A stretch of DNA of 64,000 nt from a virus. How positions within the stretch are numbered: the stretch's first letter is position 1; each line of letters opens with the position of its first letter. Shown here one piece after another: positions 1 through 64,000 of this stretch. The stretch covers positions 34,238 through 98,237 of the IMG/VR virus record IMGVR_UViG_3300021185_002756. One strand, written 5' to 3'. The notes under the pieces were generated by a model, which ran no database searches, had not been told where the DNA came from, and was given only the letters and a program-made list of their open reading frames with translations. The position numbers and the translations under genes are program-made.

Positions 1-192
1 TGGTTAGAAGCCGGTGGCTTTAATATAACATATCCTAATTATGAATTCTACTGTGATACCACAGGCATGTGGGAGCAAATAGAAAAACAGAACAAATTGA
101 TACTTGACTTTGGCCAGAAACACATGTTACAATGGATACAACATCACACATATAGTGATATTTTTATTGCAACCTACAGGAAACAAATATGA
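1..192 (+). CDS. Partial (5'-truncated) hypothetical phage protein
   Basis: Frame 1 is open from base 1 (WLEAGGFNITYPNYEFY...) to TGA at 190-192, overlapping the next ATG (ATGA coupling). Confidence 0.75.
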   Translation, partial: WLEAGGFNITYPNYEFYCDTTGMWEQIEKQNKLILDFGQKHMLQWIQHHTYSDIFIATYRKQI

Positions 193-1157
193 AAATATTA
201 ATTACAGGTAGTGAAGGATCCTTGATGCAAACAGTGATTCCTAAGTTGTTAAAACAAGGGCATTCATTGGTTGGTGTTGATAATTTATATAGACACGGAG
301 AAGTTAGCAAACTCGCTAATAAAGATTATCCATTGCATAAAATTGATTTAACCGACCGAAGTAAAACTGAAGATCTCTGTAAAGGCTTTGATGTTGTTTT
401 CCTTGCGGCAGCAAAAATTTACGGTGTTGGCGGATTCAATCATTATTGCGGTGATATTATTGCAGATGATATTGCTATACAAGGTAATATATTTCGAAGT
501 TGTGCAAAACACAATGTAAAACATGTTGTCTATATTAGTTCTAGTATGGTCTACGAAACATGCGTGCAAGACGTAAATGTTCCTGTTACAGAAGATATGG
601 TTGATGATTGTGAAATGCCAAAAACAGAATATGGTGTAAGTAAAATAATAGGCGAAAGAATGTGTGAAGCATTTCATAAACAGTATGGGATAGATTACAC
701 TATTTGGAGACCATTCAATATTATAACACCAAGTGAAACTGGCATGAATGAATTAGGCTTCAGCCATGTATTTGCAGATTATATCAAAAATATTTTAATT
801 GAAAATATAAACCCATTGCCTATTATTGGCAACGGAGAGCAAATTAGGTGCTTTACTTGGATTGAAGATACTGCATCCATTATTGCTGATTATAGTTTTG
901 ATAAACGTGCTAAAGGACAAGCCTTTAATATATGTAATGTAGAACCTATTACAATGAAAACATTAGCACACAAAATTTATTCCCATACTGATAGCAATAC
1001 AGGATTACATTTTAAAACAACAAAGAACTTTAAGCATGATGTGCTAATTAGAATACCATCAGTGCAGAAGTTTACAGATACATTTGGAGAACATACATAT
1101 CAACCAGTGGATAAAAGTATTGATATTTGTGTAAAACATACCATGGATAACTCATAG
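189..1157 (+). CDS. NAD-dependent epimerase/dehydratase (extended SDR)
   Basis: N-terminal ITGSEGSL Rossmann variant, ISSSMVY, catalytic YGVSK (YxxxK), WRPFN, GNGEQIRCF. Confidence 0.92.
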   Translation: MKILITGSEGSLMQTVIPKLLKQGHSLVGVDNLYRHGEVSKLANKDYPLHKIDLTDRSKTEDLCKGFDVVFLAAAKIYGVGGFNHYCGDIIADDIAIQGNIFRSCAKHNVKHVVYISSSMVYETCVQDVNVPVTEDMVDDCEMPKTEYGVSKIIGERMCEAFHKQYGIDYTIWRPFNIITPSETGMNELGFSHVFADYIKNILIENINPLPIIGNGEQIRCFTWIEDTASIIADYSFDKRAKGQAFNICNVEPITMKTLAHKIYSHTDSNTGLHFKTTKNFKHDVLIRIPSVQKFTDTFGEHTYQPVDKSIDICVKHTMDNS

Positions 1158-1897
1158 TGCAATTTGGAATACTAGGATATGGCTATGTAGGTAAGGCTAC
1201 ACATAAGGGCATACTAAACGATACCGATGTTATCATTCATGACACTTTGCATAACACTGAAAGAACTATACTAAGAGATGCCGAAACAGTGTTTGTATGT
1301 TTACCCACAGAAACAGAAAAGCATATCAAGGTTGTTATTGCCGAACTACAACATTTACAGCAGCTTAACCCTAATGTACAGATTGTCATCCGTAGTACAT
1401 TACCATTGGGCACTTGCGAACAGATACAAAAATTAGTTGGTGATATAATTTATATTCCTGAATTCTTACGTGAAAGATATTGGGAAACAGATTGTACAAA
1501 AAGGCCATTGGTAGTAGGATGTGATGATATTTCTTTGCCGGAATGGTTACTTGCAGAACACATATACACTTGTACTACCAAAGAAGCAGAACTAGTTAAA
1601 ATGTATCAAAATAATTTAAACGTAGTAAAAATTGCATTTGCAAATGTATTTTATGACCTAGCAGAAAGTGTAGACGCAGACTATGATAGAGTAAAAAATG
1701 CATTTTTAAAAGTACAACATGACCAAACATATTTAGATGTGCCTGGACATGATGGTACAAGAGGATTTGGCGGAAAGTGTTTGCCTAAAGATTTAGACTT
1801 TATTATTGCAACACTAGACACACACAATATTAATCAAAATTGGTTTAAGCACATAAGAGATTTAAACAAAGAATGGACACAAAAGCACCATGTATAA
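1157..1897 (+). CDS. UDP-glucose/GDP-mannose dehydrogenase family protein (short form)
   Basis: GYGYVG, VFVCLPT, IRSTL, PEFLRE, GFGGKCLPKD catalytic Cys motif; GTG start. Confidence 0.88.
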   Translation: MQFGILGYGYVGKATHKGILNDTDVIIHDTLHNTERTILRDAETVFVCLPTETEKHIKVVIAELQHLQQLNPNVQIVIRSTLPLGTCEQIQKLVGDIIYIPEFLRERYWETDCTKRPLVVGCDDISLPEWLLAEHIYTCTTKEAELVKMYQNNLNVVKIAFANVFYDLAESVDADYDRVKNAFLKVQHDQTYLDVPGHDGTRGFGGKCLPKDLDFIIATLDTHNINQNWFKHIRDLNKEWTQKHHV

Positions 1898-2669
1898 GAC
1901 TCATTTTAGTTACTTTGGTGGTAGTGGTGGTTTTTTTGCACTATGGCATATTCTATTAGCGACTGAATACAATTGTGACTTTCGGACCGATGAAGAGTTT
2001 TATACACCAATTTACAATCTAAATGCCTATAACGACATAAGAGGCGACAGTTGGCCTGCACATTATAGTTTGCCTACGTCAACTGAGGATTTAGATATTG
2101 AGATACAACAGGAACTTTTAGCAAATCCCAGCTGGCAAAATATAGTTGAACGTGTAATAGAAGACAGAACCAGACCAGAAATCACCAAAGATAATGTATA
2201 TAGAAGACAATGGGCAGTAAGTAAAGATCGCAAGAAATGGAAACGATCAGAAGTACCACCTAATAATAACCTGACCAGCAAATCCGCTTATAGTCATAAA
2301 CTGTTCTATCAATGGAATCCAACTGTACACCAATTACAGGAAGGAAATTATGATAAGAAAATTCTAATCTATACAGATTACGACACACATATGATGCTTG
2401 CTAAGAATAAAAACGCCTGGATATATGGTCCAGGAAAACTGCCCGTCAAACAATACAATGCAAAATATAATGGTGTCAACGTATTCCATGAAGTCCTTGA
2501 AATAGCTGAACATGCTACGCATACCGTACTATTACAAGATATTGTTAGAACCAAAGGACAAGCACTACTAGACGCTTTTGATACTAATACTAATATTCTT
2601 AACTTAACACATAATGATATGTGGCTAAACTTACACACAAACGAAGAAAAACAAAGGTTATTAAAATGA
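1890..2669 (+). CDS. Hypothetical protein (possible degenerate sulfotransferase/P-loop fold)
   Basis: 259-aa ORF inside the operon; N-terminal YFGGSGGFF glycine loop. Confidence 0.6.
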   Translation: MYKTHFSYFGGSGGFFALWHILLATEYNCDFRTDEEFYTPIYNLNAYNDIRGDSWPAHYSLPTSTEDLDIEIQQELLANPSWQNIVERVIEDRTRPEITKDNVYRRQWAVSKDRKKWKRSEVPPNNNLTSKSAYSHKLFYQWNPTVHQLQEGNYDKKILIYTDYDTHMMLAKNKNAWIYGPGKLPVKQYNAKYNGVNVFHEVLEIAEHATHTVLLQDIVRTKGQALLDAFDTNTNILNLTHNDMWLNLHTNEEKQRLLK

Positions 2670-3346
2670 ACCATAAAATACTACACAAACTGGAACAGAT
2701 GATACACGTTTCACCACAATTGATACGCAATCCAGAAACAATGCGTCAAGCAATACGTGGTACGTTTGCAGTAGATGTAGATGATGTGGAATTCAACACC
2801 ATTGGCGAACTAGTAGAACGCATTGATGACAAGGTACTGGATGGTTACTTTAGGCATGTGTGGCAGAGTGAAATAAAGAAATACAAGTATAGTGGCCCTG
2901 CTATCATTGATGAAATAAACAAACTTAAACCACGTAAGGTATTGGACATTGGATGTGGGTACAATGAATTCAAAGGCAAAATACCAAATCTAATAGGCAT
3001 TGATCCATTCAATGATGCTGCAGATATTTGTGTAAAGATGCTTGACTATCATCCACAAGAACGTTTTGATGCAATGATTGCACTTGGTTCAATTAACTTC
3101 GGATCAACTTCAAAAATATTTGCAGAACTAGAACATGCAGTGAATTTATGCAATCCAGGTGCAGTGCTGTTCTTCCGTGCCAATCCAGGCTTACCGCACG
3201 TAAAAGATGAATCAAACTGGATACACTTTTACCCTTGGGACGCTAACTTTATTGTAAACTGTGCAGATCAACTCAACGTAGACATACTTGACCTACGTAC
3301 TGATACACATAAAAATCGACTGTACTTTGTATGGCGTACTAAGTAA
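2666..3346 (+). CDS. Class I SAM-dependent methyltransferase
   Basis: KVLDIGCG motif I, GIDP, FDAMIALGSI; start placed at MNHK (ATGA overlap with the upstream stop) rather than 2621. Confidence 0.85.
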   Translation: MNHKILHKLEQMIHVSPQLIRNPETMRQAIRGTFAVDVDDVEFNTIGELVERIDDKVLDGYFRHVWQSEIKKYKYSGPAIIDEINKLKPRKVLDIGCGYNEFKGKIPNLIGIDPFNDAADICVKMLDYHPQERFDAMIALGSINFGSTSKIFAELEHAVNLCNPGAVLFFRANPGLPHVKDESNWIHFYPWDANFIVNCADQLNVDILDLRTDTHKNRLYFVWRTK

Positions 3347-3455
3347 AAGCAACACACTTACAAGCAACGCCTGAATGTAAAAGAGTTCGCTTGTATTCCC
3401 CTAAAATTTAACTGCACAGTCTGTGTGACATTGTCGACCTATGAAAGGATCTTCC

Positions 3456-4124
3456 ATGAAAAAACTTCTACTGATTACTGGCCCACAAGGAAGTGGCAAT
3501 CACCTATTCAGTAAAGTATTGGCTGTACATCCTGAAGTGTATGGGTGGAAGGCACTGAACGAAACATATTGGATTGTGCATGACCAAGAGCCATTCAACA
3601 AGTACTGGGTAGACCCTACTGAATGGGATAGAGCAGACTTTGGTGATTACCAGTATGCAGTGGTCAGTAACAGTGTGCCATATGTACAAAACGGTAACAC
3701 ACAGAATCCTCCCTTTGAAGAGTTTATTGCAGGCGCAGAACGTGCAGGATGGACAGTGCAAGTCGCAATCATTGGCAGAGATATCAATATATTAGAAGCA
3801 CAACAAAAAAGACTGCGTAGAGCCGTGACATTGCCTCATATGATGGATGCAGTTGAGACACTGGAAAAGTATGATCCAGACTTTATCAGTCATGAGTTAC
3901 TCTGTTTATACAAGCAGAAATACTTGAAGAAACTCAGTAAACAACTGGACTTTCCTATTGCATATGACGCTCCTATTATCGATGAAATACTCAAAGACAA
4001 TGCCAATGCAAAGTATGTAAACGCAGTAACAGAAACTGATTTGGACAGAGAGATTACTAGACAATTGGCTGCAACCAGTGTAGAAGGTACTGAATGGTAC
4101 AACAGGATACACAACGATGGATAA
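3456..4124 (+). CDS. P-loop sulfotransferase/kinase-like protein
   Basis: LLITGPQGSGNHLFSKVL resembles a 5'-PSB/P-loop; IIGRD resembles a 3'-PB; RBS AAAGGA before MKKLL. Confidence 0.6.
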   Translation: MKKLLLITGPQGSGNHLFSKVLAVHPEVYGWKALNETYWIVHDQEPFNKYWVDPTEWDRADFGDYQYAVVSNSVPYVQNGNTQNPPFEEFIAGAERAGWTVQVAIIGRDINILEAQQKRLRRAVTLPHMMDAVETLEKYDPDFISHELLCLYKQKYLKKLSKQLDFPIAYDAPIIDEILKDNANAKYVNAVTETDLDREITRQLAATSVEGTEWYNRIHNDG

Positions 4125-4845
4125 GAATATTGTAATATTCTATGTTCCCGGTGCTTACGGAAGTTACATCGCCTGGATAATTGAAAGATTCAATACACAA
4201 CGTAAAAAGTTTTCGCCAGCAGTGGTTGACAATCCACTACAATCAGATGGCAGTGCTCATGCACACGCCAGTTATTGCAAGGTTGAAAACATGGCATCAG
4301 TCACAGAGTTTTTATCCAACCAACAGTTTCCTGATTGGGGTTACAAAATATGGGCAGGCTGGCCTGTTGATAAACACAACACTATTGGTCAATGTATAGA
4401 ACAAACACTAGACCAAATGAACAATGATGATAGGCTCATAGTGGTATCACGTGACACCATTATGGACGCAGGCATCAGTTGGCTAAATGCCAGTACAAAA
4501 TTAACAAAGCAACGTTGGTATTCGAGCTTGAATATTTCAAGCGATGACGAACTAGCAGATGCATTTGTACAAGAATTAAATCAAAGACATTACTACTATG
4601 TCAATGATAGGAAATTTATCGATGTTTCGATAGATGAGTTGCTTTTTGCAAGACCTGAAAGTTTACTAATGCTAGTAAAACAATTGGGTTTTGACATCTG
4701 TGATAAACCTTTGTTTGCAAAGATATCTGCAGAACAACGAAAAGCACAAAGTAGCGTCACTGTTATGAAAGACATATTATCAGGAAAACATGATGATAGT
4801 GTTGATCCAGCAGTGGCATCAATAGTAAGTTACATTAAGGAGTAA
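4117..4845 (+). CDS. Hypothetical, sulfotransferase-like fold
   Basis: IVIFYVPGAYGSYIAW N-terminal glycine loop, VVSRD. Confidence 0.5.
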   Translation: MDKNIVIFYVPGAYGSYIAWIIERFNTQRKKFSPAVVDNPLQSDGSAHAHASYCKVENMASVTEFLSNQQFPDWGYKIWAGWPVDKHNTIGQCIEQTLDQMNNDDRLIVVSRDTIMDAGISWLNASTKLTKQRWYSSLNISSDDELADAFVQELNQRHYYYVNDRKFIDVSIDELLFARPESLLMLVKQLGFDICDKPLFAKISAEQRKAQSSVTVMKDILSGKHDDSVDPAVASIVSYIKE

Positions 4846-4848
4846 AAA

Positions 4849-6333
4849 ATGGACTTAACAACACTTTTCCCACTGTTTGACCCGTCAGCAGGTTGGGGAC
4901 TTTTGGCGCTATATGCGTCTGTTGTGTTTGCTCTTACTACATACTTTGTAAGAGGATACACAGCTGATAAAACTAGTTTCTTAGTCGCAAGGCGTGAAAT
5001 TGGTGGATTCGCAGGAGCAAGTAGTGTCGGAGCCGCATGGGCTTGGGCACCATCAATGTTTATCTCATCACAGATGGCATACCTAAATGGTGTTGCTGGA
5101 TTGTTTTGGTTTTGTTTGGGCAACTTCCTAACACTGATTCTGTTTAGTTTCTTTGTTAAGAAATTAAGGTCAATGAAGCCAGATGGATTCACGTTAGCAG
5201 GATACATTAGAGAAAAGTTTGGAAAAAGAGTGCAAAGTATCTTTTTAATTGAACTATGGATGTTAGCAACTTGTGCATTCGCACTAAACGCACTAGCAGG
5301 ATCTAAAGCAGTTATGACATTAACTGGTATCAACTATCACTTTGTAACATTTGCACTAGCCGCAATAGCATTAACGTATGCATGGCGTGGTGGTTTAAAA
5401 GCAAGTGTTGTCACTGAAATCTTTAAGATTAGTGTACTATGGTTAGGAATTATTTTTGTTGTGCCGTGGGTATGGTCAGCAACAGGTGGAGTCACCGCTG
5501 GTGCAGTAGCAGAAGGACTTGGTGGTATAACAGGTATGGGCGATGGAATATTCCACAATGAATTTGTTGTTGGTGTGTTTATGGCAGTTGGTATTAGTAC
5601 AACACTAGGACACATGGGTGCTCCTTGGGGCGACAACGGCTTTTATCAAAGAGCTTTTGCTATCAAACCAAACAGTATCATTCCAGCATTTATAGGCGGA
5701 GCATGTTTGTTTATTTTCGTTCCTATCATGATTGGTACATTAGGATTTGCAGCCGCAGGTAGTGGATTAGAAATACCAAAATCAATGGTTGGTATGACTA
5801 CTATTATTTCAGTAGCAAGTGTGTTACCAAGTTGGACAGTGTTAATTCTTGTGTTTATGCTATTAGCAGGACTTATTGCGGTGCTTGACTCTCACTTAAA
5901 CAGTGCAAGTGCTTTGGTATCCAATGATGTACAAAGTAGAGTAAACGAAAAGACAACAAATGAATCAGATATCAAATGGGGTCGTTGGGGTATGATTGCA
6001 CTAGCAATTGGTGCTTTGGCAATCGCTAACTATCCTGGTATTACAATGTTAACTATCTTTTTGTTCTTTGGAGTTATGAGAGCAACTGTATGGTGGCCTG
6101 TAATGTTACATATCTGGAAGCCAAACCTTATAAATGAAAAAGGTATGTTCTGGGGTATTGTAGTTGCATTTGTAGTCGGCTTTCCAACTTTCTTTTATGG
6201 AAAAGTAATGGGCGGTGGTGCTGAATTGACCATGCTTGGTACATGTCTAACTATCTTTGGTAGTGCGGCATTATCAGTAATAATCAGTAAAGCAACCAAA
6301 GCAGATGACGCACAAGTAGTAGCGGCAGAATAA
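4849..6333 (+). CDS. Sodium:solute symporter (SSS) family transporter
   Basis: About 13 hydrophobic segments; FLVARR, AWAWAPS, GGLKASVVTE, YQRAFA, LDSHLNSASAL SSS motifs; RBS AAGGAG. Confidence 0.9.
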   Translation: MDLTTLFPLFDPSAGWGLLALYASVVFALTTYFVRGYTADKTSFLVARREIGGFAGASSVGAAWAWAPSMFISSQMAYLNGVAGLFWFCLGNFLTLILFSFFVKKLRSMKPDGFTLAGYIREKFGKRVQSIFLIELWMLATCAFALNALAGSKAVMTLTGINYHFVTFALAAIALTYAWRGGLKASVVTEIFKISVLWLGIIFVVPWVWSATGGVTAGAVAEGLGGITGMGDGIFHNEFVVGVFMAVGISTTLGHMGAPWGDNGFYQRAFAIKPNSIIPAFIGGACLFIFVPIMIGTLGFAAAGSGLEIPKSMVGMTTIISVASVLPSWTVLILVFMLLAGLIAVLDSHLNSASALVSNDVQSRVNEKTTNESDIKWGRWGMIALAIGALAIANYPGITMLTIFLFFGVMRATVWWPVMLHIWKPNLINEKGMFWGIVVAFVVGFPTFFYGKVMGGGAELTMLGTCLTIFGSAALSVIISKATKADDAQVVAAE

Positions 6334-6336
6334 AAA

Positions 6337-6858
6337 ATGAACACTAAAGCAATAGTAAAAGAATATTTTGGCAAGCATTGGACAAGTAGAACCAGTACCT
6401 ACAGATATTCCTCATGTGAGACTATTGCAAGTAAAATCGCAACCCACGAAACTGTTATTGACGTGGGTTGCGGTAACAACGAATTTAAACCACATATAAA
6501 GCATTTAACTGGTATTGATATAGTAAACCCAGCTGCTGATATATGTGTTGACCTTGATGAGTATGAACCGGATCAACTGTTTGACGTAGCAATATGCCTT
6601 GGCGTAATACAGTACGGAGACGAAAACGACATCACAAGACAAATAGCCAAAGTTGGTAGTATTCTCAAACCAAGTGCAAGAATATACTGGAGATCCAATA
6701 TGGCAGTTAGAGATCACAAACATGAAATGGTAAACCTAGTACCTTACTATCCTTGGAGTATTGATGAGCATCATAGGTTTGCTAGGATGTTTGGATGGAC
6801 TATAGATTTTATTGATGAAGACTTATACGGAAGACTTTACGCAGAGTGGCGAAGATAA
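6337..6858 (+). CDS. Class I SAM-dependent methyltransferase (paralog of 2666-3346)
   Basis: VIDVGCGNNEFK, GIDIVNPAADI, FDVAICLG. Confidence 0.85.
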   Translation: MNTKAIVKEYFGKHWTSRTSTYRYSSCETIASKIATHETVIDVGCGNNEFKPHIKHLTGIDIVNPAADICVDLDEYEPDQLFDVAICLGVIQYGDENDITRQIAKVGSILKPSARIYWRSNMAVRDHKHEMVNLVPYYPWSIDEHHRFARMFGWTIDFIDEDLYGRLYAEWRR

Positions 6859-6864
6859 CACCTG

Positions 6865-7083
6865 ATGATATTCTACGTTAAATATGCGAGTGCAGTTATC
6901 ATTCTTTGTGCAATGGTACTGCATGTCGCAGGCATAACTCCTTGGAATAGCATACTACAAATGATAGGTGCATGTGGATGGTGTTATGTTGGATACAAAT
7001 GGAATGAACGGGCAATAATTTTAAACTTCTTACCACAGTTTGCAATTATTATACCAATGTTAATATGGATGTACTTACTATGA
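6865..7083 (+). CDS. Small membrane protein (DUF6552-like)
   Basis: Three hydrophobic helices; PWN...GW.YVG..WNERA pattern; similar to 13858-14103. Confidence 0.6.
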   Translation: MIFYVKYASAVIILCAMVLHVAGITPWNSILQMIGACGWCYVGYKWNERAIILNFLPQFAIIIPMLIWMYLL

Positions 7084-7787
7084 CACAAGAATATAAGAGC
7101 AGTTGGGAATGGGCAGTTGCACACAGTAACTACCATTTTGATATAAACAAAGAAGAAAAAGTTGGTGACTGGTACAGTATATTGGGCAGATTCGCTGGTG
7201 CCGATTGGTCACATGAAACAGATAAATTAATACACACAACACACCCAATCAATTGGGGCACACGTAAACATTTGAAAGGTGGAACATATAAATCACCTAT
7301 GCTACCCGAAGAAAACTATGACATTGAACAAGGTGGCGGAAATGCAGAAGAATTAGAACTAACTGATGTAAGCGACGAACTAGAGGAATACCCAACAATA
7401 TCACGTATGATTGAGTACCTGGGCGTAATTCCTAATGGCAACAAAGATAAAAGATATGCTAGAGCACACGTACAAAAAACAGGACAAATGTTCAACAGGC
7501 ATATTGATAAACTTTGGGAAAGACATCCTGAAGACCCAGAACAGATTGTAAGAATGACAATCATGCTACGTGATTGGGAACCAGGGCAGTACTACAGTTA
7601 TGGCAACTTGATTTATTCACATTGGCGTGCTGGAGAAGTGCATACTTTTGATTGGATGAATGTTCCACACAGTACTGCAAATACAAGCAACCATCCAAGA
7701 CCAGCAGTACAAATCACCGGTTTGAAAAGTGAGCATACTAGAGAACTTTTAGCCAATGCAAACAAGAACAACACGTTTACTTTATAA
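7080..7787 (+). CDS. 2OG-Fe(II) oxygenase / cupin-fold protein
   Basis: HxD (HID) ... DWEPG ... WRAGE ... PHSTAN ... R facial-triad pattern; likely start MTQEY. Confidence 0.7.
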   Translation: MTQEYKSSWEWAVAHSNYHFDINKEEKVGDWYSILGRFAGADWSHETDKLIHTTHPINWGTRKHLKGGTYKSPMLPEENYDIEQGGGNAEELELTDVSDELEEYPTISRMIEYLGVIPNGNKDKRYARAHVQKTGQMFNRHIDKLWERHPEDPEQIVRMTIMLRDWEPGQYYSYGNLIYSHWRAGEVHTFDWMNVPHSTANTSNHPRPAVQITGLKSEHTRELLANANKNNTFTL

Positions 7788-7795
7788 GAGATAAT

Positions 7796-8224
7796 ATGAA
7801 AATACTAATATTTGGATTACCAGGCTCAGGCAAGAGCACACTGTCAGAACCTTTTGCTGAACTAATAAACGGCATTTGGATAAATGCAGACCAAGTTAGA
7901 CAACACTACGATGATTGGGACTTTACACCTGAAGGACGTATGCGTCAGGCACTGCGTATGAAGTATCTCAGTGATGGTGTTGTAAGAGCAGGCAAAACTG
8001 CAATAGCTGATTTTGTATGTCCTACAGAGGCAGCACGTTTAGAATTTGACCCAGACTACACAGTGTGGATGGACACGATCGAAGAGGGCAGGTTTGAAGA
8101 CACAAATAAGATGTTTGAAAAGCCAGCAAATTTTGACTATCATGTCAAAGAATGGTTTACCGACACACCACATCAATTGATGGAAGTTGTCCAGAATTAT
8201 ATGGAAAGAAAGAAAAATGTTTGA
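7796..8224 (+). CDS. Adenylylsulfate (APS) kinase-like P-loop kinase
   Basis: GLPGSGKS Walker A, NADQVR, DFTPEGRMRQ, ADFVCP; short CysC-like. Confidence 0.8.
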   Translation: MKILIFGLPGSGKSTLSEPFAELINGIWINADQVRQHYDDWDFTPEGRMRQALRMKYLSDGVVRAGKTAIADFVCPTEAARLEFDPDYTVWMDTIEEGRFEDTNKMFEKPANFDYHVKEWFTDTPHQLMEVVQNYMERKKNV

Positions 8225-8627
8225 CTCACAAAAACCAACTACACAAATGCTAGGCAGATGGCAACCATGGCATGACGGACACACTGAATTGTTTCGTAGA
8301 GCACTTGCTGAAACTGGACAAGTATGCATTATGGTACGTGATGTAGGAGGCATTGTGGGCAGAGATGCAGGTGCAGGACGAACCAACGTACAACAGGACA
8401 ATCCATTTAGCCAAAAAGAAGCAGAGTCACAAATTGAAATAGGTTTGGAACAAGCAGGATTCAAACGTGGTGTTGAATACATTATACAACCTGTTCCAAA
8501 TATTGTAGATATAAGTTATGGTAGAGGTGTAGGTTATACCTTTACTGAGCACGACTTGGGCAAGAGTGTTGAATCAATCAGTGCTACAAAAATACGTGCA
8601 GAGATGAGAGCCAAAGGCACTTTATAA
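8217..8627 (+). CDS. Cytidyltransferase-like HxGH nucleotidyltransferase
   Basis: GRWQPWHDGH, DNPF, ISATKIR motifs; start at MFDSQ. Confidence 0.85.
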   Translation: MFDSQKPTTQMLGRWQPWHDGHTELFRRALAETGQVCIMVRDVGGIVGRDAGAGRTNVQQDNPFSQKEAESQIEIGLEQAGFKRGVEYIIQPVPNIVDISYGRGVGYTFTEHDLGKSVESISATKIRAEMRAKGTL

Positions 8628-8957
8628 AGAAGTTGCGGTTATTTGATTGTTGTAGGTGTTTTCAATTTCCCAATTGAGCCAGTCTATTATTTGACTGGTC
8701 TTTATTTCTTCGTTTATCCATTCGTACTTTCCACTTGTGGTGGCAAATAGATAATCATGAAATTCACTTTTAATTCTATCTTCTAAGTCTTCAATATGAT
8801 TTGCTGGTCCACTGTAGAGATGGTCAAAGCGGACTTCATGTCCGCAATGACCTTCATATTTTCTACGTCTGTTATCCACATTTGATGTAATTCCAAAACA
8901 GGTTTTACCTATGTGGTTTGACCATACGTACAAGTATCTCATATTATATACCTGCAA
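8622..8957 (-). CDS. GIY-YIG/T5orf172-like small protein
   Basis: YLYV...FGIT.N..NRRRKY...LE..IK...EW pattern. Confidence 0.5.
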   Translation of the reverse strand: MQVYNMRYLYVWSNHIGKTCFGITSNVDNRRRKYEGHCGHEVRFDHLYSGPANHIEDLEDRIKSEFHDYLFATTSGKYEWINEEIKTSQIIDWLNWEIENTYNNQITATSL

Positions 8958-10119
8958 ACCTACTGGTTGTGTTTCCGCCTAGCGGTGGAAAGTTCTCATT
9001 GTTTTCTTCACACCAGGTATAGAAATCTAATATCAAAACACTTACCAAACAACTGTTGTTCCAGCCACCTGGTATATTGTTTGTCTTATTAAATTGATCT
9101 AGTCTACGTTTGCAATCTTTATGAAACTTAGTTGGTGATGCATACTTTTCTTTGAAGAACTTCATAAGTGCATCCTGCCACTCTCTTGTAACGGTAATCT
9201 TATCCTTACGAGCATGAGCATGATATCTACCCATTGTAAGTATCCAACCACCATCTACGCCTTTTTCATTTGGAAAATGTCTATCGTGTAATGATAAAGC
9301 AAACTCTAAATCTTTAATGCTTTCATCAAAATCATCATTTTCCAAACCAGCAATAGTATTTAGACCAGCAATGTGTGTTACCATTCCGGGCTTTGCTCCG
9401 CTACCTCTGGCTTCGATTGCAGGACGACAGTACATATTGTTGTTTTCTACTACGGACTGTATCTTTTCAGCATGTAGATCTTCAACTAAATTACTGCTGT
9501 AGTTTCTAACACCACTTACTCTGCTCTTATGCATGAAGTAAGGCTCAACTGCTTTTCTGCCTTTGTAGTTGATTATTCTAAATAACCAGTTACCAAATGC
9601 TTCGCCTTTGATATCACTGCCAGGCACTGTTACAAGAGCATCTACAACCTTACACATTACTCTATAATCTGCAGGAATAAGTCCTTGTATCATTAGTATA
9701 TACAGTGCAACCGCAGTATGCATACCTTCTGGTATACTGTATCTACCGTTAGGTAATTTAATTGTATTAACAACCTGAACTGCTCGAGGATCAAAAGTGG
9801 TAATAATATGTGCCACATGATCCCAGTCTACATCTCTTTGGTTATCAATATTGATATCCAACAGTGAGAATTCAACTAATTCTAGTCTACCAAAATCATC
9901 TGCAGTATAGGTGACATCACCTATTCTTGCTTTTAATGCATTAATGGCATTGTTAACTTTTTCTTTTTCGGGAGTTTTCTTGACTGGCTCGATTCGAGTA
10001 TCAAGATCTTCATACAGTTTTTTTGCTTGAAATTTTTCAACTGCGTTTTCAAAGTTGCTAACCCTAAATGGATTCGCGTTTCGTGCGGCCAGATTTGGCC
10101 TTAGTTCTAGTTTGGACAT
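8944..10119 (-). CDS. ParB/Srx-like (DUF6551-like) domain protein
   Basis: IDNQRDVD..HV..I...FDP...YSIPEGMHT (variant of the DGQHT ParB-like motif); RBS AGGAG. Confidence 0.6.
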   Translation of the reverse strand: MSKLELRPNLAARNANPFRVSNFENAVEKFQAKKLYEDLDTRIEPVKKTPEKEKVNNAINALKARIGDVTYTADDFGRLELVEFSLLDINIDNQRDVDWDHVAHIITTFDPRAVQVVNTIKLPNGRYSIPEGMHTAVALYILMIQGLIPADYRVMCKVVDALVTVPGSDIKGEAFGNWLFRIINYKGRKAVEPYFMHKSRVSGVRNYSSNLVEDLHAEKIQSVVENNNMYCRPAIEARGSGAKPGMVTHIAGLNTIAGLENDDFDESIKDLEFALSLHDRHFPNEKGVDGGWILTMGRYHAHARKDKITVTREWQDALMKFFKEKYASPTKFHKDCKRRLDQFNKTNNIPGGWNNSCLVSVLILDFYTWCEENNENFPPLGGNTTSRFAGI

Positions 10120-10188
10120 TTAAGTCTCCTATTGTTGTGTGAGAATTAACTCACTTTGGTTAATGTAAACAGTTAAGTTTACCTCTTT

Positions 10189-10216
10189 ATTATAACACCT
10201 TTAAGGTAGATGTCAA
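10189..10216 (-). promoter_or_regulatory. Sigma70-type early promoter
   Basis: TTGACA-N16-TATAAT with extended -10 TG, upstream of 8944-10119. Confidence 0.85.
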
Positions 10217-10450
10217 CCTATTTTTTTTCACTTAATCTATTCCACAGTTTACGTACACCATAGTTCTGTTGTTTAACATACATCAACTGTGGTTTCAGTG
10301 TTTCGAGATACAGTGGACTTTTCTTTGTTAGTGTGTCTACTATGCTCTGCTGATGCTTTGGCGTTGGCATTCGTTAACCATCCTTTAGTTGGTTCAAAAG
10401 CAAAGCCATTATATTTTGTGCTCACTGGCACCCAAAGTTTTGAATCTGCT

Positions 10451-10651
10451 CTAAGCATATTTACTCCAAAACTCATTCCAATATTCACACACTAGATCAT
10501 CAATATCACTAGCACTATACTGTGGGACCATACTAGAATTTGACAATGCAATTTCTAGTGCCTCACTGACGTTTTCTGATTGTTTTACTGCGTCTGCAAC
10601 TGTGTCTAAAAACTTATCTTCTAAGTCTAAAACATAACTTGACATTCCCAT
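10451..10651 (-). CDS. Small acidic hypothetical early protein
   Basis: 66-aa ORF directly behind promoter cassette and AGGAG. Confidence 0.8.
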   Translation of the reverse strand: MGMSSYVLDLEDKFLDTVADAVKQSENVSEALEIALSNSSMVPQYSASDIDDLVCEYWNEFWSKYA

Positions 10652-10655
10652 ATAC

Positions 10656-10713
10656 TTCTCCTATTTTCTAACTGTTATACTCAGTATAGACTAGAAACTT
10701 GTACATGTCAACC
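10656..10713 (-). promoter_or_regulatory. Early promoter+RBS cassette
   Basis: GGTTGACA-N17-TATACT...AGTTAGAAAATAGGAGAA. Confidence 0.88.
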
Positions 10714-10947
10714 ATATTTTAATAAAAAAGCAAAAAAATCACAATCTTCTATGAAAAAGAAAGAATACACACCTGGCGTATCGGTACTGCTTGATGTGAG
10801 TATTTGCCACTTCCACCCTGGTGATAGTTCTTGCTTACACCAATCTACAACTGCATCAATTTCACCAGTGGGTAAGTATAAGGTTTTTGCATACGGGTAA
10901 CCTTCTTCAATCTTAATTACTCGTGTGTATTCTTCAACCAATTCCAT
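10708..10947 (-). CDS. Hypothetical protein
   Basis: 79-aa ORF coupled to neighbours; WCKQE..W.W..F.F..FLLKYG. Confidence 0.7.
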   Translation of the reverse strand: MELVEEYTRVIKIEEGYPYAKTLYLPTGEIDAVVDWCKQELSPGWKWQILTSSSTDTPGVYSFFFIEDCDFFAFLLKYG

Positions 10948-11377
10948 GATACAGTGCTTCGTCTAAATATTCGTTGTTAAGTTGCCAATCGTAGTAGCCC
11001 TCTTGTAGTTGATCTACATAACTTGGTGCTGGTGCTGAATAACTCAACGGTGGATTCATATCATATGCCATAAATGAATCGCCATCTTGTTCTAGCCACA
11101 TTTTAGTATAGTAATGCGGAAAGCCTTCAAATGCATCTAGGTTTTGTTCACATTCGTGTGTGATATTCCACAAGCATCCTGGAACTACTGATCCTTTAGC
11201 TGGCTCTATTGTTGCGTGTTGACAAAATACCAAACGCCAATCTCGTAAGTATAAGGGTGCTATTGGTACTGCCTGTGGACAACGCCACTTCATTGATTCA
11301 AGTGCCATGTTTGCCCCATAGGCAAAGTAAAGCCTAGTTGGTCTTTGTAATAGATTTGATTTCAATACCTTCACCAT
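10934..11377 (-). CDS. Gamma-glutamylcyclotransferase (AIG2/GGCT-like)
   Basis: LYFAYGANM...RCP...ATI...VPGCLW...LDAFEGFP..Y. Confidence 0.88.
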   Translation of the reverse strand: MVKVLKSNLLQRPTRLYFAYGANMALESMKWRCPQAVPIAPLYLRDWRLVFCQHATIEPAKGSVVPGCLWNITHECEQNLDAFEGFPHYYTKMWLEQDGDSFMAYDMNPPLSYSAPAPSYVDQLQEGYYDWQLNNEYLDEALYHGIG

Positions 11378-11497
11378 GTAATTGTGCTACTGCCAATGGT
11401 TCATTTTCAGCAAGTATCACACGTTCGTTAACCTGCCTGTAACTGCTAGGCGGGCAACATTGATCCTTACGTTCGCTGTATATTATTAGATAGGCGT

Positions 11498-12091
11498 TCA
11501 TTGCAATTCACCTGTTACACTAAAAAAATTCCTATTGCGTATACCATAGTTTACTGCTAGATGCGGCACACCGTTTGGTATTTGATATGCATCTCCTGCA
11601 CTCCAACCTGCCATGATTCTATTATCACATTGACAGAACTCTCCCCAATTCCAATCCTGTAGATGCACTACCCATCTACCAATACGATCGGTTACACTTG
11701 CAATCTTATGATAACGATCTATGTGTAATGGCGACCCTGTGCCGGGAAGTCTAGATTTTATTGCTCCTACCACAGTGTCTAAACGAAATCCAAAAGTGTC
11801 CACTATGGTTGCTTCACCAAATATCTCTACAGTCTGTTCCAGTGTAGGATACCAAACACTGTTATTCATTGCTTCACCTACAAAACCCACATCTGTATAC
11901 ACATTGGATCTCGTGGTATAGTCTACAGTGTCATACGTTTGGTTCTCAATGATATCTTCAACTATTTCAATGTTAAACTTTACATTGGTATCACCGGTAT
12001 CAAAAATTAGATCTTTATGCAAGTATTGATTCAATGGCTTGCCAAGACCCTGTTCTACAGGATTAGGGTTTTTGTTTAAAAAATCTCTCAT
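11498..12091 (-). CDS. 2OG-Fe(II) oxygenase / cupin-fold protein
   Basis: PLHIDRY...LQDWNWG...WSAGD...PHLAVN..R; paralogous pattern to 7080 and 25852; start moved to MRDFL. Confidence 0.7.
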   Translation of the reverse strand: MRDFLNKNPNPVEQGLGKPLNQYLHKDLIFDTGDTNVKFNIEIVEDIIENQTYDTVDYTTRSNVYTDVGFVGEAMNNSVWYPTLEQTVEIFGEATIVDTFGFRLDTVVGAIKSRLPGTGSPLHIDRYHKIASVTDRIGRWVVHLQDWNWGEFCQCDNRIMAGWSAGDAYQIPNGVPHLAVNYGIRNRNFFSVTGELQ

Positions 12092-12221
12092 TAATACTTT
12101 TTCTTTCTTCATTTGTCATTGAGGTCCAGTTTGCAATTTCTTCCAATGTACGACCACAACCTATACATATGTCATCCTCTACCTTGCATATGTTTACACA
12201 AGGTGATGCTAGTTCAATCAC
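12063..12221 (-). CDS. DUF1289-family Cys-rich small protein (not in ORF track)
   Basis: GTG start overlapping upstream TGA; MIELASPCVNICKVEDDICIGCGRTLEEIANWTSMTNEERKSI matches the SPC..C....C.GC.RT..EI..W signature. Confidence 0.85.
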   Translation of the reverse strand: MIELASPCVNICKVEDDICIGCGRTLEEIANWTSMTNEERKSINERFFKQKP

Positions 12222-12409
12222 TGTTGTTTTCTTCTCCAACGGCCATACATATCAAATATACTCATTGAAATCCATATGCCTAACAATGCATTCAGCATGA
12301 ATGCTTGCCCACTTGCCAACAACTGTTTTACATGGATAAACATAAACATCGCAGTGATGAATATCATTATTCGATCAGTCAGGTTTAACTTCACGTGTTC
12401 TTTCTGCAA
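12218..12409 (-). CDS. Small membrane protein
   Basis: Two hydrophobic segments; coupled ORF. Confidence 0.6.
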   Translation of the reverse strand: MQKEHVKLNLTDRIMIFITAMFMFIHVKQLLASGQAFMLNALLGIWISMSIFDMYGRWRRKQQ

Positions 12410-12560
12410 TTAAGGCTCCTTCGAGTTCATCTAATCTTTTTTCTAATGCTACAATCCTTTTGCTCGCTTCGAGAGGATTCATTAATACATCTTTTATCTT
12501 GCACTTTTCTGCCTCTTCTCTGAGACGTCTTTTCATATATTCCATATGTCTTTCCATCAC
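12375..12560 (-). CDS. Hypothetical coiled-coil protein
   Basis: 61-aa charged ORF in gene run. Confidence 0.6.
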   Translation of the reverse strand: MMERHMEYMKRRLREEAEKCKIKDVLMNPLEASKRIVALEKRLDELEGALIAERTREVKPD

Positions 12561-12569
12561 TACTGCTTT

Positions 12570-12755
12570 CTAACTAACGTTATAATTTTCTCTTACAACA
12601 AACACTTGCCACGTTGGATTTTCTGCTTCAAGTTTTTTTGCTTTGGCCTCTAGATAATCGCGATCTTCGTTCACTTCAACAATTTGCAATCTTGTTTGAT
12701 TGGTTTGCCTAACAATCAGTTTGTACTCTATAATAAAATCATTTGGTGAAGTCAT
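12570..12755 (-). CDS. Hypothetical protein
   Basis: 61-aa ORF overlapping upstream gene end. Confidence 0.6.
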   Translation of the reverse strand: MTSPNDFIIEYKLIVRQTNQTRLQIVEVNEDRDYLEAKAKKLEAENPTWQVFVVRENYNVS

Positions 12756-12903
12756 CTTTTATCTTTCTACTTATAATGTCATGCTCATCTGGGTTGTTTC
12801 GTCTCCATTCTCTATCCTTGTACCAATCATATAAAAAAGAATACAGTACACCACAAAACAAACACAAGCCAATGCCACTTGCTATGTTAATCGCGATATC
12901 CAT
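12739..12903 (-). CDS. Small membrane protein
   Basis: Likely start MDIAINI at a TGATG overlap; one TM helix plus charged tail. Confidence 0.55.
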   Translation of the reverse strand: MDIAINIASGIGLCLFCGVLYSFLYDWYKDREWRRNNPDEHDIISRKIKDDFTK

Positions 12904-13124
12904 CAAGCAAATACATCCATGATAAACACATAAGCACCATAGGCATATAACATTACACATGGTGTGATAATAACATAGTTTGGATCGTGAAACTTCTTTA
13001 TAAACTTCATCATAGGTTGTCTCCTGGTGTGTGTGATTGATAACCAATAAGGCAAGTTAAGTGTAATATAGAATGCTATCACTATTGATAGCAAACCTAA
13101 GCCTAATATTATACCTGTGCTCAT
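12903..13124 (-). CDS. Small membrane protein
   Basis: Two hydrophobic segments; ATGA overlap with the ArfA-like ORF. Confidence 0.55.
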   Translation of the reverse strand: MSTGIILGLGLLSIVIAFYITLNLPYWLSITHTRRQPMMKFIKKFHDPNYVIITPCVMLYAYGAYVFIMDVFA

Positions 13125-13243
13125 TTTATTGTTTGTTTCTTTCTGTTATATGAACCTTTGCCCTTTTTACTCGCAACAACGGCGGGCTTGATTGTTCTAA
13201 CCACTCGTGCTATTGGGTTCATTGGTTTCGTTTGCTTTTTCAT
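13121..13243 (-). CDS. arfA: ArfA-like alternative ribosome-rescue peptide (not in ORF track)
   Basis: MKKQTKPMNPIARVVRTIKPAVVASKKGKGSYNRKKQTIK carries the KKGKGSYxRK ArfA signature; stop overlaps next ATG. Confidence 0.6.
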   Translation of the reverse strand: MKKQTKPMNPIARVVRTIKPAVVASKKGKGSYNRKKQTIK

Positions 13244-13505
13244 CTGCTTTCTTCTTCAATGCTCTTGCCAGTGCAGGAGCCGGTATATCTTCTGTTAGTT
13301 GTATTAGCATTTTAGGATTTTGTTCCTGTAAATAATCAACCATGCTTTGGGCTTTTTCTTTTCTTGTGTACACATGAACCACACTATCTTCTAGGTCCCG
13401 CATTAGATAATAGTTCTTTTGCAAGACAGTTTCCATAAAGTAACCGTCTTTTGTTGCTAACCCTGATTTCTTTGGCCTACTTAGGTAGACTTTAATCGCA
13501 TACAC
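13197..13505 (-). CDS. Hypothetical protein
   Basis: 102-aa ORF in early gene run. Confidence 0.65.
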   Translation of the reverse strand: MYAIKVYLSRPKKSGLATKDGYFMETVLQKNYYLMRDLEDSVVHVYTRKEKAQSMVDYLQEQNPKMLIQLTEDIPAPALARALKKKADEKANETNEPNSTSG

Positions 13506-13801
13506 TCTATTTCTTTTAACTCTTCTTGTATTTCTCTGTGTCCATCCATGCTCAGGTAAAACCTATTGTCTTTTGGAAGATTGTTGTAAACTTCCTGTGC
13601 AGTTTTTCCTTGTGCTAAGAACTGCTTTGTAATTTCGTGATACAAGTAAAACTGACCGTCACGTTCTTCTACTATACAAATTACTATACGTTCCATAAAG
13701 TGAGACAAAGCTGCTTTTATTTTCATTTCTCTTTTGTATGCATAGTATTCATATACAAAATAGCCTACTATCACTGCTAAAAATATAATAAAAATTTCCA
13801 T
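13481..13801 (-). CDS. Hypothetical membrane-anchored protein
   Basis: N-terminal TM helix; FYLY....QFLAQG.T. Confidence 0.7.
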   Translation of the reverse strand: MEIFIIFLAVIVGYFVYEYYAYKREMKIKAALSHFMERIVICIVEERDGQFYLYHEITKQFLAQGKTAQEVYNNLPKDNRFYLSMDGHREIQEELKEIECMRLKST

Positions 13802-13857
13802 TGTATACCTATTTATTTTCGTTTATTATACACTAAAATAAGATAACTTCAAACCGT

Positions 13858-14103
13858 TTAGGACAAATAATAATAGGCAAGCCCAAGCAAGCCGACTGCA
13901 CTCATTACACTGTTCGTAATGATTAGACTCCATTCTCGCCATAAACAACTTACTACTAACCAAATTAAGCCGCCAACGGCAAGTATTATCGGACCAACAG
14001 GAAATAATTCAGGAAAGGCACTGTTAACAAATGAACCAACAATAAGTGTACCAGTTGCTATCCATTTTAGATATACATCAATTTTCATTGGCAGTTCTTT
14101 CAA
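13858..14103 (-). CDS. Small membrane protein (DUF6552-like)
   Basis: YLKWIAT...FP.GP......IW.VVS..WRE.SLI.TN; three TM helices. Confidence 0.65.
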   Translation of the reverse strand: MKELPMKIDVYLKWIATGTLIVGSFVNSAFPELFPVGPIILAVGGLIWLVVSCLWREWSLIITNSVMSAVGLLGLAYYYLS

Positions 14104-14245
14104 ATGCTTCTAGCTGTGATCTTTTACGTTCAATCATAACATCAATTGTTCTAATTGCTACAAAAGCTTCAGGAGCATCAACTAGTTTTAGTTTGTCAAC
14201 AGCTTCTTCAAGCTCATTGATTTCCAACACAATTTCGTTCATCAT
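14078..14245 (-). CDS. Hypothetical coiled-coil protein
   Basis: Likely start MMNEIV; the upstream extension in the ORF track overlaps a 23-aa TM peptide ORF (14242-14313). Confidence 0.55.
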   Translation of the reverse strand: MMNEIVLEINELEEAVDKLKLVDAPEAFVAIRTIDVMIERKRSQLEAFERTANEN

Positions 14246-14404
14246 ATGATTACTGCTCCACTTGCATACACGGCAGCAACAACAGTTGCTCCAATTAAAA
14301 TTACATATTCCATAGTATTCCCCTTTATGTAAAAATGTACGGCAATGCAATAACACTGTCGCTAGCTTTTATAGCAATTAAAAATAAAACTTCTGCTAAA
14401 GACA

Positions 14405-14563
14405 TTATGCTGCCCCCTGGTTATAAACTTTGTATGCTTGTATTGTTCTGTCTGGAAAAGCATACGGATTACGTTGAATAAAGATCAACAATTCTTTCAT
14501 TGTTAATCCTAGGAACACACGTTCTTTGTTGAGTACAGTGGTTGCACCTTTTAGTTTCATGTT
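14405..14563 (-). CDS. Hypothetical early protein
   Basis: MKLKGATTVL...NQGAA; start uncertain. Confidence 0.6.
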   Translation of the reverse strand, partial: NMKLKGATTVLNKERVFLGLTMKELLIFIQRNPYAFPDRTIQAYKVYNQGAA

Positions 14564-14568
14564 ATACA

Positions 14569-14925
14569 TTATGCAGCCACCTGTACATACGGCTTGTTCC
14601 ATTTACCAACATTGATATCTGTATAATGACTTACATGAAAATAATCGCTTTGGATATCAGACTTATCAAACCAATCTGGACCTTTCATAGCGGCTAGTAA
14701 TTCTGTTAAGAATGCTTTAGCAACACCTGTGTAATGAGCATCAATATGGTAAACGTTAACACTGGTAAAATCATTATGATCAAAATCAATTGGACCACTT
14801 TGTAGATTAACTACTAAACTAAAGTGATGCTTTACTGCAATAGTGCCCTTCATCTTATACTTCTTAAGAATTGCTTTGATTGTTGGGCTTAACTTTGCTT
14901 TTGTTTCTTGACTTACATATGCCAT
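14569..14925 (-). CDS. Hypothetical phage early protein
   Basis: Directly behind promoter cassette and AGGAG; SDIQSDYFHV..Y..INVGKWNKPY motif. Confidence 0.85.
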   Translation of the reverse strand: MAYVSQETKAKLSPTIKAILKKYKMKGTIAVKHHFSLVVNLQSGPIDFDHNDFTSVNVYHIDAHYTGVAKAFLTELLAAMKGPDWFDKSDIQSDYFHVSHYTDINVGKWNKPYVQVAA

Positions 14926-14929
14926 TTAC

Positions 14930-14997
14930 TTCTCCTATTTTCTAACTGTACATACAGTATAACACACTATTACTCTTTGTCAACCTTTTTATTACTT
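14930..14997 (-). promoter_or_regulatory. Early promoter+RBS cassette
   Basis: AAAAAGGTTGACA-N16-TATACTGTATGTACAGTTAGAAAATAGGAGAA. Confidence 0.92.
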
Positions 14998-15156
14998 TTG
15001 GTTATGAATGTTTTTTACAATTTTAATAATTTCTGGCACAGTAATCTCTTCACCATTGGCTGGTGTTTTTGCTAACATATAACCAATTTGAATATATGCT
15101 TTTTCAACTGACATTGTACAAAGGGCTTCTTCTACAATTTTTTCTCTAAGCGTCAT
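14992..15156 (-). CDS. Hypothetical 54-aa early protein (not in ORF track)
   Basis: MTLREKIVEEALCT...HNQK exactly fills the space between two promoter cassettes; AGGAG RBS. Confidence 0.8.
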   Translation of the reverse strand: MTLREKIVEEALCTMSVEKAYIQIGYMLAKTPANGEEITVPEIIKIVKNIHNQK

Positions 15157-15162
15157 GTAATG

Positions 15163-15230
15163 TTCTCCTATTTTCTAACTGTACATACAGCATAACACAG
15201 TCTACGATATTGTCAACCTTTTTATTACTT
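15163..15230 (-). promoter_or_regulatory. Early promoter+RBS cassette
   Basis: AAAAAGGTTGACA-N16-TATGCTGTATGTACAGTTAGAAAATAGGAGAA. Confidence 0.92.
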
Positions 15231-15244
15231 TAGGTAAGAACTAG

Positions 15245-15475
15245 TTAAGCAACTAGTTCAAAGTTAGGTTTTGCATTATAAGGTACAGGTTGAAACCCAA
15301 ATACTTTATTTGCATTGGCAATATTTGCTAACGGCTTGTTTAGCACATGCTCCTCAGCATATTTTGTTGCAGAATCTTTTGTGGCAAAAGACATTGGAAC
15401 AGTACTGTTTGGATTACAAACAACGTCACGTACGACACAACTTTTAAGCGATACTAAACATTTTAACATATACAT
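15245..15475 (-). CDS. Hypothetical early protein
   Basis: 76-aa ORF behind promoter cassette. Confidence 0.8.
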   Translation of the reverse strand: MYMLKCLVSLKSCVVRDVVCNPNSTVPMSFATKDSATKYAEEHVLNKPLANIANANKVFGFQPVPYNAKPNFELVA

Positions 15476-15481
15476 AAGCAG

Positions 15482-15545
15482 TTCTCCTATTTTCTAACTG
15501 TATATACATATTAACACAGTCTACACTATTGTCAACCTTTTTATA
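15482..15545 (-). promoter_or_regulatory. Early promoter+RBS cassette
   Basis: AAAAAGGTTGACA-N16-TAATATGTATATACAGTTAGAAAATAGGAGAA. Confidence 0.9.
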
Positions 15546-15688
15546 TAAAAAGAATAATAAAATTGCATTCATGCTAGATATAGTGTAATAAAATTAAATC
15601 AAGTCGATTAGTGCTAAAAAAGCAAGACTGTTTTTACAAAAAACGGCTCTTAAATAGCCAAAAAACTTGGTTTTTGATTTTTGCCTTG

Positions 15689-15696
15689 TATAAATA
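15689..15696 (+). promoter_or_regulatory. T4-type late promoter TATAAATA
   Basis: Exact T4 late consensus immediately before the structured leader. Confidence 0.7.
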
Positions 15697-15700
15697 AAAA

Positions 15701-15800
15701 TGTAGCAAGAAACTGTTACAAGGCACCTGGGAAAGACCAAGTGGCGGCGGGAACCAGACCGCGGTATTGCTCCCCTCAAGCATATAACATTAACTAGGAG
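15701..15800 (+). ncRNA. Candidate structured 5' leader / cis-regulatory RNA
   Basis: GC-rich island with three hairpins (TGTAGCA/TGTTACA; CACCTGG-GAAAGA-CCAAGTG; GCGG-GAACCAGA-CCGC), then anti-SD-like CTCCCCTC before AGGAG. Confidence 0.5.
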
Positions 15801-15806
15801 AAAAAA

Positions 15807-15965
15807 ATGGCAAAAAAGCTATCTAAAAACCTTGTGGCAATGTTTCGTAAGATGTTTGACACAAGATCACCACAAGAGAAGTATCTGTCACAGAGTGCAG
15901 ACTTATGTGATTTAGAGTATCGTATGAGACGATTACACACAACAATGGGAAAGTTAGGATTATAA
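15807..15965 (+). CDS. DUF3563-like small protein (not in ORF track)
   Basis: MAKKLSKNL...QEKYLSQSADLCDLEYRMRRL...; YL..S.DL.DLEYRMR signature; AGGAG RBS. Confidence 0.75.
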   Translation: MAKKLSKNLVAMFRKMFDTRSPQEKYLSQSADLCDLEYRMRRLHTTMGKLGL

Positions 15966-15966
15966 A

Positions 15967-16167
15967 ATGACTGCGTTAGTAATGAATACAATGAGTTCAA
16001 TGGAATCAGTACTTAGAACACTAATTACAGGTTATGCAATAGCAACTGGTAAGATTAAACAACGTATGATCGAAAACAGAACTAGACAAGCACTTGCATA
16101 TCTCAGTGATAGAGAACTTAAAGATATTGGATTAACACGAGATCAATTAGAAAGAGGTCAGTTCTAA
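15967..16167 (+). CDS. DUF1127 (YjiS-like) small protein
   Basis: RTRQALAYLSDRELKDIGLTRDQL signature. Confidence 0.9.
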   Translation: MTALVMNTMSSMESVLRTLITGYAIATGKIKQRMIENRTRQALAYLSDRELKDIGLTRDQLERGQF

Positions 16168-16283
16168 TGAGTATACTTAGAGCAATAAGCAATTTTTGCA
16201 TCCATATTGGACAAGCAAGAGCAGATAGAGAATTAGCAACCATGGAGTTGTATTATGAAACAAGGGAGGAAAATAAATGGTAA
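16167..16283 (+). CDS. 38-aa micro-protein (not in ORF track)
   Basis: TAATG coupling; MSILRAISNFCIHIGQARADRELATMELYYETREENKW. Confidence 0.65.
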   Translation: MSILRAISNFCIHIGQARADRELATMELYYETREENKW

Positions 16284-16369
16284 ATTTTGTTAAAGGCGCA
16301 ACTGGCGTAGCAACATTAATTTCAATACTAGGATTAGTATTCTTATCAAGTCTACCGGCTGCAATATAA
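16277..16369 (+). CDS. 30-aa single-TM micro-protein (not in ORF track)
   Basis: GGAGG RBS; MVNFVKGATGVATLISILGLVFLSSLPAAI. Confidence 0.65.
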   Translation: MVNFVKGATGVATLISILGLVFLSSLPAAI

Positions 16370-16410
16370 TGTGGCCCTACACTGATGAAGAAAATGACTT
16401 TTTAAGTTAA
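16369..16410 (+). CDS. 13-aa peptide MWPYTDEENDFLS (not in ORF track)
   Basis: TAATG coupling to previous ORF. Confidence 0.45.
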   Translation: MWPYTDEENDFLS

Positions 16411-16418
16411 GTACAATT

Positions 16419-16649
16419 ATGAAAACGTTTTTAATAGTATTAGTAATGATGGCAACTGCCGACCTTGGTGAAGACTTGTATATTATACAAGAGCCAAAGT
16501 TTATGCAACCCAACCAGTGTGTACAGTTTGTACGTGCTAATAATACCAGTTTGATTGCAAAAGCTCAGAGTGAATACCCTGGTAGAGCCGTTGCTGACAT
16601 ATACTGTGTGCCCGAAAAACGTTTAGGACTCTTTCTCAAACAAGCATAA
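16419..16649 (+). CDS. Small secreted protein with Cys pair
   Basis: Signal-like N-terminus; C...YCVP. Confidence 0.7.
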   Translation: MKTFLIVLVMMATADLGEDLYIIQEPKFMQPNQCVQFVRANNTSLIAKAQSEYPGRAVADIYCVPEKRLGLFLKQA

Positions 16650-16692
16650 AAAAGGTGTAGAAAACAATCGTCAGAAAAGTTTGTCTACACCT
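16648..16692 (-). terminator. Intrinsic terminator
   Basis: AGGTGTAGA.../...TCTACACCT stem with T-run on the minus strand, between convergent genes. Confidence 0.6.
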
Positions 16693-16718
16693 AATGTGTG
16701 AGTAGCTATATTATATTG

Positions 16719-16952
16719 TTATTTTGATTTGTATATATGATATAGTACCCATATAGCAACAAGGCCTACTAGTCCTTGTGCTGAAAAGCCTGCTATAATG
16801 TTTTGTACATTTGCAATGATTGCAATATCAGGCCAGAATGGAACACCTTTTCCGTTCACAAGAACTTCAAGTACAATGCCTAATGCGAGGAGCGAAACTG
16901 CTACCTCCGTTAGTGCATTTGCCCATCCTTTTATTTTTGCTAAGATATCCAT
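16719..16952 (-). CDS. Small two-TM membrane protein
   Basis: GGAGG RBS; CTAAATA late box at 16994-17000; hydrophobic. Confidence 0.8.
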   Translation of the reverse strand: MDILAKIKGWANALTEVAVSLLALGIVLEVLVNGKGVPFWPDIAIIANVQNIIAGFSAQGLVGLVAIWVLYHIYKSK

Positions 16953-17071
16953 GATACCTCCTTTTCTACTGACTGTTGTTTAAGCCAGTATAGTATTTAG
17001 GCACCGGTTCTATTATGTTATAATAGCTGTTATCTACAATAAATACAGTCATAAGAAACTAGGACCATGAC

Positions 17072-18109
17072 ATGTTAATAAAAGAAATTTTACGTGAAGA
17101 TGCTGACTTTGAAAGTATGAAATCTGTTATTGCGGCAAAGATAAAAGAACTTCCTGCAGATAATGCAACACAGAAAGCCCTTGCTGAGATTGAGGATCTA
17201 CTCAAGTATGTCAATGCAGGCGGACGTATCGGTATTATCAATGGTGAGCTTAAATCAATCAATGATCCAACAGTAGATGCAGCACAAAAACAATTAGCAC
17301 GATATTTAATGAGTATGGAAATGACACCAGCTCAAAGAGACGGATTATTTAATGCTTGGAGAGAAGATAAGATTGTAGATCGCGGTCGGTTACTTGACAC
17401 CAGTAAACCTGCTACATTTGCTGATATTTTTAGAGGGTACAATACTAATCCTGCAATTAAAGAACTAGTCGATGATGTTATGCGGATTGACGCATTAGGA
17501 CAAGGTAAAGGCGAGTTTGGCCTAAGTGTGCTTAGTAAATCAATCAATAAGCAACAAGGCAAAGGGGACTTAGACATTGACGGAAGAGATATCGAAGTCA
17601 AAACAACCGACGGAGGTGCAGGTAGATTTACCGATCAAGATGTACGTCCAGGTCCTGGATTTGAAGCAGCCGCAAACGACCTAACACAGTACACCTTAGA
17701 CTTAGGTTGGAAAATACCTCAGAGTGGTATAAACATAAACAGCTTAGTTAAGATATATAACGAAGCTGAAGATAAGCAAACTTTTATCAATAAAGTTGAA
17801 AAGGTGATTAGCTTAATCTTTAATGGATTAGATGTGAAACCAATAATCAGTGCCTTGGTAAGTGGTGACGTTGGCAAAGCAAAACAAGAATATTCTAAGG
17901 CAAGTTTTAATTACTATATGTCAAAGAAAAAAGATGAAGGTGTATTATATATTGATTTGCCAAAAAATAAAACGGTATATTTCAAGGATGCTGATGAACT
18001 CATTAAAACTGGTATGAGACTAGCCGCTGACACTGTTTATATAACTTCCGTAAAAGATATTCGATTACCATATCCTCAAATATCAGTTGTGCCAACGACA
18101 AGAAGTTGA
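17072..18109 (+). CDS. Putative virion-packaged protein with PD-(D/E)xK nuclease-like motif
   Basis: GKGEFGL...GKGDLDIDGRDIEVKT; N-terminal MLIKEILRE; ATAAATA late box at 17039. Confidence 0.55.
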   Translation: MLIKEILREDADFESMKSVIAAKIKELPADNATQKALAEIEDLLKYVNAGGRIGIINGELKSINDPTVDAAQKQLARYLMSMEMTPAQRDGLFNAWREDKIVDRGRLLDTSKPATFADIFRGYNTNPAIKELVDDVMRIDALGQGKGEFGLSVLSKSINKQQGKGDLDIDGRDIEVKTTDGGAGRFTDQDVRPGPGFEAAANDLTQYTLDLGWKIPQSGININSLVKIYNEAEDKQTFINKVEKVISLIFNGLDVKPIISALVSGDVGKAKQEYSKASFNYYMSKKKDEGVLYIDLPKNKTVYFKDADELIKTGMRLAADTVYITSVKDIRLPYPQISVVPTTRS

Positions 18110-18159
18110 TAGCCGACCCTTCTATCATTTAAGTATGTAAGGGCCGACTCTAGGGGATT

Positions 18160-18924
18160 CTATCTACACTGATTAATATTCACAACATGTATTCTAGCAT
18201 TGTGTATATTATGTGCATCAGCTCTTGTAATTTCTAGTTCTATATGACTTTGTATCTCTAACCAGCCATTGATAATTGTGCCGTTGCCATTTGGTTGTAC
18301 CATTTTATTTTTAGCCATTCTTGAACCCTGTGTAAGTCCGCTTAGTTCTGGCAAGTCAAAGCAACCTAGGCTTCTATTTCCAACGACGACTTGCAGTTGT
18401 GGTCCTGCTCTGTACAAGCCTCTCATTAGTTTATTTGAACTGGTCATATCAAGTTGAACGTCGTAGCCAGGTGTGGTCCAATGTTTTGTGTTTATAAACT
18501 TTGCAAAGCCTTTACCACCTGGATTACTACTGGCAGCCACTGCATTGTATAGTTCGCTTATGTACTGTTGGTTCCAACGTACCACAAACTGTATATTCAT
18601 ATACGTGCGTCTGTTTCTGTTTGGGAAAGTTGGTCTAGCAATAGTTACGTTAAATGCTCTATGCGGAAACCCATTGATTACATTATCAAGCCTGGCATCA
18701 TTCTGTTTATGATCATAAAACTTTGGAGTCTTATTTACTGGAGCAACATATGGCTTTTCTTTTAAAAGGTTTAAAACACCCATTACAATGGTTGTTTCTG
18801 TGAAAATTTGATTATAGTCTATCTTTGGAGCCTGTGTAAAAATATCATTTGCTAAAGCTCTGTTGGTTGTACCACAACTTATTAAGGCAGTTGCTACGCC
18901 TAGAATGGCTAATTTTTTAAACAT
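18160..18924 (-). CDS. Exported protein / possible lipoprotein
   Basis: MFKKLAILGVATALISC signal with lipobox-like Cys. Confidence 0.65.
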   Translation of the reverse strand: MFKKLAILGVATALISCGTTNRALANDIFTQAPKIDYNQIFTETTIVMGVLNLLKEKPYVAPVNKTPKFYDHKQNDARLDNVINGFPHRAFNVTIARPTFPNRNRRTYMNIQFVVRWNQQYISELYNAVAASSNPGGKGFAKFINTKHWTTPGYDVQLDMTSSNKLMRGLYRAGPQLQVVVGNRSLGCFDLPELSGLTQGSRMAKNKMVQPNGNGTIINGWLEIQSHIELEITRADAHNIHNARIHVVNINQCR

Positions 18925-19096
18925 AATTTGCACTCCAAGTCCAATCACTCATATAAACACCTACTGCAATACATACAAATATCAATGCTATTACAATCAC
19001 ACTCAACTTAAATACTGCACTTAGTATTGCTGGAAAAAACTTTACCAACACATATGCTATTGCAATAAAACCAATTACCTGTAGTACGATATCCAT
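18917..19096 (-). CDS. 59-aa two-TM early membrane protein (not in ORF track)
   Basis: MDIVLQVIGFIAIAYVLVKFFP...; directly behind promoter cassette. Confidence 0.7.
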   Translation of the reverse strand: MDIVLQVIGFIAIAYVLVKFFPAILSAVFKLSVIVIALIFVCIAVGVYMSDWTWSANYV

Positions 19097-19102
19097 TTAT
19101 TA

Positions 19103-19163
19103 CCCCTTGTTTCTAACTATACATATATAATAACACAGAATAGTATTAAGTCAACCTTTTTAT
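19103..19163 (-). promoter_or_regulatory. Early promoter+RBS cassette (diverged)
   Basis: AAAAAGGTTGACT-N16-TATTAT...AGTTAGAAACAAGGGG. Confidence 0.8.
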
Positions 19164-19208
19164 AAGTTTAGGAACAAATAAATACACTGTCAACACAAAG
19201 GAGCGAAA

Positions 19209-19721
19209 ATGGCACATTTTGAATCGTTAATGAAAGCACAGTTTAATCCACCGAGGAATTGGACACTATTAGAAGATCTAAAGTTTCATAGTGATCTACT
19301 CACCGACGACCAAGCAGAAATGCTGAGACACTGTGGAGTAAAGGTACGAAATCATAACAAAACTGATGCTTATGTTATTACTATACCAGTTGAGTATGTA
19401 ACTGATATGGCTAGTGTTCCAAGAGCTATCTGGGCATTTATTGCACCTTTTGACGTTGCAAGACCAGCAGTAGTACATGATATCATGTATGAAAAAATAA
19501 ACACACAGTATAAGGCAGTAAATGAGTCAGCAGCCGCTGAAGAAGGACCTGCAACGAAAAAAGAAAGAGAAGCATATAGAAAGATTGCTGATGCAATCTT
19601 CTTAGAAGGCATGCATGTAACAGAACCAGCAGTTGCAGGATGGAAGAAGTATGCTTGTTATTATGCAGTGAGAGTGTTTGGAAGATTTGCAATCAATTCC
19701 AGTGCTAAAAGAATCGTCTAA
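19209..19721 (+). CDS. DUF1353 family protein
   Basis: IP..YVTDMASVPR..W......AVVHD..Y...AD.IFLE......YYAVRVFG. Confidence 0.88.
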   Translation: MAHFESLMKAQFNPPRNWTLLEDLKFHSDLLTDDQAEMLRHCGVKVRNHNKTDAYVITIPVEYVTDMASVPRAIWAFIAPFDVARPAVVHDIMYEKINTQYKAVNESAAAEEGPATKKEREAYRKIADAIFLEGMHVTEPAVAGWKKYACYYAVRVFGRFAINSSAKRIV

Positions 19722-20467
19722 AACTGATTGGTGTGTATCACCATACTACGTTTGGTTTTAAGATTACGTGCTAGGAAATTGTCTGCACAGTGCAGTTGAT
19801 TGGCATCCCATATTACTGTACTACCCGGTTTCCATTTATAAATTTTATCAATCTCTAAACCTTCTATATTTTCATACGGTATATGGCTAAGATATTCACG
19901 CCATGTTTCTTTATCAATACTATATCCCTCAATGCATCCTTCTACGTTTGGATGATCAATTGGTCGTAACCACTTCTGCTTATGATTTCCTAGTTTACTT
20001 TTTTCTTGAAATTTTTTTCCAAATGATCGAAGATAGTTCCTTTGTTTAAACGTAAGACTATAAGTGGTAGCCCATTCGCCTGTTTCATCAATTACATCCA
20101 ATGGTATCAGGATAACTTTATGTGGTATTTTATCTGCATACCATCTAAGATCAGCATGTATGTTCCAAGGAATGATTGCTTCTTGCCATGCAAAAAAGTC
20201 CAACTGATAATTTCCTATATAGTCTTGCAACTTTGTATGTAATAGTTCTTTTATTCGAGGACCATGCGGTTCGTGTTCGTAGGCACTGCCAGAATACTTG
20301 CTAATTTTACCATGTTCAGGATATTCGATGGTGTCAATCATACTTCTAAGTTCAACAAGCTCATCTTGAGAGATAAAATCTTCTACTACAATTGTTGGTG
20401 AATTTGTTGATTGCATTTTTGCAATTTGTTCAACAGTGTATGCATTTTTTTCGTAATAGTGTGACAT
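19718..20467 (-). CDS. 2OG-Fe(II) oxygenase-like protein
   Basis: IHAD...VILIPL...WKPGS...WDANQLHC...K. Confidence 0.6.
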   Translation of the reverse strand: MSHYYEKNAYTVEQIAKMQSTNSPTIVVEDFISQDELVELRSMIDTIEYPEHGKISKYSGSAYEHEPHGPRIKELLHTKLQDYIGNYQLDFFAWQEAIIPWNIHADLRWYADKIPHKVILIPLDVIDETGEWATTYSLTFKQRNYLRSFGKKFQEKSKLGNHKQKWLRPIDHPNVEGCIEGYSIDKETWREYLSHIPYENIEGLEIDKIYKWKPGSTVIWDANQLHCADNFLARNLKTKRSMVIHTNQF

Positions 20468-20468
20468 T

Positions 20469-20663
20469 CTAGTTTTTAACTAAACCTGCCTTTAATGCTT
20501 TTTTAGCCATTCTATAACTAAGTCTAGCAGTGTTACGTCTTTCACTTCTATACTCTTGGCTTGGTCTTCCGCCGTTGATAGTCCCTTCAGGCTTGTACCT
20601 GTGCATGAAGTCGCTTACGCAGTTGAATCTTCCTTGCCAAATATGTCCGTTTCCTTGATACAT
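20469..20663 (-). CDS. Small basic hypothetical protein
   Basis: AGGAG RBS; 64 aa. Confidence 0.65.
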   Translation of the reverse strand: MYQGNGHIWQGRFNCVSDFMHRYKPEGTINGGRPSQEYRSERRNTARLSYRMAKKALKAGLVKN

Positions 20664-20671
20664 GTCGTCTC

Positions 20672-20791
20672 CTATTTAAAATAATATGCTAATGGTAGTG
20701 CTATTGCAAAAAATGCAAACAAGTGCCATAACTTTACAGTTGGATACACTACTTTGTCTTTTGGTGGTTCGTTAAAAAAATCTTTATCCAT
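20672..20791 (-). CDS. 39-aa TM micro-protein (not in ORF track)
   Basis: MDKDFFNEPPKDKVVYPTVKLWHLFAFFAIALPLAYYFK fills the gap between genes. Confidence 0.55.
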   Translation of the reverse strand: MDKDFFNEPPKDKVVYPTVKLWHLFAFFAIALPLAYYFK

Positions 20792-20975
20792 TGTTACAAT
20801 TCCTACAATAGCATGGTTTAACTAATAGGTGGACCGCACCCATTGCTATCCACATGTAGGTCATTTCGCTAAGTCCTAAAAACTTAGCACCGTGACTCAT
20901 ATCATGCATTAGATCATGTGCTAAAAAGAATGCACCTAATGCAAAAAATATAAAACTTCCTATATATCTACGCAT
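20784..20975 (-). CDS. Small membrane protein
   Basis: Two hydrophobic segments; His/Met-rich loop; C-terminal CxCxxC. Confidence 0.65.
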   Translation of the reverse strand: MRRYIGSFIFFALGAFFLAHDLMHDMSHGAKFLGLSEMTYMWIAMGAVHLLVKPCYCRNCNNG

Positions 20976-20980
20976 GTTTC

Positions 20981-22120
20981 TTATCCTAATAAATTACATA
21001 TTTTATGTGCTATTTTCTTAAAATCTTCTTCTACTAATCCACGTGTGGTTTCAGCGGCAGTTCCAATTCTAATACCACTTGTTTCTACAAAGTTTCTTGG
21101 GTCATTTGGCACTCCGTTTTTGTTTACAGTAATTTTATTTTCTTCTAATATGTCTGCAGCCTGCCTGCCACTGTATTTACTGGCACTCAGATCCATCAGT
21201 ATAATATGACTGTCAGTGCCTCCGGTTTGTACAGGAAAGCCTTTTTGTTCAAATACTGAACACATTGCTTGAGCATTTTTTACAACTTGATCTGCATACT
21301 GTTCGAAACTAGGAAGTAGTGCTTCTGTATAACATTGTGCTTTTGCGGCAATGATATTCATCAATGGACCACCTTGTGTACCAGGAAAAATACTGCTATT
21401 AATTTTACGTGTGTAATCTGGATTGTTCCACAGTATCATACCGCCTCTAGGACCTCGTAGTGTTTTGTGTGTTGTACTTGTCACTACATCTGCATAAGGC
21501 AAAGGTGAATCATATGCACAACCTGCTATCAATCCACTGTAGTGTGCCATATCTACTACAAGAAATGCTCCTACACTATCAGCAATTCGTCTAAATGCAC
21601 TCCAGTCTATTTGTCTTGGATAGGCACTAGCACCAGCAACAATCACTTTGGGCCGGTTTAATTTTGCTAAACCTTCTATACGATTATAGTCTAACAGTCC
21701 ACGTTCATCTACACCATATGTTACTGCGTTGTAAACTTTACCACTTAGTGTAGGAGGTGCTCCATGTGATAAATGACCACCACTGGCTAGATCCATACCC
21801 ATTAACACATCACCTGGTTTCATAAATGCTTGATAAACTGCCGTGTTTGCATTTACTCCTGAGTGGGGCTGGACGTTTGCAAAACCACAGTTGTACAACT
21901 CACATAGTTTGTCAATTGCCAGTTGCTCAATTAGATCCATGTTTTCACAACCGTTGTAGTAACGTTTACCCGGATAGCCTTCTGCATACTTGTTGGTAAA
22001 CACACTGCCACAAAGTTTCATAACTGCTTCACTTGCAAAGTTCTCACTGGCTATTAACTCTACTGTATCTAACTGTCTACCGTGTTCTTTGGTTAAAATA
22101 TATTGTATTTCTTCGTTCAT
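20981..22120 (-). CDS. glyA: Serine hydroxymethyltransferase
   Basis: ELIASEN, NKYAEGYPGKRYY, GGHLSHG, TSTTHKTLRGPRGG (PLP Lys), FPGTQGGP, SGIRIGT. Confidence 0.98.
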   Translation of the reverse strand: MNEEIQYILTKEHGRQLDTVELIASENFASEAVMKLCGSVFTNKYAEGYPGKRYYNGCENMDLIEQLAIDKLCELYNCGFANVQPHSGVNANTAVYQAFMKPGDVLMGMDLASGGHLSHGAPPTLSGKVYNAVTYGVDERGLLDYNRIEGLAKLNRPKVIVAGASAYPRQIDWSAFRRIADSVGAFLVVDMAHYSGLIAGCAYDSPLPYADVVTSTTHKTLRGPRGGMILWNNPDYTRKINSSIFPGTQGGPLMNIIAAKAQCYTEALLPSFEQYADQVVKNAQAMCSVFEQKGFPVQTGGTDSHIILMDLSASKYSGRQAADILEENKITVNKNGVPNDPRNFVETSGIRIGTAAETTRGLVEEDFKKIAHKICNLLG

Positions 22121-22122
22121 TT

Positions 22123-23139
22123 TTATTCCACATAGTTGTTGTAAAATTCATGACTGGCAAGATTCTTGCACTTGCTCTCACATTGTATATCCCACTGTTC
22201 GCTGAATCTAGCGGCCCACTCGTTTACTGCATGGTTCCAGTAGAAGTCACTGTGAGCACGTAGTTTTTGTTTCTTGTAGCCTTGTTCAAGCAGTGAGTTC
22301 ATATCAGGACGCACATGAGGGTCATGGTCTACTAGTATGTCTTCACGCGAAACTGAATAATGCAATGCAGGTCGAACACCACGCCACGAATCAATTATGC
22401 GAGAACATCTATCGTCGGTCGGTTCAATGTATTCACCTGAATTAACCCAGTGGTGGTGTATATCGAGAACGAGTGCAACATCTTTGGCAAGTTCGAGGCT
22501 TGCGTCAAGACCCCATTTGTTCTCGTCGTTTTCAATTGTAATAGTATTTCTCGCCTCCGGAGAAAGTCTTCCGAGCACTGCTTTGATACCGGCAGGACCT
22601 TGTCTACCGGATATATGGACGTTGCACTTAAAGTCCTGGAATTGGCGGCCGAAGCCCATCCATCGGATAATGTCAACATGATATTCAAACTCCTCTATAC
22701 TACGTTCTACAATGTCTGGATTGTCACTGGCAAGGACTGTAAACTGTCCTGGATGAAAACTAAGACGTACACCTAGTTGCCTTGCCAGTTCACCTACCTT
22801 TGCATAACCTTGTGCTAGTTTTTCACGTATATCTGGTTGTTGCCAAAAGTAACGCCAATCAGGTTGTGTGTACATAGGCAATTGATTGCTGCCTAACCGA
22901 CACATACGCAAGCCAGGCTTGAGGTTACCTACATATTCAACAAGATTGTATGCACTTTGCATGTTGTGTTGCATAATGTCATACAGTCTTTGTTCTGCTT
23001 CGTTAACAGTTTGTCTATTAAGCCATGCGACTGTTGTACACTTTTCTGTAAGCGGACGTTGTATTTCTTCTAGTAGTTTAGGTTTTTGCGTTTGATCTGG
23101 ATGTAGATACTTGCAACAAAAGCCGACACGTGCAGTCAT
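22123..23139 (-). CDS. uvsE: UV DNA damage endonuclease
   Basis: RVGFCC, RLSFHPGQFTVLAS, NVHISG, TIENDE, LDIHHHW, RAHSDF. Confidence 0.95.
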   Translation of the reverse strand: MTARVGFCCKYLHPDQTQKPKLLEEIQRPLTEKCTTVAWLNRQTVNEAEQRLYDIMQHNMQSAYNLVEYVGNLKPGLRMCRLGSNQLPMYTQPDWRYFWQQPDIREKLAQGYAKVGELARQLGVRLSFHPGQFTVLASDNPDIVERSIEEFEYHVDIIRWMGFGRQFQDFKCNVHISGRQGPAGIKAVLGRLSPEARNTITIENDENKWGLDASLELAKDVALVLDIHHHWVNSGEYIEPTDDRCSRIIDSWRGVRPALHYSVSREDILVDHDPHVRPDMNSLLEQGYKKQKLRAHSDFYWNHAVNEWAARFSEQWDIQCESKCKNLASHEFYNNYVE

Positions 23140-23152
23140 ATATATCTCCTAA

Positions 23153-23698
23153 TTACGTAAGTAATTGTAACACATTTTCGTAACTATCGCAAGAGATATT
23201 TTCTAAATTTTCAAAACTTTTGTCTAATTCATTAGGATGATCAATAAAAACAAACTGTGTGTTTGGATTGTTTTTTACTACGCCACGTATGGCAGCAAGA
23301 TAACTTTTTGCAAGAAACTTTGCTTTAGGTTCTGTTTCAGTTACTTCCTGTAAATCAAAACCCATGCATAATACTAGTTCACTATGACTGCATAGATGCA
23401 TACTAATAACGTCTTCTTGCTTAGAAAAATCATCTGGAAAGTCACCATCAAATACTTTAACACCTGCCGGACGATTGAGAAGTGCATATGACTGTTGAGG
23501 GATATAAAAATTACACACACTGTGAAATGCACGTTTAATTAAATCCTGTGCTTTGACATTGTCAGCACACAGTACATTATCTGTACTCCAACTACGCCAT
23601 GTCTTCCATGAACCCCAAGTTGTGCCTATGTCTTTGATTGTTTCTGACTTGACTATAGGATCAACATAGTCTTCACTTAATACCCATGCTACTTCCAT
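23153..23698 (-). CDS. Hypothetical protein
   Basis: LCMGFD motif; TAATG coupling at MEVAW. Confidence 0.7.
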   Translation of the reverse strand: MEVAWVLSEDYVDPIVKSETIKDIGTTWGSWKTWRSWSTDNVLCADNVKAQDLIKRAFHSVCNFYIPQQSYALLNRPAGVKVFDGDFPDDFSKQEDVISMHLCSHSELVLCMGFDLQEVTETEPKAKFLAKSYLAAIRGVVKNNPNTQFVFIDHPNELDKSFENLENISCDSYENVLQLLT

Positions 23699-24929
23699 TA
23701 TGCTGACTTTAGTTCTTGCCAACGATAATCACCCAGACATATCCATGCAAATGCTTCGCCTGGTTTAAAATTGTAGTTGAATACTACGTCGCCTTTTGCT
23801 CCGCTCCAACCTGGTGTGCCACTATGAGTGCTTATTCTATTTCTGCCAACACGTAATTTGCCTACACTGACCAAACCGTCTTTATCTATTGTAAGTTGCT
23901 CTTGGTTGTTAGTTATAAAACTAAGATCATGTGCTTTACTAGTTCCAATTTGTGCAGTATTTTGACTTCGCCTTCCGATGTCAATTTCAATTTCACTATC
24001 CCAGATACTTAAAGCACTGCGAGGTGCAGTTGTGTTGATTCCTACACGTTTGTTATCAACTTTAAGTTCTGAGCCGACTGTAAGGCTCTTAAGTGTGCCT
24101 AGTTCTTGTATACCTGTTTTTGTAATTGCACTGCTTAGTTTATTGTCATCAACTAAACTTTCACCACGTACCAATATATTTTTTACATTTAGTCCGTCTT
24201 GTATTTGTTCTCTAATTGTATTTGAAGTCTCATCTATAAATTCAGTTTTCAGTTTATCTATAGCATTCTTTTCAATAGTGTCACTTAGTTCCTTAAAACT
24301 AGGATTGCTTAAACTTATACGTCCTTTCACTGCAAGATCACCATCTATAACCAAGGCTCCTCCGACATTAACATCACCGTCGGTGCTTAGTGTTTCACTT
24401 GCTAAATGTTTCTTTACAACCACTATTCCTTTTTCAATCACTAGTTCTCTATTAAGATCTTCGTGTATGAGGCTGGTATTTTCAAGCACGACTTCACGCA
24501 GGATTCCACGTACATTTTCTTCTTTAAGTCCTTTACGTATTCTGTCGCCAGTCTCACGTGCAATCTGTGTGTGAATTTTTTGTATCCAGTTTGGATCAAA
24601 TACCAATTGGTCAACTGTTTTGTTTACAAGACGTTCAATTGCTTGGTCAACTGCTTGAACCAAAAGAGTGTTGTCTACCATATGTTCAATGTTTGGAACA
24701 AATCCATCCGCAAACATTTTTCCAACACTGGAACTGACTGTTTCAACTAGATCAGGAACAGTACTAATATTGCTAAAACGTGCTACAATTCTATCTTGTA
24801 CAAATTTAGTAATCTTATTTTCTAGTTCAATTACCCATTCAGGATCGTTGATTGCTTGATCTACTTGTCTTTCAACTTGTAGTTTTACTTCTTTTTGTAC
24901 TAATTTTTCAACTGCATCTTCTTTAAGCA
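23698..24929 (-). CDS. Putative virion structural/fibre protein
   Basis: Helical N-half, then beta-rich fibre-like motifs (LGTLKSLTV, RVGINTTAP, GDVVFN...WIC); likely start MLKED. Confidence 0.6.
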
Positions 24930-25855
24930 TGTGGCCTACTTTCTCTCCAGGTATCAAGTGTTACGCAGTGATGTCCTCCACCAAGTGTACGTGAATGTCT
25001 TAGGGTGTGAGGTATAACTGTAAAACCTTTTTTCTCTAGTGTTTTACTTAGCTCTAATTGTGCCGTATCCATTATAACTGTGGTAGGATTAACAACCAGC
25101 ATGTTAAGTCCAATCCATTTACTTGCATATGGATATTGGTAAAACACACTGGCAACACAATCGTCGACCCAAATAATTTCCCAGTCCTTCATGCATGGTG
25201 GCAAGTAACGTTTGCTTTTTACTCTTGGTTTATTGCATATTGCAAGTCCTGGTCTAAGAGGAACTATTGTTGAATCAATGTGTACACCTGCGTAGAAGTT
25301 TACTTTTTCAATATTAATATTTGGATACTGCTCGCAAAGCCATTCATATGCCTGCTGATTTCCTGAATCTGATTCTAAATACACCCAGTCATTGCCCAGT
25401 CTACATATGTTAGCGGCGTCCAATACCATTCCTTGATGTAAAGGCATATCTTTTACAATATTGTCTTTGAGCATATCTCTGTAGCACAACTGTTCCATTT
25501 GCCTACATGGATACATCATTGCTGGGTTAAGTATTTCTCTACCTGCTATTAAAAATCTATCTCGAGGGCAATAGTTATACATGCCACCTAATCCTTGAAA
25601 GTTAAGTGCAGTACTTGGACGATTGACTTTGACATCTTGTTTTTCTAGTATTTCTGCTAATTTATCAAGATCTTCGTTCGCCTCTTCTATAATCCAATCT
25701 GGCACAGGTCCGCTAGGCACTGGTGTTTCTTTCCACAGTGTCTTTTCACTCTCGTTAGCAAACACAGGGTCTTCACTGGGCCAGTTCGCATGATCAGCAA
25801 CACCAACATAGCATTCTCGAAGTTGGTCCCACTCGTTGAAACTTCTTATTTTCAC
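24923..25855 (-). CDS. Amidinotransferase (glycine/inosamine-phosphate amidinotransferase family)
   Basis: SFNEWDQLRE, NYCPRD, LDAAN, HIDST, GGGHHCVTLD (Asp-His-Cys triad). Confidence 0.9.
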   Translation of the reverse strand: MKIRSFNEWDQLRECYVGVADHANWPSEDPVFANESEKTLWKETPVPSGPVPDWIIEEANEDLDKLAEILEKQDVKVNRPSTALNFQGLGGMYNYCPRDRFLIAGREILNPAMMYPCRQMEQLCYRDMLKDNIVKDMPLHQGMVLDAANICRLGNDWVYLESDSGNQQAYEWLCEQYPNINIEKVNFYAGVHIDSTIVPLRPGLAICNKPRVKSKRYLPPCMKDWEIIWVDDCVASVFYQYPYASKWIGLNMLVVNPTTVIMDTAQLELSKTLEKKGFTVIPHTLRHSRTLGGGHHCVTLDTWRESRPHA

Positions 25856-26367
25856 TCGATTACTCCGGTTATTTGTAGGGTATACCTAGGTGTTTTACCA
25901 ACGTTGGCAGCCAGATGTAGTGTATCATTTTTCCATACTATGTAATCACCAGCACGCCAGTTTGTGATCACAGTATTTTCACATTCACTTATGTGCCCGC
26001 TTTGCCAGTCTTCCATGTAGATGACTGCACGATGTATGTCACCATCCCATGAATACAACTCTCGAAATCTAGCATAGGTATCACCATGCATGGGCAATGT
26101 TGTCCCTGGATTCATACGATACACACTCCAACTAAAGAAACGCCAATCAAACACATTTCTTATTAGGTGCATCCATTCAGGTTCCTCCTGTCGCATATCG
26201 TACATATCGCCAGTAAATTTAGTTTGAGTATATCCTAGGTCCCGCCATTCTTTTAAACTGACTTTGTCATTGAATGGTTCGTTGATATACATTAGGTCTT
26301 TGTATGCATCTGCCCATACTGGATACGTATGTCCAGAGTACCAGTTACTGTGTTCTTGTGTTTCCAT
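25852..26367 (-). CDS. 2OG-Fe(II) oxygenase / cupin-fold protein
   Basis: PMHGDTY...EDWQSG...WRAGD...HLAANVG..PRYTLQITG. Confidence 0.75.
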   Translation of the reverse strand: METQEHSNWYSGHTYPVWADAYKDLMYINEPFNDKVSLKEWRDLGYTQTKFTGDMYDMRQEEPEWMHLIRNVFDWRFFSWSVYRMNPGTTLPMHGDTYARFRELYSWDGDIHRAVIYMEDWQSGHISECENTVITNWRAGDYIVWKNDTLHLAANVGKTPRYTLQITGVIE

Positions 26368-27580
26368 AATGTATTACTTTGATGCCTTCCATGTCTTTTG
26401 GCAAGTTTCTCCATGGATCAACTATAGTTGAACCTTTTGGTATATCGCAATAAAAAGTATCATCCTTGGTATACTGTCCAGTATACCCATATGTGATGTA
26501 TCTGTTATGTGCATATAATATAATTGATGGTTCGTCTATTGTGGCAACTACGTCCTTTGGGTTGTCTGCAATTGGGTCAATGTATTTAACAGATAATCCT
26601 TGCTCTTCTATATAAAATCCAATCAGTGTACTATAACTTCCTATGCAAAAAGGCACATCAGGTTTGTATGCTTTACCGTGTATCACAATAGGTTTACCGT
26701 CTGCATTCTCAACTAAAAAGTCTGCTAGGTTCTTTGCTTGTACTTCTCTAGCACCCATAATAGTATCAAACATATCATAGCCAATGTCGTATTCTTTTGC
26801 TAACCAACGCAGTGCTATATTATCTCTTGGATGACATGCACCTGAGTCTCCCATGCCTGCAGTCATATACTTAGGACCCATAATACGCATTGTACTTTGT
26901 GCTAGAGCGTCTGTAACGACGTCAACGTTTATGTTACCTATCTTTAGTGCAAAGTCCTGTATCATGTTAACAAGTCCTACTTTAGCACTGATAAACGTAT
27001 TGTAAAATATTTTTATACTTTCACACTCGTCCCAGGTTCCAGTCACGTATCTTGGATTGTTACGCATCAATGGACGGTACAACTCAATGAGGTCTTCCAT
27101 CTCTGTCGGATCGCCTGTTTCAGTGCCGATCATTACCATTTCTGGATTGGCAAAGTCCCATTTCACACTGCCCATAGCAATCAAGTATGGGTTATATAAA
27201 AACTGGTGTTGGCTATCCAACATTGAATAAAAGTGTCTGCGTGTTGTACCAGGTAATACAGTTGATATTAACACTACTTTTTTTGGTTCAGTAGCATGTT
27301 CGTTAACCATTTTTATAGCATCTTTGACTGCGTCATGTCCAAAGTCTTTTGGTTCCATATGTGAACTTGGTATACTGCCATCATAGCCTTCTGCATGTGG
27401 TGTTTGCACTGCAACAAAAATCCAATCGCTGTTGTTAATCATTTCTTGTGGTGTTGCACAAACTTTAACACTGTCCGATGTACGTGGGTAAATATCATAA
27501 CCATGCACAGTATATTTTTCAGCCATTACTTCGGCACAGTCAAGTCCAAGTTTTCCAAGACCAACAAATCCAATTCTCAT
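26345..27580 (-). CDS. ugd: UDP-glucose/GDP-mannose 6-dehydrogenase family protein
   Basis: GLGKLG, VAVQTP, ISTVLPGT, YNP, KIFYNTF, GDSGACHPRD, GKAYKP, IVDPWR. Confidence 0.88.
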   Translation of the reverse strand: MRIGFVGLGKLGLDCAEVMAEKYTVHGYDIYPRTSDSVKVCATPQEMINNSDWIFVAVQTPHAEGYDGSIPSSHMEPKDFGHDAVKDAIKMVNEHATEPKKVVLISTVLPGTTRRHFYSMLDSQHQFLYNPYLIAMGSVKWDFANPEMVMIGTETGDPTEMEDLIELYRPLMRNNPRYVTGTWDECESIKIFYNTFISAKVGLVNMIQDFALKIGNINVDVVTDALAQSTMRIMGPKYMTAGMGDSGACHPRDNIALRWLAKEYDIGYDMFDTIMGAREVQAKNLADFLVENADGKPIVIHGKAYKPDVPFCIGSYSTLIGFYIEEQGLSVKYIDPIADNPKDVVATIDEPSIILYAHNRYITYGYTGQYTKDDTFYCDIPKGSTIVDPWRNLPKDMEGIKVIHYGNTRTQ

Positions 27581-27598
27581 TTAAGGTAACCTTTCTGA

Positions 27599-28690
27599 AT
27601 GTCTATTCCTACTAATAATTTATACAATTTTGTGGCCCAGGCCTTAGAAAACAAGTATCTGGTGAAACACTTTCATCCTTGGGGACATAAAGCATTCTCA
27701 AATGTTATAAACCACATTGAAGACGATTCTCCCGATATAGACTACAAAGATGTACCAGTATTGTTATGTCATGACCAAGAGCCTTTAGATTATGACCTTT
27801 ATAACGATACTAATCTTGTAGAACAGTTAGATACATTTTACCCTGTGCTACGTGATATAATAAAAGCACATCTCGATAAAGGTACCACGAACTTAAACCT
27901 ACGTTGGCTACAACCTGCTATGCATCAAGACTATTGGACATTGCTACACAGTGAAGTAAACTCTCCTGAAGTACTAAAATATGAAAGAACTGGCTTATTT
28001 AAATGTGCTTATTGGTGGGCACATGCTCCTATTGCAGTTGACTGGTACAGATTTGCTCGTTATGATACACGACTACAAAGGCAAAGTCAAGACATTGTGG
28101 CAAACTTTTTAGTATATGCAAGAGATACAACAGGCAAACGTGCCTACAGAAAGATATTCTTAGAACATCTTGCTCATATAGATAATGTACAATTAGGAAG
28201 TATAGATAGAAATATGATACCACCTATTGAAGGAGATGCTGATTACAATCCTTATCAGGAAGACATAACAAGTTCTAGTAGTGCTACCTATAATTGGGAA
28301 GATTTTGCACGTACAAATTGTAGCATTGTTCTTGAAACTGTATATGATCAACGCATACATCTTACAGAAAAAACACTGCGTCCATTAGCATGCGGACATC
28401 CGTTTATGGTATTAAGCGGCCCTGGTACACTAGAAAAAATACAAGAATATGGATTCAAAACATTTCAGCCGTACATAAACGAAAGTTATGATAAGGAACT
28501 AGGCCCATTGAAACGCATGGATATGGTTCTAAAAGAAATGCGTAGAATAAACAATTCAAGTGCAAAATACCAAAAATGGATATGGGATGGTTGTCAGCAA
28601 ATTGCTGACTACAACAAACGTTTATTCTTCGATGATAAGTTTATTTGGCGTGTTAAAACAGAACTAAGAAAAACCGTGCGAACTGTATAA
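27599..28690 (+). CDS. Glycosyltransferase-like (GT10-related C-terminal domain) protein
   Basis: SIVLET...LTEKTLRP...HPF...G..L...GFKTF...ESYD. Confidence 0.55.
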   Translation: MSIPTNNLYNFVAQALENKYLVKHFHPWGHKAFSNVINHIEDDSPDIDYKDVPVLLCHDQEPLDYDLYNDTNLVEQLDTFYPVLRDIIKAHLDKGTTNLNLRWLQPAMHQDYWTLLHSEVNSPEVLKYERTGLFKCAYWWAHAPIAVDWYRFARYDTRLQRQSQDIVANFLVYARDTTGKRAYRKIFLEHLAHIDNVQLGSIDRNMIPPIEGDADYNPYQEDITSSSSATYNWEDFARTNCSIVLETVYDQRIHLTEKTLRPLACGHPFMVLSGPGTLEKIQEYGFKTFQPYINESYDKELGPLKRMDMVLKEMRRINNSSAKYQKWIWDGCQQIADYNKRLFFDDKFIWRVKTELRKTVRTV

Positions 28691-29224
28691 TTCTATATCA
28701 TCTGCTAACTTTGCTTCAAGTGCGGATTCGTTAGCACTAAACCATCTGTTGTAATCAACTGTAAAATCTTGTGTGTAGTTACTGCGATTCTCTTCTTGCC
28801 AGCCTACGTGACATCCGCTTATAGCACTTAGGTCACTGCGTAGCTCACGCATCATGCCAGTGTGATACCAATGGTCAACTGCACATGGTGCATTATTCAC
28901 AAATGATTGTTGTGTACCAAAATGTACTAATAGGTCAGCCTGTTGGTGTGTTGGGTTCTTAGGCGGGTTACCCAAATACCAGTCACCGATCATATCAATA
29001 GTAAAATTATAACTGTATCTTGCGCCGCACCCATATGCAAACGTGCTTTTAAGTCTGCCCCAGGGCTCACGTAAGATACAAAACCTAAACGGTTCTTTTA
29101 TGTCTGCATCCTTAGTTGTCATCTGTGCTGCCCATGCACGCACAGTTTGGCTTGCACATTTAGGTATGTTTACAAAGTATAAGTTGTCTACAACTGGTTC
29201 ACTTGCATAGTATGTGTGGGTCAC
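28664..29224 (-). CDS. Sulfotransferase family 2 protein
   Basis: FVNIPKCASQTV (5'-PSB), LREPWGRLKS (3'-PB), HF..Q, DDIELY. Confidence 0.8.
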   Translation of the reverse strand: MTHTYYASEPVVDNLYFVNIPKCASQTVRAWAAQMTTKDADIKEPFRFCILREPWGRLKSTFAYGCGARYSYNFTIDMIGDWYLGNPPKNPTHQQADLLVHFGTQQSFVNNAPCAVDHWYHTGMMRELRSDLSAISGCHVGWQEENRSNYTQDFTVDYNRWFSANESALEAKLADDIELYSSHGFS

Positions 29225-29550
29225 TTTTTCTTGGTGTTCATTGCTTGTGTGCCAAAAAAGGCAGCCACAATAGCCGCAACTGATACAAAGTATACACTTG
29301 CCATGCTACCAAGTATCTTGCTTGCTTCTGTAAGTCCTATAAGCACTGCTAACACTACTGCAAATGGATACAGTAACATTCCAAACAGTGCAAACCAAGC
29401 CATACTCCGTTGTGCATCACGCATAGCGTCTGCATCTTCTAGTTCTTTGCGTTTGAACTCTAAATACATTGCTTGTTCTGCTTTAGTTACTTTTCCATCA
29501 CCGTTTGTATCTGCTGGATGAAAACCTGCTTCTTTGATTTCTTCTGCCAT
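29221..29550 (-). CDS. Two-TM membrane protein with EF-hand-like N-terminus (holin-like)
   Basis: DTNGDGKVTKAE loop; two TM helices; basic C-terminal tail. Confidence 0.65.
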   Translation of the reverse strand: MAEEIKEAGFHPADTNGDGKVTKAEQAMYLEFKRKELEDADAMRDAQRSMAWFALFGMLLYPFAVVLAVLIGLTEASKILGSMASVYFVSVAAIVAAFFGTQAMNTKKK

Positions 29551-29566
29551 TCTAGCTCTCCATTTA

Positions 29567-30148
29567 CTACATGATATTTATAATTTTATCATTGTCTTTA
29601 CGTGTGTGTTCACATTGATGTTTACGCCAATGAAAGTATAGTTCTGCTGGACTGTTCCAGTCTGCAAACGCCTCACGATAAAAGTCTATGGTTCTACTTT
29701 CTGAATCACTATTAGTAACTTTCTTTGGCTTTTGTTTAAACGTAGGATCAAATTCACCAATAAGCACAAACTTCTTTGCAGTGCGTTCAAAATATTCTTT
29801 TAGCCATACTATGTCTTGATTGGGTATGTGTCTTATAACTTGTAAACAGACGATAGCATCAAATTTTCTGTTACTGCGTGGTGGTTCACTGTAGTAACTT
29901 ACACATGGATCATACTGGTAACTGCTGGTAAATCCACAACGTTGATCAAATGGTGGAGTTTTAAGTGTGTACTGTTCACCTTTGCCACAACCATAATCCA
30001 ACAGTGTTTTCGCTTGGTGATGCTTTCGTAAACACTGTATTTGTTCAATATAGTTTTTACTGTCAGCACCTGCCCAAGCACTTTGAGTTTCTTGAAAGTG
30101 TGTGCCTTTTGCTACTGCGTCGTAGTATTCTTGTGATGGTTCCATCAT
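29567..30148 (-). CDS. Class I SAM-dependent methyltransferase
   Basis: LLDYGCGKG, YDP, FDAIVC..V..HIP. Confidence 0.85.
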   Translation of the reverse strand: MMEPSQEYYDAVAKGTHFQETQSAWAGADSKNYIEQIQCLRKHHQAKTLLDYGCGKGEQYTLKTPPFDQRCGFTSSYQYDPCVSYYSEPPRSNRKFDAIVCLQVIRHIPNQDIVWLKEYFERTAKKFVLIGEFDPTFKQKPKKVTNSDSESRTIDFYREAFADWNSPAELYFHWRKHQCEHTRKDNDKIINIM

Positions 30149-30628
30149 CTATTTAGCAAGAGGATTATCCAATGCACGTTGCAGTTTGTTGTCCATGTAC
30201 TTCTTAAGTTGTTCAACCTTGCTTACCAACAAATCCTTTTGTGCAACATATTGGTTCAACAGTGCGTCACGTTTGGTATCAAAGCGTTCTTCAGCATCGT
30301 CAACATAGGTGCGTGTTTTGTCTTCCAATTTGTTCATATCATCTTCTACTTTGTCAACAATGCGTTCAAGTCTTACAATGTCTTCACGTAGCCCATTTTT
30401 AATATCACGTGAGTAGTCTATCGCATCTGCTAGTTGCTGATTAATTAGCCTCTGTTGTGATTCTATCTTTTGTGTATCTATATTAGAGATAATTGCTTTC
30501 ATATCTCTGTAGTCTTTGTAGAATTCAAAACCAGCCCATAGCCCGCCTCCAAGTGTGGTTACTATAGGCAATACTAATAATAGTTTTGAACCTCCTACTT
30601 TAATACCACCATATTCTATTTCTGCCAT
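30149..30628 (-). CDS. Membrane-anchored coiled-coil protein
   Basis: N-terminal TM helix; long heptad region; ends ALDNPLAK. Confidence 0.75.
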   Translation of the reverse strand: MAEIEYGGIKVGGSKLLLVLPIVTTLGGGLWAGFEFYKDYRDMKAIISNIDTQKIESQQRLINQQLADAIDYSRDIKNGLREDIVRLERIVDKVEDDMNKLEDKTRTYVDDAEERFDTKRDALLNQYVAQKDLLVSKVEQLKKYMDNKLQRALDNPLAK

Positions 30629-30629
30629 T

Positions 30630-32198
30630 TTAATTTCCTTTTAAATTGTATTGTAATGCTTCTAAACGTTCATAGTTAGGATCGTTTACAAACCATCTTG
30701 CAAATGCATTATCCACTATGCGTCCGCCCTTTAGATTAACTTCTTCTTGTAGTTCACCGCCGTATAGTTTTGCTTTGTTATATTTGGCATAGTTTGGAAC
30801 ATAACCAATCATGCTGATCAATTGTGTTTGTATCTGTTGTTGTACTTCAAAACTAGCCGCCGTACTCATTTTATCAGCCAAGGACTGTGTGATTTCTTCA
30901 CGTATTTGTTTTATCTTTTTAGTTTTTGCTTTTACTGGATCAACTGGCACTGCTTCAACAATGACTACCTCTTCTATTACTTCTTCAACTGGTGTTTCTT
31001 CAACAACTGTCTCTTTTACTATCACCGGTGTTTCTACAACCACCACTGGAGGTTCAACTGTAATAGCATCATTTATCACAGGATCAAGAACCACAAAGTC
31101 GCCGTCGTTACCTGAAAGATCTACGTATCCAACACAAGCCTGATCGTACTGCGGATCTAAACCACACTGTTGATCAAAGTAAGCAGTTGCATATCCTGTA
31201 CAAGCCATATTGTATAATGCATCTGCTTTACACATTGCTATGAAATAGTCTGGACAACCAGGATCTGATGTGCCATCTTCTAGACACTGTTTATCAAAAT
31301 ATGCCTGATCATAACCTGTACAACCTTTATCATATAGTGGATCTAAAGTACACTGTTGATTGTAATATGCAGTGGTGTATCCTGGACAACTGGTACTATA
31401 CAGTGGATTACTGTTGCATTGTTGCGTTAAATAAGCGGCAGCATAGCCTGGACAACCTGAATCGTACAATGGATTAGCAGTGCATTGTTGATTGTAAAAT
31501 GCATCTGCATAGCCAGCACATGTAGGTGAACTAAGAGGATTAGCCGTACAAGGATCAATAGTATAGGTTATTTTAAATGAACTTGCATTAACATTGAATT
31601 CAGGACCGTAATGTCCTGCGAAGTTGTCAATATCTTGGGCCTGTGCCGATATTATAACATCTCCAAAGAAAGATGTTGGTTGAGGCATACTAAATGATCG
31701 TGTCCCAGTATAAGTTCTCCAACCAGTTCGACCATATGTGTAATCAAATGATGCAAAGGTGGATCCATCTGCTTTTTTAATATGGACTGTTATTTTCAAG
31801 GGATCAGTATTTGTTTGTAGGTTACCTGCAGTTGTATTAGCATTTTTAACACGCCAACCGTATTGAAATCCATTTACTTGTATACCAGCAGCTTCTAATG
31901 CAGTGTTCAGTGCAATAGTTGCACTAACAGTACTGTCTGCACCTCCCCATATAAAACCATTATTGTTGGGTAACCTGTTTGGAGCACTTGGGGTATCACC
32001 TCCTGAAGCAGTGCTTCCGCCCCAATAGCCTGTGCCATAAGTACCTGACCAGTTCTCAGCCTTTGAGTAGTCGTAATTGGTACCCATGTTATTATCTTTT
32101 AACAGATTGTCGCTGACGTCTGCGTTAGAGTAAGAGGAGTAGCAACAAGCCAAGACTAATGCCACCAGCAGCGATCGCACCATTTCTATTTTGAACAT
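30630..32198 (-). CDS. Exported protein with Cys-rich tandem repeats
   Basis: Signal peptide; beta-rich domain; seven CxxxPLYxxxCxGYxxAYxxQQ repeats; Glu/Val/Pro stalk. Confidence 0.8.
   Translation of the reverse strand: MFKIEMVRSLLVALVLACCYSSYSNADVSDNLLKDNNMGTNYDYSKAENWSGTYGTGYWGGSTASGGDTPSAPNRLPNNNGFIWGGADSTVSATIALNTALEAAGIQVNGFQYGWRVKNANTTAGNLQTNTDPLKITVHIKKADGSTFASFDYTYGRTGWRTYTGTRSFSMPQPTSFFGDVIISAQAQDIDNFAGHYGPEFNVNASSFKITYTIDPCTANPLSSPTCAGYADAFYNQQCTANPLYDSGCPGYAAAYLTQQCNSNPLYSTSCPGYTTAYYNQQCTLDPLYDKGCTGYDQAYFDKQCLEDGTSDPGCPDYFIAMCKADALYNMACTGYATAYFDQQCGLDPQYDQACVGYVDLSGNDGDFVVLDPVINDAITVEPPVVVVETPVIVKETVVEETPVEEVIEEVVIVEAVPVDPVKAKTKKIKQIREEITQSLADKMSTAASFEVQQQIQTQLISMIGYVPNYAKYNKAKLYGGELQEEVNLKGGRIVDNAFARWFVNDPNYERLEALQYNLKGN
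31125..31550 (-). repeat. Seven ~22-aa Cys-pair coding repeats
   Basis: CTANPLSSPTCAGY / CTANPLYDSGCPGY / CNSNPLYSTSCPGY / CTLDPLYDKGCTGY / CLEDGTSDPGCPDY / CKADALYNMACTGY / CGLDPQYDQACVGY. Confidence 0.9.
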
Positions 32199-32694
32199 CT
32201 TGTTTAGTCTCCAATACTACGGGTTCTGGAATTGCATCTGGATTGGCGTCCCAAGCATCTTGTGCTGACTGCCCAATCTTTCCTAAGTAAGGACATGGCG
32301 TGCCTGCCATCTTCATAGCATCATGCACTCTAGAATCTTGGCATAGCACACTTACTGCGGCCACTTTCATTCCCATGTCATATAGTGTCTTTGATAATTT
32401 TAATCTTTCACAGTTTGGATCTCTAACAGTTTCGCCTGAACTTATTCCTAGTATCTGTGTTTGTACTGCACCAGCAACTCCTACTGTACAAAGGTCACTG
32501 CCAGAGCCATTTACATTAGGTGTGATAGCACTACCAGGAGGCGATATCACAATTGTTTTTGTATCCGCATCTGTGGTCACGGTACTGTTGCTTTTACTGT
32601 CAGTGTTTACATTGCTTGTTGTTTGTGCAAATGCATTTCCTGCAGTCGTTATTATTAGAAGTGTCAATAATACTCTTAACACGGGCGTCTCCAA
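32125..32694 (-). CDS. Exported Cys-containing protein with C-terminal membrane anchor
   Basis: Signal peptide (AFA), four Cys, C-terminal GISLGLLLLLLL; TAAATA late box at 32725. Confidence 0.8.
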   Translation of the reverse strand: METPVLRVLLTLLIITTAGNAFAQTTSNVNTDSKSNSTVTTDADTKTIVISPPGSAITPNVNGSGSDLCTVGVAGAVQTQILGISSGETVRDPNCERLKLSKTLYDMGMKVAAVSVLCQDSRVHDAMKMAGTPCPYLGKIGQSAQDAWDANPDAIPEPVVLETKQDVQNRNGAIAAGGISLGLLLLLLL

Positions 32695-32727
32695 TTTGTA
32701 AGGTAAATCTCTATTCCGTTATAGTAT

Positions 32728-32844
32728 TTACACATTTTCTAGTTTTTCCTTCACTAGTACTTTATTAAGCAATGTATTAATCTCAATAAGTGTTTGTTCT
32801 AGCACTTTAATTTTTTCTTGTAATTCTTGTATTTTTTGTTCCAT
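32728..32844 (-). CDS. 38-aa coiled-coil micro-protein (not in ORF track)
   Basis: GAGGA RBS; MEQKIQELQEKIKVLEQTLIEINTLLNKVLVKEKLENV. Confidence 0.65.
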   Translation of the reverse strand: MEQKIQELQEKIKVLEQTLIEINTLLNKVLVKEKLENV

Positions 32845-32855
32845 ATACATCCTCG

Positions 32856-32927
32856 GAATTTCGCCTGCTGAGTAACGCAAGAACAGCCCCCTATTCTTTT
32901 CGCGTTACTCATCCTAGATGAAAATTC
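32856..32927 (-). ncRNA. Long imperfect hairpin (candidate structured leader)
   Basis: TGAGTAACGC/GCGTTACTCA and AAGAATAG/CTGTTCTT stems, outer GAATTT/AAATTC; a G-U pair favours the minus strand. Confidence 0.55.
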
Positions 32928-33036
32928 TAGCTCTCAATTTTACTTATAAGGATAATATTGCATATAACAAAAAATAACTTAATGGATATTTGTACCAAAT
33001 AATCGTCAAAATTCTAACACCGTCAAAATTTTGTAC

Positions 33037-33258
33037 CTAATTGTATCTTGGTTGGTTTTTGCCTATACGTGCAGGCTCGCACACTGCTGTGTAACTGCGT
33101 GTTTTTGGTTCATCTTCGCCAGCAGTACGATTGGGCACAGGCGGTTGATTGTTGAAACGACTTGCAAAGTATTTGCAATTGTCTATGTTGTTGAAGTACA
33201 TGTCATTGCTGATAATTTTTGAGCCAAGATAAACTATTAACAAAAAAGCATGGGACAT
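33037..33258 (-). CDS. Small protein with Cys pair
   Basis: TAATG-coupled; MYF..ID.C.YFA...TAVC.P. Confidence 0.7.
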   Translation of the reverse strand: MSHAFLLIVYLGSKIISNDMYFNNIDNCKYFASRFNNQPPVPNRTAGEDEPKTRSYTAVCEPARIGKNQPRYN

Positions 33259-33731
33259 TATGAATAATAGATTGCGGCACCAACGCCAGCGAATGCAACC
33301 ATTATAGCACCAATTACTAATAGTATCGCTTTGATGTCAGACCATAGTTCAGCACTTTCCTTACGTGCTTTTATTCTTGCTTGTTTTTGTGCCTGTTTAT
33401 GTTCTTGTATACGTCTAGCACGTTCTTCCATAATCTCACGCCAAGTGTTTGGCCCAAAACGCAAGTTAATCATATTTGAAATTTCTTGTAACTGTTCAGC
33501 GGCAAGTCTGGCATCAATTGCTTCACGTGCAATATGTGCAGTGTCAAATTGTTCTGCAACACCCATGCCTCTTTTGTTGGCACGTTTTTCAACTTCGTCT
33601 TTACCTCGAAGTAATCCATCGATAGCACTACCGATTTCACCTATGTCTTTGCAAGTATCAATATTAGACTTAATAAAGTCTACACTTGATTTTACCAATG
33701 CGATACCTGCTAGTATTTCTGCTACTGGCAT
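33258..33731 (-). CDS. Coiled-coil protein with C-terminal TM helix
   Basis: 157 aa; TATAAATA late box at 33782. Confidence 0.75.
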   Translation of the reverse strand: MPVAEILAGIALVKSSVDFIKSNIDTCKDIGEIGSAIDGLLRGKDEVEKRANKRGMGVAEQFDTAHIAREAIDARLAAEQLQEISNMINLRFGPNTWREIMEERARRIQEHKQAQKQARIKARKESAELWSDIKAILLVIGAIMVAFAGVGAAIYYS

Positions 33732-33815
33732 ATCATTCTTTCTGTTCCCCAGGTAGGAACAATCTAGCTCCTGGACATATGTATTTATATTTTATAGGAA
33801 TTATAATATGTGTGT

Positions 33816-34005
33816 TTATAAATCTGACACTATGACTTTTTCTGTAAGTATGCACACCGCTGCAGTATTTTTTTCAAATCTATTGCTTACATTTTTATAA
33901 TTGTTTACTGCAACATTACACACTTCTTGTGTTTCAAAAACACCAATCATCTCAACATGAGGGTTCACCTTCAGTAGGTGAACTACGACTAAAACCCAGA
34001 TCAAT
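33816..34005 (-). CDS. Small exported protein with Cys pair
   Basis: AAGGAG RBS; hydrophobic N-terminus; F.TQEVC...AVC; start uncertain. Confidence 0.55.
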
Positions 34006-34042
34006 ACTTTGCTCCTTAATATTGTCAACTGAGTATTTAATC

Positions 34043-34073
34043 AAAAAAAATAGCACCCGAAGGTGCTACTTTT
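34043..34073 (-). terminator. Intrinsic terminator of porin gene
   Basis: TAGCACC-TTCG-GGTGCTA-T8. Confidence 0.92.
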
Positions 34074-34091
34074 GTATTATTTAATTTCCTA

Positions 34092-35057
34092 TTAGAAGGA
34101 TGCACTAACTTTGAATTGTACTACTGAACCATCATCATCAGTCGATGCTTCTCCGCCGTTCTTGTACTCGTAGTCTGTGTAGTTCACATAACCAGTTAAA
34201 CCTGGAGCAATAGCATATTTAAGTTCAGCCATATGTTGCTTCAAGTTTTCTTTTTCTGTGCCTGAAACATCTAAACTGTCTTCTGATTCCATTGTTGAAA
34301 CTGCAATAGTCATAGTGTCATTAAGTTTGTAACTTGCACCAGCACCTACTGTGTCAATGTCTTCGTCAGCACCTTCTACTTTACTCATTGCACCAATCAC
34401 AGTAATATCACCTAATGCAATTTTTGCACCAATACTGTGTGATTCATTATCAACTGCACCAGATACACCTTGTTCGGCCATAGTAGCACCAATAGTAATA
34501 TTGTCGCCGATTGCTAATTTAGCACCTAATGCTGTAGCATCAGTATCGCCTGCAACACCACCGTCCATGTAACTTGCGCCTACTGTAAGTGGACCCATTG
34601 ATGGAGCAATGTATGATATTTTGTCTGAATCAGAACCGTATGCTTTTTCACCAGCACTTGATTGTATAGAAGAATCAGTGTATGTACCACCTACTTCTTC
34701 ATCCATGATATCATGCTCGCCTATGCCAAAACTTCCTGTTACATCATCGTTTCCGCCTAATGTAATTTTACCAAAGTCACCTTTGATGTACAGTGATGAT
34801 TCGTCAATCTTTGCATCTGAATCTGCAACAGTTGTCATTTCAACAACCATACCATAATCTAATCCAGTTTCTGTTTTATTTGAGAATGTAAATTTAATTT
34901 CGTTATCGGAGTTGCCCATTGAATCACCTTTTTGTGATGCAATTTGCGAGTCAACATCCTTGTAGTAAAACTCTGAAGTACCAGAGATTGTAACGTCTGC
35001 TAATGCAGTCGTACTAAGCAGTGTAGCTATCACTGCTAATGGGGCTAGTTTTTTCAT
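34092..35057 (-). CDS. Gram-negative outer-membrane porin
   Basis: Signal peptide MKKLAP...ALA; DVTISG, GDFGKITLG, DKISY.AP, YAIAPGL, terminal Phe; very acidic. Confidence 0.9.
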   Translation of the reverse strand: MKKLAPLAVIATLLSTTALADVTISGTSEFYYKDVDSQIASQKGDSMGNSDNEIKFTFSNKTETGLDYGMVVEMTTVADSDAKIDESSLYIKGDFGKITLGGNDDVTGSFGIGEHDIMDEEVGGTYTDSSIQSSAGEKAYGSDSDKISYIAPSMGPLTVGASYMDGGVAGDTDATALGAKLAIGDNITIGATMAEQGVSGAVDNESHSIGAKIALGDITVIGAMSKVEGADEDIDTVGAGASYKLNDTMTIAVSTMESEDSLDVSGTEKENLKQHMAELKYAIAPGLTGYVNYTDYEYKNGGEASTDDDGSVVQFKVSASF

Positions 35058-35123
35058 CTTATCTTTCCTTAAGGTTATTGTGAATGTGGTTTGGGTAACC
35101 ACCTTCTATTTAGCCGCTAGGCA

Positions 35124-35399
35124 CTAACCCTCTAATTTTTTGATGCGATCTTCTAGTTCGTCAATTTTTTTTGTAACATGTGGGTACTTTTTTCGCCAAG
35201 CATCCTTAGGTGGTTCTAACCAGGTCCATCCATAACGTTGTACAAAGTAATCTATGACTAGTACAAACTTTGCATAGCACCACAAACCAGCACGTGTGCC
35301 TTGAAACCATACTAAAAATGCCGCTCCAAATAAACTTCCTACTATACCAGTGTATATCCAAAGCCTATCGCTAGCCATACGTTCTATCATTTCCCACAT
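35124..35399 (-). CDS. Small membrane protein
   Basis: AGGAG RBS; TM helix; C-terminal coiled tail. Confidence 0.75.
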   Translation of the reverse strand: MWEMIERMASDRLWIYTGIVGSLFGAAFLVWFQGTRAGLWCYAKFVLVIDYFVQRYGWTWLEPPKDAWRKKYPHVTKKIDELEDRIKKLEG

Positions 35400-35408
35400 A
35401 CCATGCTC

Positions 35409-35759
35409 CTATTTGTAAAGTATTGGATCAAAATCTTCTGCGTCTTTGTATTTACTAATTCTATCTTCCATTATAGCATAGTAGCTATCTATCTCGCCAC
35501 CCCATTTGCCTTTGAGATGTTCTAGGGCATTTGTGCAGAAATTAAAGTCACCTTTTTGATAGTTTTCATAGAACTTATTGTGCAAATCTTTTTGTTCATC
35601 TATCTTGTTCATTTCTGTGATTGGTATGTTTTCAATCAAGCAGTATGCAGTTGTGGCTGGTAGTTCTGGATTGGATTTCCACTTCATTGTTTCTAAAGGA
35701 AGAACTGTATACTTGCCTTCCATTTTTTCTGCGTCTTCTTTGCCAATAATTATGTTCAT
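35409..35759 (-). CDS. Hypothetical protein resembling the C-terminal part of adenylate/guanylate cyclase-like proteins
   Basis: IIIG...YTVL.LE...Y..GDF..C...L.G.W...YY..M..RI; no cyclase catalytic core. Confidence 0.5.
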   Translation of the reverse strand: MNIIIGKEDAEKMEGKYTVLPLETMKWKSNPELPATTAYCLIENIPITEMNKIDEQKDLHNKFYENYQKGDFNFCTNALEHLKGKWGGEIDSYYAIMEDRISKYKDAEDFDPILYK

Positions 35760-35788
35760 GCTGTTCTCCTGAGTTAAGTATAGTTATA

Positions 35789-36589
35789 ATGAAAATACAC
35801 TTTGATTTAATTTCTGATCTACATGTAGATACCTGGGACGAAGATTTCTCCTGGGAAGGAAAAGCAACCAGTCCTTATGCAGTGGTAATTGGTGATGTTA
35901 GTAGAGAACGTGCTGACATGCATCCTGTGCTGAAAGAAATTGCAAGTAATTATCTTATGACTATGTTTGTTGATGGTAACGATGAACATCGATGGGGATT
36001 AGATGATCTACGCATCAGTTATGAAACACTTACAGAAGACATTGGCGAAATAGAAAACTTTATATGGCTTAAAGATGATTGTTTGGTAATTGACAATGTG
36101 GCTTTTGTTGGCACAAACGGTTGGTGTTCGTATGATTTTGGACTAGGCGAATCAAATCAAGCATATACAGATTGTAAAGAATGGACAAAATCCACATACA
36201 AAGTATCTATGTGGGCACTACAACAAGTAGAAGCAATGGCAATGAGTGATGCAGGTTTCTTATGTAGAACAGTGAAAAAGTTGCAAACCCATCCTGATAT
36301 AACAAAAATAGTAATGCTTAGCCATTTTGTACCTGATGCTCGATTACTTAAACATGATGTACACTTAGATAGTACACACCGTTTAGGCACAACTGGCAAT
36401 AGTTTTCTCACAAAATGTATAGAAGAAGATCATGAGAAGAAGATTGATACTTGGTGCTTTGGACACTATCACAGTGATATAGAGCAACAACTAGATGGAA
36501 TACGTTATTTAAACAATGCTAGAGGACGCGGCGGCACAGAATGGTGTAAGCCAGTTTACTATCCTAAACGCATTGAAATTGACTTTTAG
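35789..36589 (+). CDS. Calcineurin-like metallophosphoesterase
   Basis: ISDLH, IGD, GNDEH, SHFVP, FGHYH, NARG. Confidence 0.88.
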   Translation: MKIHFDLISDLHVDTWDEDFSWEGKATSPYAVVIGDVSRERADMHPVLKEIASNYLMTMFVDGNDEHRWGLDDLRISYETLTEDIGEIENFIWLKDDCLVIDNVAFVGTNGWCSYDFGLGESNQAYTDCKEWTKSTYKVSMWALQQVEAMAMSDAGFLCRTVKKLQTHPDITKIVMLSHFVPDARLLKHDVHLDSTHRLGTTGNSFLTKCIEEDHEKKIDTWCFGHYHSDIEQQLDGIRYLNNARGRGGTEWCKPVYYPKRIEIDF

Positions 36590-38073
36590 TTTATGTTTCT
36601 AATTGGGATAATACGCATCTTATTAAACTTGTAGGCTTCGACGTGTCCTTTAATTGTTTTAAGACGTTGCACACCTCTATGTATAGGCCATTTATATTTT
36701 ATCGCTTCGTTATGAACTTCTAACCGTCTACGTATTCGTTCTTCAAAAGTAAGATCAGGATTTGCTTTACTAGTCCACACTAACCTATTAATAGTTTCAC
36801 TACCGTCGGCATTGTATGCTTTTGTTGGAAACACTATTCCATGACTATCGATCATACGTTCAAGTGGTGTGTTTACCATAAACTGTAAACTTGTACTAAG
36901 ATCAATGCCTGCTATTGTGCCAGTTGCTACATACTTTTGCCAACGAGCATACATTGCAAGGTTATCTTTGTGATCTTGAAGTGTTTCTGTATGGTATCCT
37001 ATTATCATTAAATAGAAACATCTTAGTCCTACTCTTCGAAAATGTTCTAAATGATAATCTATATCTTCATTGGTAAACTTTTTGTCCATCTCCCACCGTA
37101 TTTTGTCACTGCCAGTTTCAATTCCAACATAAAACTGATCTCCACCGGCTTGTGATATCATATCAAAATAATCATCAGTAATAGTTTTCTTCTGTTTAAA
37201 AATAAACTGGCCGCCCCATTTAAATCCAGCTTTATGTGTTTGATTGTAAATTGCTAACTTGTTGCACATGTCTCTAAATGCTTTAAGACTGCCATTAATT
37301 AAACTGTCAGTAAAGTAGAACTGGCTGATTCCATGTTTTTCATAGTAGTTTATCATTTCATCTGCAATATTTTGTCCACTGCGATATCTAAATTTTGGCC
37401 AGTATGCGGCAACATCACAATAGGTGCATTTACGTACACATCCTCTGCTGCCAACTATGTTTACTTCACGTCTATCACTATAAAGATAGTCGTATTTGTC
37501 AAAATTTACATCGCTATAGTCCGGAAAACTTTTTGTATTCAAATCACTGACTTGAATCTGTGTTGATTCATTATCTATTCCAGGATAATCTGTATTTCCT
37601 TTTAACAACTCAATTAATGCCTGTTCACCTTCACCGTACACTACATGGCTACATAAACTTGTTTCTAGCATATAACTACCAAATCCTTTTGTACAACCCA
37701 TACCACCTAAAACTATTTCACAGTCTGGATAATACTGTAGTATAAGTTCGCAGGAATGTTTTGTAAACAATTGACTGTTGCCTGTAAAAACACTTATTAG
37801 TACCCTTGTATTCACATCACAGTGTGGAAGTAAATGCTCAACTATAAAGTTTCTTATATTGTGAATTTCTTCTTCAGTAGGTTCTCGAGTTTTTTCCCAT
37901 ACATCTACATATGAATAGTATTCTCTCTCGCCCCAGTCGTTGTACATTTGGATATTTAGGTCTATGCAACTTACTTCGTGTCCTTCACCATGCATTATAC
38001 CTGCTAAAAGAGCAGTTGACACAGGCGGCCGATGAACTTCAAGTTGAGGTACTGCGACTAGTAAATTTTTCAT
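36586..38073 (-). CDS. B12-binding-domain radical SAM protein
   Basis: IVLGG, GEGE, SRGCVRKCTYC (CxxxCxxC), FTDSLING, GIETGS, IIGY.TET. Confidence 0.92.
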   Translation of the reverse strand: MKNLLVAVPQLEVHRPPVSTALLAGIMHGEGHEVSCIDLNIQMYNDWGEREYYSYVDVWEKTREPTEEEIHNIRNFIVEHLLPHCDVNTRVLISVFTGNSQLFTKHSCELILQYYPDCEIVLGGMGCTKGFGSYMLETSLCSHVVYGEGEQALIELLKGNTDYPGIDNESTQIQVSDLNTKSFPDYSDVNFDKYDYLYSDRREVNIVGSRGCVRKCTYCDVAAYWPKFRYRSGQNIADEMINYYEKHGISQFYFTDSLINGSLKAFRDMCNKLAIYNQTHKAGFKWGGQFIFKQKKTITDDYFDMISQAGGDQFYVGIETGSDKIRWEMDKKFTNEDIDYHLEHFRRVGLRCFYLMIIGYHTETLQDHKDNLAMYARWQKYVATGTIAGIDLSTSLQFMVNTPLERMIDSHGIVFPTKAYNADGSETINRLVWTSKANPDLTFEERIRRRLEVHNEAIKYKWPIHRGVQRLKTIKGHVEAYKFNKMRIIPIRNIN

Positions 38074-38603
38074 ATCTTTAATATTTCTTTTATCTCGTCC
38101 ATTAATTCTTTATGGTCGTCATAGTAGTTGCGACTCTCATAATCACTAAAATAACTTACTGTGCGAGTTTCATCACCTGTGGTGTTAGCAAGATCAATTA
38201 TCCAATTATATGGATTATCGTTTGTGTCAATTTGCCAGTAACCATTGAATCTAATTGTTTGATCAAAAGTAGTGGTCGTGCCTTGCTCGACACTGTTGTA
38301 TGGTAACTTGTGTAAATAGTGTTCAAAATTTACATCATTTAGAGATATATTTTTCAGTACAATGTACTTATCAGCAGTAATATTTCCGTTGTCGTCTAGG
38401 CAGGTATCCCAAACGTCATTTGCCCCAAAAGATTTATTTTTCATACCAATTGTAAAAGGTTTGTCTTCAATTTGCATATCTACTTTCTGCGAATTGATTA
38501 CGAACTCTTCGTATATTATTTTATTATTTTGTTTTATTGTAAATTTTGGCCATGAGTTGCAATAGAAACCTTCAATTTCCATTTCAAGATGCATGTCATA
38601 CAT
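38070..38603 (-). CDS. Hypothetical protein
   Basis: 177-aa ORF coupled to the radical SAM gene. Confidence 0.75.
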   Translation of the reverse strand: MYDMHLEMEIEGFYCNSWPKFTIKQNNKIIYEEFVINSQKVDMQIEDKPFTIGMKNKSFGANDVWDTCLDDNGNITADKYIVLKNISLNDVNFEHYLHKLPYNSVEQGTTTTFDQTIRFNGYWQIDTNDNPYNWIIDLANTTGDETRTVSYFSDYESRNYYDDHKELMDEIKEILKI

Positions 38604-38901
38604 CCGGCTCTAGTTTAACTTGTAAAGGAAATCCAGCACCTCGTGCCATCACAGTGACTTCAACTCCTTTTTGTTCTGCCATTTCGTAAGGTAGAACTGC
38701 TACCACTGCACTGCCTTTTTCATGTATATCCAACATAATTGTTTCAGCAGTTTCTGCTTTGTAACTAAACACTTCCATTAACGTTTTGATTACAAACTCC
38801 ATCGCAGTTTCATTGTCGTTGACATATATCAACTTAAATAGATTTGGTTCCTTGAGTTGTGTGTCAACTATAATCCGTGTACCTGGTTCTGCGTTGGTCA
38901 T
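38596..38901 (-). CDS. clpS: ATP-dependent Clp protease adaptor ClpS
   Basis: EP.LFKLIYVNDNETAMEFV...IMLDIHEKGSAVV...YEMAEQK...GFPL. Confidence 0.92.
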   Translation of the reverse strand: MTNAEPGTRIIVDTQLKEPNLFKLIYVNDNETAMEFVIKTLMEVFSYKAETAETIMLDIHEKGSAVVAVLPYEMAEQKGVEVTVMARGAGFPLQVKLEPDV

Positions 38902-38961
38902 TTACTCTCTCTATGTTTATTATTAGTGAAGAGTTTCCCCTCCACTAATACTTATCGTTGG

Positions 38962-39405
38962 TTATTTGATTTCAATAGTTTTTGGCTTCAATGCTTCTGG
39001 AACTATTTTTTCTAAGTTAATTCTTAGTACTCCGTCTGTCATTGTTGCACCTGTAACCTTTACATGTTCTGCTAGGTTAAAGGTTCTAGTGAAGTTACGT
39101 TGTGAAATACCTTTGTGCAAGTATTCAATGCCGTTGGCTTCATCTTCGCCGTCGACCTTCTTTGGCTGATTGCCAGTGATAGTCAATGTACCATTTTCCA
39201 TTTCTACACTAACATCTGCTTTAACAAAACCAGCTGCCGCTATTTCTATAGTGTACAACTCATCACCAGTACGTATAATATTGTAAGGTGGATAGTTCTG
39301 TTGTGATGCCGTATCAATATTGCTTGTAATTCTATCAAACAGTTGATTGAATCCAATTGAGTTACGGTAAAATGGGTTTAGGTCGAGTGAGGTTATTCTT
39401 GTCAT
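38962..39405 (-). CDS. Small heat-shock protein Hsp20 (IbpA-like)
   Basis: IGFNQLFD, NYPPYNI, YLHKGISQRNF.RTF.LAEHV, DGVL.I.L...PE..KPKTIEI. Confidence 0.97.
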   Translation of the reverse strand: MTRITSLDLNPFYRNSIGFNQLFDRITSNIDTASQQNYPPYNIIRTGDELYTIEIAAAGFVKADVSVEMENGTLTITGNQPKKVDGEDEANGIEYLHKGISQRNFTRTFNLAEHVKVTGATMTDGVLRINLEKIVPEALKPKTIEIK

Positions 39406-39461
39406 TTTTTTCTCCTTTATAAAAGCAAGATTTAAATGTAAGTCCTATTAAGCAACTTACA
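39406..39461 (-). promoter_or_regulatory. ROSE-like RNA thermometer in hsp20 5' UTR
   Basis: 3' hairpin UCUUGCUUU-UAU-AAAGGAGA sequesters the SD with the U(U/C)GCU bulged-G motif; 5' hairpin UGUAAGU/ACUUACA. Confidence 0.75.
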
Positions 39462-39465
39462 ATAT

Positions 39466-39496
39466 TATTTATACACGGAAACTGGTACATTGTAAA
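39466..39496 (-). promoter_or_regulatory. hsp20 promoter: sigma70-like overlapping late box
   Basis: TTTACA-N17-TATAAA with TATAAATA. Confidence 0.65.
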
Positions 39497-39506
39497 GAGT
39501 TTTGGT

Positions 39507-39550
39507 AAAAAAAAGTTGCAAGGAAATGAATAAAAAAACCTTGCAACTTT
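39507..39550 (-). terminator. Intrinsic terminator
   Basis: AAAGTTGCAAGG/CCTTGCAACTTT stem followed by T-run. Confidence 0.8.
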
Positions 39551-39588
39551 ATTGTTAGAAGGGATAGGAGTCCCTTGTCAAATTTTGA

Positions 39589-41931
39589 TTAGAATGACCA
39601 AGTGTACTTTACACTAGCATTCTTATCACCGCTTTGACTTACGGCAGTACTAACTTTGATCTTAGTATTAGTATCTAAGACAAAGTCGTAATTTGCTTTC
39701 AAGTAACCATTTACGTGTGTTGGCAACTTGAATTTATGTTCTGTGTACTGTAGGTTACCTCTCATGTCAACACTAGTAGGAACGTTTGCTTTAACATTAC
39801 CTTTTAGCATCACAGGATGTACTCCAGCACCAAGTTCTAAGCCACCTTTTTTGTAACCTAGCTCTGTCCATGCACCTACCTGATCACTTACATCAGTTAC
39901 CAAACCTTTAGTAAAGTTTGTTTTAACATGCATAAGACTGGCTTTAGCAGTAAATCCACCTTGTTTGTAACTTACAACACTGTCAACAATGTTAGTGTTT
40001 TCAACTTCGCCCCATACACCTGAGAAGCCCATCCAAGGATTACTGTTTAACTTTGACATATGCACACTGTATGTTGTACCATCACCAGTTTCTTCGTCTG
40101 CATTAGACCACATGTTGTAGCCCATTGTAAACTGTTGTGACTCGTTGTCAACACCTACAGTAACACCATCAGCAGTTCTAGTGTTAAAACTAGCAATACT
40201 GTTGAACATTACTGCACCGTCTGTGTCAATATTGGTAGGAGCAAGATTCACTGCATAGTTTCTGCCAATGCCGTCTAGTGCTTGTCCTGTAACATTACCA
40301 ACATCAAAACCATACACACTACCATTTAGAGCTAAGCCATTCATCTGCAATGTACCAATTGGTTGGAATGCTTTGTTGATATCAATTATTGTACCACCTG
40401 CAAATGCTTGTCCAGTATCAACTAGTGCTTGAGTGGCTTGTGCATCACTCAAGTAACTCCATGCATTCTGTATCATGTTTACGGCAGTTCCAGCGGCAAT
40501 AGTTGTGCCATCTAATTTACTCATGAACACAGTGATATTTGTATCAGCACCGCTAAGTGCAGTACTTGCCCATGTTACAAGATACTTGTTACCATCATCA
40601 CCTGTAAAGATATTAACAGTACTACCGTTAGTTGTATTACCACTTATACTTGCAACATCAGTTATAAAACCTTTCAAAACATTCTGATAGGCCGCAACAT
40701 ATTTGTTATCAGTAGTTTTAAGTAAGAACTGATGACTGTCTTGTCCATCACCGTTGCCGTACTCACTACCACTCACAAGTATATCTGTTTTGCCATCGCC
40801 ATTTATGTCAAAGAATCTTGGCTTGTATGTACTTGCAGTATCTGTTTTGTATCCTATAAGTGTGGAACTTGTAGTATCTGTGAAGTTACCACTACCATCG
40901 TTCTGTAAAAACTGTATCTCACTAAGTTCGGTGTTCCAGTTACTACTTGTTCTACTGAACACAATAACATCTGCATTACCATCTTCGTTATAATCATGAT
41001 TGACTACTCTTACATGGTGATCACTATTTGCACTGTTTGCCGCTGCAGGTAAATCTGCAATCCAAGTGTATTTTACATCACCATTACTAAAGTCTACACT
41101 GTACATTTTAGTGTCATTAGTATTACTACAACTGGCCGCAGTTCCATTTGTTGGACAAGCAGCATCTGTAATAATGATTTCGTTGTTGCCACCGTTGTTC
41201 ATAAAATTACCAATAGTTGCACCTGAACCACCAAAACGTAAATCACCTGCTTGTCCACGTGAGTCTATCTTTGTAGTGAATCCATTAACTTGATTGTTTA
41301 GTGCTACTGTACTATTATAACCATAGTCTAACATGAATATGTCTTTGTATCCATCGTTGTTTAGATCGCCAACATCACTGCCATGTGACCAAATGTTTGC
41401 TGTTGGAATACTTACTTTTGTAAAGTTTGATCCGTTGTTCTTAAAAAACGTAGCAGGACCATATGATGCTCTATCTGTACTGTGCGAAACAAACATATCT
41501 TGCTTGCCAGTATTAAAGAAGTCTGCAAATTTTACATCAGGCTCTGTACCTATAATCACGTTGTCTGTGCCTGAGAACCATTGTGAAGTTTTGTCAACCA
41601 TCTGCCCATTCTCAAACGAATGCACACTGAGTCTATTACTGTTTGTGTTACCATCAAATGGCATTGTTTCTCTGCCTGCAATAACCATGTCATCACTGGC
41701 ACCATCGCCATCTAGGTCGGTAATAAATGTATCACCTACAAATGGTGAATTTTCGTTGCCACCAGCAAATACATCTACAGTTGCCTGTGCAACTGGTCTT
41801 TGATATACTAAACTTACGCCTGGATTATTGGTGTAGCCACCTCCGCCACCACCTCCGCCACCTCCGCCACAAGCGGAAAGAGCAGTTGCACCTAGTAAAG
41901 CCACAATTAGTTTGTTATTTGATTTTTTCAT
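39589..41931 (-). CDS. FG-GAP/VCBS-repeat lipoprotein with autotransporter-like C-terminal beta domain
   Basis: Lipobox LSAC plus Gly11; DLDGDG, GDLNNDGYKDI, DYNEDGNADV, DINGDGKTDI; amphipathic beta C-terminus ending YTWSF. Confidence 0.75.
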   Translation of the reverse strand: MKKSNNKLIVALLGATALSACGGGGGGGGGGGYTNNPGVSLVYQRPVAQATVDVFAGGNENSPFVGDTFITDLDGDGASDDMVIAGRETMPFDGNTNSNRLSVHSFENGQMVDKTSQWFSGTDNVIIGTEPDVKFADFFNTGKQDMFVSHSTDRASYGPATFFKNNGSNFTKVSIPTANIWSHGSDVGDLNNDGYKDIFMLDYGYNSTVALNNQVNGFTTKIDSRGQAGDLRFGGSGATIGNFMNNGGNNEIIITDAACPTNGTAASCSNTNDTKMYSVDFSNGDVKYTWIADLPAAANSANSDHHVRVVNHDYNEDGNADVIVFSRTSSNWNTELSEIQFLQNDGSGNFTDTTSSTLIGYKTDTASTYKPRFFDINGDGKTDILVSGSEYGNGDGQDSHQFLLKTTDNKYVAAYQNVLKGFITDVASISGNTTNGSTVNIFTGDDGNKYLVTWASTALSGADTNITVFMSKLDGTTIAAGTAVNMIQNAWSYLSDAQATQALVDTGQAFAGGTIIDINKAFQPIGTLQMNGLALNGSVYGFDVGNVTGQALDGIGRNYAVNLAPTNIDTDGAVMFNSIASFNTRTADGVTVGVDNESQQFTMGYNMWSNADEETGDGTTYSVHMSKLNSNPWMGFSGVWGEVENTNIVDSVVSYKQGGFTAKASLMHVKTNFTKGLVTDVSDQVGAWTELGYKKGGLELGAGVHPVMLKGNVKANVPTSVDMRGNLQYTEHKFKLPTHVNGYLKANYDFVLDTNTKIKVSTAVSQSGDKNASVKYTWSF
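41836..41870 (-). repeat. Poly-Gly coding microsatellite (GGN)11
   Basis: CCACCTCCG-type repeats after the lipobox Cys. Confidence 0.8.
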
Positions 41932-41938
41932 TGTAAAG

Positions 41939-42000
41939 TCTCCTATTCTCTAACAATATAAACAGTATAGCACAGTATTAGACATTGTCAACCTTTTTAT
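41939..42000 (-). promoter_or_regulatory. Early promoter+RBS cassette
   Basis: AAAAAGGTTGACA-N16-TATACT...GTTAGAGAATAGGAGA. Confidence 0.88.
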
Positions 42001-42217
42001 TCATATCGGCGTATTCACGTCTATAACTGTGTATTAGTTCTTCTGTTTCTTTATTTGCAAAGATACCAATGTCATTGATAGGATCGTACTCTATGTAACT
42101 ACGTCTGTCATGCACAGGATGTATGAAGTCAGGCAGACCCCAAACTCTTACTGCACTTACGTACTCATAGCCTCTAAAACCAAAAAAATGAACTTGTTTA
42201 CCTTTATACATACACAT
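41978..42217 (-). CDS. Hypothetical protein
   Basis: VHFFGFRG.EY.SAVRVWG.PDF.H..HD.R; preceded by TTGACC-N17-TATACT (42218-42246). Confidence 0.7.
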   Translation of the reverse strand: MCMYKGKQVHFFGFRGYEYVSAVRVWGLPDFIHPVHDRRSYIEYDPINDIGIFANKETEELIHSYRREYADMNKKVDNV

Positions 42218-42259
42218 AGTATAACCGTATTGTGCAAAAAGGTCAACCTTTTTTTGGTT

Positions 42260-43468
42260 TTAGGCAGCAATTTTTGTAGGATATTTTACTAATTCAGTCG
42301 TGATTTCAACTTCAGTAATTTTTTGTTTTGCATATTCTTTTAAACTAAACATATGCGGCATTAGAATACGTTCAAGTTCTGCTTGTAAACTTCTTGCACC
42401 AGTTTTTCTTTTTGAAGCATTGGTTGCTATTTCTAGTAGTGCCTCATCACTAAAACGTAACTTCACTCCATCTGTTTCGAATAGATAGGTATATTGTGCA
42501 ATTAGACTATTACGTATTTCTGTTAGTACATGTACTAGTTGTTCTTTTGTGAGTTCTGTTAAGCCCACCCATGTTGGAAATCGTCCAACAAATTCTGGAA
42601 TCATACCAAATTTTACTAGATCATCTGGTTCAAGATCATCTAGTTTTCCTTGATCCGTTGTTTTTACATCAACGCCAAAACCAATTCCTGAGCCTTCGGC
42701 ACGACGTTTAATAACTTCGTTAATACCAACAAAGGCTCCGCCAGCAATAAACAGTATATTGCTTGTATCAACTTCGACCATTTCTGCTTGTGGATTTTTT
42801 CTGTTGGCTCCAGGAAGTGGCACTCTACACACTGTACCTTCTACTACTTTTAACAATGCCTGTTGTACACCTTCACCACTAACATCACGTGTAATACTTG
42901 TATTTTCGCTTTTACGTGATATTTTATCAACTTCATCTAAAAATATTATACCTTGTTGACACTTTTCAACATTGCCACCTGCATTGCTTAATAGTTTACC
43001 AATTAATGTTTCTACATCATCTCCGACATAACCAGCTTCTGTTATGCTTGTTGCATCTGTTACAGCAAAAGGAACATCTAAATACCTGGCTACTGATTTT
43101 GCAAGTAATGTTTTACCGCAACCTGTTGGTCCTAATAGCAATACATTTGCTTTATCCAATTCTAAATCTTTTGATGTGTTGCTTATTCTTTTATAATGAT
43201 TTGCAACTGCGACAGATAATGTTATTTTTGCATCTTCTTGACCAACTACATATTTGTCAAGAAATACTTTCAATTCTACTGGATCTATGTCTTTGAAATT
43301 TAAAGGTTTTACTGTATTGCGAGCTAGTTCTGTAAGCAAATCACCGCATAAATTAACACACTCATTGCATATGGCTACACTATCCCCAACTATGAGCTTT
43401 TCGACGTCGTTCTTGGCTTTATTACAAAAATTACACTTGTCGTATTGTTCTTTATCTGCGGTTGCCAT
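42260..43468 (-). CDS. clpX: ATP-dependent Clp protease ATP-binding subunit ClpX
   Basis: CNFC/CNEC Zn domain, GPTGCGKT, EAGYVG, DEVDKI, RDVSGEGVQQALLK, IGF loop, TGARSL. Confidence 0.97.
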   Translation of the reverse strand: MATADKEQYDKCNFCNKAKNDVEKLIVGDSVAICNECVNLCGDLLTELARNTVKPLNFKDIDPVELKVFLDKYVVGQEDAKITLSVAVANHYKRISNTSKDLELDKANVLLLGPTGCGKTLLAKSVARYLDVPFAVTDATSITEAGYVGDDVETLIGKLLSNAGGNVEKCQQGIIFLDEVDKISRKSENTSITRDVSGEGVQQALLKVVEGTVCRVPLPGANRKNPQAEMVEVDTSNILFIAGGAFVGINEVIKRRAEGSGIGFGVDVKTTDQGKLDDLEPDDLVKFGMIPEFVGRFPTWVGLTELTKEQLVHVLTEIRNSLIAQYTYLFETDGVKLRFSDEALLEIATNASKRKTGARSLQAELERILMPHMFSLKEYAKQKITEVEITTELVKYPTKIAA

Positions 43469-45651
43469 TATAGATCATCCTTTTTAAGTTGCTCTTCTAT
43501 TGCCGAACGTTCTGCATCGTTAAGTAACTCAGGATCATACTCACCTGAACCTAGTTTTTCAATTATATGCTTTATATACATTTCATTGTAAACATAAGAA
43601 GTTGATGTTTCTTTGTCTACTTGTATCCATGCCTCACCGTTAAACTTGTGCAGTGTGCTAGGAAAAACATCTGTCTTTACGTAAGTATCACCTTTAATTG
43701 GATGCGTGGGAAATGTATCACCAAATGTATTAGTTGCAAACTCTTCTAGTTTTTCATCAGACTGATCAATATATTGCTCCCAAGGTAAAACGTCAATTTC
43801 ACCATGTGCTAACATCTGTTCGTTGTTTTTCAATGTATCGTCTGGATTTAGACGTTTCCATATACGTTTTGCACGTTTAGTAGGATCATCCTCATCTTCT
43901 TCTTTCCATTCAAAAATATCTTCTTCTACTGCTTGAACTTCTTCTTCTGTTGGTTCTTCAACATTGACAACAACTGGATTTTCTTTGATGTCTTCTTCTT
44001 GCCAGTTATATATATTAGCAGTTTTTTCAACAGGTATTCCTACTTCTATTGTTTTAACTTCTTCTTCTTCAATCTCTGGATTTGGTACATACTCATTTTC
44101 GTATGCATGATGATATGTTTCTTCTTTTTCATCTGGCTCAGGTAACACTATATGTTCAACATGTAGTGTGCGTTCTAAGGGTTTAGGATCTTCGATATGT
44201 TTTTCAATATCGACTCCAGTTTCTCCTCCATCAGACTTATCCTCGCTTCTAGTCTCACCAGGCTCTTCATCTGCTGATCCATCCTCAACTGGTTGTTTTG
44301 GCTCTGGTTCCGCTGGAGCTTCTTGCTCTGGTTCTTCTTTATTCTCTTCAACCGGCATAGGGCTCGGCATCGTCGCAACAGTCTCAACTATTGTCTCCTT
44401 ATCCTGTCTTCGCCATGCAAATGTTTCAGTCGCGGCAAGTAACATCATTATAGCAAGCGGATCAAACACTGCTACGATTAGTATTATAACCCAACGAACT
44501 GCGGCTTCCAATAGGTTCTGATCTGGATTATCCCCGTAAATCAGTTGAGCTATGTATTTAACCGGACCAACCTCTGCTTCAAACTGTCGGTATTGCTTCT
44601 CAAAAACGAACTTCTCTTCACGTAAACCGTCGATTTCTGGTTGCATACTTTCAATGTTTAGTTCAAGTTCTTTTATTCTTTGATCAACATTTTTGTTACT
44701 GCTTCCGGCTTCTAGTGTGTACTTTGCAATATTTGCATTCGCACTGTCAATAGTTTTTGTAATACTTGCACGTATTTTCTCTACGTTTGCCTCAACTACT
44801 TTTATCTGTTCTGCTAGACGTTTGTTTATATTTGTTATCTCACGTTGTACTCTACTGGCTACACCAATTTCTGTACGTTTTGCTTTTGCAATTGCTTTTT
44901 CTAATGCATCACGTTCAGGCTTTTGGCTTGCACGTAGTTGATTGCCTTTCTTAACGTTATCCACGTCAGCAGTAAATACTCCACCTGTGGTAGTTCCTTG
45001 TGAGGTATATGCCGCTACATCTTTGTCAAGTTGTGCTAGTCTTTTTTCTGCAATAGCAATGTCTGCACTGGTACGTTTTTGTGCATCTCCAAGTCTTTTG
45101 TTTTGTTGTGCAATCTCTTTGTCTGCTTGTAAACGCAAGCCTTTTACTTTGCTATTTTCTGCATCTATCTGTGGTTGTATACGTTTATTTGCTTTGTCAA
45201 TACGTTCTTGTTCTCTTGTGATAAGTCCATCAATACGTCCTGATGTCTCACCTCTGTTTAGCCTTCCAATTTCTGTATTCCAACGTTCTACTTTTGCTTG
45301 TGCTCTAAGCAGTTTGTCGTCTATAACTTTGACTTGTTCTATTTGCTCTGTGCCCATGGCACTTTGTTCAATGTGACTTTTACTTAAAAAGCCAAATATA
45401 CCCATTGAAGTAATAAACATCAATACTGCTACTGCTGGTACCAAGTACAATTTCATCACAAATCTTGCACGTTGCCAGTTTTGGTGTAGCCATACAGTAC
45501 AGGCTAATTTAGCAACTTCAAGTATGCCACCCATAACAATAATAGGTATTACAGCCGCCGCAAAGATTGCAGTCAAACCAATGATACTATAGTAAGCGGC
45601 AATTCCACTTAGTGCTAGTGCTACAAATAATATTAATAAACCTAAAAGCAT
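43468..45651 (-). CDS. Membrane protein with long coiled-coil and acidic C-terminal region
   Basis: Three N-terminal TM helices, about 260-aa coiled-coil, EVGPVKYIA, fourth TM, Glu/Pro-rich tail. Confidence 0.8.
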   Translation of the reverse strand: MLLGLLILFVALALSGIAAYYSIIGLTAIFAAAVIPIIVMGGILEVAKLACTVWLHQNWQRARFVMKLYLVPAVAVLMFITSMGIFGFLSKSHIEQSAMGTEQIEQVKVIDDKLLRAQAKVERWNTEIGRLNRGETSGRIDGLITREQERIDKANKRIQPQIDAENSKVKGLRLQADKEIAQQNKRLGDAQKRTSADIAIAEKRLAQLDKDVAAYTSQGTTTGGVFTADVDNVKKGNQLRASQKPERDALEKAIAKAKRTEIGVASRVQREITNINKRLAEQIKVVEANVEKIRASITKTIDSANANIAKYTLEAGSSNKNVDQRIKELELNIESMQPEIDGLREEKFVFEKQYRQFEAEVGPVKYIAQLIYGDNPDQNLLEAAVRWVIILIVAVFDPLAIMMLLAATETFAWRRQDKETIVETVATMPSPMPVEENKEEPEQEAPAEPEPKQPVEDGSADEEPGETRSEDKSDGGETGVDIEKHIEDPKPLERTLHVEHIVLPEPDEKEETYHHAYENEYVPNPEIEEEEVKTIEVGIPVEKTANIYNWQEEDIKENPVVVNVEEPTEEEVQAVEEDIFEWKEEDEDDPTKRAKRIWKRLNPDDTLKNNEQMLAHGEIDVLPWEQYIDQSDEKLEEFATNTFGDTFPTHPIKGDTYVKTDVFPSTLHKFNGEAWIQVDKETSTSYVYNEMYIKHIIEKLGSGEYDPELLNDAERSAIEEQLKKDDL

Positions 45652-45658
45652 GCTGTAC

Positions 45659-45886
45659 TTATCTTAATTTGTGTGAGTTTGACATTTTTAAATCCATAAA
45701 AGTCTTAAATGATAAATCAGGAATAAGGAACCAAACAGTGTGTGCGTCTAGGCTCCACATTGTTTTGTGAAACTTTTTACGTATGCCACGTTGGCCTTTC
45801 CATTCGTTACCAAACCATCTTTTTAGTTCTGCAATGATCTCATACCATTGGTCAATGTAACGTATTTCAAAATAAACCTTGTGCAT
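45659..45886 (-). CDS. Hypothetical protein
   Basis: TAATG-coupled 75-aa ORF. Confidence 0.7.
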   Translation of the reverse strand: MHKVYFEIRYIDQWYEIIAELKRWFGNEWKGQRGIRKKFHKTMWSLDAHTVWFLIPDLSFKTFMDLKMSNSHKLR

Positions 45887-47271
45887 TAGATTTTCTCGCC
45901 TGCTTCAAAGCCTCTAAATCTTTCAAATCTAGGAAAACGTAAACTGTATGTTCCGTCTTGATTCTGTGTTACTGCGTCTGCTTTTACTTCGACAATATAA
46001 CCAACTAGACTATCTTTTCTAGTCCAAAAGTCATCCCTATCACTATCAGACAGGCCGCTTCCAACGTTAACACGTATGGTACGATCTTCGTCGACACCTT
46101 CGCATACAAGAGCTCCCAAACGTCCTGCATTTCTTCCTGTTCCTTCTTCAATGTCAATTACCTCCAAGTCTACTGTTATAACTGGCTTCCACTTCATCCA
46201 AAATGTACTACGTCTACATTCGTATGGAGCATCAAGTTTCTTAATCATAATTCCTTCGTAACCTTCAGCCACACAATCATTTGCATACTTTGCCATAAAT
46301 TCATGTGCTTCAGGCTCGTCTAGGTTAATTTGCTTGCCTTTAACCATTACAACGTTTTGCATTTGTACTCTATTTACTATACTTTCCAGTGCAAGTAGTC
46401 TATCAATTTGACTCATGTTACTAAAGCCACGTTTGAAATCCTCTAAGTGCATAAAATCAAACACGTTAAACACACTGTCAGTTGCAGTGTGATCTTTTTT
46501 AGTAGCACCTCTCATGAGTTCTTGAAAGCTCTTGCCAGTTATCTCACCATCAATAACAATATCATCAGTATCGTGTGATCTAAATGTGTCTGCTATCTTA
46601 GCAAGTTCTTCTGCAATGTGCGGAAAGTTTTCAAACTCTTTACCGTTTCTACTGTACAAGTTTACAGTACCAGTTGCATGGATGATTGCAATAGTTCTTA
46701 CACCATCTAACTTTGGCTCAATCATAACTTCGCCTGCAAGTTTCTTAGGATGTCCTTTTGAGTCTGTTGCTAGTTGTACTTCAAATACAGGAATCTTCCA
46801 TTCTGTTTTGCCAACTATCTTGTTTAGTGTTTTACTTGTGATACCACAACGTAAATCTTTAATAAGCACACGTCTTGCTAACAGGTTCCATTGCTCGCTA
46901 TCAAACTTTTCGCTCATAACTTGCACTGCTTCTCTTGCCGCATTGCCTGTAATAGTTCTTGTACGTAAACTTTCACATAATCCCCAAAATGCAACCCAAG
47001 GATTTTCTCTGTGTTCATAGCCAGATGTTTCAGCAACTTGTTTTATATTGTACATGAAGTATGGATTATATGCTAGGTAGCAGTTGTACAAGAAGCACTC
47101 TGCACTATGACTTCCTAGTCTTGCTGCCACAAGTGCTTTTTCAATTACACCTTCTTTGTGTAAGCGACTATTGCTTTCCTCGAGATCTTGTATCCAATCG
47201 CAAGCCACTTGTAATCCATTATAATTTTTTGAAGTATATTTTATTTTGTTTAGCACGAGTGATGTCTCCAT
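45886..47271 (-). CDS. ATP-dependent DNA ligase
   Basis: EPKLDGVR (motif I), SRNGK, IDGEI, FD, YEGIMIK, WMKWKP, SLRFPRF. Confidence 0.96.
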   Translation of the reverse strand: METSLVLNKIKYTSKNYNGLQVACDWIQDLEESNSRLHKEGVIEKALVAARLGSHSAECFLYNCYLAYNPYFMYNIKQVAETSGYEHRENPWVAFWGLCESLRTRTITGNAAREAVQVMSEKFDSEQWNLLARRVLIKDLRCGITSKTLNKIVGKTEWKIPVFEVQLATDSKGHPKKLAGEVMIEPKLDGVRTIAIIHATGTVNLYSRNGKEFENFPHIAEELAKIADTFRSHDTDDIVIDGEITGKSFQELMRGATKKDHTATDSVFNVFDFMHLEDFKRGFSNMSQIDRLLALESIVNRVQMQNVVMVKGKQINLDEPEAHEFMAKYANDCVAEGYEGIMIKKLDAPYECRRSTFWMKWKPVITVDLEVIDIEEGTGRNAGRLGALVCEGVDEDRTIRVNVGSGLSDSDRDDFWTRKDSLVGYIVEVKADAVTQNQDGTYSLRFPRFERFRGFEAGEKI

Positions 47272-47293
47272 TCCTGTTACATATCATACTATA

Positions 47294-47322
47294 AGTATAC
47301 AACGGTTCTATGGGTTTGTCAA
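47294..47322 (-). promoter_or_regulatory. Sigma70-type promoter for ligase
   Basis: GGTTGACA-N17-TATACT. Confidence 0.8.
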
Positions 47323-48063
47323 CCGTTTTTCTGGCCCTGGACCATCTTTATCTCGCTGATAGAACCATCCACTTAGACTGTAACGAGGATGGTCAGCACC
47401 TATGCTCACTGGCGATACAAAGTGTGTATTGATATCTACCTTACTAACATCCATAAGCACCAGTCTGTTTCCATACGGGATAATGCTTTCACGAATTTCT
47501 TTAACGTCATCGTCCATAATACAAAGTTGTCCTCCCCAATCTGGTTGCCATGCTGGATTGAAATAGAATATGTAAGCACACCATCTTCTCACATCGTTGT
47601 GCATTTTTAGCCAACTTTGATAATCATAAAATCCATAATTACCGTGTTTTGCTTGCATATTTGGAAAACCAGTGACTTCTGTAGCGAGGTCGTGAAATGT
47701 ATATTTGGGAGTATATAAACTATAATCTTCAGTAACATTGTAATTAAATCTAGTTACATATTCATTTGCATGTTCCTTTTTTGATTTAGCGGCAACAAAA
47801 ACATGATGAAAGTAACTGAAATTGCCTTTTGCATTTCTTATATATTCATCAAGAGTAACTTTAAATTCTTCTGTGGTATTGTAATCTACTGGGTAGGTTT
47901 GTACGTCAAGGCCAGTTGCTCTTGATCTAAGCTGATATGGAAATGCAAGCACCGCTTCATATAATGCTTGAATGTAGTCCTCTTCAAGTATATTATCAAT
48001 AACACAATAACGTTTTTTTGCAAAATCTTCTTTGGCTCTTACAATATTAGTTTGATTAAACAT
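47308..48063 (-). CDS. 2OG-Fe(II) oxygenase (prolyl-hydroxylase-like)
   Basis: MHND..R..AYIFYF...W..DWGGQL...NRLV...HFVSPV...RYSLSGW. Confidence 0.88.
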   Translation of the reverse strand: MFNQTNIVRAKEDFAKKRYCVIDNILEEDYIQALYEAVLAFPYQLRSRATGLDVQTYPVDYNTTEEFKVTLDEYIRNAKGNFSYFHHVFVAAKSKKEHANEYVTRFNYNVTEDYSLYTPKYTFHDLATEVTGFPNMQAKHGNYGFYDYQSWLKMHNDVRRWCAYIFYFNPAWQPDWGGQLCIMDDDVKEIRESIIPYGNRLVLMDVSKVDINTHFVSPVSIGADHPRYSLSGWFYQRDKDGPGPEKRLTNP

Positions 48064-50183
48064 TATGTTCTTACTATAATAGCATCAGCCTGAGCAACAG
48101 TATATGTACTACTGGCGATCTCACCAGGGTTTGCTGGTGGTGTTGTTGAGATTGGAGCATCGACTTGTATGTTTGCACTCAACAACTTATCTAAGTTACG
48201 TGCTTCTCTCATCGCACCAACTGCGGCTTGTCCACCTGTACTACTAAAGTTCATAACACGTTCTAATAGCTCACTTGCTCCGCCTGCAGTGGTGTCTAAT
48301 GCATAATTTGGTAAATTACTCGCAAGTTGAATTGCATTATTATCTTGGGATTGCACTACATCTAAATCTAAATCCATTTTTGTACGAATAAGTTTTTCTC
48401 TAGCTTGTTGGTCCTGCATACGTTTGAAATTACGTTGTATAATCTGTGCTCCAGGATTAGCATTGTAGAAACTGGTCATTAATGTTTTGGCAGCCGCTAT
48501 AATGCCTTCAAAGGCTGCAGTTTGTGTTGCATAGGTGCCGGCACCATATACACCGGCTGGAATCACAAATGGTGTAATCGCTGGAGGTGTTGGATCGTAT
48601 GCACCAGCAACAAAGTAATCTATAACTTTGTAAATGCCTGTACTTGCACTACCTGAGCCGTTATCAGCAGTAAACACATCCATTGCACCTGATGCAATTA
48701 ATTTTTCCATTTCTATTTTGTTTTGTTGTAGTGGAGCGGCACTGTTATAACCAGCGGCATAACCAATCACATCGCTTATACTGAATGTACCGTTTGGTCC
48801 TGTTGCAAGTGTAATTCCACTTTGTACACTATACTGTGTTGTCCAAAAATTAACAACCGCAGGCTCAACATATGTTGTTTGGTTCTTTACTAAATTTAAG
48901 TCTTTAAGTGTTTCAGCAGTCGTTGCTGCCGTTGATAAAAGTTTTGCAGTTGTGCCATCGACACCTTTTATTTGTCCTATGCTTCTTGATAATGCACCGT
49001 TAGCAACTGCTAAGTCATCTGGTAAAGCACCAGATAGTTTTTCACCAAGATCGTCAAATTCATCATTTACTGCTCCGTCAGCAGTGTAAATTGCTCTGTC
49101 ACCTACACTAGCAGTTCTAAGTGGTGCAGTAAGTGTTGAAAAACTTGAAGGAAATAGTTTTTGCGGATTCATCAAGTCTCCGCCTTTTGCTATTGCCGCT
49201 TGGGTGTTTCCGAGGATACCTTTTACGTCTCCTAATTCTGCAGTTGATAATCCATCAAATGCATTAAAGACTTGGCTCTGTATATTGTTAGGTAATGCAG
49301 GACCAATTTCTGCTACTTTGTTTAGATCAACACCTAAACTCCCAAGTGTGAGTCCGCTTGTGCCAGCATTCACTGCATTAGTAATAGTGCTTAAATCACC
49401 GCCTAAGCTACGTGCAATACGAGGATCAACTGATATATCCGCGATCTTATCATACATTGGACCAAGGTTACCCGCAAGGTCCATATTTTTAAGCAATTGC
49501 CCAGGAGAACCAAGATCGCCTATGCTATCAAAATTAATTGTACTACCAAGACTACCAAGGTCAGCGCCAAAGTCTGGCAAAGCATTGGTGATACCAGTTA
49601 AATTGCCACTCATGATACCATCCATGCCTGGGAAGGTTCCGCCGGCAAATGCACTTGCACTATTTGTAGCCGCACTAATCATTTCGTTAGCACTTCCTAT
49701 AAAACCTTCTGCACTTCCAAGTATACTTCCAAACTTTTTAGCATTTCCGAGTATGTCAGTTCCTGTCACTGATCCACCCATAGCCTTTGCGGCATCAGCC
49801 AATCCCGTTGGTAATACACTACCAATGCCTGCGGCTGGTCCCATCACTGCAAGAGCATCTCCTGAGAACACATCAAAGCCTGCACTAAAGGTATTGTCAC
49901 CTAGTCCGCTTGCCATATTACTAAATGATTGGGGCATAGTACCGCCAAGACCTGACACACCACTGATTGTGCTTGTAAGTGCAGTTGGTGCCGCTAATCC
50001 TTGGAAGGCAGCTTGATTACTTGTAAAACTAGCCATACTAACATCCCCAGTTAGCCCGGTGGTTGCGTCTTTAATTTGATTTGTAATTCCACTTGTAGAT
50101 TTTAACACTTCACCGCCAACATCGCCGACCATTCCTGCACCAGCAGTTAAGACGTTTGCGGTTACTGCACCAGCACAAGCCAT
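48063..50183 (-). CDS. Putative virion/baseplate-associated protein
   Basis: Gly/Ala/Ser-rich 706 aa directly downstream of PAAR. Confidence 0.55.
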   Translation of the reverse strand: MACAGAVTANVLTAGAGMVGDVGGEVLKSTSGITNQIKDATTGLTGDVSMASFTSNQAAFQGLAAPTALTSTISGVSGLGGTMPQSFSNMASGLGDNTFSAGFDVFSGDALAVMGPAAGIGSVLPTGLADAAKAMGGSVTGTDILGNAKKFGSILGSAEGFIGSANEMISAATNSASAFAGGTFPGMDGIMSGNLTGITNALPDFGADLGSLGSTINFDSIGDLGSPGQLLKNMDLAGNLGPMYDKIADISVDPRIARSLGGDLSTITNAVNAGTSGLTLGSLGVDLNKVAEIGPALPNNIQSQVFNAFDGLSTAELGDVKGILGNTQAAIAKGGDLMNPQKLFPSSFSTLTAPLRTASVGDRAIYTADGAVNDEFDDLGEKLSGALPDDLAVANGALSRSIGQIKGVDGTTAKLLSTAATTAETLKDLNLVKNQTTYVEPAVVNFWTTQYSVQSGITLATGPNGTFSISDVIGYAAGYNSAAPLQQNKIEMEKLIASGAMDVFTADNGSGSASTGIYKVIDYFVAGAYDPTPPAITPFVIPAGVYGAGTYATQTAAFEGIIAAAKTLMTSFYNANPGAQIIQRNFKRMQDQQAREKLIRTKMDLDLDVVQSQDNNAIQLASNLPNYALDTTAGGASELLERVMNFSSTGGQAAVGAMREARNLDKLLSANIQVDAPISTTPPANPGEIASSTYTVAQADAIIVRT

Positions 50184-50185
50184 AA

Positions 50186-50479
50186 TTAACCTGCTGGAAT
50201 AATTACGTCGTTACTTCCAGTTGCTCTAGTATGAAAGCATGTGTCTGGAGATCCAACGTAGTTGATTGGTTTGTTTTCTGCAAGAACACTCATTGATCCA
50301 AGTGTTGTACTGGCTGCACAATGAATAGAACATCCTGGAGCACCACAACAAGGATGAGGTGTCACTTTTGTTCCAGTTAAACAAGCAGGTCGGCCGTTGA
50401 TAATCACAGACAATGCGCCTGGTCCGATTGCAGTTCCACCTGCTGAGTTTGGGTCACCTATTCTTACTGCTCCTGGCAT
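50186..50479 (-). CDS. PAAR-domain spike tip protein
   Basis: GAVRIGD, SVIINGRPAC..G..VTPH, GS.SV..ENKP...G..DTC.H....GS.DV. Confidence 0.9.
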   Translation of the reverse strand: MPGAVRIGDPNSAGGTAIGPGALSVIINGRPACLTGTKVTPHPCCGAPGCSIHCAASTTLGSMSVLAENKPINYVGSPDTCFHTRATGSNDVIIPAG

Positions 50480-50481
50480 GT

Positions 50482-50781
50482 TTATCCTTTTAGTATACCT
50501 TTTGTTGGTGTTACAATGCCTGTACTTGCCTGTATATAACTTGCAATTATATCTTTGTTGGTTTCAGTGTACATTGTAATGTTATTTGTATTTATGGTCA
50601 CATTTTTTGTCTCATCTGCACTCATTAGTGCTGGTAATAACTGCACACCTTGTTGTGTTGGAATCAAAGAAAATGGATTAGAAATTGTAATTTTATTTTC
50701 TATGTCCGTACTAACTATTTTAGCAATAATCTCGCTACTATCGCTAAGCCTGAATGAATAAATTTTATCTTTTGCAAACAT
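50482..50781 (-). CDS. Hypothetical protein (Sm-like beta fold possible)
   Basis: SFRL...EIIAK...I.NP......Y.Q.STGI..P. Confidence 0.65.
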   Translation of the reverse strand: MFAKDKIYSFRLSDSSEIIAKIVSTDIENKITISNPFSLIPTQQGVQLLPALMSADETKNVTINTNNITMYTETNKDIIASYIQASTGIVTPTKGILKG

Positions 50782-52062
50782 TTAAAATCCTTTGTCAATT
50801 ATTGGGTTATTTCGATCTGGAAAATAGTCTTGTTGTGTGCCTTGCCTTTTTAGATCTAGTGTTATACAATGCAGACCACCATCCCAAAAATACCTATGAC
50901 GCCACGGCACATACACAGGTTCCATATTGTGTTTCTTTAAAAATGCATTTACAATCTCATTATCCGGTTGACTTACACAAACATGATGTTCGTCAAGCAC
51001 TAAAACATTTACATCAAATACAGTTTCTTCAACATAGCCGACCCAATCTTGAAGCCACGTTTCTACAAAATTTGTAAACTCAGAATTATCTTCCTCTCCT
51101 GGGACCCACCATTTGCCTTGATTTTCGTGCTTTAATTTCATAAAGGGTACTATCTTTGACCAACTTTGGTCTTGCAGATAACAAATATCCCAGTCTGGAA
51201 ATGTATCGTTGTATGTTTGTATTTCACGTAAACTAAGTATTGCTTCAGGTTTCACAGTGTGAAAGCATCCATCGTTGTGTCCACCAACATTTAGAAAGTT
51301 TATCCGGTAGTTTGGAAATAGTTTGGTAAACTTTGTAAAATAAGCATCTAACCATATCTGTGAAGGATCATCTTGATGTTTATCAAAAGTATTGAGAACC
51401 AAATGTGTCGAAGCTGGAGTTGGTAGACGCCCTACACCTGCTACATCAACATAAATGTCTTTTCCTACAACTGTAATACTAGGAGCACAGATCGGAAAAA
51501 AGTCTGAAGACATTTCTTTTGTCTGAATATCTAGTATTTCTGTGTGTACATCAGTGTTATCACTAAAAGGCTTATTATTACAAAACCTGTAGATAAATTC
51601 TTCGTATGACGGCCAATCTGGAGAATCTTTGCCTTTATGTCCTTGGAATGATGCTTCTTTCAATGGTCCATGTATTCGTAAAGTATCCGCACAATTATAT
51701 CTGTTAAGAGACTCTCTAATAGCAGGGTGATCAACTCCAGTGTAAAATAGTTTATTTCCAATCACTAACTGTTCGTCACGGGCTTGTAACGGACTGCGAG
51801 CTACACTGCTTATTTGTCCATCCTGGTTCACATGATTAATTATGCTATCGTTTAAATCTAAGTTTGGTCGCAGAACTTCGCATCCAAACTCTTTTAATAC
51901 ATTAGAAAATTTTTCTAAATCTTCTTGCGATTCACTTGCAATACGTTGTAGTGCTGATTTAATCCTTGTGTTTTTTATTTCGCGGAAAAAAGCAGGGTCG
52001 TAGCAGTCTCCAAGCATCACTGTTTGGAGTTTATCCCATTTGTTCCACACGTTATAATTCAT
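50782..52062 (-). CDS. Amidinotransferase family protein (second copy)
   Basis: WDKLQTVMLG, PLQARD, GGHNDGCF, FDVNVL, DGGLHCITLDL. Confidence 0.85.
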   Translation of the reverse strand: MNYNVWNKWDKLQTVMLGDCYDPAFFREIKNTRIKSALQRIASESQEDLEKFSNVLKEFGCEVLRPNLDLNDSIINHVNQDGQISSVARSPLQARDEQLVIGNKLFYTGVDHPAIRESLNRYNCADTLRIHGPLKEASFQGHKGKDSPDWPSYEEFIYRFCNNKPFSDNTDVHTEILDIQTKEMSSDFFPICAPSITVVGKDIYVDVAGVGRLPTPASTHLVLNTFDKHQDDPSQIWLDAYFTKFTKLFPNYRINFLNVGGHNDGCFHTVKPEAILSLREIQTYNDTFPDWDICYLQDQSWSKIVPFMKLKHENQGKWWVPGEEDNSEFTNFVETWLQDWVGYVEETVFDVNVLVLDEHHVCVSQPDNEIVNAFLKKHNMEPVYVPWRHRYFWDGGLHCITLDLKRQGTQQDYFPDRNNPIIDKGF

Positions 52063-52070
52063 GCTACTAC

Positions 52071-52319
52071 TTAGTAGCCAGAACCATTGAACCCTGTATT
52101 TTCTATGTATTCACACAAATCGTCATATCCACCAACAACATTACCGTGAATAACAATTTGTGGTGCAGTTTTTGCATTTGGTGCTATTTCTAACAATTGC
52201 TCTCGACTAACATCTGTTCCAATTTTATACTGTGTATACTGTACACTCATGTGATCCAGCAAATCTTTTGCCGCATCACAATAACCACACAAGTCTTTTG
52301 TATATATTTCGACACTCAT
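52071..52319 (-). CDS. Glutaredoxin
   Basis: CGYC active site, TAPQI, VGGYDDL. Confidence 0.95.
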   Translation of the reverse strand: MSVEIYTKDLCGYCDAAKDLLDHMSVQYTQYKIGTDVSREQLLEIAPNAKTAPQIVIHGNVVGGYDDLCEYIENTGFNGSGY

Positions 52320-52966
52320 TTACCTATCCTTTCCTTATAGTGTGTTGCTAACATCTCTCCCCAAATAGTACTATCTGATTCGGACCAATGCCAAAGATCA
52401 TTTTCATTTGGTTGGATACCGTTTGATAGATACCATTCTCTCATACAACCATTCAGATCATAAGGCATAAAAAATGTGCCTTGCCAGTCTAGTTGCTTAT
52501 CGCCTTGCATACCTACAAAGTTATCATAGGTAGTCCAAAACTGATGCGGTATTTCCATATCAGTCATTCGTATGTGAACATTGTATATTAATTCGTGCCA
52601 AAAGTCACGCATGTCTTGTATAGCACTATCTGTCATTCCATTACGCCATTTATAGTAACGTTCTTCCAAATCTTTTGGTACAGGAAAATGTGGACCAATA
52701 CATACTGATATATCTTGTCCTTCCCATTCCCATTCTTCTCTTTCCCACTGTGTCCAACCAACAAAGAATACTGGATCATCATACTGATCAATGGCATCTA
52801 ATGCTTTGTTTACATGTTCAAGCACCCAGTGATTACTTGCTCCACCTCTGCCCCATACTACTGCTTCTCCATGTCCAATTGCACGTGAAAAAGCATGCGA
52901 GCAATTCCCTTTGTGTATTTTCATGCCTGGCAAAATGTTACTATCGCCAATGGCAAGTACGGTCAC
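52316..52966 (-). CDS. SGNH-hydrolase-like hypothetical protein
   Basis: AIGDSN, GGASN, VGWT..ER.EW, late D.WH. Confidence 0.55.
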   Translation of the reverse strand: MTVLAIGDSNILPGMKIHKGNCSHAFSRAIGHGEAVVWGRGGASNHWVLEHVNKALDAIDQYDDPVFFVGWTQWEREEWEWEGQDISVCIGPHFPVPKDLEERYYKWRNGMTDSAIQDMRDFWHELIYNVHIRMTDMEIPHQFWTTYDNFVGMQGDKQLDWQGTFFMPYDLNGCMREWYLSNGIQPNENDLWHWSESDSTIWGEMLATHYKERIGK

Positions 52967-54087
52967 AGACTAAATCCTGCAAAGCTGTTTTTATCTACGT
53001 CTTGTTTTGTTCCGCCGTTTACATAACTGGTTATTTCAGTTTCTTGTGGAGCAACTTGTACATCGCCACCTGCAATCCACTTTTGTGTCCAAGGTAATGG
53101 ATTACTTGCACCTTTGTAACTGCTCGGGACACCAACTGCCGTCATACGTTTGTTTGCAATCCACTGTACATATTCTTTGAGCAACTGTGCATTAAGTCCA
53201 ATCATTGATCCGTCTTTGAACAAGTAATCCGCCCATGCACATTCTTGTTCTACTGCATCTTCAAACATCTTAATTACAAGTGGTTCACACTCTGCTTTAA
53301 TTTTTACAAAGTCTGGATCATCTTGCGGAAGTATCTTCATTAGTTGTTGTGTACTTGCTAGGTGTACATTCTCATCACGTGCAATAAACTTGATAATTTT
53401 AGCATTACCTTCCATCTTCTTAAGTTCAGCAAATGCCCAACTACACGCAAAGGATACATAAAAACGTACACCTTCTAAGATGTTTACACTTGCCAAACAA
53501 ATCCACAGTTTCTTTTTAAGTTCGTATAGATCAATTTTAACTTTCTTACCGTTTACTGTGTGTGTACCTTCACCTAGTAGGTTGTAGTAACTGCAAGTTT
53601 CTACTAAATCATCATAGTATGCAGTGATGTCTTCCCCACAGTCAATGATCTCCTGTATGTCCATCATCTCATCAAACACCTTGCTTGGGTTTGCATACAC
53701 ATTACGGATGATGTGTGTGTAACTTTTTGAATGTATTGTTTCACTAAACGTCCAAGTGATAATCCAGTTTTCCAACTCAGGCAGACTTACAATAGGACCA
53801 AATGCTTCAATTGGTGCTCTACCTTGCACACTATCCAATAAGATTTGTCTTTTTAAATTGCTAGTAAAGATATGTTTTTCGTTCGTAGTAAGTTCTTTGA
53901 AGTCTTTTGCATCACGTAGTACATCTACTTCTTCTGGTCGCCAAAAGAATCCCAACTGTTTGTCAGTAAGTTTATCAAACTGTCGATACTTTAGTGTGTC
54001 ATAACGTTGTATACCAACTCCGCCCGCTGGATCTAAAAATGCAAGACTGGTCGTATGGTCTCTATTGGCTGTATTCAATACACTCAT
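52963..54087 (-). CDS. nrdB: Ribonucleotide reductase class Ia beta subunit
   Basis: FFWRPEEV, LLDSVQGR, ETIHSKSYTHI, LEGVRFYVSF, RDENVH, VAPQETEI; start MSVLN. Confidence 0.98.
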   Translation of the reverse strand: MSVLNTANRDHTTSLAFLDPAGGVGIQRYDTLKYRQFDKLTDKQLGFFWRPEEVDVLRDAKDFKELTTNEKHIFTSNLKRQILLDSVQGRAPIEAFGPIVSLPELENWIITWTFSETIHSKSYTHIIRNVYANPSKVFDEMMDIQEIIDCGEDITAYYDDLVETCSYYNLLGEGTHTVNGKKVKIDLYELKKKLWICLASVNILEGVRFYVSFACSWAFAELKKMEGNAKIIKFIARDENVHLASTQQLMKILPQDDPDFVKIKAECEPLVIKMFEDAVEQECAWADYLFKDGSMIGLNAQLLKEYVQWIANKRMTAVGVPSSYKGASNPLPWTQKWIAGGDVQVAPQETEITSYVNGGTKQDVDKNSFAGFSL

Positions 54088-54095
54088 TGTGTTTC

Positions 54096-56402
54096 CTATA
54101 TTGTGCAACTATCGCAGGCTTCTTCATACATCGGCTCTTCGATAGTAATTTCTTTTTGTTGTGTTTCGTTCATTTTGTCTATGTCAATTTCTCCAGCACC
54201 ATCAAATGTGTTGAAGTAATACAACTGCTTGTGTCCATATTTATAACATAGTAGCAGATGTTGTAGCATTACACTCATTGGTATCTTTTCATCTTCATAG
54301 TGTACGGGGTTGTAAGACGTGTTTACACTTATACCTTGATCAATATATTTTTGCATAACTGCCATTATCTTTATGTAACCCTCTGGAGACTTTTGATCCC
54401 ATAGTAGTTCGTATTTGTTTTTGTAACGTGCGAATCCTGGCACAACCTGTTTAAGTACACCATCTTTGCTTTGCTTGATACTTACAAATGCCCTCGGTGG
54501 CTCAATACCGTTTGTACTGTTGCTTATCTGTGCTGATGTTTCTGCAGGCATAAGAGCCATCAGTGTTGAGTTACGTATGCCAGTTTCTCTAAGTTGTGTT
54601 CTCAACCCTGTCCAGTCAACTGCATCTATATGTACTACTAATTCGTCAACATCCTTTTTATATGTGTCAACAGGTAATATTCCATCAGAATACTTTGTTT
54701 CATTATTCATCGGACATGCACCAAACTCTTCTGCAAGATCTGCACTTGCTTTTATCAAGTAGTAACTCCAATGTTGTGCCCAAGTATCCACTAGTTTGAG
54801 TGCATCTGGATCTGAATAACTGGTGTCGTTCTTTGCTAAAAAGTATGCAAGATTAATAATACCAACACCCAATGGGCGTCTACCTTCTGTTGCCATTTGT
54901 GCGGCAATAATAGGATAGTTTTGATAACTTAACAGTGCATCAAGTCCACGCACTGCTAGTGTACAGGCTTTTTCCATGTCTTCAGGATTTGTAAAACTAC
55001 CCCAATTGATGGCACTCAATGTACACAATGCTATTTCACCTGTAACATCATTTATATCATCTAGAGGCTTGGTTGGCAAGTCTATTTCACAACACAAGTT
55101 ACTTTGTTTGATTGGTGCAACATCAGTTTTGAAACTGCTATGTTCATTTGCATGATCCACATTTTGCAAGTATATTCTTCCTGTGTCTTTACGTTCTTGC
55201 ATAAACGCACTAAAAAGTTCCGTGGCACTTATCTTCTTCTTACGTATACTTGTTTTACGTTCTGCAGCTTCGTATAGTTCACGGAACTTATCTTGGTCAG
55301 CAAAGAATGCGTCGTATAATCCTGGAACATCATTTGGAGAGAACAGTGTAATATCTCCACCACTCATCAAACGTTCGTACATTAGTTTGTTAAACTGTAC
55401 ACCATAGTCCATGTGTCTAACTCTGTTGTCTTCTGTGCCTTTGTTATTCTTTAACACTAACAAGTCTTCAACTTCTAGATGCCACAGTGGATAATAAAGT
55501 GTTGCCGCTCCGTTACGCACTCCACCTTGCGAACAACTACGTGTGGCCGCTTGGAACATTTTATAAAATGGCACAACGCCTGTGTGATAAGCATCACCAT
55601 TTCTAATAGGTGATCCTAATGCTCTAATACGTCCACCGTTGATACCAATGCCTGCTTTTTGTGAAACGTATTTTACAATTGAACTTGCAGTTGCATTTAT
55701 ACTATCCAAACTATCATCGGTTTCAATTAGTACACAACTTGAAAACTGTCTTTGTGGTGTACGAACACCTGCCATTACTGGAGTGGGTAAACTGATTTGG
55801 TGTGTTGAAATAGCATCATAGTAATCTTTTACATAACGCAGTCTGTTTTTGCGATCATAGTCTTGAAACAGTGTGGCGGCTATAAGCATGTATGCCATCT
55901 GCGGAGTTTCATAAAGTGTTTTTGTTACTCTGTTTTGCACAAGATACTTGCCACGAAACTGTTCCATGGCCGCATATGTCAGTTGTTCATCACGTTCATG
56001 TTTTACCCAACTGTTGATGGTATCCCATTCTTCTTCAGTGTATTCGCTTAACAGTTCTGCATCATAGAAACCCTTTTCAACATTGTGTTTTACAAGTTTG
56101 TAAATATGCCACGGCGTTGCACCACCATAAACCATTTTGTTAATATGATATACAATAAGTCTACCAGCAACTGTTTGATAGTTTGGTGTTTCTTCAGATA
56201 TTAAATCAGCGGCACTTTTTATAAGTGTTTCTTGTATGTCTGTACTTGAGATGCCATCATAAAACTGTACGTTACTGCTTATTTCAACTTGGCTTGCACT
56301 TACTCCTGTTATATTCTCTGTTGCCCACCAAACTACTTTGTGTAATTTTTCAATGTCTAATGCTTCTTTACTTCCGTCTCTTTTGGTAACTTGAATTGTC
56401 AT
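54096..56402 (-). CDS. nrdA: Ribonucleotide reductase class Ia alpha subunit
   Basis: ATP-cone VTKRDG, QFSSCVLI, CSQGGVR, SNLCCEI, LYY, C-terminal CDSC. Confidence 0.98.
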   Translation of the reverse strand: MTIQVTKRDGSKEALDIEKLHKVVWWATENITGVSASQVEISSNVQFYDGISSTDIQETLIKSAADLISEETPNYQTVAGRLIVYHINKMVYGGATPWHIYKLVKHNVEKGFYDAELLSEYTEEEWDTINSWVKHERDEQLTYAAMEQFRGKYLVQNRVTKTLYETPQMAYMLIAATLFQDYDRKNRLRYVKDYYDAISTHQISLPTPVMAGVRTPQRQFSSCVLIETDDSLDSINATASSIVKYVSQKAGIGINGGRIRALGSPIRNGDAYHTGVVPFYKMFQAATRSCSQGGVRNGAATLYYPLWHLEVEDLLVLKNNKGTEDNRVRHMDYGVQFNKLMYERLMSGGDITLFSPNDVPGLYDAFFADQDKFRELYEAAERKTSIRKKKISATELFSAFMQERKDTGRIYLQNVDHANEHSSFKTDVAPIKQSNLCCEIDLPTKPLDDINDVTGEIALCTLSAINWGSFTNPEDMEKACTLAVRGLDALLSYQNYPIIAAQMATEGRRPLGVGIINLAYFLAKNDTSYSDPDALKLVDTWAQHWSYYLIKASADLAEEFGACPMNNETKYSDGILPVDTYKKDVDELVVHIDAVDWTGLRTQLRETGIRNSTLMALMPAETSAQISNSTNGIEPPRAFVSIKQSKDGVLKQVVPGFARYKNKYELLWDQKSPEGYIKIMAVMQKYIDQGISVNTSYNPVHYEDEKIPMSVMLQHLLLCYKYGHKQLYYFNTFDGAGEIDIDKMNETQQKEITIEEPMYEEACDSCTI

Positions 56403-56642
56403 TTATGGGGCCTTTCTATCAATCTTGTGTGCAAACATAGCAGAGTCTATGTTTCTGGTTAATTTTTTGGAATTCTTTAAGTGTCCTATTTACTGTGTTA
56501 TCCACCATCCAATTAAGTGTGTATAATCCATTGTTCACTTGGACTATATAGTAATTCTGATATACGATTAGTATAGCATATTCATAAGAATTTTGCAAGA
56601 CCATAATAGGTCTTTTTGGCTATAAAATCGTGTATATTTTAG

Positions 56643-58238
56643 TTATACAGAAAGATGTTCTATTGAATATTTAAAGGTTGCTGCTATGGTGCTTGTGTAT
56701 TGGATGCTAATTGTTGATCCGCTTTGCACTGCACTTAGAACAAAACTGTTTGGATTGTCTTCTGAAAAGTCATCTACATATGCTAGTGTACCAGCACTAT
56801 CATCTGTATCTTGTCCTACAACTCTTAACTCGCCAAAACGTATGACGTTAGTTGTTGGTTCTTTGTATTGATATATCACATTGAAAGCAGTTGCATTAAG
56901 AGTATTTACTGTAAAAATTGTTGTTGCACTTCCTTGTACTGATAGTGCAGAATTTACACCTGCTAGTCTGTGATATGTTCCAATTTCAATTTCATCGCCG
57001 TTTGTTAATGCGTAACAGGCTTTGTCATTATTTTTTACACGAGGTTGAGATCTGTCGTCAGCATCTGAGCGTTCAAACATATCACCAACAGATACATTGT
57101 TATCACCGTTGAATTCAATTACAGCGGCTGCTTGGTTGCCTGCTCCTAAGTAATCGTTTGCAACGTCTAAAAATATATTGTAAGCACTAATATTAAGAGA
57201 AACTGCACCAATGCTTATGCCTTGTTTGCCAATTTTATCAAATAAGTTTTGTACAATTCTTACACCTTCAGGTCCGCCATTGTCTGGTGTGCCTGTGCCT
57301 AGCATTACGCCTTGATATAGGTTTGTAAACTGTGAATTTTGTACAGTTACACCTTGTATGTTTTCGTCAGTAATAAGTCCATACGTTAAAAAACTAAACT
57401 TACAGTTGTTAAATTCTATTTGTTTACAAGTATCTGATGCAGTACTATCAAAACGCACTCCAGCAATATCAGCACTTGCATTTGCTGGATTAGTAGTAAG
57501 GTTGCCTTTGAAGTTACAGTTGTTAACACTTACACCATCTGCTCTGTCAACAAGCATCATGTCAACACCTGCTTCTAAACTTGTAAAACTAAGCCCTGAC
57601 AATACGATATCCTGCGGTGCTATTGCACTATTAGTTCCTATATTAGTTGAAGTTTGTTGCAAACTATCAGCAGTTTGGATGACATACGCCCCAAATGAAC
57701 TATCACTTCCAACATCCATTTCTAGTATTGCACTATCTGGGCCATCACCATATAACTTTGCAAACGGAGGAACCTTAATTGAATTTGTAATCCTATATGT
57801 ACCAGCAGGAAAATACAAACTACGTCTAATTGTTGTATTTGTTTGTCTGCAAAAAAGCTGGAACAATGCTCTGTTAATAGCATCAGTGTCGTCTGTTACT
57901 CCGTCCCCTGTTGCACCAAAATCTAATACACTTGCAAAGTTATCTAATTTTGCTTGTATGGTCTGTGTAACAGGATCTCCTGATGTTGGTCCTGTCTGCA
58001 CTGTGTAACCTGCATGGTCGCCTTTGTAAGTATAACTTGTTGCTAAATTTAATATATCACTATACTGAGTAAGTATCTCTGTGTTACCAATAGCTGGTGC
58101 ACCGTCTGCTATTGTGCCGTTACCTATGTATAATTTACGTTGGTCCAGGACCCAACCAAACTCAGCACCTGCGAGCTGAGGTAAATTTTCACTCAAACCT
58201 TTACGGTTTGTAATCCGTGATACTTGTACTATTGCCAT
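56643..58238 (-). CDS. Tail spike/fibre-like virion protein with pectate-lyase-like beta-helix
   Basis: N-terminal RKG...L..AEFGW..D..KLYIGNG (Mtd-N-like); SVLDFGATGDGVTDDTDAINRA, LYFPAGTY; late box 58264. Confidence 0.8.
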   Translation of the reverse strand: MAIVQVSRITNRKGLSENLPQLAGAEFGWVLDQRKLYIGNGTIADGAPAIGNTEILTQYSDILNLATSYTYKGDHAGYTVQTGPTSGDPVTQTIQAKLDNFASVLDFGATGDGVTDDTDAINRALFQLFCRQTNTTIRRSLYFPAGTYRITNSIKVPPFAKLYGDGPDSAILEMDVGSDSSFGAYVIQTADSLQQTSTNIGTNSAIAPQDIVLSGLSFTSLEAGVDMMLVDRADGVSVNNCNFKGNLTTNPANASADIAGVRFDSTASDTCKQIEFNNCKFSFLTYGLITDENIQGVTVQNSQFTNLYQGVMLGTGTPDNGGPEGVRIVQNLFDKIGKQGISIGAVSLNISAYNIFLDVANDYLGAGNQAAAVIEFNGDNNVSVGDMFERSDADDRSQPRVKNNDKACYALTNGDEIEIGTYHRLAGVNSALSVQGSATTIFTVNTLNATAFNVIYQYKEPTTNVIRFGELRVVGQDTDDSAGTLAYVDDFSEDNPNSFVLSAVQSGSTISIQYTSTIAATFKYSIEHLSV

Positions 58239-58266
58239 CTATTGAAACTCCGTAATCTAGCTGTAT

Positions 58267-58980
58267 TTAGCCTGAAATATAGTATTGCTCAACTCTCTTC
58301 CACCATTGCTGGCGCCAGTGTTCAAAGTCGTCACCTTCGACAACAAACTCTTGATATAAAGGATCTTCTTTTAAATGTCCCATGTCATCAACTGCTGGCT
58401 TTACTGCCATGAGCACTACACCTTTACGTATTTTTGTTCCGTACACTTCGTTGTGTGCTTCTGCATATGCACAAAGTTGTAGTTTATAATCTTCAATCCA
58501 CTCAACTTTTTTTGGTTTGTTTGATTGTTTAAAGTCCATGATTGCATCATCACCGTTGTGTACACCCACGCAGTCTGTTGTGCCTGCATATATTCCTGGA
58601 AAGTACATGGGCACTTCAACACCCCATACTTCGTCAACATTACACATGCCCTGTTCTATTACTGCTTGTGCCATAGCATGTGATTGCCAACTGAACGGAT
58701 TGTTACCACGCTCTTTGATAGTGCCATCAATGCAATAGTTTTCTAAGTAGGTATGCATACGTGTACCTCTGTTGGCAGCTTCAGTCACTATCTTTTGTGC
58801 TTGGTCAGTGCCTACACGTTTACGCCATCGTGCAAGACCTTCTTGCTTTTCTTTTGATTGCGTAGCACCAAGTATGGTAGTTACACTGGGCACAGCATTG
58901 CCATCGGGAGTAGAATACAGTCGCTTGCCGTCGACCTGTTTCCGTGAGAGATTCTTGTATTGAAATTTTTCTATAAGCAT
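58267..58980 (-). CDS. PD-(D/E)xK exonuclease (Cas4/MGME1-like phage exonuclease)
   Basis: PSVTTIL, RGTRMH, E....YAGTTD...IMDFKQS, QLCAYA. Confidence 0.9.
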   Translation of the reverse strand: MLIEKFQYKNLSRKQVDGKRLYSTPDGNAVPSVTTILGATQSKEKQEGLARWRKRVGTDQAQKIVTEAANRGTRMHTYLENYCIDGTIKERGNNPFSWQSHAMAQAVIEQGMCNVDEVWGVEVPMYFPGIYAGTTDCVGVHNGDDAIMDFKQSNKPKKVEWIEDYKLQLCAYAEAHNEVYGTKIRKGVVLMAVKPAVDDMGHLKEDPLYQEFVVEGDDFEHWRQQWWKRVEQYYISG

Positions 58981-58992
58981 AATATTATTATA

Positions 58993-59673
58993 CTACAGTT
59001 TCATCCATTCTGCAAGTTTTTTTGCAATTAAAGCATGTCCATTATGATTAGGATGGGCAAAGTTTGGACGTATGTATTCATTATCTTGTACACCAAGTAG
59101 GTGCTCGCCATTGTGATCAGTTGCTCCTAACCAATCAGCCGCAGTTTCGTTACCGCCTTTGTAAATTTTATCAGTGTCTACACCAGGTAGCCAATCTGTT
59201 TGTCTTATCCATCCTGCAAAGTAATAGTCGTTGATGTTAAGTGTTTTACACATTTGTTGTAGTGTTATTACAGCCATACTTGCTCGAATATTATCTTTGT
59301 TATTATCATGAAAATGTAACTTTAGTGCTTTTACAAAGTCTGCTCCATTTCCTGCAAGTCGTTGTAATTCTTCATCTGAATCCTGTATCCAGCTCATACC
59401 TGATGGCCAATGCATACTTCTGGCTGGATTAGTCAAAAAGAAAATAGCCAATGTATCTTCAGGTGGTGATGTAAGTAGCCTTAATTTATCTTGATTGCAA
59501 AAGTCGTCAAGTTGCAGTACCATATCTTCAATACTTACACCTGCTGACCCATAGTTTACAAAATCATATTGATACTGATCTGCAAGTTGTCTTCCGTATG
59601 GATATTGTCCAAGATCTTCTTTAAGTTCTCCGCCTTGTGGCCAACTATCGCCAAAAGTAACTAATGTTTTCAT
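58993..59673 (-). CDS. SGNH-hydrolase-like hypothetical protein
   Basis: TFGDSW..G, NYGSAG.S, HPNHNGH. Confidence 0.65.
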   Translation of the reverse strand: MKTLVTFGDSWPQGGELKEDLGQYPYGRQLADQYQYDFVNYGSAGVSIEDMVLQLDDFCNQDKLRLLTSPPEDTLAIFFLTNPARSMHWPSGMSWIQDSDEELQRLAGNGADFVKALKLHFHDNNKDNIRASMAVITLQQMCKTLNINDYYFAGWIRQTDWLPGVDTDKIYKGGNETAADWLGATDHNGEHLLGVQDNEYIRPNFAHPNHNGHALIAKKLAEWMKL

Positions 59674-60024
59674 TTAAATGAGGTCGTTCGCAGAATCTGC
59701 CATTCCAGCAACTGTATCTTGTGCTTGATCCACAGTCATGGTGTCAGCACCTTCTTCACCTGTAACTCCTGCACCGACAAGTACAATGTTGTCTGCATCT
59801 ACATTTTGAATAATGTTCTTAAGAGGATCTTGTGTTGCTAGAGTACGTAGTTGTTGATCAGTAATATTCACACCCATGTTGTGTGCCATGCTTAGAAACA
59901 CACCAATTGGTACAGTGTGTTCTGTATCTTCATCGTCTGCACGACCAAGTAGATATTCTGCTAGTGCAGTGAGTTGTTGTGCAGATGGCTTATCTGATCT
60001 ACTTGTGAACTCAAGAATACGCAT
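59674..60024 (-). CDS. Hypothetical late protein
   Basis: 116 aa; MRILEF N-terminus. Confidence 0.75.
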   Translation of the reverse strand: MRILEFTSRSDKPSAQQLTALAEYLLGRADDEDTEHTVPIGVFLSMAHNMGVNITDQQLRTLATQDPLKNIIQNVDADNIVLVGAGVTGEEGADTMTVDQAQDTVAGMADSANDLI

Positions 60025-61365
60025 TTATCTTCTTGCTCTACCAAGAGCTCCATCTTGTACATCAACATTTACATCAACTGCTTCACCGCCTGCTTCTGCA
60101 TCAACGTTTACGTCTGCAGTTGCATCAATTGGATCTGCGGCTAGTGGATCGGCTACTGGTTCTGCTACTGCTGGTGTACCAGCAACTTCTTCTTGTCCAG
60201 GTACCACAGGAGCAACACCTGTTAGTGTTCCTTGTGCAGTTTCCATTTCAACTTTTGCTGCCTGTATTGAATCAACTAGTACTGCTAAACTTTGTCCGGC
60301 GGCGTCATTGAATGCTTGTGCTTCGTTAGTTCCTATTGTAGTTTGTATGCTACTGCTCAACGCCGGTAAATCTTTAAACTGCATTGATGTGACGTCTTCT
60401 AACATCTTCTGCATTCTGTCTACCATGTCCTGTGCGGCTAAAACAACTTGTGCTTGTTGTACTTCGCTTTCACTTAGTACACGACCTGACATTTTAAGTG
60501 TAGCACCTTCAGCAATCTGGTTAAGCACTTTACCTGCTTTGCCTTCAAACTTGCTTAGTGTTTTTGCAAGGTTTGCACGTTTTTCTGTTTTAGCATTATA
60601 GTCATCTTTGTTTGCTAATACTTTGTTAGCAAATGCACTTGTACTCATGCCAGCAGCCTTTGCTTGTCTTGTAAATGCACCAGGATTTTTACTTGTTGCT
60701 TTCTTGATCCAATTTTCTGCTTCAGTTATGGATTGCATTCTAAAATCATCTGGATAAAGTACTGTAATATAACTTCCATCTTTTGCTTTTTTTACTCTCA
60801 CATCATCTGATAAGCCAGCGGCCTTTAACTGTTTTTGAAATTCATTAGTATCAGGCATATTACCCCCAGTACCAATTTTTAGCCTACGCATACCTGAACG
60901 GCCACCAGTTAGCTCATTCCATTGAGGCTGTCCAAAATATGATTTAAATAATGCACGGATAAATTCGTGTTTGGATTGTCCTTGTTCACCAAGTGTAATT
61001 TTACCATCTTCAACATCTTTCTTGAACTGCATAGCAGTTGCTTGATCGTCTGTTGATCCAATTACGTCACCGTCGTTTTTGATTTGTGTCGCACCTGTCT
61101 GTGGTTCAAGTGTAATATTTGCTTCACGCAATCTTGCGTGTAGTCCTCTTTCCATTACAATTAACTTCATATAACTTGAGCTATTTTCGCTTTGCACTAC
61201 TGGTCTAGTTGTACGGTGTTCATATATCAAACCACGAACTTTTGTTAGCATGTCGCTTGCGTCCTTAGGGTTAAGTGCCGCAAAGTCAATGTTATTGCCA
61301 AAATAGCTCTCTAGAACCTTTTTGGACTGCTTAGTCTGTGGTGAATCTAAGTCAAATAGTTTCAT
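60025..61365 (-). CDS. Putative head/internal (scaffold-like) protein
   Basis: Start MKLFDL with AAAGGA RBS and CTAAATA late box; multiple (L/I)xE sites; acidic Pro/Ala tail ending GRARR. Confidence 0.6.
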   Translation of the reverse strand: MKLFDLDSPQTKQSKKVLESYFGNNIDFAALNPKDASDMLTKVRGLIYEHRTTRPVVQSENSSSYMKLIVMERGLHARLREANITLEPQTGATQIKNDGDVIGSTDDQATAMQFKKDVEDGKITLGEQGQSKHEFIRALFKSYFGQPQWNELTGGRSGMRRLKIGTGGNMPDTNEFQKQLKAAGLSDDVRVKKAKDGSYITVLYPDDFRMQSITEAENWIKKATSKNPGAFTRQAKAAGMSTSAFANKVLANKDDYNAKTEKRANLAKTLSKFEGKAGKVLNQIAEGATLKMSGRVLSESEVQQAQVVLAAQDMVDRMQKMLEDVTSMQFKDLPALSSSIQTTIGTNEAQAFNDAAGQSLAVLVDSIQAAKVEMETAQGTLTGVAPVVPGQEEVAGTPAVAEPVADPLAADPIDATADVNVDAEAGGEAVDVNVDVQDGALGRARR

Positions 61366-61845
61366 TTTCAAATCCTTTTTGTTGCCAGTATTTAGCAACA
61401 TTTATACTTTTAGTCAATTGTTTTTGTATGATATGGTACTCGTGTTTTGCACTGTCAAGTCTGTGTAGCACAACTTCTCGTCTAAAATCATCTACTTTTG
61501 CACTAGAAGCAACATGTCTATAGTGCATCATTTCATTCTGTCTACCAAGAAGTTTTTCTTCTAGTGCTACTATATGTTTTGCATCCATTTGCATTTTGTT
61601 TTTATCAAGTATGCAATAGGTTAATGCAATCCTACAACTGCTACAAGTTTCAACTAGCAGAGCGTCTCTGTAAATACTATATTCATTTTGAGATTCTTTT
61701 ACTATTTCATAGTCTGCAAACGCAAAGATGCTATCACCATTGATAAAAATGGCATTAGGGTTTGTGTTCAGAAGTTCATCTGCAATTTTGTTTAATAATC
61801 GGGAGGCTTTTTCTGTTACCCGACTACGTAAGTTATCACTAGCCA
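61352..61845 (-). CDS. Hypothetical protein
   Basis: Likely start MASDN (approximate); overlaps neighbours. Confidence 0.65.
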
Positions 61846-62079
61846 TCCAACTGTTCCTACAAGAGCTGCAATTATACCTGTTCCCCAACCTATCAGCTGG
61901 TCAGTCCTACGTTGAGCCATTTTCTCAACCATACCATGAACTTCATTAATCATCATTTCCAAGCGATCTACTTTTTTATCTAAGCCTTCTATATTTGAGG
62001 CCATAGATTTATATCGCTCTGCACATAAATCAACATGTGCTTCTAAACTCTTTTTTTCGATTGGTGCTGTGTCTACCAT
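61816..62079 (-). CDS. Coiled-coil protein with C-terminal TM helix
   Basis: LEAHVDLCAERY, heptads, TM. Confidence 0.75.
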   Translation of the reverse strand: MVDTAPIEKKSLEAHVDLCAERYKSMASNIEGLDKKVDRLEMMINEVHGMVEKMAQRRTDQLIGWGTGIIAALVGTVGWLVITYVVG

Positions 62080-62110
62080 CGTAGTCTCTCTTAATCATTG
62101 TTAAGTATAT

Positions 62111-62542
62111 TTATTTTGTTGCGTCTTTTATTATCTCAAAAAATATATTTGGCTTTTCGCCACTAGCAACCAGATACGGTACCAAAAACCCTTCTTTGTG
62201 TGAGTCAGATAAACCAACAATCATCGGAACACCAAATACTGACTCTTTTAGCAAGCCAGTTTCGTCATGTTCAGTTGCAAATGCACCGTTGTGAGAAATA
62301 CTAAAAGTAAAAGTCCAATGTTTCATGCCATTTTCATCTTTAATATACACTGGAACTGATATGTTATCTGGAGTAGCTCTTAGACTTACGCATTGTAATA
62401 TTGTTTCAAAATTTCGTTGTTGATTACGACTATAATCCCATTCTTCGGCAGTAGTAAAAGTGTTACTATTTTTTATTTTACGATAACTTGTGGTGTTAGT
62501 TTGTGTACAATCAAAATATGTAGTGACTCTAATTTGCTCCAT
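62111..62542 (-). CDS. Hypothetical protein
   Basis: GGAG RBS before MEQIRV; FDCT.T...RNQQRNFET..Q..SLR. Confidence 0.7.
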   Translation of the reverse strand: MEQIRVTTYFDCTQTNTTSYRKIKNSNTFTTAEEWDYSRNQQRNFETILQCVSLRATPDNISVPVYIKDENGMKHWTFTFSISHNGAFATEHDETGLLKESVFGVPMIVGLSDSHKEGFLVPYLVASGEKPNIFFEIIKDATK

Positions 62543-62753
62543 TTCGTAAACTCCAATACACTTGTAGTTTATCAAGCATCTCTTTAAGTGCAGGGTCGTT
62601 GGCACTTTCTGCTACGATTTCAGTAAAATTTTTAGAGATTGAATGTGCGTGAGGTTTTTTGATCACAAGTTCACGTTCTCTACTATTGGCACGGCGTCTG
62701 TATACTGTGTTTCCTTTATCAGGACTTTCATATATCCATTCGGTTTTCTGCAT
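62529..62753 (-). CDS. Hypothetical protein
   Basis: WIYESPDKG.TVYRR; start MQKTE. Confidence 0.7.
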   Translation of the reverse strand: MQKTEWIYESPDKGNTVYRRRANSRERELVIKKPHAHSISKNFTEIVAESANDPALKEMLDKLQVYWSLRNGAN

Positions 62754-62769
62754 GCGAATATTTAGCCAC

Positions 62770-62802
62770 AAAAAAACCCTAGTTAATAAAAACTAGGGTT
62801 TA
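62770..62802 (-). terminator. Intrinsic terminator
   Basis: AAACCCTAGTT/AACTAGGGTTT stem plus T-run. Confidence 0.85.
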
Positions 62803-62826
62803 GTATTTGGTTATAGCAAATTAAAA

Positions 62827-63246
62827 TTATGCTAATTTGAAACCTGAATCAGTAACGTCTGAACCTGAACAGTCAATGCTTCCTGAACCAGCAGCTGTTA
62901 GTGTTCTGATTGATGTTTGCAATGATGATGCAGTGTATGCACCTGTTGGGTATGTTGCAACTGAAATTTGACCTGCGTTTGCATCTTCAACTTGGTATAT
63001 GTAAACACCAGCAATTTGTTGAATGTTTTGTAAAATTGCTTCTACTGCTAAACCTGTTCCAACTTGTGCTTGTAAGTCTTGGTTTGCGTTTGAACCGTTT
63101 TGTACAATAACTTTGAAAAAGTCTAGTTTTGGTCCAGTTACGTTAACTGGTGCTGATGCAGCTAATGCACCGGATAAACTTCCGTTGCCTGTATCAATAT
63201 GGAATACCTGTTGTGCATTACCATGGGTTCTTGTAAATTCTGCCAT
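62827..63246 (-). CDS. Putative abundant virion structural protein
   Basis: Own late box, leader hairpin, AGGAG RBS and terminator; Ala/Gly/Ser/Thr-rich. Confidence 0.65.
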   Translation of the reverse strand: MAEFTRTHGNAQQVFHIDTGNGSLSGALAASAPVNVTGPKLDFFKVIVQNGSNANQDLQAQVGTGLAVEAILQNIQQIAGVYIYQVEDANAGQISVATYPTGAYTASSLQTSIRTLTAAGSGSIDCSGSDVTDSGFKLA

Positions 63247-63299
63247 TTTAATCTCCTATATCTAATGGTGGAATCCGATTGTTCGGTTCCTACTTTTAT

Positions 63300-64000
63300 T
63301 TAGCGTCGTTTGAAGATTTTTGTTCGACGTAAAAACTCGTAAAATTCGTTCTGTAAGCCCGATTTACGCATCTGTAGCATAAGTCTATCACGTATAACAT
63401 TCTTATCCCTAGGTACAATACGTTCCCAATTAGCAATTTGTCTACGCATTTGTATCAGTGGTGCTGGTAAAAAATCTACCATGTTACGTTGTAGCATGAG
63501 CATCATGTAACTGTAATCACTGTTTTGAAATTCTCTCTTTGCAATATTACGCAAGTTACGTTTTAATCTTAGTTCAGGGATGGTAATTTGTACATTCTGT
63601 GCAATACGATCTTTGAACTTTTCTGGTTTCATTATCATTGCAATAACATTATACAAGTCAGGTTGGCTAGTTCTAAACCCAGGCCAGTTTTGCAGTTTCA
63701 TTATGTCACCAGCAATACGTCTGGCATAGTCTGGATCACTGTTTGCAAGTATCTGCAACGCCAGCAGTTGCTCAAACAACTGCTCACCTAGTTGACTTTG
63801 TTTCAGTCCGTTAAGTTGTCTTGGTGTTCTGTATGCACGACTTTCACTTAACCAGTCAAAAGCAATTTTTTCTTTTTCAGTGCTTTCTGATAGTCCTTTG
63901 ACACGTGCGATAGCATTCCATCTTTGACTTACAGTGTCTACCCATTCCCATTTGTCGCCTGTAAATGCACTTATACCTTTTACAAATATATCCCATTCGC
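63300..64000 (-). CDS. Partial hypothetical phage protein (continues beyond window)
   Basis: Frame stays open from 63300 to the window edge (...WLSESRAYRTP...). Confidence 0.75.
   Translation of the reverse strand, partial: EWDIFVKGISAFTGDKWEWVDTVSQRWNAIARVKGLSESTEKEKIAFDWLSESRAYRTPRQLNGLKQSQLGEQLFEQLLALQILANSDPDYARRIAGDIMKLQNWPGFRTSQPDLYNVIAMIMKPEKFKDRIAQNVQITIPELRLKRNLRNIAKREFQNSDYSYMMLMLQRNMVDFLPAPLIQMRRQIANWERIVPRDKNVIRDRLMLQMRKSGLQNEFYEFLRRTKIFKRR

Follow-up and report, generated by a model that had tools for sequence, protein, structure and literature searches.

ArfA (YhdL; PDB 5MDV, 5MDW, 5U4I, 5H5U and 5MGP) is the RF2-dependent alternative ribosome rescue factor of gamma- and betaproteobacteria, and in ArfA-type release the released peptide stays untagged. 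By published accounts, the ArfA pathway is limited to certain beta- and gammaproteobacteria. The functional elements of ArfA are a helix (residues 15-24), F25 and a strand (Q27-E30) which is added to the beta-sheet of RF2, and a basic tail located in the mRNA channel; 46-48 residues have been modelled on the ribosome by cryo-EM (PMC8012679). The mRNA of cellular arfA is cut short at a hairpin ahead of the stop codon, and ArfA therefore accumulates only once tmRNA is overwhelmed, and the full-length protein carries an aggregation-prone hydrophobic tail (PMC8012679). The A18T variant of ArfA binds and recruits RF2 yet cannot activate it, and E. coli ArfA shortened to residues 1-40 shows no activity (PMC8012679).

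ArfT of Francisella tularensis is a 40-aa cellular protein with its own stop codon and no regulation by non-stop mRNA, and is a proven rescue factor working with RF1 or RF2 (PMC6299226). BrfA of Bacillus subtilis is small and RF2-dependent; its basic tail lies in the mRNA channel and it contributes a beta-strand to RF2. BrfA is translated from a non-stop mRNA, places an N-terminal helix between the subunits, carries a KH motif and is considered evolutionarily unrelated to ArfA (PMC6881298, PMC8012679). In phages, ArfA-domain genes are already known as annotations, with a rescue function presumed: gp30 of HTVC027P, which is reported to be highly transcribed both early and late in SAR11 infection (PMC12753301), and g10 of Citromicrobium phage RXM (PMC8953757). 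A survey of arfA using nucleotide HMMs found the gene in 0 of 2,376 Alphaproteobacteria (PMC11633108).

The present study concerns a 64,000-nucleotide stretch of viral DNA (the window), positions 34,238 to 98,237 of IMG/VR record IMGVR_UViG_3300021185_002756, in which a first-pass annotation, made from the letters alone, had proposed a hidden ArfA-like rescue peptide.

The ArfA-like gene and its surroundings

The 98-kb source record has a CheckV completeness of 28% and a G+C content of 38%, and carries ribonucleotide reductase, DNA ligase and tail-spike-like genes. The low completeness and the gene content together indicate that the record is a fragment of a large phage. No match to GenBank phages was obtained for the region by megablast or blastn, the 706-aa neighbour gave no tblastn match among phages, and the tblastn matches of the DNA ligase were to Bacillus-type phages only, with identities of at most 36%. 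No close GenBank phage relative was found, and this uncultured marine phage was given neither a cultured relative nor a host. A search of the 98-kb record for tRNA, tmRNA, Rfam families and RF-1 domains found none of them, and because the available 28% of the genome holds no release-factor gene, a host factor is assumed in the following.

The first-pass annotation had described a basic 40-aa ORF containing KKGKGSYNRK, coupled to the next gene and ending at its own stop codon without a hydrophobic tail. All of this was borne out. The ORF lies on the minus strand (Table 1), starts with ATG and has an in-frame TGA after codon 40, which overlaps the ATG of the following gene as ATGA. The peptide holds 10 Lys and 3 Arg and no Asp or Glu. 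It had escaped the annotation that the gene begins 47 nt inside the upstream 102-aa gene. A weak purine-rich stretch precedes the start codon and no clear Shine-Dalgarno sequence was seen. Met8 was considered as the start codon and rejected; the first ATG was taken as the start because relative P0003 has Ile at residue 8 and because a short basic leader stands before N-P in every member.

Table 1. Features of the ArfA-like locus, in window coordinates.
Feature	Position	Strand	Basis or remark
ArfA-like gene, 40 codons + stop	13121..13243	-	ATG start; Pfam ArfA E 1.5e-5, conservation, hhalign 97.5%
KKGKGSYNRK, residues 26-35	13139..13168	-	putative counterpart of ArfA K33-K42 in the mRNA channel; alignment to PDB ArfA chains
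I18-K19-P20-A21-V22-V23	13175..13192	-	proposed equivalent of F25 and the RF2-docking strand Q27-E30 in ArfA
NPIA motif, residues 9-12	13208..13219	-	start of predicted helix; N9 aligned to ArfA N14
Dual-coding overlap, 47 nt (end of upstream gene, start of ArfA-like gene)	13197..13243	-	conserved at 47-50 nt in 23 metagenome contigs
Upstream gene, 102 aa	13197..13505	-	always adjoins the ArfA-like gene in this phage clade
Downstream gene, 73-aa hydrophobic protein	12903..13124	-	its ATG overlaps the TGA of the ArfA-like gene as ATGA
Sigma-70-like promoter matches, three (TTGACA, 16 nt, TG-extended -10)	14956-14983, 15189-15216, 15508-15535	-	consensus matches

The overlap with the upstream gene was analyzed in 23 contigs (L134-L151, L153, L155, L157-L159). 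Variability at third codon positions within the overlap was 0.13 in both frames, compared to 0.24 and 0.27 outside it, and this suppressed variation is the pattern expected of genuine dual coding. The 102-aa upstream protein had a full-length identity of 59-97% in the 23 contigs. It matched no Pfam family, its PHROG matches were weak and an Atlas search was uninformative.

The three sigma-70-like matches lie upstream of the run of small minus-strand genes to which the ArfA-like gene belongs. They hint at candidate early promoters as far as consensus matches go, and the total number of promoter matches in the sequence was not above that of shuffles. The T4-type late promoter TATAAATA was not enriched, and none was found upstream of the ArfA-like gene of the window. 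Three relatives lacking the 102-aa gene (L152, L154, L156) have a T4-type late-promoter-like TATAAATA 8-10 nt before the start codon of the ArfA-like gene.

Relationship to ArfA

The sole Pfam match of the window peptide was to ArfA (PF03889), covering residues 22-37 with a score of 24.8 bits, which is 0.7 bits below the gathering cut-off of 25.5 bits. When PF03889 was run over the entire 98-kb record a single match was obtained, at this locus, with an E-value of 7.4e-6. All of 31 diverse phage members matched ArfA at E <= 0.01, the best at 1.3e-11. A phmmer search of the PDB with the single peptide found nothing; the family profile alone succeeded. At E-values from 3e-7 to 4e-6 it retrieved six different sequences of E. 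coli ArfA, and the entries after them were non-significant at E ~0.5. The phage profile was also compared by hhalign to a profile of 20 cellular ArfAs from 401 sampled Pseudomonadota genomes, 37 of which had the family. A probability of 97.5% and an E-value of 7.9e-12 over 39 aligned columns were obtained, with residues 4-40 of the window peptide corresponding to ArfA residues 9-47. The proposal of an ArfA-family peptide in a phage was therefore upheld by the Pfam, PDB-profile and profile-profile matches. BrfA was absent from all search results of this analysis.

AlphaFold2, run on the family alignment, predicted one helix at residues 10-18 with a pLDDT of about 80 and an extended conformation for the rest. 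The predicted helix coincides with ArfA helix 15-24. The N-terminal part, which the annotation had described as divergent, is not unrelated to ArfA, since the profile-profile alignment reaches ArfA residue 9 and the predicted helix matches that of ArfA. Judged from the alignments, the homology covers the functional core of ArfA, namely the helix, the RF2-contact strand and the channel tail.

The family signature consists of a basic leader, N-P-[IV]-A-[KRQ], a helix, hydrophobic-basic-x-x-[VI]-V, x-x-KKGKGSY-x-R-[KN], a short basic tail and a stop codon. K26-Y32 and R34 were invariant across the 31 phage members, each of these columns being written with 2-5 synonymous codons, and KKGKGSYNRK is identical in 9 of 10 positions to KKGKGSYMRK of the E. 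coli ArfA chains in the PDB. N9 and P10 were likewise invariant in the phage family and A12 nearly so. The hydrophobic-basic-x-x-V-V segment is conserved in the phage family and aligned to ArfA F25-R-Q-R-V-E, the register of I18 being an inferred one. It had been claimed that the KKGKGS motif of ArfA both binds the channel and recruits RF2. Channel binding by KGKGS agrees with the published work, but recruitment of RF2 is the task of residues 15-31 and not of the motif (PMC8012679, PMC6299226).

In several respects the window peptide resembles ArfA. Both are small basic peptides with one short helix, predicted in the case of the window peptide, the K-K-G-K-G-S-Y-x-R-K tail is identical, and both have a hydrophobic residue and a V within the RF2-contact segment, a putative one in the window peptide. 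In other respects the two differ. The gene of the window is phage-encoded and has 40 codons and a stop, whereas ArfA has 72 codons and a non-stop mRNA. The N-terminus of the window peptide is about 5 residues shorter, its helix-to-strand linker is 2 residues shorter, also compared to most family members, and the KH motif, a feature of ArfA and BrfA, is absent. There is neither a hydrophobic tail nor an RNase III or terminator hairpin: no hairpin was found before the stop codon, with a fold z-score of -0.07, and no terminator-like site precedes the stop on the minus strand. Synthesis from a non-stop mRNA is a feature that concerns regulation and not activity.

A further difference is at Ala18, which is nearly invariant in the 20 cellular ArfAs. 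In the window peptide Arg13 occupies this place; if the alignment is instead anchored on the A-L-L that some relatives have, Val14 does. Across the phage family this column holds Lys, Arg or Gln. Considering the behavior of the A18T variant, the substitution is, on the alignment as it stands, the key question for the function of the phage family. Concerning length, the last residue of the window peptide, K40, is located at ArfA position 47, close to where the ordered part of ArfA stops in the cryo-EM models, and some 37-aa close relatives end 4 residues after the Tyr, at about position 44.

By its published description, ArfT shares several features with the window peptide. Both have 40 residues, their own stop codon and a basic KGKGS-like C-terminal stretch. 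ArfT differs in being a cellular gene, in having KKGGSTNKK in place of KKGKGSY and in its use of RF1 or RF2. The ArfT precedent establishes that a peptide of such size and regulation can rescue ribosomes. BrfA resembles the window peptide in its small size and, as far as the proposed mechanism goes, in RF2 dependence, channel tail and added strand, and differs by its non-stop mRNA, its inter-subunit helix and its KH motif.

An ordinary stop codon is also present in several cellular homologues of ArfA (L102, L103, L108, L110, L111), whose C-termini read ...KAA, ...MAA, ...QAA or ...LLLAA. These termini resemble the end of the ssrA tag and may, to go by their sequence, represent another way of keeping ArfA low.

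Conservation and selection

A scan of metagenome contigs yielded 30 loci. About 26 related marine contigs keep the ORF, 23 of them syntenic; in these 23 the entire block of small genes is syntenic and the ArfA-like ORF is intact in all, with a length of 37-48 aa. At least 119 viral contigs of IMG/VR encode relatives. The closest of these, L002, has the ArfA-like ORF alone in common with the window and none of the neighbouring genes, and the conserved and selected unit is therefore the peptide and not its neighbours. When 1.84 billion representative proteins were searched with the profile, 960 clusters reached E <= 1e-3, and the best 150 of these matches were 34-110 aa long, most of them shorter than 70 aa. 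In a scan of genome contigs one locus was confirmed, the confirmation being by the window peptide alone.

Codon usage was compared within two length classes of the family, comprising 24 and 25 distinct DNA sequences. In both classes differences at third codon positions were 2-3 times those at positions 1 and 2, and invariant residues had as many as 5 synonymous codons, with both codon families in use for Ser. Purifying selection at the codon level points to translation of the ORF. On this comparative evidence we hold with high confidence that the ORF is a genuine ArfA-family gene.

Distribution in phages and Alphaproteobacteria

Members were found by tblastn in the cultured phages HTVC027P, CRP-2, CRP-9, CRP-212, CRP-603, Cr30, HMO-2011 and vB_OspM_OC; that of Cr30 is at positions 11142-11261 of its record. 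The hosts are Pelagibacter (HTVC027P), Roseobacter (the CRP phages), Caulobacter (Cr30), Puniceispirillum (HMO-2011) and Ochrobactrum (vB_OspM_OC), all of which are Alphaproteobacteria. One more weak tblastn match was to a Methylophilales phage, and searches with single peptides produced only weak tblastn matches among phages.

The gene of the window belongs to the same NP-x-A ... KKG[KR]GS[YF] subfamily as HTVC027P gp30 and shares with it an own stop codon. While the window gene encodes the bare core, gp30 has 58 aa with a 24-residue N-terminal extension, W-D-G-R-S-R ... W-x-R-I-F. Furthermore, gp30 overlaps the start of the small terminase gene, whereas the phage of the window is much larger and its gene has another genome context. 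The 24-residue extension, W-D-G-R-S-R ... Y-R-E-S-W-D-R-I-F before the core, is a common marine variant, seen in the L028-L071 group (for example L032:1259-1462) and in HTVC027P gp30 (L164:1489-1665).

Other arrangements were also observed. In ten loci (L004, L005, L008, L011, L013, L019, L020, L025, L027, L044) the NP-x-A...KKGKGSY module is at the N-terminus of Lys-rich marine viral proteins of 142-249 aa, the last ~60 residues of which match phrog_17747; the module may therefore be a general binding module. Members on four viral contigs (L016, L023, L026, L074) have a hydrophobic C-terminal tail past the basic stretch, as in cellular ArfA. Such tailed members may reflect a cellular type of regulation, or the contigs may be host-derived.

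The phage-type gene was also present on chromosomes: of 401 genomes sampled from the class to which a Rhodospirillaceae MAG belongs (Alphaproteobacteria), 15 carried it; examples are L115, L116 and L118 (genomes G503, G652 and G762) and L083/L117 and L084/L130 (G001). In two 1.2-Mb genomes of about 29% G+C the mini-ArfA gene lies just after a photolyase-related DPRP gene, among housekeeping genes. In view of these chromosomal copies, the published count of zero arfA genes in Alphaproteobacteria probably means that the short form was overlooked. The two 1.2-Mb genomes and a third small one, all alphaproteobacterial and 1.2-1.3 Mb in size, have only two RF-1-domain genes each, and thus no ArfB was found in them. 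By hand count, with the unpublished G622 and G438 included, a third RF-1-domain gene was present in 2 of the 15 mini-ArfA genomes as against 122 of the 386 others. Complementarity with ArfB was considered as a line of evidence and set aside: the direction is the expected one, but the signal was judged too weak and genome size confounds it.

Proposed function and alternative explanations

Release factor-dependent ribosome rescue by an ArfA-like mechanism is regarded as the most likely function of the window peptide, a proposal about which, arguing by homology, we are evenly divided. In its favour we count the ArfA homology and the predicted helix, the selection on the peptide and its recurrence in L002, the ArfT precedent, the reported transcription of HTVC027P gp30 and the chromosomal copies in the small genomes in which no ArfB was found. 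By this mechanism, when a ribosome has run to the 3' end of a broken mRNA and stalled, the basic KKGKGSY-R-K tail would enter its empty mRNA channel, and the short helix of residues 10-18 would be placed at the decoding centre. The hydrophobic-basic-x-x-V-V segment would then join domain 2/4 of a class-I release factor of the host (RF2, or possibly RF1 as with ArfT) as an additional strand, and the recruited factor would hydrolyse the peptidyl-tRNA. Since the gene ends in a stop codon of its own, with no hairpin before it, and encodes no hydrophobic tail, the peptide would escape tmRNA-dependent repression and be made whenever the operon is expressed. The phage could gain extra rescue capacity as mRNA is degraded or as defence nucleases cut RNA; we infer this benefit, as we do the binding to ribosomes, the partner among the release factors and when the gene is expressed. 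Counted against rescue were the replaced Ala18, the absent KH motif, the linker shortened by 2 residues, the short tail after the motif, the Pfam score of the single peptide below the gathering cut-off and the occurrence of the module at the N-terminus of longer basic proteins.

The replaced Ala18 leaves room for the possibility, which we consider unlikely, that the peptide fills the mRNA channel and the A site without activating a release factor and competes with tmRNA-SmpB or with host rescue factors. Phage products might then be kept untagged, or shutdown of the host might be aided. The channel motif shows perfect conservation, whereas a bulky Arg, Lys or Val occupies the Ala18 position, A18T ArfA recruits RF2 without activating it (PMC8012679), and a synthetic peptide of the SmpB tail inhibits trans-translation (PMC8012679). 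However, the conservation of N9, P10, A12 and the V-V strand equals that of the tail, which suggests a partner beyond rRNA; the copies on chromosomes of free-living Alphaproteobacteria are hard to square with a pure inhibitor, and trapped ribosomes would cost the phage translation capacity of its own. Charge alone could account for a 40-residue peptide that has 13 basic residues and lacks acidic ones if it were a generic nucleic-acid binder for condensing, packaging or chaperoning, having only a basic tail in common with ArfA. This we find rather improbable: a charge-only peptide has no need of an invariant G-K-G-S-Y and N-P, the similarity to ArfA extends over 39 columns and beyond charge to the helix and the strand, and in the PDB profile search ArfA alone was significant. 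The fusion of the N-terminal module to long Lys-rich proteins with a phrog_17747 end, as well as the position of the HTVC027P copy next to the small terminase gene, fit a nucleic-acid binder.

The tightly packed operon, with ATGA towards the next gene and an overlap with the previous one, would also be compatible with an ORF whose translation delivers ribosomes to the downstream membrane-protein gene and whose peptide has no function. The ATGA junction is, however, kept in just 9 of 26 related contigs, the others having different overlaps or spacers of up to 319 nt, and the ORF recurs with wholly different neighbours in L002; together with purifying selection on the amino-acid sequence this makes such a role highly improbable. 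It is hardly credible that the ORF arose by chance and is untranslated, even though it is very short, is preceded by the weak purine-rich stretch only and overlaps a real upstream gene. Against chance stand the HMM match over the whole record, the 960 clusters of relatives in 1.84 billion proteins, the synonymous turnover and the Ile8 of P0003, which marks the first ATG as the conserved start. Both a functionless coupling ORF and a chance ORF are contradicted by the selection data from the sequence comparisons.

A wider proposal, put forward tentatively and with a good deal of doubt, is that the stop-bearing NP-x-A mini-ArfAs of about 37-50 aa form a distinct, unregulated and always-on class of rescue factors in marine Alphaproteobacteria and their phages, missed so far by surveys of rescue pathways. 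Phages would use them to keep ribosomes available as mRNA is destroyed in takeover, or to reverse the stalling that RNA-cutting defences bring about; or else the peptides, Ala18 being replaced, could be natural inhibitors of trans-translation.

Significance

The gene of the window adds little beyond the published phage annotations; its value lies in the family-wide picture and in a clean test peptide that is easily synthesised. New in the present analysis are the homology across the entire functional core and not the tail alone, the extent of the family, its connection with Alphaproteobacteria and their phages, the dual-coding overlap and the Ala18 substitution. If active, the 40-mer would, like its 37-aa relatives, rank with the smallest release factor-dependent rescue factors in nature, and these peptides would define a minimal ArfA core. 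The family would show that a short, unregulated form of ArfA exists in Alphaproteobacteria and is spread by phages. Provided that the peptides are active, ribosome rescue would be a process that phages supply themselves, beside tRNAs and other parts of the translation machinery.
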